DNA of 35,094 nucleotides, from assembly GCA_050012475.1 (NCBI GenBank), contig JBEKHC010000051.1, forward strand, positions 1 to 35,094, given 5' to 3'. Source of the DNA: Candidatus Velthaea sp. (GTDB taxonomy: Bacteria; Vulcanimicrobiota; Vulcanimicrobiia; Vulcanimicrobiales; Vulcanimicrobiaceae). Shown here in pieces: positions 1 to 35,094 of this stretch; within the stretch, counting starts at the first letter, position 1; each line of letters begins with the position of its first letter. The notes beneath the pieces were generated by a model, which made no database searches, had not been told where the DNA came from, and saw only the letters and a program-made list of their open reading frames with translations. The position numbers were made by a program, and so were the translations under genes.

Positions 1-2
1 TG

Positions 3-1151
3 CGTTTCGAGGATATCGTCGCCCGAATCGGCGGCGACGAGTTCGCGATTTTGCTCAACGGGATCAGCGGGGAATCCGAGGCCAGTGACGCCGCCGAACG
101 CATTGGTACCGAGATACGGCAACCGATACGGATCGACGGCCGAGACGTCCTAGTGACGGTGAGCATCGGGATAGCAATGAGCAGTCCCAAGTACCTCCAT
201 CCCGAGGATATCCTCCAGGATGCGGATGCCGCCATGTATGTGGCCAAGACCGAGGGGCGGGCGCGAGCCGCAGTTTTCGAATCGTTCATGACGCCCGGCG
301 CTCGCCTAAAATCCGATTTGGCGGCGAGCTTACGCCAAGCGATCGAACGGGATGAGTTGCGGGTAGCCTATCAGCCCATCATGCGGTTGCGTGATACAAC
401 CCTCGTTGGTTTCGAGGCGCTCGTTCGTTGGCAGCACCCGGAGCGCGGGTTGCTCAATCCAGCGCGGTTCATCCCGGTGGCAGAAGAGAGCGATCTCATT
501 CTTGCCATCGACCAGTGGATGCTGCGCAAAGCCTCGCGACAGCTCGCACATTGGCAAGCCCACGGCATTGGTCCGGGGTTGCAAATGAGCATCAACGTTT
601 CAAGAAAAGAGTTTGCCCGCGGGGACTTCCTGGCCGATCTGCGCCAGATCCTCGAATCCACCGGGTTGGCGCCGACCTGCCTGCGGCTTGAAATTACCGA
701 GAGCGCGATCATGGAACGGTCCGAGCGCGCCGGCGCGATCCTGTCCGCAATCCGCGAGCTGGGCGTCGCGATTGACGTCGACGATTTTGGGACTGGCTAT
801 TCATCGCTGGAGACCTTACAGCACATGTCCGTGGATGCTCTGAAAATCGACTCGACGTTTATCGGCAGCATGAAGTCCCGCAACGGAACCGGACTTGTCG
901 AAACAGTCATTTTCTTGGCACGCAAGTTGGGGTTGGCAACGGTCTCGGAAGGCATCGAAACCGTCGAACAGCTTCGCGCGCTCGACGGACTGGCATGCGA
1001 GTTCGGCCAAGGGCATCTTTTTGCACCCCCGCTCGACGCCGAGGGTGCCGGAAAATTTATTACGGAAGGCAAATTCGCCACGCTGCTCGGGGTCTTCCGC
1101 ACATCCGTGATGAACCGGAGAAACCGGAAAAGAAAAGGAACGCGCGCTTGA
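3..1151 (+). CDS. GGDEF-EAL diguanylate cyclase/phosphodiesterase, 5' part outside the window
   Basis: The frame is open from position 3 (RFEDIVARIGGDEFAIL). It then shows ADAAMYVAK and the EAL-domain motifs FEALVRW, LEITES, DDFGTGYSSL, LKID and EGIET. Confidence 0.95.
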   Translation, partial: RFEDIVARIGGDEFAILLNGISGESEASDAAERIGTEIRQPIRIDGRDVLVTVSIGIAMSSPKYLHPEDILQDADAAMYVAKTEGRARAAVFESFMTPGARLKSDLAASLRQAIERDELRVAYQPIMRLRDTTLVGFEALVRWQHPERGLLNPARFIPVAEESDLILAIDQWMLRKASRQLAHWQAHGIGPGLQMSINVSRKEFARGDFLADLRQILESTGLAPTCLRLEITESAIMERSERAGAILSAIRELGVAIDVDDFGTGYSSLETLQHMSVDALKIDSTFIGSMKSRNGTGLVETVIFLARKLGLATVSEGIETVEQLRALDGLACEFGQGHLFAPPLDAEGAGKFITEGKFATLLGVFRTSVMNRRNRKRKGTRA

Positions 1152-1214
1152 CCGTGGCACCGAGGCGTTGCGGACACCGGCTTCGCCGTACGAGTCCCAG
1201 GGGGAGCAAAACCG

Positions 1215-1268
1215 CCACTGAGACCAGTGGTTGCAGGCAAAGTATCTGCAACGAACCCGGTCCAGTGG
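1215..1268. other. Nested inverted repeat / potential long hairpin
   Basis: CCACTG-a-GACC (1215-1225) pairs with GGTC-CAGTGG (1259-1268). The inner stem is GTTGCAG (1230-1236) with CTGCAAC (1246-1252) around a 9-nt loop. Confidence 0.45.
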
Positions 1269-1283
1269 TACGCTAAGGCTGTT

Positions 1284-1508
1284 ATGTCAGACACTCATTC
1301 GACGGGTGCGCGAAGCGCGTATCCCTGGTTCAGTTTTGAACAAACGCCAGAAGACCACGATGGCATGGACGAATCCAAGAGCGCCGATGAGCTGACGCTC
1401 GGCATTCTCCTTGACCGGTATGCCTTTGCGTGTCGAAAGCTCGGCGACCTTACCGATGTCACACCAAGCAGTGGCAAACAGCGTGACGTGGCTAAAGCGA
1501 ACCGCTGA
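1284..1508 (+). CDS. Hypothetical small protein (74 aa)
   Basis: The ATG at 1284 lies 9 nt after a TACGCT -10-like hexamer. It contains a protein-like helical stretch (ELTLGILLDRYAFACRKLGDL) but no recognised family. Confidence 0.35.
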   Translation: MSDTHSTGARSAYPWFSFEQTPEDHDGMDESKSADELTLGILLDRYAFACRKLGDLTDVTPSSGKQRDVAKANR

Positions 1509-1983
1509 GGCTTCCCAAAAGCTGGTCTTCGCACCGCTCGTTCGGCGCGAACCGCTGTCAGATCGCCGGAACTGATCCGCTCTTTCCGAGTCGAACAATG
1601 CGCGATTTTCGGCTTGGCAATAAACCAAGTCAAGTTTGCCATGTGTAGACTTCCACCGGGATCGTCCCCCCGCGGAGCGCTTTTAACCGCGCTGGCGACG
1701 GGAAGGTCGTGCCGAACGTCCAGACCTGGGCGAGGTGCCAGACCGTCGTCCGGGTCGGCGCCGGTCACAGCGAGGGGACTTTTGCAACGCATGGTGCCGT
1801 CACGGAACGGTGAACGGCGAGATCCGGTTGCCGACTCTCGGCCGACGGTCCCAAAACGCGATTGAAAACGGCCCGGGGTGGAGCCTCGGGCTATCTTACT
1901 GTTGCTTGGCTACTCTGGGGCTTCTTCTGTTTTCGAGGCATGGCCGCTGACGGTCCGACGCCAGATCCGGAGATGGCCAATCG

Positions 1984-2184
1984 CTATGTTTGAAGCCCTT
2001 GCCGCTCGAGGCGAGCCGCCCGAACGCGCCGATCTTCGCGCCACGCATCATAGCCCACGGCGATAAGAATGGCAACCCAGATGGAGCCGAGCACCGTAAA
2101 AGCCCAAGACGGAAGATGCGTTATGACCACACACGCAATCGCGATGACAACCGTCAGCGCGCACAACAAACGGAACAATGACAA
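1984..2184 (-). CDS. Small membrane protein, 2 TM helices (66 aa)
   Basis: TTG start with a GAGGT RBS about 9 nt upstream, two hydrophobic segments and a basic tail. Confidence 0.55.
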   Translation of the reverse strand: MSLFRLLCALTVVIAIACVVITHLPSWAFTVLGSIWVAILIAVGYDAWREDRRVRAARLERQGLQT

Positions 2185-2331
2185 CTGAAGAATACCTCGC
2201 GGCAGAGACTATGTGCAAATGGTACGATGCCGCAGCGCGTCGCGCTAGAGCCGGAAGGCCAGCACATCGAGGAACCAATTTGCCATCCGTAACGGAACGA
2301 AAAACGATGTGGCTGAAGCTGAGCTGCTGAT

Positions 2332-2346
2332 TGACAATGGTTTTCA
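2332..2346. promoter_or_regulatory. Fur-box-like 7-1-7 element overlapping a TTGACA hexamer
   Basis: TGACAAT-G-GTTTTCA versus the Fur consensus TGATAAT-N-ATTATCA gives half-site matches of 6/7 and 5/7, in an AT-rich intergenic patch. Confidence 0.3.
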
Positions 2347-2564
2347 GAATGTCGTTGCACGCATAGCAAAATAAATCTGCCGCACGAGGATTTGCAGCAG
2401 GGAGCGCAGGCACGAAGACGAGCGTTTCTTATCATTCGCAGCACTCGCGGCCGCCGACTCAATGCTCTCCACACAACTTAAGGCGGCGCGGCATTTCATC
2501 AGGCGCAGCCAAACGTCGTGTTCCAAGACAGTGGCAAGGTGGCTTTACTCGTAGAAGGATCGCA

Positions 2565-2945
2565 ATGGCTCGTCACTTCGATCGGACGTTTCATCGATTG
2601 CGATCGCAAATTGCATACCTGCGAAGCGCGGGGGAACGCGTCGGCACGCACGACGTCTTCGACATTTCGACCGGGCGTTATGCGAGCGCGGCACCATTGC
2701 CGATCGGACGCGATCACATGGGCCTGGTTCCGTTCTCCGGGCAGCTCTACGCGATCGCCGGGCGCATCGACGACTTCGACCACATTACTTCCTACGTCGA
2801 CGTCTGCGATCGGCGAAAGATGCGAAGCGGCATGGCCGTCGCACTCTATCGTGAGCGCTTCTTCGCGATCGACGGCGAGCGCCGCGGCGGTACGTGCAGG
2901 GCCGGCACGGCACGGGCGCTGTTCGTCTTTGGCTTGCCGGAATGA
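2565..2945 (+). pseudogene. Kelch-repeat (beta-propeller) protein remnant
   Basis: About 1.5-2 Kelch blades are visible (THDVFDISTGRYASAAPLPIGRDHMGLVPFSGQLYAIAGR...YVDV and RSGMAVALYRERFFAIDGE). The W...APMP linker is missing between them, and the fragment is too short for a propeller. Confidence 0.7.
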
Positions 2946-2950
2946 TCCGG

Positions 2951-4636
2951 CTACGGAACGATCCAGCTCGAAATTGCCGGCAGCGATTCGACCATTGAGA
3001 TGAGGCACATCAGCACGAGCAGACCTAAACTCCAGCCGACGACTCTGCGGAAGATCGCGCCTTCGGAGCCCACGAGTTTGACGGTTGCGGCCGCCACCGC
3101 CAGCGACTGAACGCTGATGGCTTTGGCGACCACCCCGCCCGACGAATTCGACGCCGCCGCCAGGACCGGGGAGATCCCGGTCTGCTTCGCAGCGGCGGTC
3201 TGAAGATTGCCGAACAGCACGTTCGCCGACGAGTCGGACCCGGTCAGCGCCGAGCCGATCCAACCGATCACCGGAGAAATGAACGCAAATGCGGTGCCGC
3301 CGACGCCGGCTAGAAAGAGCCCGAGCGTCGTGGTTTGTCCGGACAGATTTGCGACATAGGCCAAAGCGAAGATCGACATCACGGTGAGTGCCGCCGACCC
3401 GAGCTGGCGCAGCGTGGCGCTGAACGAACGCAGCGCGCCGGAGAAGCCGACGCCCAGAGCGAGCGACGTGAGAATCCCGCAGATGAACAATAATGTCCCC
3501 GTGGCCGGCAGCCAATTGAAACGATAGACCGTGGCGATCGTTTTCCCCGCGCTGCTCGCGAGGTCGAGACCGGGCCAACTGAAGACCACGACGCCCTTGC
3601 CGAGCAGACCTTTGAGCGGCTCGAACTGGACGGCGACGAAGACGAAGATGATGATTAAATACGGTGCGAACGCCTGAAGGACGGTTGCTCCGGTAAAGGG
3701 GATGTCGCGGCCGCCTTCGGTTTCGACATGCACGTGATCGCCGCTCGGCGCGACGGCCGCGGCCGGGGCTGACGCCACCGGCCGGCCCGGTGCAGCCGAG
3801 GGCGGAGCCCAGCTCGACCGGCCGACGAGGCGCAGATAACCGAGCAGCGCGACCGCCGACGTCAGCGACGCCAACACGTCGGCCAACTGCACCGAGATAA
3901 AATTCGATGCCAGGAATTGCATCCCGGCGAACGCTAAGCCGGCCACCAGCGCGACGCGCCACTCCGCGCGCAACGCAGCCGGTCCGCCGATGACGATCAG
4001 CAACACGAAGGGGACGAGCAGCGCGAGCATGGGGGTTTGCCGGCCGACCATCGCGCCGAGTTCCGAGAGCGGCAAGCCGGTCGTGGTCGACAGCGCCACC
4101 AATGGAAGCGCGAGCGTACCAAACGCGACCGGGACGGAGTCGGCGATGAGCGCTGCGACCGCGGCTTTGACCGGCGCAAAGCCGATGCCGACGAGCATCG
4201 CCGCGCAGATGGCGACCGGCGCGCCCGCGCCGATGAGTCCTTCGAGCAGCCCGCCGAAGCAATACGCGATGATGAGGACCTGCACTTCGTTCGTGTCGCC
4301 GATACGCAGAAACACCTGACGGAGCACGGAAAAGTGCCCGCTCTCGACCGTCGTATTGTAGATCCAGATCGCGTTGACGATCACCCACAGGACCGCCAGC
4401 ACGCCGAACGCTGCCCCGTAGATTGCGACGTTGATCGCGGTGAGCGCGTTCATCCCGTACCCGGCGGCAGCGATGATGATGGCGGCCAGCAAAGCCGCAC
4501 CGGTCGCGCGTTCGGCGCGCCACGATAATCCGCCGAGCAGGACGAACAGCACGACGATCGGGACGGCGGCAACGAGCGACGACCACGCCAGCGATCCCGC
4601 GATCGGATTGGTGACTTGATGAAACACGGCGCTCAC
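2951..4636 (-). CDS. L-lactate permease (LctP/GlcA family)
   Basis: About 14 TM segments with the family motifs FGGLLEG...GAGAPVAI, PVAFGTLALP, LTGSDSSANVLFGNLQ, SSGGVVAKAISVQSLAVA and GSEGAIFR. Confidence 0.92.
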   Translation of the reverse strand: MSAVFHQVTNPIAGSLAWSSLVAAVPIVVLFVLLGGLSWRAERATGAALLAAIIIAAAGYGMNALTAINVAIYGAAFGVLAVLWVIVNAIWIYNTTVESGHFSVLRQVFLRIGDTNEVQVLIIAYCFGGLLEGLIGAGAPVAICAAMLVGIGFAPVKAAVAALIADSVPVAFGTLALPLVALSTTTGLPLSELGAMVGRQTPMLALLVPFVLLIVIGGPAALRAEWRVALVAGLAFAGMQFLASNFISVQLADVLASLTSAVALLGYLRLVGRSSWAPPSAAPGRPVASAPAAAVAPSGDHVHVETEGGRDIPFTGATVLQAFAPYLIIIFVFVAVQFEPLKGLLGKGVVVFSWPGLDLASSAGKTIATVYRFNWLPATGTLLFICGILTSLALGVGFSGALRSFSATLRQLGSAALTVMSIFALAYVANLSGQTTTLGLFLAGVGGTAFAFISPVIGWIGSALTGSDSSANVLFGNLQTAAAKQTGISPVLAAASNSSGGVVAKAISVQSLAVAAATVKLVGSEGAIFRRVVGWSLGLLVLMCLISMVESLPAISSWIVP

Positions 4637-4645
4637 ATCAGCCGC

Positions 4646-5407
4646 TCAGTGGATGTGCGAGCCGCCGTTGATATCGTAGGTGACGCCCGTGAGATAAGCA
4701 GCGTCGTCGCTGGCCAAAAAGGCAAAGAGCGCCGCCACTTCTTCCGCCGTGCCCTGGCGCCCGAGCAAAACGTCCGCGGCCAGCGATGCCTCGCGTTCAG
4801 GCGTGGTCAGTCCCGCGCGGATGTCGGTGTCGATGACTCCCGGTGCCACGGCATTGACCGTCACGCCAGTCGGCCCCAACTCGCGCGCCAGCGCCCGTGT
4901 CAATCCGAGGATCGCCGCTTTTGCGGCCGAGTACGGCACGCCGCCGAACACCCCGCCGCCGCGGATCGCCGACACCGACGACATGTTGACGATCCGTCCG
5001 TCGTGCGCTGCGACCAGCAGCGGGGTGACGCGCTTGGTGACGATGTAGGTGCCGGTGGCGTTGATGCGCATGACGCGCTCCCATTCCGCGAGCGTCGTCT
5101 GGAGAAAGCGCGTCGGCGACGTAATGCCGGCGATGTTGAACAAGGCTCGGATCGGCGGAAGCTTCCGCTCGACTTCGCTCACCGCGGCGTCCACCGATCC
5201 CTCGTCGGTCACGTCGGCACCGAGCCCGACCGTCGGGACGCCGTGCAATTTCGCGATCTCAGCGGCGCCGGCCCGGGCCTGCTCGGCGTCGAGATCGAGC
5301 AGCGCGACGGCCCACCCGTCCCGCGCCATTCGGGTTGCGGCGGCGCGGCCGATGCCGCGCGACGATCCCGCGCCGGTGACGATAACGGTGCGCATTGTGT
5401 CGGCCAC
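4646..5407 (-). CDS. SDR family NAD(P)-dependent oxidoreductase
   Basis: TGAGSSRGIG Rossmann motif, NIAGI, catalytic YSAAK, VNAVAPGVIDT and an AAGGAG RBS before the GTG start. Confidence 0.95.
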   Translation of the reverse strand: MADTMRTVIVTGAGSSRGIGRAAATRMARDGWAVALLDLDAEQARAGAAEIAKLHGVPTVGLGADVTDEGSVDAAVSEVERKLPPIRALFNIAGITSPTRFLQTTLAEWERVMRINATGTYIVTKRVTPLLVAAHDGRIVNMSSVSAIRGGGVFGGVPYSAAKAAILGLTRALARELGPTGVTVNAVAPGVIDTDIRAGLTTPEREASLAADVLLGRQGTAEEVAALFAFLASDDAAYLTGVTYDINGGSHIH

Positions 5408-5463
5408 GCATCTTCTCCTTACTGATGACCACCGGCGTTTCGGCCGGCAGTGTGAACGAACGA

Positions 5464-6318
5464 TCAGCGCGCTTGAGCGGGCGCTTTCGTCAGCAGATTC
5501 GAGATGTAATCGCTCGCGCGCTCGGTTGCCGCCGGGCGATCGCCTTCCGCAACGTCGCGCGTTTCGAGTTCGAGTGCGTAGTGACCCGGATAGGCATGCT
5601 CTTTGAACGCTTCGAGCAGATCGGCAAAATCAACCTTGCCATTTCCGATGCTCAAATGGATGTCGCCGGGAACCGCGTCGCGCAGGTGAACGTGCACGAC
5701 GCGGTCATCGAGCGCGTCGAGATACGCGCGCGTGTCGTCCTCTGCCGCGACGACGTGGCTGACGTCGTAGACGATGCCGACGCGGCGGCGATCGAGCCGG
5801 CCGACGAGCGCCGTCGCCCGCCGCGCGTTATGACAAAAGCGCAGCGAATGAAGCGCCTCCACCCACAATTCGAATCCCGCTGCGCACACCGCGTCCGCGG
5901 CCCGATGCAGCTGGGCCGCGACGAGATCGAGGTCAGCGCTTTCACCGACGATCGGCTCGGATGCTAAGCGTCCGCACGGCAGCACGATTGCCCCCGAACC
6001 GGTCTCGCGTGCTAATTCGATAAGCGCGGCCACGTGCTCGTCGCGGGCGGCTTGTGCGGCGTCGTCGAGCGGCTCGTTGAGGTCGCCAACGTCGGCATTG
6101 ATGGACCGGACCGCCAATCCGCTGTCCTTGACCTGGCCGCCTACGAATCGAATCGCTTCAGCGTCGAGAACCATCGGCACGTGATCGCAGACGCCGGGCA
6201 GCGCGCCGAGATCGATCTCGGCAAACCCAAGCTCGCGAATGATCCGCAGCGCTTCGTCGAGCGGACGATGGCGGAAGGTGATGCTGGAACATCCGACGCG
6301 AGAATCCGGCGTGCTCAT
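5464..6318 (-). CDS. Sugar phosphate isomerase/epimerase (xylose-isomerase-like TIM barrel)
   Basis: Metal-ligand motifs WVEALH, YDVSHV, HVHLRDA, GNGKVDF and ALELE, with a GGAGG RBS. Confidence 0.9.
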   Translation of the reverse strand: MSTPDSRVGCSSITFRHRPLDEALRIIRELGFAEIDLGALPGVCDHVPMVLDAEAIRFVGGQVKDSGLAVRSINADVGDLNEPLDDAAQAARDEHVAALIELARETGSGAIVLPCGRLASEPIVGESADLDLVAAQLHRAADAVCAAGFELWVEALHSLRFCHNARRATALVGRLDRRRVGIVYDVSHVVAAEDDTRAYLDALDDRVVHVHLRDAVPGDIHLSIGNGKVDFADLLEAFKEHAYPGHYALELETRDVAEGDRPAATERASDYISNLLTKAPAQAR

Positions 6319-6495
6319 GGCTTTCCTCCGCTGCGTGGTCCAAGCGGTCGCGATCTACCCTTTTCCCTTCGGGGCTTTTTGCGTATCGCCTACCGATTTT
6401 GAGAGGCCGGCCAAGCACGACGCGGGGTGTATTCAAGCCTGCCTCCGGCTTCGTCGTCGGCGCGGCCGCGCGTCGGCGCAGCAACCACGGTACCG

Positions 6496-6639
6496 TCAGC
6501 GAACCCGGCTTTCGAGCAAGGTTTCGATTTCGATCGGCACGGATCGCGCCCGGATGCCGGAGGCGTGGTAGACCGCAGCGGCGATTGCCGGTGCGACGCC
6601 GGCGAGCCCGATCTCGCCCCCACCGCGCGCGCCGGCGCC
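6496..6639 (-). pseudogene. C-terminal remnant of a xanthine-dehydrogenase-family molybdopterin-binding subunit
   Basis: GARGGGEIGLAGVAPAIAAAVYHASGIRARSVPIEIETLL matches the conserved C-terminus G(A)KGxGE...AIANAVxxATGxRxRxLPI. Only about 47 codons remain and there is no start codon. Confidence 0.8.
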
Positions 6640-6640
6640 C

Positions 6641-7534
6641 TCAGTCGACGACGAGGACGATCTTTCCGCGGGTGTGACGGGTCTCGATCGCCGCTTGGGC
6701 GAGCCGCGCATCGGCCAGCGGAAACGTTTGTGCGATCTCCACGTGCAACGTCCCGTTCTCGAATAGCGCGCGCAGCGTGTCGAGCCGCTTCGCGCTCGGA
6801 GCCGATTCCGTGTGCGCGATCGTGATGCCCCGTTCGGCGCGGACTTCTTCGCCCACGAGCTCCGCCAAGCGCCCGCCGTCGCGCACGGCGTGAATCGTCG
6901 TTTTGGCGTTGTCGTCTCTCCCGACGCAGTCGAGCGCAGCATCGACGCCAGCCGGGGCGAACTTCTTCACTCCGGCAACGACGTCGCCCGCGGTATAATC
7001 GACGACGTCGGCGGCGCCGAGCGTGCGAACGTATTCGATGTTCGCCGTGCCGGCCGTCGCGATCACGCGGGCTCCGAGAACCTTGCCGGCGATCTGAACG
7101 GCCAGCGTCCCGACACCGCCGGAGGCACCCGCGATCAAGACCGTCTGCCCAGCCTCGACACGCAGCTCATCGACGAGCGCCTGATGGGACGTTATCCCAT
7201 CGACGGGGATGGCAGCCGCTTCGATGAACGAAAGGTTCTTGGGCTTGAGCGCGACGTCGTCGGCTTTCACGCAAACGTACTGCGCGTACGCGCCTTGGTC
7301 GCCGTAGAAATACGTATAGACCTCGTCACCTTCGTGCAGCGGCCCGTCAACGCCGGCGCCCACCGCGTCGACCATGCCGGAACACTCGGCGCCGACGCCC
7401 GCGGCGCGTACCCGGATGCGGACTTCGTCGGCTTCGGGCTCGGGCACCGGCAGTTCACGAAAGAGCAGTTTGTCGAGGCCGCCGTAGCCGTCGATCGCGA
7501 TCGCCTGCATGACCGCTTTGGTTTGTGTTGCCAT
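6641..7534 (-). CDS. NADPH:quinone oxidoreductase-like MDR family protein, with an apparent in-frame deletion
   Basis: Motifs EVRIRVRAAGV, GAYAQY, EAAAIP, AGASGGVGTLAVQIA, LGAADVVDY and GKIVL. ATG at 7534 chosen as the start. Confidence 0.9.
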   Translation of the reverse strand: MATQTKAVMQAIAIDGYGGLDKLLFRELPVPEPEADEVRIRVRAAGVGAECSGMVDAVGAGVDGPLHEGDEVYTYFYGDQGAYAQYVCVKADDVALKPKNLSFIEAAAIPVDGITSHQALVDELRVEAGQTVLIAGASGGVGTLAVQIAGKVLGARVIATAGTANIEYVRTLGAADVVDYTAGDVVAGVKKFAPAGVDAALDCVGRDDNAKTTIHAVRDGGRLAELVGEEVRAERGITIAHTESAPSAKRLDTLRALFENGTLHVEIAQTFPLADARLAQAAIETRHTRGKIVLVVD

Positions 7535-7666
7535 AGGCACGTCGTACCCGGCCGGCGCGTAAGTCCGTAAGACCGAAGGCAACTGTGTTCTCAATACTGG
7601 CGCTTTGCCGCGGCCTCGCTTACTCGAGCCCTCCCGCCGGAATTGGGTTTAGCACGCCGGCCCAGC

Positions 7667-8620
7667 TCAGGCGAGTGAAGCCGATGGCTCGCCCGACAGC
7701 GTTGCGATCAGTTCTGCCTTAACGATCTCGGCGCGGTCATTTGAGATTTGGCAGGTTCCGGCCGCGCGATGTCCGCCGCCGTCATACCGGAGGCACACGG
7801 CGCCGATATCGATAGACGAACTGCGATCCAGAATGGACTTGCCGATCGCGAAGACCGTATTTTGCTTCTTCAAGCCCCACATGACGTGAACCGAAATGTC
7901 GCACTCGGGAAAGAGCGCGTAGATGGAAAAACGGTTGCCCGCGTAGATGACGTCTTCCGCCCGAAGATCGATCAAGGCGAGCTTGCCGTAAACGGTCGTG
8001 CAGCGTCGAACTTGGTCGGTGAACCGGTCGCGGTGGGCACGGTAGAGGTCGACGCGCTCTTGCACGTCCGGAGTTTGCAGCACTTCTTCAATGCCGTGGT
8101 CGCGGCATTGGTCGATGAGGTGCATCATGAGATCGTAATTGGAGATGCGAAAGTCACGAAACCGGCCGAGCCCGGTCCGGGAGTCCATCAGAAAATTCAG
8201 CAGCACCCAACCCTGCGGGTTGAGGATCTCGTCACGCGTGAACTGCGCAGAATCCGCCTTGTCGACCGCCTCCATGAGCTCGGCGCTGATGCGCGGGAAG
8301 CTCTTTGCGCCGCCATAATGATTGAAGACGACGCGCGCCGCAGACGGCGCGGCCGGATCGATCACGTGATTTTGATACGTCCGCTCACCCTTGCGCGCAA
8401 TCTCGCTGGAGTGGTGGTCGAAGGCGATGTAGCAACCTTCGACATACGGAAGGTTCGTTACGATGTCGCGCGCGGTAATCTGCACGATGCCATCCTGCAT
8501 GTCTTTGGGATGGGCAAACGTGATGTCATCGATGAGATCCAACTCGCGCAGCAGCATGCCGCACACGAGGCCATCGAAGTCACTGCGAGTGACGAGACGA
8601 TATTTCTGAGGCGTCGCCAT
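7667..8620 (-). CDS. DHH-family phosphoesterase (NrnB/exopolyphosphatase-related)
   Basis: Motifs RLVTRSDFDGLVC, FDHHSSE and the C-terminal DHHA1 motif GGGHRAAGTCQ. Confidence 0.88.
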   Translation of the reverse strand: MATPQKYRLVTRSDFDGLVCGMLLRELDLIDDITFAHPKDMQDGIVQITARDIVTNLPYVEGCYIAFDHHSSEIARKGERTYQNHVIDPAAPSAARVVFNHYGGAKSFPRISAELMEAVDKADSAQFTRDEILNPQGWVLLNFLMDSRTGLGRFRDFRISNYDLMMHLIDQCRDHGIEEVLQTPDVQERVDLYRAHRDRFTDQVRRCTTVYGKLALIDLRAEDVIYAGNRFSIYALFPECDISVHVMWGLKKQNTVFAIGKSILDRSSSIDIGAVCLRYDGGGHRAAGTCQISNDRAEIVKAELIATLSGEPSASLA

Positions 8621-8705
8621 GGTTCGCGCACTTGCACGTTCGATCGGCGAAAGCATGCCGGCACCGTGCTAAGACTTCGTTACGCGGGCTGAATCAGAGC
8701 ATCCC

Positions 8706-9200
8706 TTAGACGCACGACCATTCGGGCGAGTTGTACGTGACCTTTGCGACCCGGTCGCGGCTATCGAATGAAATGTCTTCGTAAATCACGGCGCTGCAGC
8801 TTCCCGTCCAACCGGCGTCAAGTCGCACGTTCACCTCCGGATGATACGTGTAATTCGGCTCCGCCGGATCGTCTGCATCGGATACGACACGCGGCTTCGG
8901 CCAAGTATTGTCATCGACGCGCACCATTTGACCCAGGCCGTTCACGCGCCAAACCGCATCGCGCGGATTGGTCGCCGTTAAGTTATGAGCACGCAGCCAG
9001 GCATAGACGTCGGTGCGCGGCATTCCGGGAGCGATGGCGGTCCTCATCTCCGCGACGATCCGGCTGTTGATCGCTGCATACCTCGGCACGGAAACGTAGC
9101 GGCCAATAGCCTGAATTGCAACGACGATGAGGAGCGCAATCGGTAGGGCGCCGATGAAGATAGCAGCAAGGACGCTCCGGTTGGGTTGGGGTCGTTCCAT
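8706..9200 (-). CDS. Membrane-anchored hypothetical protein, possible SmpA/BamE-like small alpha/beta fold
   Basis: N-terminal TM helix and a GGAGAG RBS before the ATG at 9200. IAPGMPRTDV...ISFDSRDRV pattern and a C-terminal Cys pair. Confidence 0.6.
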   Translation of the reverse strand: MERPQPNRSVLAAIFIGALPIALLIVVAIQAIGRYVSVPRYAAINSRIVAEMRTAIAPGMPRTDVYAWLRAHNLTATNPRDAVWRVNGLGQMVRVDDNTWPKPRVVSDADDPAEPNYTYHPEVNVRLDAGWTGSCSAVIYEDISFDSRDRVAKVTYNSPEWSCV

Positions 9201-9403
9201 TCCACGCTCTCCCGCAGGCACGCCGCGCCGAAGCCGCCCGCGCCGCCTTTCACACTACCGCGCCGTCGAACGCTTAGGCCTTCGAATTTACCACCTGGGC
9301 GAGCGTTCGCAAAGAGCACTCCGAAGCAGATCGTCGGGAAGATGGAGCCCGCGTCTCTGCTACCTCGGACTTGAGGCCAACGTCCTAACCACCGTCGAGC
9401 GCG

Positions 9404-9853
9404 TCACTCCGGGCCGTCGTCGAAATCGAGCAGGCGGGGACCCGCGCCCTCTTGCCCCAGGACATCCATCGGATTGCGCAGCGGACAACTCCGTACCGAC
9501 AAACAGCCGCAACCGATGCAATCTCCGAGTTGATCGCGGAGCGCCGTCAGCCGCCGGATGCGGTCGTCGAGATCGCCCTTCCACCGCTTGGACAACCGCG
9601 CCCAATCTTTCGCTGAAACAGCACGCTCCGTCGGCAGCGTCGCCAACGCGTCGCGAATCTCGCCCAGCGAAATGCCGGCCCGTTGAGCTACCTTGATGAC
9701 CGCGATGCGCCGCAACTCCGAGCGCGCAAAACGACGCTGGTTTCCGGCGGTGCGAGAACTGCTGATCAGCCCTTTGGCTTCGTAAAAATGGATCGCGGAA
9801 ACGGCGACCCCGCTGCGGGCCGCTATTTCACCGACGGTCAAAAATTCGGTCAT
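9404..9853 (-). CDS. soxR: Redox-sensitive transcriptional activator SoxR
   Basis: MerR HTH ([26 protein letters not shown]...GNQRRF) and the [2Fe-2S] motif [17 protein letters not shown]. Confidence 0.97.
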
Positions 9854-9857
9854 GCTC

Positions 9858-9888
9858 TTGACATCAACATTACTTGAGGTTGTACGGT
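9858..9888 (+). promoter_or_regulatory. SoxR-dependent promoter with SoxR box (9862-9879)
   Basis: -35 TTGACA (9858-9863), a 19-bp spacer and -10 TACGGT (9883-9888). CATCAACATTACTTGAGG matches CCTCAAGTTAACTTGAGG at 14/18 positions. Confidence 0.9.
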
Positions 9889-9896
9889 TGCGGCAA
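9867..9896 (-). promoter_or_regulatory. Putative divergent soxR promoter overlapping the SoxR box
   Basis: Minus strand reads TTGCCG (9896-9891), N18, TAATGT (9872-9867), ending 13 nt before the soxR ATG. Confidence 0.5.
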
Positions 9897-9897
9897 G

Positions 9898-10623
9898 ATG
9901 AATACTTGGTTTGAATCCGGACACGTTGCCATCGTCACCGGCGGCTCCCGGGGCTTGGGCAAAGCTCTGGCCCGCGAACTCGCCGCCCATGGCCTGCACA
10001 CGATCATCGACGGCCGCGATCGGCGTTCGCTCGACGCAGCGAGCGCCGACCTGAGGCGATTCGGCAACGTCAGCGCGATTGCCGGCGACGTGACGCGCAG
10101 CGAGCACGTCCGCGCGCTCTTTGACGAAGCGCGGCGGTTGGGACGGTTGGATCTGGTGGTCAACAACGCATCGACCCTCGGTGCCGTCCCGCTGCCGCGG
10201 ATGAATGACATCGCTCACCGTACGTTGGCCCATCTCTTCGACGTCAACGTCTTCGCGCCGATCCATCTCATGCAGCATGCGCTGGCGTTTTGGCGGCAAA
10301 ACGGGGGCGCCGGCACGCTCGTCAACATCACGTCGGATGCGGCCGTGGAGCCCTATGCGAGCTGGGGCGGTTACGGCGCGGCCAAAGCCGCGCTCGAGCA
10401 TGTCTCGCGCGTTCTCGCCGTCGAGTTGGAAGCTGCGCGCGTCCGCGTCTTGGTGGCGGATCCGGGTGACATGAACACCCAAATGCACCGCGACGCAATC
10501 CCCGATGCGGATCCGCAGTCGCTGCGGGATCCGGCCGAGTCGGCTCGCGCGCTGATGCATGCGATCGCGACGATGGACGGTCCGTACCAACGCGTGCGCC
10601 TGAGCGACCTGGTGATCGCGTGA
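9898..10623 (+). CDS. SDR family oxidoreductase (SoxR-regulated)
   Basis: Motifs [21 protein letters not shown], catalytic YGAAK and DPGDMNTQM. The ATG lies 9 nt after the -10, so the transcript is near-leaderless. Confidence 0.93.
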
Positions 10624-11621
10624 ACGTTCTTAGCGGCGCTTCGCGTTCGCTGCTCGATGCGGTCGCGCCGCCCGAACGTCGCGGCCTCGACCGCGATGCC
10701 GTCCGTCTGCTGGTCACCGATCGCGCAGCGGGCACGCATTCGCACGCGCGCTTCTTCCAACTGCCGGCCTTCCTGCGCACGGGCGACGTTCTCGTGGTCA
10801 ACGACTCCGCGACGCTGCCGGCCGCGTTACGGGCTCGGCGCATCAACGGCGAAGCGCTACCGCTGCACGTTGCGACAATGGTCGATCCGCGGCTCTGGAT
10901 GGCCGAGCCGCGCGGCACGGTCCTGTGCGGCGAGGAACTCCGTCTTCCCGGGAGAGCATCGGCGGTGATGATCGCGCCAGTCGAGCCCGAGCAGCCGCGG
11001 CTGTGGTACGCGTGGTTCGGACTTCCCTTGCCGATGTACGCATATCTTGCCGTTCACGGCGAGCCGATCCGGTACGGCTACGTGACCCAGAAGTTTCCGC
11101 TGAGCGACTACCAGACGATGTTTGCGCGTGAAACGGGATCGTCGGAGATGCCGTCGGCGGCGCGACCGTTCACGGTCCGAACCGTGAATGCCTTACAGCA
11201 ACGGGGGATCGAGATCGTGACGATCACGCTCCATTGCGGTCTTGCGAGCATGGAGCGTCCCGAACGCCCCGGACCGGAGCGCTATGCGGTCTCATATGAA
11301 GCCGCCGCTGCGCTCAATCCCGCGCGGTCCGAAGGGCGGCGCGCAATCGCCGTCGGAACGACCGCCGTCCGGGCGCTGGAAAGCTCACTGCAGCGCGGCC
11401 GCGTGGTCCCGTCCGCCGGATGGACCGATCTCGTCATCGATGAACGCCATGTGGTGCGGTCCGTCGACGGATTACTTTCGGGATTCCACGCTGCCGGCGC
11501 AACGCATCAATCGATTCTTCGCGCGTTTCTCGACAGCGATCTCTTGTCGACGGCGTACGATCAAGCAGCGATGCACGGCTACTATCAGCATGAGTTCGGC
11601 GATGTGCACCTTATCCTGTGA
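10620..11621 (+). CDS. QueA-family (SAM:tRNA ribosyltransferase-isomerase fold) divergent paralog
   Basis: QueA scaffold motifs RDAVRLLV, GDVLVVNDS, YQTMFA, ITLHCG, AVGTTAVRALES and FGDVHLIL. The GTG start overlaps the SDR stop (GTGA). Confidence 0.9.
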   Translation: MNVLSGASRSLLDAVAPPERRGLDRDAVRLLVTDRAAGTHSHARFFQLPAFLRTGDVLVVNDSATLPAALRARRINGEALPLHVATMVDPRLWMAEPRGTVLCGEELRLPGRASAVMIAPVEPEQPRLWYAWFGLPLPMYAYLAVHGEPIRYGYVTQKFPLSDYQTMFARETGSSEMPSAARPFTVRTVNALQQRGIEIVTITLHCGLASMERPERPGPERYAVSYEAAAALNPARSEGRRAIAVGTTAVRALESSLQRGRVVPSAGWTDLVIDERHVVRSVDGLLSGFHAAGATHQSILRAFLDSDLLSTAYDQAAMHGYYQHEFGDVHLIL

Positions 11622-11622
11622 A

Positions 11623-11643
11623 CCGGCGGCTTCGGTTCGCCGG
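11623..11643. terminator. GC hairpin with cUUCGg loop between convergent genes
   Basis: CCGGCG-GC-TTCG-GT-T-CGCCGG lies directly after the QueA-like stop. There is no U-tract. Confidence 0.45.
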
Positions 11644-11678
11644 CCTCACGCCACCTCTGCGGTTCGACGGTCGTCGCT

Positions 11679-12056
11679 TCAGCGCGTTTGCCGAGCCTTG
11701 GACCCGGCGTTGCAGCGTGCGATCCGGGCGTTCACGAGCTTGGCGACGAGTTCAGCCGGGAGCGGACGTTCGGATGAAAAGCGGACGGTACCCTTGCTGA
11801 TCTGGTAGCCTGCGAGTTCGTGCTCGAAATCCTGGATCACCGCGCCCGGATAGAACGCGCAGTGGTTTGCCGTCGCGCCGAACCAGACGAGCACCTTTCC
11901 GTCAAGTCGAAAGGCGGGCATCCGGTAGCTGATGCACTCCTGCGCGCGCGGCGCAGCAGCCTGGATCATCTGCCGCAGCGCCTCGAGCGCGACGCGCTGG
12001 TCGCCGGGCAGCGCGGTTAGGTACTCGTCGATTGATTCAACCGTTGCCTTGCGCAT
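11679..12056 (-). CDS. DUF1801 / YdhG-like protein
   Basis: SIDEYLTALPGDQRVALEALRQMIQAAAP...ECISYRMPAF...HCAFYP...SKGTVRF...PLPAELVAKLV. Confidence 0.88.
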   Translation of the reverse strand: MRKATVESIDEYLTALPGDQRVALEALRQMIQAAAPRAQECISYRMPAFRLDGKVLVWFGATANHCAFYPGAVIQDFEHELAGYQISKGTVRFSSERPLPAELVAKLVNARIARCNAGSKARQTR

Positions 12057-12198
12057 TTTGCTGAGTACCGATCGTACAGAGGTCTCGGGCGCAGCATCGT
12101 TTCGCGACGAACCGCGTCCTCGTGACGACAGCGAAACTTCCGAAGAACCTGCGCGCATTCCCGTACGCCAAAACCCGTCGCACGCGAGCTGCCGGAAT

Positions 12199-12741
12199 TC
12201 AGACGCGGCGAAATGCCGCTCCCAGGACATCGGCAACCTCGTCGAAGGCCGACGAAAGATCCGAGCGCAACCCCGTCCGCGTTGCAGGCCCGAAGCGCTC
12301 ATCGAGAAAGGCGCCGTTCGCTGCCATGTGCGCTGCCCCGATTTCGGCTTGGGCTTCTCGCAGCCGTTCGAGCCCCGCGCACAGCGTGCGCAATTGGTAC
12401 TCCAACTCGTGGTCGGGACTCGGCCGCCCGGCGCGCCGGGTTCGGCGCAGCGCCGTCGGCACGACGAGATATGCGGTTAGCGTGTCGGGAAGATAGCGGC
12501 CCAGCGTTTCGCGAGCGGTGAACGCTTCGTCCGAATTCCTCGGGTGCCGCGCGAGACATTCGTGCGCGAGGGCCACGATTTCGCGCACTTTGCGTCGGTG
12601 CCGGCGCCGCAATCGGCGCATCGACCGGGATACCGACGGCGCCTCGGAGCGCGGCGCCGCCGCAGCGCGGGTGCGTAGCGACACAGCCAATCCCGCGCAC
12701 CCGGCCAGCGCCAACGCCTCGACGATGAACGCATCGATCAC
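12199..12741 (-). CDS. Membrane-anchored helical protein, XpaC (5-bromo-4-chloroindolyl phosphate hydrolysis)-like
   Basis: N-terminal TM helix and the motifs RYLPDTLTAYL, ELEYQLRTL and NGAFLDERF. Confidence 0.65.
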   Translation of the reverse strand: MIDAFIVEALALAGCAGLAVSLRTRAAAAPRSEAPSVSRSMRRLRRRHRRKVREIVALAHECLARHPRNSDEAFTARETLGRYLPDTLTAYLVVPTALRRTRRAGRPSPDHELEYQLRTLCAGLERLREAQAEIGAAHMAANGAFLDERFGPATRTGLRSDLSSAFDEVADVLGAAFRRV

Positions 12742-12750
12742 GTTAATGAA

Positions 12751-12777
12751 TACGCCGGGAAGCAGCCGCCGGTTTCA
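12751..12777 (-). promoter_or_regulatory. ECF sigma (SigW-type) promoter
   Basis: Minus strand reads TGAAAC-N17-CGTA, ending 9 nt before the GTG at 12741. Confidence 0.6.
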
Positions 12778-13109
12778 GAGCATGCGGCACGATCGCAAAC
12801 ATTTGCTCGCTTCCTCAATGGACGAGGAATTGTTGCAATGCCGAAATCCGATTTCCTTTGGCCGCGCAAAACGCGCTTCATTCGATCGGCGTCCGTTTTT
12901 TGAGCTTGAACTCGCCGCGATGTCGCTGGCGCAGAGACGACGCGCGAAACGCCATTTGAGGCCGCAGGACTTCGTCATCTTACGGTCGACCTTCGCGGCA
13001 CGGCGCAATGGAACGACCCCCGTCTGCGGTCGTCAAAAAAGAAACGGCGTCGTGCACACGCGGAATCGGCGAAAGCGTCCGCACGCAATCAGAAAAGGAC
13101 CACGAACGT

Positions 13110-14609
13110 ATGAACGTTGTCAGCAGCCCGGGTGTGGGCAGCTCCGACCTCGCTCGCGACAAACAAAAGTGGCTCGAATCTCACGAGGAAGGTTACGAGA
13201 AAAGCCTCAAGCCGCGACAGATTCAGATGATCGCCATCGGCGGCGCGATCGGCACCGGCCTCTTCCTGGGTGCCGGCGGACGGCTTCAACTCGCCGGGCC
13301 GAGTTTGGCGGTCGTCTATCTCGTCTGCGGCCTGTTCTCTTTTCTCATCTTGCGCGCGCTTGGCGAACTCGTCATGCACCGTCCGACCTCCGGCAGTTTC
13401 GTTTCGTACGCACGCGAGTTCTTGGGTGAGCGCGGGTCGTTCGTTGCGGGCTGGATGTACTACCTGAACTGGGCGATGACGGGCATCGTCGACATCACCG
13501 CAGTCGCGCTCTACATGCGCTACTGGGGCACGTTTGCCAACGTGCCGCAGTGGCTTTTCGCGCTAGGCGCGCTCGTCTTCGTCGGCGCAATGAACATGGT
13601 TGCGGTAAAGTTCTTCGGCGAGATGGAATTCTGGTTTTCGCTCATCAAAGTCGGCGCGCTCGTCTTATTCTTGATCGTCGGCTTCTTCTTGGTCGTTACC
13701 AGCCACGTCGTTGCCGGACAAGCGCCCGGCCTCCATTTGATCTCGCAGAACGGCGGCATCTTTCCTCACGGCATCCTACCGGCGGTCATCATCGTGCAAG
13801 GCGTCGTTTTCGCATATGCCGGGATCGAATTGATCGGAACGGCCGCCGGCGAGGCGCAAGATGCGCGCAAAGTTCTGCCCAACGCGATCAACAGCGTCAT
13901 GTGGCGCATTGCGCTCTTTTACGTCGGCTCGGTCGTGCTCTTGGTCATGCTCATGCCCTGGACCGCATACAAAGCCGGCGTGAGCCCGTTCGTTACGTTC
14001 TTCGGCGCACTCGGCGTCCCGGGCATCGGCACCGCGATGAACCTCGTTGTCCTCACCGCCGCTCTGTCGAGCCTCAATTCGGGACTGTATTCGACCGGCC
14101 GGGTCCTGCGTGCGTTAGCGATGGGCGGGTCGGCGCCGCCGTTCGTTGCCAAGATGAACGCCGCGAAAGTGCCGTACGGCGGCATCCTCGTCACCTTGGT
14201 CGTCTATCTCGTCGGCGTCGTGCTCAACTACCTGGTGCCCTCGCAAGTCTTTGAGATCGTCCTCAACGTCGCTTCGCTGGGAATCGTGAGCACGTGGGGC
14301 TTCATCGTGGTTTGCCAGATGTTTTTGCGTCGCGGCATCAATCGCGGCGAAATCGCACCGGTCACTTTCCGCATGCCCTTCGCGCCCTTTACGTCGTGGA
14401 TCACGCTTGCGTTTTTGTTCAGCGTGCTGGTGCTCATGGGCTTCGATTATCCCGACGGCACGTACACGATCGCGGCGATCCCCGTGGTGGCGATCTTGCT
14501 GGGTGTCGGTTGGATGATCTTGAAAGGCAGCAGCCCGTTCAGCCCGACCGTTCCCTCGTACGTGCTCACGCACGCAGTCGAACTGGACGAGCTCGCCGAT
14601 CCGCGTTAG
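13110..14609 (+). CDS. ansP: Amino acid permease (APC family), L-asparagine permease-like
   Basis: HEEGYEKSLKPRQIQMIAIGGAIGTGLFLGAGGRL, RPTSGSFVSYAREFLGE and FGEMEFWF, with 12 TM segments and an AAAGGA RBS. Confidence 0.88.
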   Translation: MNVVSSPGVGSSDLARDKQKWLESHEEGYEKSLKPRQIQMIAIGGAIGTGLFLGAGGRLQLAGPSLAVVYLVCGLFSFLILRALGELVMHRPTSGSFVSYAREFLGERGSFVAGWMYYLNWAMTGIVDITAVALYMRYWGTFANVPQWLFALGALVFVGAMNMVAVKFFGEMEFWFSLIKVGALVLFLIVGFFLVVTSHVVAGQAPGLHLISQNGGIFPHGILPAVIIVQGVVFAYAGIELIGTAAGEAQDARKVLPNAINSVMWRIALFYVGSVVLLVMLMPWTAYKAGVSPFVTFFGALGVPGIGTAMNLVVLTAALSSLNSGLYSTGRVLRALAMGGSAPPFVAKMNAAKVPYGGILVTLVVYLVGVVLNYLVPSQVFEIVLNVASLGIVSTWGFIVVCQMFLRRGINRGEIAPVTFRMPFAPFTSWITLAFLFSVLVLMGFDYPDGTYTIAAIPVVAILLGVGWMILKGSSPFSPTVPSYVLTHAVELDELADPR

Positions 14610-14698
14610 CGCCGCTGTCCGGCGAACGCATGTCACGGGCTCGGCCGCGACGCACGCGAGCGCCGAGCCCGCACCCGATCACAGCGCGACGCCGACGA

Positions 14699-14968
14699 TC
14701 ACATCGCGATGCCGAGACAGAGGTGTCCGTTCGCGTGTGGATCGTCGGGCGTATCGATCGCGATCGTGCCGGGCGTTTCCAGCCCTTCGGCAAAGAGCGA
14801 GGCCGTCTTCGATGATTTCGCATCGCTGCGAGCAAAATACAGCTGGAACTCCGGCAGCCCGTCCACCTTGATCGTCGCCTTGCCGTTCACGAACGGGACG
14901 CAGAAGTTTCGGTGGGCAGCACCTTTCCAGAGCACGTCGTATTGCGCGATGGCCGCCGGCGTCGTCAT
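14699..14968 (-). CDS. Hypothetical beta-rich small protein (89 aa)
   Basis: Protein-like composition from MTTPAAIAQYDVLWKG. It fills the gap downstream of the DUF1810 gene, and no family is recognised. Confidence 0.45.
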   Translation of the reverse strand: MTTPAAIAQYDVLWKGAAHRNFCVPFVNGKATIKVDGLPEFQLYFARSDAKSSKTASLFAEGLETPGTIAIDTPDDPHANGHLCLGIAM

Positions 14969-15050
14969 GCGTTCTTGTTCACCGTTTGAACCAAAGCAAA
15001 ACAGCACCCGGCGCGGATAGCAGAAACTGCTTTTTCGGGCTAACGACCCG

Positions 15051-15497
15051 CTAGTCGGGAGACGCGCGAACGTCGCCGAGGATCGCGCGTGTCCCGGCGT
15101 CCTCGTTGCCGTCGCAGAAGCGGTTGAGTGCCTGCCTGAATTCATTCTCCGCTGCGTTCGAGGCGAGCGCGAACAGCGTCATGGACGAGCGGAACTTCAA
15201 GTCGTCCGGCGTTCCGAAGATCGCGTTGAGAGAACGGCCTTCGTGCGACAGCACACCGTGCGTGCACGTGATGAGCCTAGGTCCGAGTAGGGGATGCGCC
15301 AGATACGCGCGCGCCTCGGCTAATGAGGCGATGCCGTACCGGTGCGCCATCGAGGAGTGACCGAGCCCGCGGAGCTGCGGAAAAATAAACCATATCCAAT
15401 GCGTGCGTTTCCGCCCGGCCGCAAGCTCAGCGAGCACGATCTCGAAAACGGGCGCCTGCGCAGCGACGAAACGCTGCAGCTCGAACGGGTCATTCAC
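15051..15497 (-). CDS. DUF1810 family protein
   Basis: DPFELQRFVAAQ...ELAAGRKRTHWIWFIFPQLRGLGHS...EARAYLAHPLLGPRL...IFGTPDDLKFRSSMTLF. Confidence 0.93.
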   Translation of the reverse strand: MNDPFELQRFVAAQAPVFEIVLAELAAGRKRTHWIWFIFPQLRGLGHSSMAHRYGIASLAEARAYLAHPLLGPRLITCTHGVLSHEGRSLNAIFGTPDDLKFRSSMTLFALASNAAENEFRQALNRFCDGNEDAGTRAILGDVRASPD

Positions 15498-16036
15498 GCA
15501 CGGTTTCCTTCCATCAGCCGCTGGGCTCCGGCGCCGCGACGCACTTCACAGGCTCTTCATCCGGCCTTCGTGCGCGGCCCGTACGCTGGCCCCCATCGCA
15601 CCGCGATCTCTTTACTTTTTCGGAGGGTTTCATGCGGCCGGCCGGTTTTGATTCCGTGGCGTGCGCTCGCCAGATTGTTTACCGCTATGCCCGACGGGCA
15701 CCCCGCGACCAGCGCGGCTCCGGTGCCGCGGCGATCGACGCGCGCCGATTTGCCGCTCAAACCTTTCTTCCCCAATGGATAGCCTTGACGCAGGCCGGCA
15801 TCGTCGCCGTGATCGCCTTCGATCTATGGCGAATCGCCGCGCCGTAGCACGACGGCGGCGCTGATACGCCTTGCCGCCTGCTCGTCGAGCAGAGGTGCTA
15901 GACGTCGTCGTACGGCTCTGCCGATAACCCGTACGTGCCCAATGTTCTCACGCCGCGCCGCCGCAGTCCGCAGGCCGCCGCGTGATGTTTTCTCCCAACG
16001 GACGTATCCGCAGCGCGGGTTCATCCGAGTGCCGCA

Positions 16037-16396
16037 ATGTCAACCTTGCGTAAGCGACTCGCCGTCTTGGCCGTCGCATTGCTGCTCTGCGGATGCGCAA
16101 CCGGCTCGAAAACGTACAGCCTCGCCGGTACCTGGCACATCGTCGAAATCCCCAATGATACGTGGACGTTCGAACGTGACGGCACGTTTTCGGTCATTGC
16201 CGATAACGCACCCTACGACCGGGGTTCCTACGTTCTCACCACGCAAGCCATCCGGCGCGACTTGCAATTCGAGACGACGCAAGCCCTGCGCATTCACATG
16301 GCGACCGAACATACCCCGCCCTACGCGATCACTTGGCTCGGCCCGGACCGGTTCTACCTGACCGCCGACCATGTTGCGCTAACCCTTTACCGCTAG
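16037..16396 (+). CDS. Lipoprotein, lipocalin-like beta-barrel
   Basis: Signal peptide with lipobox LCG-C, and the pattern LAGTW...WTFERDGTF...GSY. Confidence 0.75.
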   Translation: MSTLRKRLAVLAVALLLCGCATGSKTYSLAGTWHIVEIPNDTWTFERDGTFSVIADNAPYDRGSYVLTTQAIRRDLQFETTQALRIHMATEHTPPYAITWLGPDRFYLTADHVALTLYR

Positions 16397-16529
16397 TGCC
16401 CCGAATCAGAAGCCGCTTTGTTGCGCTGCGCTCGCCGGCGGTGCGCCGGCCGGCTTCGACGCAAACGCGACCAACATCCGGTGGGTGCTCGCGGGCGCGC
16501 TCGGCCCGGGCTCGGCGGGAACGACGCGC

Positions 16530-17204
16530 TCAGGCGTGCCGGTCGGCGATGCCGCGCTGGCGTTGACCTTGCTGACGCGCCAAAATGAAGTCGTCGATCG
16601 CGTTCGCCTGCGCGAGGTTCGTGCGCAGCTCGATGCCCGCGAGAAATTTTCCACTCGGCTGCTGGACCGTGGGGCGCGCCAACGCTCCGATCACGGTGAA
16701 GGCGCACGTGCCGAGATCGAATTTAATTTCGACCAGCGTGCCGGTGCGAAGTTCGCGCGGCACCATGAGCGCAACTCCATTGCTGCTGATGTCGACCGTC
16801 GCACTCTTGGTGAACTCGCCGTAGCCGACGGCGTCGGGAGCGTACCGCCACAGCACCGGGAGCGCGTATTTCAGCCGAACGGTGCGCCGCCGGTCGTTCA
16901 CGCGCTGCAGGACCGTGATCTCGGGCGGCAAGGCGAAGCTCGCGGTTTGGCCCTCGATTTTCGTGCACGCAGCATGGAAACGGAAGCTGCCGCGCGCGTT
17001 GACGTAATTAAACAGGGCCGACGTTCCGACCGCGGCTCGGCTCGGACACCGAACCGCGATTTCGGTGCGGCCGATCGACTCGACCGGAACGGATTCCGTC
17101 TTGCCGCCCGTGGCAATGTCGACGAACGCGTTGAGCTCCGGCAAATGATCGCTGTTGACCGCTTTGCTCTTCGATCGGGAGCGCATCGCTTCAAAAAGAT
17201 TCAA
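16530..17204 (-). CDS. PilZ-domain c-di-GMP receptor (YcgR-like two-domain)
   Basis: RRRTVR (RxxxR) and DISSNG (DxSxxG) motifs, with a GGAGAGG RBS before the TTG start. Confidence 0.88.
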   Translation of the reverse strand: MNLFEAMRSRSKSKAVNSDHLPELNAFVDIATGGKTESVPVESIGRTEIAVRCPSRAAVGTSALFNYVNARGSFRFHAACTKIEGQTASFALPPEITVLQRVNDRRRTVRLKYALPVLWRYAPDAVGYGEFTKSATVDISSNGVALMVPRELRTGTLVEIKFDLGTCAFTVIGALARPTVQQPSGKFLAGIELRTNLAQANAIDDFILARQQGQRQRGIADRHA

Positions 17205-17370
17205 ACCAAGCCCCCTCTCCGCAAAGCGAGCGGCCGTGCAGATCGCTTTCCACTAGTCGAAACGTCGGCAAACGCGGCGCCCACGTTTAGCCGCCGGATC
17301 GTCCCCCGTGCAAAGAAGTCGCGAGTTCGGAGTCGAGGGCGCTGCGGCGCCGTCGCGGAAACGCGAGCGC

Positions 17371-18843
17371 ATGAGCGATATCGCGCCCGGCAAGCTCGAT
17401 CGCTGCTTCGCGAGCGCAACGCAGTTGGCCGCCGCGATCGCCCGGCGCGAGATCGGCTGCCTCGAAACCCTGGAAGCCTACCTCGCCCGTTTGGAAATAT
17501 ACGATCGCGCGCTCAACGCGGTCGTAGTTCGAGACGTCGAGCGCGCCCGGTGTCGCGCGCGGGCGCTCGACGCCGCCGCCGCGCCGACCGGCCCGCTGCA
17601 CGGCGTTCCGATAACGGTCAAAGAGAGTTTCGACGTCAGCGGGTTGCCCACGACCTACGGACTGACCGAGTACGCGCACGCGCTTGCCGCTCGCGATGCG
17701 GTGGCGGTGAACCGCCTCGAAGCGGCCGGCGCGGTCGTCTTCGGCAAAACGAACGTGCCCCGCTTGCTGCTCGATTGGCAAAGCTTCAACGACGTCTACG
17801 GCGTCACCAACAATCCATGGGACCTCACGAAAACCCCCGGCGGATCATCCGGAGGCGCCGCGGCGGCCGTTGCCGCCGGCCTTTGCGCGCTCGAACTCGG
17901 CAGCGACATCGGGGGTTCGGTTCGGGTGCCGGCCCACATGTGCGGCATCTTCGGCCACAAACCCAGCTGGGAGCTGCTGCCGATGATCGGGCATTCCCTG
18001 ACCGGCACGATTTCGCCGGTCGATATCGCCGCGATTGGCCCGTTGGCACGCTCGGTTTCCGACCTCGAATTGGCCGTGGATCTCCTCGCCGGACCCGATG
18101 CGGCCGATAGCGCTTTGCGCTGGACGCTACCGCAGCCGCGCGCGGCGTCGCTCGCAGGGATGCGCGTCGCCGTGTGGGCCGAAGATCCGGCATCGCCGAC
18201 CGACCCCGAAATTACCGCGCAACTGCACGATCTCGCCGCTTTTCTGGGGCGCCGCGGAGCACGGGTGCGATACACCCGGCCGGCCATCGACGCGGCCGAA
18301 GCGTACGAACTTTTTCTGATGTTGATCGCCGCCGTGATCGGAGCCCGGCTAACGCCCGAGCAGATCGAAGAAGCGCGTGCACGCTCGGCCGCGGCGGCGG
18401 ACGACCGCAGCGCCGATGCGATCCTCGACCGAAACTACGGGATGTCGCATCGCGAATGGCTGGCCCTCAATGAACGGCGGCACGTGATCCGCCGCGCTTG
18501 GCAGGGGTTCTTCGGTGAATTCGACGTGCTGCTGTGCCCGCCGTTCGGCAGCCCGGCCTTGCCCCACGATACGACCACTGTCCAGCGTGAGCGTCGCGTC
18601 ACCGTTGCCGGGCGCACGATGCCCTACAACAATCTCGGCTTTTGGCCGGGCGTCATCGGTGCTTACCACCTGCCCGCCACGGTCGCGCCGCTCGGGCTCA
18701 CGGAGGCCCAGCTTCCGATCGGCGTCCAGATCGTCGGCCCGTTGCACGGCGACCTGCAGACGTTGGCCCTGGCCGGGATCCTCGAACAAGAATGGCGCTC
18801 GTTCGTGCCGCCGCCCATGACGAGGGCAGCGGATTCCCGGTAG
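17371..18843 (+). CDS. Amidase signature family enzyme
   Basis: GPLHGVPITVKES, GKTNVP, TPGGSSGGAAAAVAAG and GSDIGGSVRVPA provide the Ser-cisSer-Lys triad. Confidence 0.95.
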   Translation: MSDIAPGKLDRCFASATQLAAAIARREIGCLETLEAYLARLEIYDRALNAVVVRDVERARCRARALDAAAAPTGPLHGVPITVKESFDVSGLPTTYGLTEYAHALAARDAVAVNRLEAAGAVVFGKTNVPRLLLDWQSFNDVYGVTNNPWDLTKTPGGSSGGAAAAVAAGLCALELGSDIGGSVRVPAHMCGIFGHKPSWELLPMIGHSLTGTISPVDIAAIGPLARSVSDLELAVDLLAGPDAADSALRWTLPQPRAASLAGMRVAVWAEDPASPTDPEITAQLHDLAAFLGRRGARVRYTRPAIDAAEAYELFLMLIAAVIGARLTPEQIEEARARSAAAADDRSADAILDRNYGMSHREWLALNERRHVIRRAWQGFFGEFDVLLCPPFGSPALPHDTTTVQRERRVTVAGRTMPYNNLGFWPGVIGAYHLPATVAPLGLTEAQLPIGVQIVGPLHGDLQTLALAGILEQEWRSFVPPPMTRAADSR

Positions 18844-18896
18844 TCGTGCTTGGTATGCTTTCCGAAAAGACCCGTCTCGCTTGTGCCTCGTGTCAC

Positions 18897-18912
18897 TCGA
18901 CAAATGTGTCGA
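18897..18912. promoter_or_regulatory. Palindromic putative operator
   Basis: TCGACA-AATG-TGTCGA in the AT-rich region upstream of the regulator gene. Confidence 0.3.
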
Positions 18913-19032
18913 TTGGGTAAAAAATACTAAATTTTGAGAAGTCCGCAGATCTCGCTCTTGCCCTACTATACGTCCATACCTCGTCGGTTTTTTCCCGACG
19001 CGCCATTCGGTGTAAGGTCGTAGGAGTACAGC

Positions 19033-19677
19033 ATGATCGCCCTGGATATGGTCCCCCTCAAGACTTTCGTCATCGAACGCCAATCGCTTATTGCGAAGGC
19101 TCTGCACTCATTTCTCGATGAGAATCCGATGATCCGCGTCGTCGGAGACGCCCCGTCGGTACGGGTTGAAGATCTCCAGCGCACGCGGCCCGATCTCATC
19201 GTCTTCGGCCTCGACAACGCGTTGTTGGATGTCACCGAAGCGCTGGCATTGGCCCGCAGCGTCTGTCCGAACGTCCGGTTTTGCGTGCTCTCGAGCTACG
19301 CCAACTCCGACGTCATGCAGCGCAGCATCGCCTCGGGCGCCGACGGTTTCGTCGTAAAAGACATTTCGCCGAGCGAACTCGACGTGGCCTTCCGCGTTCT
19401 GGCAAGCGGCTCGTCGTATGTCGACCCGCGGGTTGCCGGCGGCATGCTCAAACGGCGTTACGAAGCCAATTCCGGTTCGGCGATCAGCGACCTGACCACC
19501 CGCGAGGCAGACATCCTGCGTCTGATCGCCGGCGGCCTGGCCAACAAAGAAATCGGCGTGAAACTCCAGCTTTCCGAGAAGACGATCAAAAATTACGTCA
19601 GCCGGATCCTCTCGAAGCTCAACGTCTCGGCCCGCACGCAAGCCGCGGTCTACGCGATCAAGGCCGGTTTCGTCTAA
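19033..19677 (+). CDS. NarL/LuxR-family response regulator with atypical receiver domain
   Basis: REC fold plus LuxR HTH (LTTREADILRLIAGGLANKEIG...LSEKTIKNYVSRILSKL...RTQAAVYA), with an AGGAG RBS. Confidence 0.93.
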   Translation: MIALDMVPLKTFVIERQSLIAKALHSFLDENPMIRVVGDAPSVRVEDLQRTRPDLIVFGLDNALLDVTEALALARSVCPNVRFCVLSSYANSDVMQRSIASGADGFVVKDISPSELDVAFRVLASGSSYVDPRVAGGMLKRRYEANSGSAISDLTTREADILRLIAGGLANKEIGVKLQLSEKTIKNYVSRILSKLNVSARTQAAVYAIKAGFV

Positions 19678-19683
19678 GACAAG

Positions 19684-19717
19684 CGGGGTCCAACAGACTC
19701 CGATTTGTTGGACCTCG
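19684..19717. terminator. Stem-loop after the regulator gene
   Basis: CGGGGTCCAACA (19684-19695) pairs with TGTTGGACCTCG (19706-19717), a 12-bp stem with one G-U pair. Confidence 0.55.
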
Positions 19718-20029
19718 TCGCAGATCGACGCACTTGTTGGACCGCCGAAGCTGCGGGCTCAGTGGGTGCGGGTTGACGCACCGTGATATCCCCGCAAGGC
19801 GACGGTGACCGGCAAGAATTCGGGCCGCGAGCGGAGCGGCCGACGATGGGCGCGTCACGCGCGCGAGTCGATCTTCGCCTTCAGTCGATGGCCGCGGGCG
19901 CGACGATGCCGCAAGATCAGGCGGTTGAGTGCGCGCTATCGATCAATGACCACTTTAGAGTCGGATCGAGTACCGTAACCTCTGCTTCGACCGGCGCCTT
20001 CGGAAGCCGTGGGCTGATCGCCCCACCAA

Positions 20030-21433
20030 TTAATCGTCGCGTGTTGCGAGCCATTCTTCGACGCGCGCGACGGCCGCGCGGACCGCAGATTCGAGTTCGG
20101 CGTTGCCGGTGAGTTTGCCCCAGAGCTGGCGCTCGGCCAAGAAAGCGCCCAGCGGATCGGGTTCGTCGAGCATTGCGTGAGCCGCGGCCGGATCCATGAC
20201 GCCGTCTTGATAGGCGTACGGAAGTTCGTTGCGGTGCCAGCGCGTGAGGAAGACATAATACAGCGCCGGCAGCATCGCGGTCGCCGCGAGCGAACGCTTG
20301 CGTTCGATGAGTTCGGTGAGGGTCGGCACGATGAAGCCCGGGATCTTCGAGTAGCCGTCGGCCGTTACGCGCTGATTGGTATCCTTGATGTACGGATTGC
20401 TGAAGCGATCGAGCACGACGTCGCGGTACGCGGCTAAATCGAGCGGGCTCGGACTCAAGCACGGGATCACGTCGTCGGTGACGTAGTCGAACGCCATCTC
20501 GCGGATCTCGTCGTCATTGGTGCCCTCGTGAATGAACTCCAGCCCGACGAGCGTTCCGGCCCAGGCGATGCAGCTGTGGCTGGCGTTGAGGATTCGTATC
20601 TTCGCCTCTTCGTACGGCAGTACCGAGCTGACCATCTCGGCGCCGACCTTTTCCCAGGCCGGCCGGCCCGCGCGGAAGTCGTCTTCGATCACCCACTGGA
20701 TGAAGCTCTCGCCCATCACCGGACAGCCGTCGTCGAAGCCGGTCGCCGCGCGCACCCGCTCCGCCACGTCGGCGAGCGGCCGCGGCGTAATGCGGTCGAC
20801 CATCGAACTCGGACACGTCGTTTGTTCGAGCACGTAGGTGCGCACGTCGTGCTCGCCGCGCCGTTCGAGAAATTCGAGCAGCCCGCCGCGAAAGCGCTCC
20901 CCGTTGCTGCGCAGATTATCGCAATTCATCAGCGTGACGGGCCCAGCGCTGCGTTCCAAGCGCGCCCGCAGCACCGCAGCGATCGTACCGTAAATGGTGC
21001 GCCGTCCGCCGGCGAGGTCGGCGGCCAAATCCGGGTTGGTGAGATCGAGGTGATGATGCTGATCGAGGTAGTAGCCGCCTTCGGTCACCGTAAAGGAGAT
21101 GATCCGCGTGTTGGGCTGCGCTCCGACGTCGACGAGTGCCGCAAGCTCAGCGTCCCACGGCACGATCCGCCGGATCGACGTGATGCGTTCGTAAGCGCGA
21201 ACGCCGTCGGGCGTGACGGTCTCGAGCGTGTAGGCGCCGTTTTGGCGCGCCAGACAATCGAGCAGCGGCACCATGTCGCTGCGGATGCTCGAAGCCGCCA
21301 GCGTCCAGTCCGTGGCGCCTTGCTCGAGCAGCCGATGCAGATACCAGGCTTGGTGCGCGCGGTGAAACGATCCGATCCCGATGTGCAGGATGATCGGTGC
21401 CGGCGCGCCGGCGGCTTCGCGTTCGTTGTGCAT
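20030..21433 (-). CDS. dalD: D-arabinitol 4-dehydrogenase (mannitol dehydrogenase family)
   Basis: [46 protein letters not shown] and [22 protein letters not shown] (DalD-type signature). Confidence 0.85.
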
Positions 21434-21561
21434 ATCCGTATCCTTCGCATTGGAAAGCTTCTAGGGATGCTCTGATTGCGCCCTGGATGTCGTCGCTACG
21501 CGGCTCGTTTGCTGAAGCAAACTTCGCCGCTATGCTCCTCGCCAGGGAAATCGGAGCATCC

Positions 21562-22848
21562 CTAGTTGCGGGTGGCGGGCTGAACACGCGGCGCGGCCTG
21601 CCGCGCGGCGGCGAGAACATCATCGATGGTGCGAAATCGCTGAGGCTCGACCAGCAACCTGCGTGCCACCCGCAGCGTGGCCGTTTCACACGCTGCGCGG
21701 CGAACGGGATCAGCGATCAGATCGAAATCGATGTTGTGCGCGAAACCCAGGATGCGGCGGATCATCTTGACTGCCGCAAAGCCTAGCATGTCGTCGAACA
21801 GCGTCGCGATGAACGCTGCGCGTTCGGCACGCAGCGCCGCACGGCTGGGCTCGTCGCCGAACATGCTCGGCGCGTACGCGTCGCCGGCGGCCTGCGTTTC
21901 CCAAAGCTCGAGAAAACGCCGCGTGAAGTGGTTCCAAAAGATCGGGATTTGCGCCAGCACCCACTCCGCGAAGTCGTCGCGCGGCGCTTCGGGTGTTGCG
22001 TGACCGGGCTGCGACAGATAGCTCATGAGCAAGTTCCCGGTGAACGCGCCGAGATCCATCCCGATCGGCCCGTAGAAGCCGAACTCCGGATCAATGATGC
22101 GCGTGTCACCGGGCGTCACCATGAGCGAGCCGGTGTGCAAATCGCCGTGAATGAGCGCTTGCGCGTGCGAGAGAAATTGCTGCCCGCGCCGAGCCGCCGC
22201 GATCTTGAGCGCCGGATCGGCGCGAAACTCCGCGGCGATCGCATCGAGTTGCGGAGTCGTCCAGCGATTGCGTTCGTTGATGCGGTACGGATCGGTGAAC
22301 ACCAGATCGCTGGTGATGCGGATGAGCGGATGATTGCGCGCGAAGAACGCGATGCCGTCCAGTTTCGTTTCCAGCGGCTGACCGAGGTCCGAGGTGAAAA
22401 ACGTCGCGCGGGCAACGTATTCGGCGGTATCCTGTGCCACGCGCGGATAGCGATTGCCCGCGACGAGGCCACGGCGCAGGATGATGTGCGGCGCGAGCTT
22501 TTCCATCACCAGGCAATACAGCCGCGGCTCGTAGTGATAGATCGTCGGAATCAGTCCGCCGACGTGCGAGCGCACCGCGGCAAAATACGCGTTCTCAAAC
22601 GACGTCCGCTCGACGCTCAGCCGCCAGCTTTCGATCGCGCGAATGTGCGGCAGCGATTGTTTGACGCACACCGCGCCGTCCGGCCCGTCGACGATGAACA
22701 CCAAATTAAGATTGCCGTCGCCCACTTCGCGAATGCGCCACTGGGAGGGCGTACCGCCGAGCCGCTGCTGCAATGCCGGCAGCCCGGCCAGGTACTCCGC
22801 CAGGCTCGCGGCATCCAACCGCGCGTATCCCTCGGGCGTATCAAGCAC
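21562..22848 (-). CDS. mtnK: S-methyl-5-thioribose kinase
   Basis: EVGDGNLNLVF, LVFTDPY, LIHGDLHTGS, IDPEFGFYGPIGMD and MIRRILGFAH, with a GGAGG RBS. Confidence 0.93.
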   Translation of the reverse strand: MLDTPEGYARLDAASLAEYLAGLPALQQRLGGTPSQWRIREVGDGNLNLVFIVDGPDGAVCVKQSLPHIRAIESWRLSVERTSFENAYFAAVRSHVGGLIPTIYHYEPRLYCLVMEKLAPHIILRRGLVAGNRYPRVAQDTAEYVARATFFTSDLGQPLETKLDGIAFFARNHPLIRITSDLVFTDPYRINERNRWTTPQLDAIAAEFRADPALKIAAARRGQQFLSHAQALIHGDLHTGSLMVTPGDTRIIDPEFGFYGPIGMDLGAFTGNLLMSYLSQPGHATPEAPRDDFAEWVLAQIPIFWNHFTRRFLELWETQAAGDAYAPSMFGDEPSRAALRAERAAFIATLFDDMLGFAAVKMIRRILGFAHNIDFDLIADPVRRAACETATLRVARRLLVEPQRFRTIDDVLAAARQAAPRVQPATRN

Positions 22849-22869
22849 GATCGATCCTCCGTTATGCGC

Positions 22870-23604
22870 TCATTTTCCGGCAGTGCGGGCCAGGCCCGCC
22901 GAGCGGCGTGCCGCGGCCAAGAACGCCGCGAAAATCGCGCTGCTGACGCCGTCGTCGAGGCGCAGCGTCGATTCGGGGTGCCATTGGACGCCCAGCCAGA
23001 ACGGCGATGCAAACCGCGCTTCCGCGGCTTCGACGATCCCATCGGGCGTCGCCGCAACCACGTCGAGATCGGCCGCGACCCGCGCGATGCTCTGATGGTG
23101 TCGCGAGCCCGTGACGAGCGACGTTTTTCCGACGATCGACGCCAGCAGGGACTGCGGGCGAATCGCGACGGCATGCCCGGGGATCAAACCGCGGTCGCTC
23201 GTTCCGTCGACCTCGCGCTGGTGCAATGCTCCGGCGGCAGGCCCGACCGCGCCGCCGATATCGCCGACGAGCGTTCCGCCGAAGGCCACGTTGGCCAGCT
23301 GCAGGCCGCGGCAAATGCACAGCGTCGGCAGACCGCGCTCGCGCGCGCGCCGCACCAGCGCGGTCTCGAACGCGTCGCGCCGAACGTCGATGTCGGTTGC
23401 ACGGCCGGCGCCGTCACCGTAGCGTGCCGGGTCGACGTCACCGCCGCCGCTCAGCAGCACGCCTGTGCAGCCGGCAAGTTGGGCATCCAGCGTGTCCGGA
23501 TCGAAATCGAGCAACCGCGGCTGACCGCCCGCCGACGCGACGGCGGCGGCGTATTCGCCGCCGCCGTCGGCCGTGGTCGACACGGCGATGACCGTTACGT
23601 TCAT
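22870..23604 (-). CDS. Gamma-glutamyl-gamma-aminobutyrate hydrolase-like (peptidase C26, class I GATase fold)
   Basis: LLSGGGDVDPARYG, RDAFE, catalytic ICRGLQL, HHQS, DGIVEA and GVQWHPE. Confidence 0.92.
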   Translation of the reverse strand: MNVTVIAVSTTADGGGEYAAAVASAGGQPRLLDFDPDTLDAQLAGCTGVLLSGGGDVDPARYGDGAGRATDIDVRRDAFETALVRRARERGLPTLCICRGLQLANVAFGGTLVGDIGGAVGPAAGALHQREVDGTSDRGLIPGHAVAIRPQSLLASIVGKTSLVTGSRHHQSIARVAADLDVVAATPDGIVEAAEARFASPFWLGVQWHPESTLRLDDGVSSAIFAAFLAAARRSAGLARTAGK

Positions 23605-23686
23605 TCCCTAGAGCCTCGCTGCCCGTCGACGGCGCTCCTGCCGCCGCACGGTTTGGAACTCCCGGCGAATCGGGCGACGCGCTCTG

Positions 23687-23722
23687 CTCGCGGCGTAGGG
23701 TCTCGCGGCGTAGGGTTTCGCG
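23687..23722. repeat. 15-bp tandem repeat, 2 exact copies plus a partial third
   Basis: CTCGCGGCGTAGGGT at 23687-23701 and 23702-23716, followed by TTCGCG. Confidence 0.85.
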
Positions 23723-23772
23723 CACATCCGGACTAACGGCAGCGCACGGAGCTAGAAGGTAGGAGGTTCGTC

Positions 23773-24153
23773 GTGCCGCTAACCGATCTGTTTCGGAATG
23801 AACCCGATATCGTCTTGTTTTCACCCGGCGATGTCATCATCAAAGCCGGCGAACCCGGGGACGCGATGTACGTCATCCTCGAAGGCAACGTCGACATCCG
23901 ACTGGCCGACAAGTCGGTCGACGTTGCGGGCCGCGGCGAAATCATCGGCGAGATGGCGCTCGTCGACCAGAGCAGCCGCAGCGCCGCGGTCCACGCGCTC
24001 ACACCGGTTCGGTTGGCGCGCATCGACCGGCGCCGGTTTCTGTATCTGATCCAAAACACGCCGACCTTTGCGCTCGACGTGATGACGGTGATGGCGTCGC
24101 GCATCCGCCGCTTCGACGCCGCCATCGCCGCCGGCGCGATCCCACCGCCGTAA
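23773..24153 (+). CDS. Stand-alone cyclic-nucleotide-binding domain protein
   Basis: GDVIIKAGEPGDAMYVILEGNV...GEMALVDQSSRSAAV with an intact phosphate-binding cassette. AGGAGG RBS, and no HTH. Confidence 0.92.
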   Translation: MPLTDLFRNEPDIVLFSPGDVIIKAGEPGDAMYVILEGNVDIRLADKSVDVAGRGEIIGEMALVDQSSRSAAVHALTPVRLARIDRRRFLYLIQNTPTFALDVMTVMASRIRRFDAAIAAGAIPPP

Positions 24154-24161
24154 ACCCAGAT

Positions 24162-27100
24162 TTACCAATAGCGCCGCTGATAAGAGAACACGAAGCCGCT
24201 TCCGTTCGGCGGTGCGATCGCTTGAAGCGTATAGTTCGGTGGGGTCGTGGCGAGAAAGCCGCTTTGCAGATACGGCGTGAGCGCCTGCCCGCCGAAAGCT
24301 TGGGATGAGCCGGCGGCTTGATAGAACGTCAGCTGCCCGCCGGACACATCGGTGCCGACGTTGATGCCGAAACTCGTCTGCGGGGTCGGACCGCCGATTT
24401 GCTCGCCGTAAATAAACGAGACGTTCTTCCCGATTCGGCGCCGCGCGGAAGCCGAGACGGCGCCGTTCATGTTGTAGTTGAGGTTGAGATCGCTGAGCCC
24501 CAGAGCCCCGCCGAGCGCGCTGCTGAACGGTTGCAGAAACTTCTGGGTGAGCTGGGTGTTGAGCAGACCTTCGCCGATCCCGGCGATCGACGGGCCGCTC
24601 GAGGCGGAATTGCCGGTTTGCGCGACACCCGCTACTGCGCCCAGGGCTTGCGCGTTAACCAGCAGTCCGAGAATCTGTTCTTGCGTGTACGACGGTTGGG
24701 AACTGAACGCAAGCTGCAAATGCGTCGAGGGACCGGTCACGCGGAGCAGCACGTCCGTTGGCGGATCGGGGATGTTGGTTACGGCGGTCGCGTCCACCGT
24801 CGGCGTAATTCCGTCCGCTGGGGTAAAGCTGACCGTGCTGCCGCTTTGGACCGTAAAGGTGCGATACAGCGATACCGTGCCGTCCGTCGCGGTGAACTGT
24901 CCGTCGAGGGTCGGTTTTGCCAGGTTTCCGCCGAGTCTCGCCGTTCCCGTCGTACCGATGTCGACCGGCCCGGATTGAATGCGCACGTCGCGCCCGACGT
25001 TGACCCCAAGGTTGAACGCCACGTTGGGCAATGCCGGTGCGGCGGTCGGACTCGATCCGCCGCCGGGCAGCAAGGCGGTATACGGAATCCGCGCGTTCGC
25101 GAAGTTCAGCTGTCCGCCGATGGTCAACGGCGCGGCGGCGCGCTTGCGCGCGCTGATCGTTCCGTCGACATAGCCGGTGTAGTATTTGGGCGCTGCGATA
25201 TAGGCATTGGCGACGGTCACCTTTGCGTTGGCCGTTAGCCCGCGGATCGGATCGTGCAGATCGCGCAGGGTCAGTCGTCCGCTGCCGTCGATGTTGCCGG
25301 GCGCCGCCCGAGCGTGCAGTTTCGCGATGCGCACGGTTGTGCCGGAGAAATCCAGCGCCAGGGTGATGTTCGTCAACGCGTTCTTGAACGAGTTCGAGCG
25401 GAACGATCCGTCGGTGAACGCCAAATTGCCGTTGAGGCTCGGCGCTGCGATCGTGCCGCGAACGGCGAGATTTCCATCGAAAAGTCCGTCGATCACCGAG
25501 CCGTCGGGCAGCAGCGCAGAATACGGGTTCGCATCGACGCGATGCGGCGCGAAGTCCAAGGCGATCGGCGTGGAAGTGCCGTTGCCGAACGGCGCGTGCC
25601 CGTCAAAGGCGATCGAACCCCCGCGCGGCAGCGTGATCGTACCGTTGCGCACGTCGGCGGCTTGACGGTTCGCGGCGAAATCGGCGTGCACCGCGGGAAC
25701 CGTCACGGAGTTGTACGTCACGTCGTGCACGTCCACGGAACCGGCGACATGCGGTACCGCCGCGGTTCCGGTCAGCTGCGCGCGCGTTGCGAACGTACCT
25801 TTGACCCCCGGACTCTTTCCGGTGACAGCCGTGATGAGCTCGTTGATGTCGGGGCTCGCTGCCCGGGCGTTGAGATCGAACGCATCCGCAGGACGCAACC
25901 CGAAGGTTCCTGAGATGTTCGCCGTGAGCCCGCTGGCGACGAGGGTCGCGTCGGTAATCCGGCCGCGGCCGTTGGCCGCCGTCGCTGCAACGCTGAAGCG
26001 TTCGATCGGAACGCGCCCGACGACGCCTTTGGTCAGCGCCGCGTGCGTGGTGAGGGTGAGCGCCGGGTAACGCCCGCGCACGACCGCCGAACCGTCGACG
26101 AAGCCGAAGACGGGTGCGCTGAGACCCGCCGCGGGCAACACGTTGCCCAGATCGAGGCCGGCGATTTGCGCTCGCACATCGAGATCGGAGCGGTGCACGA
26201 TGTCGCGCAGCGGGGCGCTGGCCGGAACCCGAATATCGCCGACGGCGGCGAACCGGCCGTTCGTGCCCAGCAGTGCGGCCCCGACGCGCACCGTCCGGCC
26301 GACCGTGTCGACACGAGCGCTCAGCGTCCCCAGCTCGAAGCGCCGATAGCGCGCGTCGCGCAGCGTGAGATTGGCCGACGTGTTGAGCGCGCGCGGGGCA
26401 CCGTCGAACGCCAGTGCCAGGCTGCCGGTTCCGGCCAAAACTTCGGCTTCGTCGAAATAATCGTTGAAGTCGCTCAAATCCAGCCGGTCGGCGCGCAGCA
26501 TCAGGCTCTGATGCGTGCGCGACACGCTCCCGCCGAAATCGAGGGTCGTGCTGCCGACCGTCAAACGGCCGTTGCCGGCGCTGACGGCGACCGCGGTAGC
26601 CTTGATGCCGAGGTGCCCGGCGCGGAAGTTCAGTCCGTTGAGCGAGCCCTCCGGGACCCGGATGTCGCCCACGATCGAAGGCGTCGCGCCTGCTCCGCCT
26701 ACCCGCAGATCGGCATCGAGCGTGCCTTCGGGATAGCGCAATGGGTTCTTCACCGTCCGCGCCAGGGCCGCGATGTCGGCGTCGGCCAGCTGCGCGCGGA
26801 TGGCGTAGCGCGGCGCGATGTGGCCGGGCGTCAATCCGGCCACGACACCCGTCGCATTGGCGTACGCGCCCGCGAACGTCAGCGTCGCGCGCCTGATACG
26901 CACGGCGGCGCCGTCGTAGGCGAGGCCGACGTCGCCGCCCAGGTCCGCATCCGCGTAGCGCGCCCCGGACAACGCCGCGAGCACGGTCGCCGTAGGCTTG
27001 GCGGCGGTTCCGGCGATGTCGGCGATCACGCTCGCCCGGCCGCCGGCAATCGGAACGCCCACGGCCCGGAGCGCGGCGAGGTCGAATTGACCGGCAGTCA

Positions 27101-29207
27101 CGCGCACCCGGCCGCCGCTCCCCCAGCGCCCCGCCGCCGTGACGTCGTGACCGGCGATGCGCACGTCGGCAGCATAGATGTCGATCGCCGGCAGCGCCAG
27201 ACCGAGCGTGGCGTCGGCGTGCTGCAAGGCGAGTCCGCGGATGTTCGCACCGCCGAAGCGCGCGTTCGCGATCTGAACGACGGTCGAGCGCCCGGCGTTG
27301 GTCAGCGCGAAGGGCACGTCGATGTCACCGCGCGCGCCGAACCGGCCGATGAACGGCGCAAGCTTGTCAAACGATGTAGTCAGCCGTCCGCGCGCGGCAA
27401 GCACTGCGCTCGTTCCATCGGCCTCGGCCCGGAGATCGCCCCACGAGCCGTAGCCGTGAACGGTGCCGCTCGCCGCGAGCAGCGCTGTATCCGACGCGAT
27501 CGCGGTGAACGACGCGTCCACTTTGGCGTCGAGATGCGGCGGGACGGCGGGCAGCACGAGACCAGGCAGCGTCACGGCCGGCGCCGGCAGCAGCCCGAAA
27601 CGCTGCACGTTGACGAGCGCCGCGATCTGATGCGAGGGTCCTTCGACGGCAGCGCGGGCATAGACCGTCGCGCCGTCGTGCCGCTGCAAGACGACCGGCC
27701 CGACCGTCCCGCTGCCGTCGGCAGCGAAGGAGAACGGCGCGTCGAGCCGATCCGATCCGTGCGCTCCGGCGAGATAGCCGCGGGCGGCGAGCCGCCCGTC
27801 GGCGCCGCCCGCGACCGCGACCGCGCGGAGCGGCAGGGCCGGCACGAGGTTCTCGACGTACGGCACGCTATTCGCGGGTGCGCGCAGCAGCGCGTAGCCG
27901 GCCGTCTGGGTGTGCTGCGCGAGCCGCAGCGACCCGCGGCCTGCGAGATCCAGCCGGCCATACCGCGCGGCGGCGGCGATGAGATCGAGCTCGTCGCCCG
28001 CGACGGCCGCAAATCCGTGCACGCCGTCGAGCCGATACGCGGCGTAGCTGACCTTCGGCGCATTGATCCGAGCGAAGATCAGCGGACTCGAGGCCGGGCC
28101 TTCGGCGAGCGCTTGAAGCGCGACCGCGCCGGCCAGCGGCAGCTTCGCACTGTCCTTCGACAACTCACGTATCCGGCCCAGATCACCGCGCGCCGTGAGC
28201 GCAAACGCGAGCTTGGGCGCGCCGAAATCGTAGAGCGCGCCGCCGGCATGCAGCGGAATGCCGTTGAGCGATGCGTCGAGCGACGGCACGGTCGCACCGT
28301 CGTCGTCAACCACGAACCAGCCGCGCGCGTCGCGGACGGGCTTGGTCAATGCGGTGGCCGCGATCCGACCGCCGGCAAGCTCGCCGCGCAAACCGAAATG
28401 CGACTGCATCGTGCCCGACGGCGTCGACAGCGCGCCCAGCGACAAGTCGAGGTTGCGCAGCTCGCCGGCCTGCACGACGATGGCATGCGTCGACAAGGCG
28501 AAATTTGCCAGCGTCGCCAGCGGCAGCCGGGCTGCCGTCCAGTGCTGGACTTCGAGCCCGCGCGGATCGTCGAACCGGCCGCGCCCGGCGATCGGATAGC
28601 GTTGCGGGCCGTCCTCGAGGATCGCGCCGGCGTGATACGACGACGCGGCGGCCGGCGAAACGACCCCGGCGGCATGCACCGCGGAGAGACGCGCCCGGCG
28701 CTCGCGGGGCGCAGTCACGAAGCGATCGATCAGATCGACGGTGCCGTCGGCGACGCGCAAGCGCACATCGAGCGGCGGCGGGTTTTGCGCCGGCGCGTTC
28801 GCCGGCCCCGGCGGAACCGTAATGTTGTAACTGCCGTCGACATGATGGATGACCGTAACGTGCGGCGCTTCGATGTCGACGGCGGTCAAGCCGAACAGCC
28901 GTTTCCCGCCCGGCAGCAGGTCACGCAGCGAATAGCCGATAGCGATGCTACGTGCCTCGAGGACCGGTTCGCCTGCGGCATTGCGAATCCGAACGTCGCG
29001 CGCGATGACTTGCGCTGCGCCGACGGCGAGATTGCCGGCCGCGACGTCGTAGCCGAATCCGCGGGCCGCGGAACGGACGATCCCCAGCGCCGCCGCATTG
29101 CGGAATACAAGGGCCCCGGCGACGGCCACGCCGACGACGAGCAGGACCGCGAGTGCCAGGTAGGCCGGCAGGGGTCGTTTGGCTTGGCCTGCCGCTCCGT
29201 TTTGCAT
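24162..29207 (-). CDS. tamB: Translocation and assembly module TamB / AsmA-like protein (DUF490 C-terminus)
   Basis: 1681 aa with an N-terminal anchor and repeated G-x-L/I-x-x-P-x-L-x-G beta-taco units. DUF490-like end (LAFSSQPSYTQEQILGLL) and a terminal aromatic strand (FSYQRRYW). Confidence 0.85.
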   Translation of the reverse strand: MQNGAAGQAKRPLPAYLALAVLLVVGVAVAGALVFRNAAALGIVRSAARGFGYDVAAGNLAVGAAQVIARDVRIRNAAGEPVLEARSIAIGYSLRDLLPGGKRLFGLTAVDIEAPHVTVIHHVDGSYNITVPPGPANAPAQNPPPLDVRLRVADGTVDLIDRFVTAPRERRARLSAVHAAGVVSPAAASSYHAGAILEDGPQRYPIAGRGRFDDPRGLEVQHWTAARLPLATLANFALSTHAIVVQAGELRNLDLSLGALSTPSGTMQSHFGLRGELAGGRIAATALTKPVRDARGWFVVDDDGATVPSLDASLNGIPLHAGGALYDFGAPKLAFALTARGDLGRIRELSKDSAKLPLAGAVALQALAEGPASSPLIFARINAPKVSYAAYRLDGVHGFAAVAGDELDLIAAAARYGRLDLAGRGSLRLAQHTQTAGYALLRAPANSVPYVENLVPALPLRAVAVAGGADGRLAARGYLAGAHGSDRLDAPFSFAADGSGTVGPVVLQRHDGATVYARAAVEGPSHQIAALVNVQRFGLLPAPAVTLPGLVLPAVPPHLDAKVDASFTAIASDTALLAASGTVHGYGSWGDLRAEADGTSAVLAARGRLTTSFDKLAPFIGRFGARGDIDVPFALTNAGRSTVVQIANARFGGANIRGLALQHADATLGLALPAIDIYAADVRIAGHDVTAAGRWGSGGRVRVTAGQFDLAALRAVGVPIAGGRASVIADIAGTAAKPTATVLAALSGARYADADLGGDVGLAYDGAAVRIRRATLTFAGAYANATGVVAGLTPGHIAPRYAIRAQLADADIAALARTVKNPLRYPEGTLDADLRVGGAGATPSIVGDIRVPEGSLNGLNFRAGHLGIKATAVAVSAGNGRLTVGSTTLDFGGSVSRTHQSLMLRADRLDLSDFNDYFDEAEVLAGTGSLALAFDGAPRALNTSANLTLRDARYRRFELGTLSARVDTVGRTVRVGAALLGTNGRFAAVGDIRVPASAPLRDIVHRSDLDVRAQIAGLDLGNVLPAAGLSAPVFGFVDGSAVVRGRYPALTLTTHAALTKGVVGRVPIERFSVAATAANGRGRITDATLVASGLTANISGTFGLRPADAFDLNARAASPDINELITAVTGKSPGVKGTFATRAQLTGTAAVPHVAGSVDVHDVTYNSVTVPAVHADFAANRQAADVRNGTITLPRGGSIAFDGHAPFGNGTSTPIALDFAPHRVDANPYSALLPDGSVIDGLFDGNLAVRGTIAAPSLNGNLAFTDGSFRSNSFKNALTNITLALDFSGTTVRIAKLHARAAPGNIDGSGRLTLRDLHDPIRGLTANAKVTVANAYIAAPKYYTGYVDGTISARKRAAAPLTIGGQLNFANARIPYTALLPGGGSSPTAAPALPNVAFNLGVNVGRDVRIQSGPVDIGTTGTARLGGNLAKPTLDGQFTATDGTVSLYRTFTVQSGSTVSFTPADGITPTVDATAVTNIPDPPTDVLLRVTGPSTHLQLAFSSQPSYTQEQILGLLVNAQALGAVAGVAQTGNSASSGPSIAGIGEGLLNTQLTQKFLQPFSSALGGALGLSDLNLNYNMNGAVSASARRRIGKNVSFIYGEQIGGPTPQTSFGINVGTDVSGGQLTFYQAAGSSQAFGGQALTPYLQSGFLATTPPNYTLQAIAPPNGSGFVFSYQRRYW

Positions 29208-29287
29208 GGTGGGTCTTCTGCCCCCTCAGCGCAGCGCGAAAACGACGCGCGGCCCGACGGCGGTCCGAGACGCCGGCGCGGCTCCGG

Positions 29288-29710
29288 CTAACCGGCGAAT
29301 TTCGATAGGATGCCCTTAAGGAAGTCGGGAGCAAACTGCTGCACGGCTTGCGGGTTGTTTTTGATGAAATCGATTGCCGCGTCTTTGAGCGCAGCCGGAT
29401 TCTGCTGCGCATGCGAAATCAGCGCGGTCACCGCGTCTTGATCGCCCGCCTGCGCGTCAGCGGTCGACACGCCGGCGTTGTTGGCAACGGCCGCCGCGTT
29501 TTGACCCTGACTGGTCAGTGCGCCGAGAATAGACGTCGCCAGCTGCCCCAGCTGACCGGCGTTGAGATTCTGAGCGCTATCGCTGAGATGTCCGGCCAAC
29601 TGGTCGGCGTCCATGCCGCCGATATGGTCGGCGGCAGCCGACTGCACCTGCGACGGCGGCGCGCTGGTGAACTGCGACAAAAGTCCGCCAATGTTATTCA
29701 AAAACGACAT
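29288..29710 (-). CDS. Hypothetical helical protein (loosely DUF937/YidB-like)
   Basis: GGAGGAG RBS before the ATG at 29710 and an MSFLNNIGGLL start. Ala/Gln-rich helical composition. Confidence 0.75.
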   Translation of the reverse strand: MSFLNNIGGLLSQFTSAPPSQVQSAAADHIGGMDADQLAGHLSDSAQNLNAGQLGQLATSILGALTSQGQNAAAVANNAGVSTADAQAGDQDAVTALISHAQQNPAALKDAAIDFIKNNPQAVQQFAPDFLKGILSKFAG

Positions 29711-29790
29711 GAAACTCCTCCGAAGAAAGGCTCTATGAAAGGTCGAGATCGAACCAGCCGCACGCATCCCTAATCTCATAGGAGCCTTCG

Positions 29791-30378
29791 ATGAAACGCC
29801 TTGCAGCCGCGCTTTTGGGCATAGCAGTTATCACTCTTCATCCCGTAGCAGTCCCTGCGCAAACAACGGTTTTGGCACACAAAGGTGCTCAACTGGACGG
29901 TACGCTCAACGATACGTTAGACTCCGGCAAAGATCAAAGCGGGAAAACCTTCACCCTCACCGAGCACGAGGGAATTTTCGTCAAAAACCCGGCCCTCAAG
30001 GGCGCGACGATCGACGGGCACATCGAGAACGTCAGCGCCGCCGACGGTTTGAAAATGCACAAAGCCTCGATGAGCATCGTGATCGACGATATCAAGATGC
30101 CCGACGGCAGCGTCATCACCCCGGTCGCGATCGGGGTCAAGTCGCTCAAGGAGCTCGAACCGAAGACGCACCACCTCCGCGACAGCGCGGTCATCGTCGG
30201 AAGCGCCGTGGCCGGTCATGTCGTCTCCGATAAGACCGGGCACAAAGGCGGCACCCTCGCCGGTGCGGCGACCGGATTCGCCCTGGTCAATACGATGAAG
30301 AGCAATATCGTCCTCAAACGCGGCACGCTCATCCGCCTGCGCGTCAACCAGGACATCGTCCCGAGCACGCCCAGCTAA
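29791..30378 (+). CDS. Secreted protein with VirB10/TrbI-like beta domain and glycine-zipper hairpin
   Basis: Signal peptide (VPA-Q) and AGGAG RBS. Sequence pattern GAQLDGTLNDTLDS...GATIDGHI...GSAVAG...GGTLAGAATG...NIVLKRGTLIRLRV. Confidence 0.7.
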   Translation: MKRLAAALLGIAVITLHPVAVPAQTTVLAHKGAQLDGTLNDTLDSGKDQSGKTFTLTEHEGIFVKNPALKGATIDGHIENVSAADGLKMHKASMSIVIDDIKMPDGSVITPVAIGVKSLKELEPKTHHLRDSAVIVGSAVAGHVVSDKTGHKGGTLAGAATGFALVNTMKSNIVLKRGTLIRLRVNQDIVPSTPS

Positions 30379-30520
30379 GGGCAGGACCCGGGTGCGCCGG
30401 GCCCGTGGCGTTTGGCGCTTCCCGTCAAGCCGCGGCGTTCGGCGCTTGGCGCGATCGCTTCCCGGGGTACCCGGCAAAACCTCGCGACGCTCGGATTCCG
30501 AGCAAGCCTGAACGACGCTG

Positions 30521-30925
30521 CTAGGCGACTGCGGCGGTGCAGTATTTGCAGCGGCGTGCGCCGACGGGGATGTCGCTCAGACATTCGGGGCACGGCTTCG
30601 TTTTCAGCGCCGCTTCCGGTTCCGGCTTCTTGAAACGCGCGTTCATGGCGTTCACCGGAACGACGACGAAGAAGTAAATCGCAGCGGCTACCAAGATGAA
30701 CGCCACAAGCGCGTTGATGAAATCACCGACGGCGAACTTACTATTATTTATGGTGAAGGCGATCGCCGAGAAGTCCGGTTTACCGATGATTGCAGCAATC
30801 AGCGGCGTGATGAGATCTTTCACCAGTGCCGTAACAATCGCACCGAAGGCGCCGCCGATAACGACCGCGACGGCCAAATCGACGACGTTGCCGCGCATGA
30901 GAAACTGTCCAAAACCCTTTAGCAT
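30521..30925 (-). CDS. mscL: Large-conductance mechanosensitive channel with C-terminal Cys4 tail
   Basis: FLMRGNVVDLAVAVVIGGAFGAIVTALVKDLITPLI and GDFINAL...AAAIYFFVV, followed by the tail CPEC...CKYC. Confidence 0.96.
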   Translation of the reverse strand: MLKGFGQFLMRGNVVDLAVAVVIGGAFGAIVTALVKDLITPLIAAIIGKPDFSAIAFTINNSKFAVGDFINALVAFILVAAAIYFFVVVPVNAMNARFKKPEPEAALKTKPCPECLSDIPVGARRCKYCTAAVA

Positions 30926-31214
30926 CAAAAACTCCTTGAATGCACAGCCTCTAAAGGTCGCTGCGCAAGCTTATTTCCCTGCTTTGCGCGCGGATGCAGC
31001 AAACACTTGAATCGAGAGGAGGGAAGCAGTAGGGACGTTTGTAGCATGGTGGGACGCGCGGCGCTGCAGGATCGGGCGTACATACCGTCGGCGCCGCATT
31101 CGCCGCACCGAAGTGCGACCGAACTCACTACCGCCAAACTATCGAATACGTCGGATTTCATTCCCTAGCGCGCAGAAGAAAGGGTACCGTCGCGGAGAGG
31201 ACCAACTTCCCCGC

Positions 31215-31934
31215 ATGCCGCGACTGCCCGTGCCGCAAGCTATTGCGACGCTTCTCTTCACTCTTGCATTTGCCGCTGCGCCGGCGTGCGCGCAAGAGCG
31301 ACCGCTCAATCCGGTCAAGACGTATGCCAACGTCCTGCGGGTTTTCAATCCCGATCTTCCGGATTGGCAGCGTCAGAAGTACGCCGCGTCGCTGCTTGCC
31401 AACGCGCAGCGCACGCGCATCGATCCGCGCTTCATCATGGCGATCGTAACGGTCGAATCATCATGGCATTCGAATGCCGTGTCGCGCTCGGGCGCGCGCG
31501 GCTTGGGGCAACTCATGCCGGGCACCGCCGCTGCGCTGGCCGTCAATGCGCGCGACGCGTCCGACAACTTGCGCGGTACGTCGATCTACTTGCGCGCGCT
31601 GCTGGATCGGTTCCACGGCCAGCAGCATTGGTTCGAGAAAGCGATTGCCGGCTACAACGCCGGACCGCACGCGGTCATCCGATACGGCGGCGTCCCGCCA
31701 TATGCAGAGACGCAGCGCTATGTCGTTCGCGTGATGCGCGTCTACCGCCAGCTCTACGGAAGCGTCGCGATCGCGCCGGAACCCGCCGCAGATCGGATCG
31801 TGACGACGCGCCGCGCAGCGGAGAACTCCAGCGGCGCGGCATTCGAGACCGCGCTGGACACGGGAACCGCCGTTCCAATCCTGGCCGACGCCTACGCGGT
31901 CGTCCCGATCCCAGCATACAAAAGCAGCTTCTAA
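31215..31934 (+). CDS. Lytic transglycosylase (SLT domain), secreted
   Basis: Signal peptide, then AIVTVES (catalytic Glu), AVSRSGARGLGQLMPGTA, AIAGYNAGP and GGVPPYAETQRYV. Confidence 0.92.
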   Translation: MPRLPVPQAIATLLFTLAFAAAPACAQERPLNPVKTYANVLRVFNPDLPDWQRQKYAASLLANAQRTRIDPRFIMAIVTVESSWHSNAVSRSGARGLGQLMPGTAAALAVNARDASDNLRGTSIYLRALLDRFHGQQHWFEKAIAGYNAGPHAVIRYGGVPPYAETQRYVVRVMRVYRQLYGSVAIAPEPAADRIVTTRRAAENSSGAAFETALDTGTAVPILADAYAVVPIPAYKSSF

Positions 31935-31977
31935 CTTCGGCGCCGCGGCTCGGCCCGCAGGGCCGAACGCCACGGGT

Positions 31978-33210
31978 TCAGCGCAGCTGAACCCTGCTGC
32001 TGCTGCTACCGCTGCCGCGGCTTCGCGCCGGCGCGCGTACGGCGACGCTGCGGTACACGTCGAACGTCTCACCTGCGATCCGCGTCCAGCCGTAGCGCGC
32101 CGACGTGCGCTCGACGCCGAACCGGGCGAATCGTTCGCGCCGCGCCGCATCGGCTTTGAGCGCGTCGATGGCATAGGCAAGTTGACGCGCGGACTGCGGC
32201 GGAACGTGCATTCCGCTGATCCCATCGGCGACCGCGTCGACATGGCTGCCGACAGCCGACACGATGACGGGCACACCGCATGCCATCGCCTCGAGCGCGA
32301 CCGTGCCGATCGAATCGTACCAAGGTGCACAAACCACCGCGTCGGCCGATTGCAAAAACGCCGCGACGCGCTCGCGTCTGATCTGGCCGTGAAAATGCAC
32401 GCGCCCCGCGACTCCCCGCGCCGCTGCGAGCCCGCGTAAGGCGTGGGCATCGGGATCGCTGAAGACGTCATCGGTCCCGCAGCGGCCGCCGCCGACCGCG
32501 AGTTCGACGCCCTCGACATACTGCAGTGCCTCGATGACGTCGCCGACGCCCGCATCGGGAACCAGCCGGCTCAGCGTTGCGATGCGAAAAGCTCCGGCGG
32601 CCCGGCGCGCAGGGCGCGCAGCGGGAACGAACGCTTCGAGATCGACACCGCACGGGATCAGCTTGACGGCGCCCGGACTCGCGCCCATGCCGAGCAGCGC
32701 GAAGACCTCGGCGCTCGACGTTGCGATCAGCCGTGCCGCGGAGCGGACCAGCGCGGCTTCTTCGTCGGAGCGCTGCACCGCCGGATCGCCGGCGTCGGCG
32801 CGGCCGCGCTTGGCCCGAGCCAAGCCGTGAAACGTCTGCACCACCGGGATACCGAACGGACGCGCTGCGGCAACCGCCGCTTTTCCCGATATCCAGGAAT
32901 GCGCGTGAACGACGTCGGGCCGGTCCGCCGCCCACTCCTCGGCCAGACGCACCGCGAACGGCTCGTTTGCGGGCGGCGGCAGGCTCGCGCAAGCCGGCTC
33001 GGCCGCGAGATGATCGATGTGCACGCCGGATTTCGTGACGAGGCAGCCCGGCAGCAACGGGTTATCGCTTTGGCTGAAAATCTGCACGTCGTGTCCGGCA
33101 ACCGAAAGCGCGCGTGACAGGCAGTCGACGACGACGCTTTGTCCGCCGCTCTCATCGCCGCCGAGGCACGCGAGCGGACCGGCATTCATGGACACCATGG
33201 CGATTTTCAC
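31978..33210 (-). CDS. GT4 (GT-B) glycosyltransferase, MshA-like subfamily, divergent active site
   Basis: PLACLGGDESGGQ, PDVVHAHSWISG, VQTFHGL, IPCGVD, VALEAMACGVPVI and DGISGMHVPP. Confidence 0.9.
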   Translation of the reverse strand: MKIAMVSMNAGPLACLGGDESGGQSVVVDCLSRALSVAGHDVQIFSQSDNPLLPGCLVTKSGVHIDHLAAEPACASLPPPANEPFAVRLAEEWAADRPDVVHAHSWISGKAAVAAARPFGIPVVQTFHGLARAKRGRADAGDPAVQRSDEEAALVRSAARLIATSSAEVFALLGMGASPGAVKLIPCGVDLEAFVPAARPARRAAGAFRIATLSRLVPDAGVGDVIEALQYVEGVELAVGGGRCGTDDVFSDPDAHALRGLAAARGVAGRVHFHGQIRRERVAAFLQSADAVVCAPWYDSIGTVALEAMACGVPVIVSAVGSHVDAVADGISGMHVPPQSARQLAYAIDALKADAARRERFARFGVERTSARYGWTRIAGETFDVYRSVAVRAPARSRGSGSSSSRVQLR

Positions 33211-33355
33211 GTTTGGCCTCCGCGCGAGACTGCACCCACCAGTCTGTCAGTTAGGGGAACTGATTCCCGGCAGATAAAATACCCGCGAAAGTTTTATTCA
33301 CGCCGCTTGTCGACTCCGCTTTCGAGGACGCACGTCCCAGTAGCTGTGCGCTCGC

Positions 33356-34312
33356 TCAAGGACTCGCGGACGGCGAAGGAACGGCCGACGGCAAGGCAGG
33401 CGCCGGCGCCGCGCTCGCGGTTGCTTTCGAACTCGGTGAAAGCGACGGCGAAGGCGACGGTGACGGGGCCGGCGCGACGGCGTACAACGCGAAGACGACC
33501 GGACGGTTTGCACGCAAAGTCAAGTTTTCGGGCGTTGCGAGAAACGCGATATGCTCCGGCGGCAAAGCTGCGCTGCCGACACCCATGCCGATCGGCGGCG
33601 GGGTGAACGCTTGCGCACCGTTGGACATCCCGAACGGCGTAGGCATGGGCGTCGGAACCGGGGTCGCGCTCGGGAGCGACTGCGGACCAGGGCTGCTCAG
33701 ATCGCGCTCGGCAACGGCCAACCGATAGGTTTTGTCCTTGCGTTCGGGATCGTACAAGGCCAACGCGAAAACGTCGTCGCGATGCTTTGCGATGACGTCG
33801 CGCGGCACGTCGACGGCGATCTTGGGATATTGGGCAAACGCAATATCCGACGGCGCGAGCAAACTGATGAAGAACAGCGCGGTCGGCGCGCCCGCATCGT
33901 GTTTGGAATGACGTTTGGAACCCGCACTGAAATGCGGCGCGTCAGAAGGCTCGACGACGCTGGCCGTCACCCCGATCGACGCCGAGTTTCCGCCGCCCGC
34001 GTCGGCCGCGGCCGAGCTGGCCTTCGGATTCGGGGACGCCGACGGTGCCGCCGACGGTTTGGCAAACGCGATCGACCCGCCCCACCCGGCCACCGTCGGC
34101 AACGCTTGCGTGGCCGGGTTGGCGCCGACGGTGGCAACGTTGGAAGCCGACGACGGCGTCGGCGTCGCCGCTACCCCCGTGGCAAGACCTTGAGGGTTGG
34201 TTCCGTTCTGCAGCGTGCCCGGCAGCGTGCTCTGACCGCCGCCGATATTGCCCGAACAAGCTGCCAGAGCCGCACAACCGAGAAGCGGCCAAAAGACGCG
34301 TGCAAAGATCAT
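33356..34312 (-). CDS. Pro/Ser/Ala-rich lipoprotein, hypothetical
   Basis: Lipobox LAA-C, with (PS)n/(PT)n linkers around a globular core (FFISLL...FALALYDP). Confidence 0.75.
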   Translation of the reverse strand: MIFARVFWPLLGCAALAACSGNIGGGQSTLPGTLQNGTNPQGLATGVAATPTPSSASNVATVGANPATQALPTVAGWGGSIAFAKPSAAPSASPNPKASSAAADAGGGNSASIGVTASVVEPSDAPHFSAGSKRHSKHDAGAPTALFFISLLAPSDIAFAQYPKIAVDVPRDVIAKHRDDVFALALYDPERKDKTYRLAVAERDLSSPGPQSLPSATPVPTPMPTPFGMSNGAQAFTPPPIGMGVGSAALPPEHIAFLATPENLTLRANRPVVFALYAVAPAPSPSPSPSLSPSSKATASAAPAPALPSAVPSPSASP

Positions 34313-34454
34313 CGCAGATCGGCTTTGCCGACCAATGCCGATCTCCTCGACACTTGGCCGCGCTTTAACGTGCGCCCAACCGAAGCGTGACGTTCGTTGC
34401 TTTCCTCATTACATTCGCAGACTCGGCGCGAAGCGCCGAACGCAACGGGTTCGG

Positions 34455-35094
<640 letters not shown>

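Follow-up and report, generated by a model that had tools for sequence, protein, structure and literature searches.

The locus lies at positions 9404-11621 of a 35,094-nt stretch, hereafter the window, of contig JBEKHC010000051.1 from Candidatus Velthaea sp. (GCA_050012475.1). There, a soxR gene diverges from an SDR gene, which overlaps a downstream gene encoding a QueA-like protein. The features, in window coordinates, are:

9404-9853, minus strand: soxR, a redox-sensing MerR-family activator of 149 aa (TIGR01950 score 219 bits, above the model's cut-off of 116.9)
9858-9863, plus strand: TTGACA, the -35 element serving the SDR gene (TTGACC in the same register in 19/19 relatives)
9862-9879, no strand assigned: putative 18-bp SoxR box, overlapping the -35 element and inside the 19-bp spacer (14/18 to consensus)
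9883-9888, plus strand: -10 element TACGGT (SDR ATG nine bases downstream)
9898-10623, plus strand: classical SDR of a dedicated subfamily, 241 aa (PF00106, E 9e-42)
10620-10623, plus strand: GTGA start/stop overlap of the SDR and QueA-like genes, read from the sequence (translational coupling)
10620-11621, plus strand: QueA-like protein of 333 aa with a remodelled active-site signature (PF02547, 212.7 bits)

Promoter anatomy and SoxR control

The translation of soxR contains the Cys-X2-Cys-X-Cys-X5-Cys cluster described for SoxR (PMC4601167). The ATG codons of soxR and the SDR gene are separated by 44 bp (9854-9897), and the initial annotation placed in this gap a box with 14/18 matches within TTGACA-N19-TACGGT, and a GTGA overlap further downstream; all were confirmed in the sequence. 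SoxR promoters are described as an 18-bp box overlapping the -35 element with a 19-nt spacer (PMC8867992). The window shares with non-enteric SoxR regulons, such as that of S. coelicolor and divergent soxR-target pairs, the regulator, the box, the 19-nt spacer and a small regulon with an oxidoreductase, and differs in that its target adds a QueA-fold protein.

The box has four mismatches to the SoxR consensus. Sites with four or fewer mismatches occur twice in the genome, and 12, 5 and 8 times in three base shuffles. The 14/18 match by itself was rejected as evidence, being no rarer than in shuffled sequence, and the case for the promoter therefore rests on position and conservation. In all 19 relatives with an adjacent soxR, the register of -35 element, box and -10 element between soxR and the SDR gene is kept, and their boxes deviate from the consensus by two to four mismatches. 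A 31-bp matrix, narrow and built from the 19 sites of these relatives only, matched once in the 5.36-Mb genome, at the SDR promoter (40.8 bits), which looks like the sole promoter of its kind in this genome. TACGGT agrees with TATAAT at only 3/6 positions, and a generic promoter scan called no promoter because it allows spacers of 16-18 bp only. In 19/19 of the relatives the first ATG falls at +7 to +11 past the -10 element, and the SDR transcript probably has no leader, or a minimal one. SoxR control had been proposed from the window itself; the anatomy kept across relatives supports it, and we strongly infer that SoxR controls the SDR and QueA-like operon. In two RNA runs from a single study, fractions of 0.18 and 0.10 of the words were present, and five short contigs matched the SDR gene, the QueA-like gene and soxR; none of them bridged genes, and we do not count them as evidence that the genes are transcribed or co-transcribed.

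The SDR and QueA-like pair and its neighbouring sensors

In an alignment of 34 sequences, the SDR contains the catalytic residues N117-S146-Y159-K163 and the motifs TGxxxGxG, NNA and YxxxK, and R40 is invariant (34/34). A basic residue after strand 2 indicates NADP(H) preference in SDRs, and this protein is accordingly predicted to be of the NADP(H) type. Its best solved relative is a ketoreductase (E 6.5e-26).

The operon structure proposed for the window recurs elsewhere, with a 4-nt overlap of the two genes in 104 of 144 loci, and the synteny proved common: the SDR gene is upstream of the QueA-like gene in 76 of the 80 best distant loci and in 30/30 of a second set. Judged by gene order, the two enzymes form a conserved module that recurs next to redox or gas sensors. 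Neighbour clustering of 98 loci found no constant third gene that would point to a substrate, the only recurring genes being regulators and lineage-specific neighbours. Small VOC-like genes, so labelled by eye and with no NCBIfam match at 1e-8, lie between the pair in some Rubrobacteraceae and Chloroflexota loci. Complex prediction for the two proteins, with SAM and NADP included, returned a score of 0.00 and the verdict 'no answer'. Among 32 longer proteins retrieved as candidate SDR/QueA-like fusions, 10 were aligned: six lose the SDR frame after a PGDM motif and resemble frameshift artefacts, three, from Streptomyces, are in frame yet degenerate, and the tenth, P0221, encoded on one short contig, looks intact. 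The fusions were judged weak evidence of coupling and set aside.

In the 80 best distant loci we detected soxR in 12, a SoxR-type promoter in 21, a GAF kinase in 29 and a SufR-like gene in eight, while 18, some with short flanks, had no regulator of those kinds. A further SoxR-promoter call, at L165, was false (11 mismatches) and was dropped, lowering the count from 22 to 21. Either SoxR or a SoxR promoter precedes the pair in Vulcanimicrobiota, in Actinomycetota and in a single Acidobacteriota genome; on a quick tree these cases fall at five separate points. The distant neighbouring SoxR proteins passed the TIGR01950 cut-off in 10/10 cases and had the Cys cluster in 12/12; where the promoter occurred without an adjacent soxR, SoxR was encoded elsewhere in the genome (5/5). 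No locus combined a SoxR promoter with a kinase or response regulator (0/80 and 0/30). The initial framing of the module as part of a SoxR regulon is supported for the window but is too narrow for the family, given the GAF kinases, the SufR-like genes and the S. coelicolor genes described below.

Adjacency links the three other kinds of regulator to the pair, and 6 of 13 loci also contain a palindrome. One kinase carries three invariant cysteines in a GAF domain (CxC-X18/19-C, in 16/16), the first cysteine of the AirS motif not being conserved. AirS, whose N-terminal motif is Cys-X7-Cys-X-Cys-X17-Cys (PMC4601167), likewise has cysteines in a GAF domain, though four rather than three, the two being compared by motif description only. 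A search for solved relatives of the Cys-GAF domain gave none that was informative. Another neighbouring kinase is DosT/DevS-like and matches the GAF-A structures 2vzw and 2y8h (E 6e-27) with the His-Pro of DosS/DosT aligned, this histidine presumably being the heme ligand; it has a single GAF domain, whereas DosS and DosT have two in tandem. The third is a SufR-like HTH protein with conserved cysteines, as in SufR, whose scores fall below the cut-off of TIGR02702, a cyanobacterial model (72.6-107.3 bits against 178.8, 5/5 tested).

In S. coelicolor, SCO1801-SCO1804 are a NarL regulator, a kinase, an oxidoreductase and an annotated 'QueA', matched to our family by annotation, sizes and gene order only. 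The SDR and 'QueA' operon there adjoins a divergent kinase/NarL pair, in the same layout as Streptomyces locus L215 and with a kinase where the window carries SoxR. According to the supplements of PMC11538686, SCO1802, SCO1803 and SCO1804 belong to one co-expression component (60, with 27 members), labelled uncharacterised, and are absent from the SoxR, OsdR and SigR components. The main text of the paper on the six-gene SoxR regulon of S. coelicolor mentions neither queA nor SCO180x.

A sister family of QueA

The QueA-like protein falls under both QueA equivalog cut-offs (TIGR00113, 122.7 against 267.45; NF001140, 151.5 against 324). A canonical queA (401 bits) and tgt are encoded separately in the same genome, and its QueA shares 33.5% identity with the QueA-like protein. 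Of the refuting conditions named in the initial annotation, the two open to computation, a sole queA and synteny absent from relatives, were both decided in its favour. In the predicted model (pLDDT 90.4), QueA structures were the only fold matches (Foldseek E 4e-23; VIA Z 27.1). The structure search gave only small beta-barrel matches outside QueA (Z no higher than 6.3), and an ESM Atlas search retrieved PF02547 clusters only. The fold and two-domain build are therefore common to this family and QueA (PF02547; TIGR00113, NF001140; PDB 1wdi, 1vky, 1yy3), from which it differs in having an SDR partner, in often occurring without tgt and in adjoining redox or gas sensors. On the quick tree, a long branch with support of 100 separates 100 QueA-like rows from six canonical ones, after 21 of 127 rows had been left out (nine canonical, 12 near-duplicate or unpublished). 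These comparisons place the QueA-like protein in a family that is sister to QueA and distinct from the queuosine enzyme.

Residues were compared between 112 QueA-like and 15 QueA sequences. Thirty-four columns reach 90% identity or more in each of the two families, among them GD..V.N, YQ, S...P.A, GTT..R.LE, H290 and a terminal GD; this shared core is presumed to bind SAM. The QueA motifs PLPPY, AAPTAGLHF, TF.P, NFHLP.S and YRF.S.GDAM are replaced in the QueA-like proteins. Since several of these QueA-invariant motifs beside the shared core are altered, the chemistry may have altered too. Conserved acidic columns number 11, against six in QueA; new residues include E96, E176, E212, E215, E325, H83, H296 and H324, and the columns of QueA's R69 and R322 are gone.

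We detected at least 593 QueA-like loci. Of 201 Actinomycetota genomes sampled, 50 carry the family, and tgt was not found in 36 of these carriers, being present in 14/50 against 95 of the 151 non-carriers. Among cultured actinomycete carriers, tgt was present in one of 18 and was not found in the other 17. The QueA-like protein thus does not depend on tgt, which implies an acceptor other than preQ1-tRNA. A plasmid search returned two records, one chromosome-sized and one a canonical queA, with no sign of mobility.

Proposed function and alternatives

We propose that oxidation of the [2Fe-2S] cluster of SoxR would switch on the 19-bp-spacer promoter, yielding one coupled transcript for the SDR and the QueA-like protein, and that the latter, as a tgt-independent sister of QueA, would act on an acceptor other than preQ1-tRNA. 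These two steps are very likely. Beyond them, the retained QueA core, taken to bind SAM, may have kept QueA-type chemistry, transferring the ribose of SAM, in the form of a cyclopentyl C5 unit, to a small amine or comparable nucleophile within a newly acidic, histidine-rich pocket; the NADPH-type SDR would then reduce a carbonyl of the acceptor or product, disposing of or tagging a compound that accumulates under redox or gas stress. The chain as a whole, a putative redox-inducible module in which an SDR is paired with transfer of a C5 unit from SAM to a small acceptor other than tRNA, is plausible but falls somewhat short of likely. Its general form is more tentative: a second class of SAM ribosyltransferase-isomerase, making a small-molecule cyclopentyl adduct together with an NADPH reductase, in a general redox/gas-stress pathway that soil bacteria would have brought several times under the control of four unrelated iron-cofactor sensors (SoxR, Cys-GAF kinase, DosS-like heme kinase and SufR-like). 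The nearly equal numbers of conserved basic columns (eight in QueA-like, nine in QueA) and the small difference in mean net charge per 100 aa (-1.8 against -0.7) count against the proposed chain, as RNA binding may have been kept.

Alternatively, the new histidines and glutamates might form a metal site or an acid-base centre, making the protein an isomerase, lyase or hydrolase that acts on a redox-damaged metabolite before reduction by the SDR, with a donor other than SAM. Five His and 11 acidic columns show conservation of 90% or more across the 112 QueA-like sequences, most of them absent from QueA, and the VOC-like genes noted above could be read in the same direction; the 34 columns of retained QueA core motifs speak against it, and we regard this as unlikely, though a serious contender. 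A role in SAM damage control would need no extra substrate gene and so fits a two-gene unit without a constant third partner. QueA chemistry releases adenine and methionine, and with water as the acceptor SAM, or damaged SAM, would be cleaved or rearranged to give these two, the SDR reducing the C5 by-product. However, genes for the salvage of methionine or adenine do not recur in the neighbourhoods and the link to redox sensors is left without a direct explanation, which makes this reading quite unlikely.

The initial annotation had left the acceptor as a redox-active small molecule, for which phenazines or quinones would be candidates, or an RNA. The latter is weakened, since the two testable wobble-amine acceptors require tgt or mnmG. 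In the cultured actinomycete carriers G152, G159 and G163 neither gene was found, so preQ1 and aminomethyl-uridine would be unavailable there; since mnmG was not found in any of the four actinomycete carriers tested, the fourth of which, G151, has tgt, aminomethyl-uridine was rejected as another candidate acceptor in RNA. Modification of RNA (or of a protein amine) at a tgt-independent site, with a stress-induced change in translation, would agree with the retained QueA fold, both its domains and the conserved basic residues, and links between tRNA modifications and oxidative stress are described for other bacteria (PMC13602947). Nevertheless, the conserved neighbours are other than translation genes, and we consider it more improbable again. 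A back-up QueA for queuosine synthesis in oxidative stress would suit the database name, S-adenosylmethionine:tRNA ribosyltransferase-isomerase, as well as the sampled carriers that have tgt and the eight of 50 genomes in a second set where tgt occurs without a QueA above the cut-off. Set against the carriers in which tgt was not found, both failed cut-offs and the canonical queA of the same genome, it is very improbable.

Our searches of the literature retrieved no description of a QueA-fold enzyme in a SoxR regulon, in line with the initial annotation, nor of a module of an SDR and a QueA-like protein, nor of any reaction for the QueA fold other than that of QueA. QueA has been called a unique enzyme for turning the ribose of SAM into a carbocycle (PMC9092360), and in 2005 no structure of a QueA-SAM complex was available (PMC1282579). 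The pair probably performs stress-linked chemistry hitherto undescribed, and if the QueA-like protein acts on small molecules, this would be new SAM chemistry. The family is being annotated as queA, which would assign a queuosine pathway wrongly to genomes that lack tgt. The regulatory pattern offers an inducing condition, which is usually missing for an orphan enzyme: redox-cycling compounds would be expected to induce the pair in cultured Amycolatopsis, Kribbella and Nocardia strains with the SoxR promoter, among them Amycolatopsis pretoriensis and Kribbella catacumbae. SCO1803-1804 of S. coelicolor are genetically tractable, and a supplement to PMC7244524 lists both enzymes as detected proteins.

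The SoxR-type promoter in the window

The operon under study consists of a short-chain-type reductase (SDR) gene and a QueA-like (QueA-fold) gene, divergent from soxR. All three genes were confirmed where the initial annotation had placed them:

9404-9853, (-), soxR (TIGR01950, 219 bits; cut-off 116.9)
9858-9863, -35 element TTGACA, inside the 44-bp soxR/SDR gap
9883-9888, -10 element TACGGT, 19-bp spacer from TTGACA
9898-10623, (+), SDR gene
10620-11621, (+), QueA-like gene (PF02547, 212.7 bits)

The TTGACA-N19-TACGGT promoter, the 18-bp SoxR box in the 44-bp gap and the coupling by GTGA, where the SDR stop overlaps the QueA-like start, are likewise present in the sequence. The translated SoxR carries a C-X2-C-X-C-X5-C cluster, the pattern described for SoxR (PMC4601167). 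The box has four mismatches to the SoxR consensus, and a 14/18 match is by itself not above chance, with two such sites in the genome versus 12, 5 and 8 in three shuffles. A 31-bp promoter matrix built from 19 orthologous promoters has one match in the 5.36-Mb genome, at this gap (40.8 bits); the box is credible because of its position and conservation, not its score. The promoter geometry equals that of SoxR-target promoters in PMC8867992. The SDR ATG comes 7-11 bases after the -10 element, both in the window (9889-9900) and in 19 relatives; transcripts driven by SoxR are therefore probably leaderless. The named relatives are Vulcanimicrobiota (Eremiobacterota) MAGs.

A QueA-like subfamily paired with an SDR

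The QueA-like protein falls below both QueA cut-offs despite its PF02547 match. Separate canonical copies, which the initial annotation had proposed looking for, are present in the same genome: queA (C19, 401 bits) and tgt (C18). The canonical QueA is 33.5% identical to the QueA-like protein, whose predicted structure (pLDDT 90.4) has full-length matches to QueA structures only. A quick tree of 106 rows separates the 100 QueA-like rows from the six canonical QueA rows with support 100. Across 112 QueA-like and 15 QueA sequences, 34 columns are common to both at ≥90%, while QueA PLPPY, AAPTAGLHF, NFHLP.S and YRF.S are replaced in QueA-like sequences by PIRY, EMPSA.RPF, G.HEP.A.HL and YLWHE, respectively. 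Ten near-invariant residues are new (H83, E96, E176, M177, R182, E212, E215, H296, H324 and E325), and all are found in the window's protein. It thus belongs to a separate subfamily and is not QueA.

This subfamily is also independent of tgt. In an evenly drawn sample of 201 Actinomycetota genomes, many of them MAGs and with kin that are not independent, 50 carry the QueA-like gene; tgt was found in 14 carriers and missing from 36 (14/47 with tgt when the unpublished G218, G320 and G371 are left out), and it was found in 95 of the 151 non-carriers. As many of these genomes are MAGs, absence of tgt from any one of them proves nothing. In a set of 50 genomes picked from the related loci, tgt was found in 22 and a QueA above cut-off in 14, with tgt in only one of the 18 cultured actinomycetes included. 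No mnmG was detected in the four actinomycete carriers tested, and a true queC occurred in only one of five genomes examined. In the window's own genome (93.8% complete), tgt and canonical queA coexist with only weak PF06508 matches (≤26.6 bits), and queuosine precursors are therefore probably salvaged rather than made.

Relatives of the QueA-like gene are encoded at no fewer than 593 loci of the genome collection. The synteny survey suggested in the initial annotation revealed a widespread, conserved unit: the SDR gene precedes the QueA-like gene at 76 of the 80 best loci and at all 30 loci obtained from the 50 actinobacterial carriers, and the 4-nt overlap recurs in 104/144 loci (a count that includes the unpublished G128, G218, G320 and G371, on which no conclusion rests). 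The SDR constitutes a subfamily of its own; its catalytic residues are intact and R40 is invariant. Neighbour clustering of the loci found no third enzyme constantly accompanying the pair.

In Rubrobacteraceae and Chloroflexota loci, a small gene that by eye looks VOC/glyoxalase-fold lies between the SDR and QueA-like genes (L179:3428-3841, L191:3370-3834, L200:3501-3881 and L184:1110-1532), with no NCBIfam match at 1e-8. Three marine-named Streptomyces clusters (P0227, P0289 and P0290) contain in-frame SDR-QueA-like fusions in which the glycine motif of the SDR is lost, as are several residues invariant in the family; these may be second copies that have decayed or been repurposed. Stress-repair genes flank the pair in single lineages: a superoxide dismutase gene immediately downstream (L200:5105-5769), a divergent gene that by eye looks like a peroxiredoxin (L173:873-1412), and a protein-L-isoaspartate methyltransferase gene downstream in L029 and L042.

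SoxR and other sensors beside the pair

The SoxR promoter ahead of the pair is conserved. The QueA-like gene occurs in 28/151 genomes of the phylum (counting the window's own and the unpublished G128); the 27 other loci comprise 14 with soxR and the box and 13 without, and the combination also occurs in five of seven named loci. Among the 80 best distant loci, soxR is present in 12 and a SoxR-type promoter in 21 (one false call dropped), the background being a box with ≤5 mismatches in 21 of 2400 random 330-bp windows. All ten distant SoxR neighbours examined are true SoxR. In Nocardia, Amycolatopsis and Kribbella the promoter stands without an adjoining soxR, and SoxR is encoded elsewhere in all five genomes of this kind. 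The rows linked to SoxR are spread over five separate positions of the quick tree, which does not tell gains from losses of the link. A promoter-only scan retrieved 109 loci, of which 20, nearly all Vulcanimicrobiota, have a visible QueA-like gene; in most others the promoter precedes other genes, as is usual for SoxR. Judged by eye from their N-termini, these (within L050-L158) encode VOC-like proteins in Sphingomonadaceae and, in Acidobacteriota, proteins like NADPH-dependent FMN reductases.

In loci that lack SoxR, its place is usually taken by one of three sensor kinds, candidate regulators by their adjacency. The first pairs a GAF histidine kinase, in which three cysteines (CxC-X18/19-C) are invariant, with a NarL regulator, and was found in 10/12 extended Vulcanimicrobiota loci and 10/80 best distant loci. 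The kinase's cysteines resemble the last three of the AirS [2Fe-2S] motif, whereas the first is missing (PMC4601167). A palindrome was found in 6 of 13 loci examined. Of the form CTGTCC-N4-GGACAG, it sits in the stretch separating the NarL regulator from the SDR gene (upstream of SDR in L026-L038; also L041:4109, L042:4212, L045:3291, L046:3292, L047:3088 and L049:3099) and is likely the operator of this two-component system. In L044 it is kept although the NarL regulator stands farther off. The second, in 19/80 loci, is a DosS-like kinase with a GAF domain matching DosT/DevS GAF-A (E 6e-27), and the third a SufR-like regulator (8/80), scoring under the cyanobacterial-model cut-off. The SufR-like HTH protein has a conserved HNC and two further cysteines; its gene is 3' of the QueA-like gene in Acidimicrobiia-type loci (L168, L178, L185, L189, L198, L208 and L228) and divergent from SDR in the Deinococcaceae locus L214. 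None of these regulators was present in 18/80 loci, and the SoxR promoter never co-occurred with a kinase pair (0/80 and 0/30). Known SufR members sense through an iron cofactor. Likewise, known members of SoxR, AirS and DosS read redox state, O2 or NO via iron cofactors (PMC4601167).

Possible role of the pair and flanking genes

The SoxR switch itself is textbook. Phenazines and quinones, the initial annotation's candidate substrates, are what SoxR senses, and sensing does not make them substrates. Starting from the established gene anatomy, separate subfamily, tgt independence, SDR pairing and conserved promoter, we propose that SoxR would induce the operon, SAM would be bound by the retained QueA core, a pocket for a small acceptor would be shaped by the newly gained acidic and histidine residues, and the SDR would reduce a carbonyl within the same route. 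Taken whole, this chain is tentative, somewhat short of an even chance. The same remodelled His/Glu site may host other chemistry, which we regard as unlikely, beside the 34 columns shared with QueA. SAM damage control is an improbable alternative.

An RNA or protein target reached independently of tgt is slightly more improbable still; conserved basic columns are nearly as numerous as in QueA (eight versus nine), which speaks against a plain loss of RNA binding. Back-up queuosine synthesis, with canonical queA elsewhere in the genome and tgt missing from most sampled carriers, is very improbable. Compared with these, small-acceptor chemistry remains our preferred reading.

The cultured example is S. 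coelicolor; annotation and gene order, rather than sequence, tie its SCO genes to the family. SCO1804 is listed as QueA (PMC4932002) and adjoined by the uncharacterised pair SCO1802/SCO1801 (PMC9739842). In PMC11538686, SCO1802, SCO1803 and SCO1804 load at 0.08, 0.16 and 0.14 on component 60 (27 genes, labelled uncharacterised), are absent from the SoxR, OsdR and SigR components and have small, sub-threshold weights (0.04-0.05) in the actinorhodin component; at the lowest phosphate level, SCO1803-1804 are up by ~3 units (log scale of the table). The products of these two genes were both detected as proteins, chiefly in M145 grown on glycerol (PMC7244524), and a SCO1803 homologue appears in PMC11272600 solely as a mutation-table entry. 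No description of the family or its regulatory pattern was found in the full-text literature searched, including the accessible portions of PMC4146615, PMC8867992, PMC13602947, PMC1282579, PMC9092360 and the supplements of PMC5069765; supplements of queuosine reviews or SoxR-box surveys may list the family.

Other genes of the window are as follows:

2499-4586, (-), ORF of 695 aa, no Pfam match at 1e-3
4646-5407, (-), second SDR gene
5464-6318, (-), xylose-isomerase-like TIM barrel
6641-7594, (-), zinc-binding dehydrogenase/quinone-reductase-like gene
within 4646-8656, (-), ORF of 317-329 aa, no Pfam match, looks DHH-like
11679-12062, (-), DUF1801 gene, convergent with the QueA-like gene
16485-18110, (+), ORF of 541 aa, no Pfam match at 1e-3
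33356-34312, (-), ORF of 318 aa, no Pfam match at 1e-3

The DUF1801 gene was not found next to the operon in any related locus of the soxR/box comparison, and the run at 4646-8656 (-) is not linked with the operon in the relatives examined. The ORFs of 695, 541 and 318 aa could represent shadow frames or else orphan genes.
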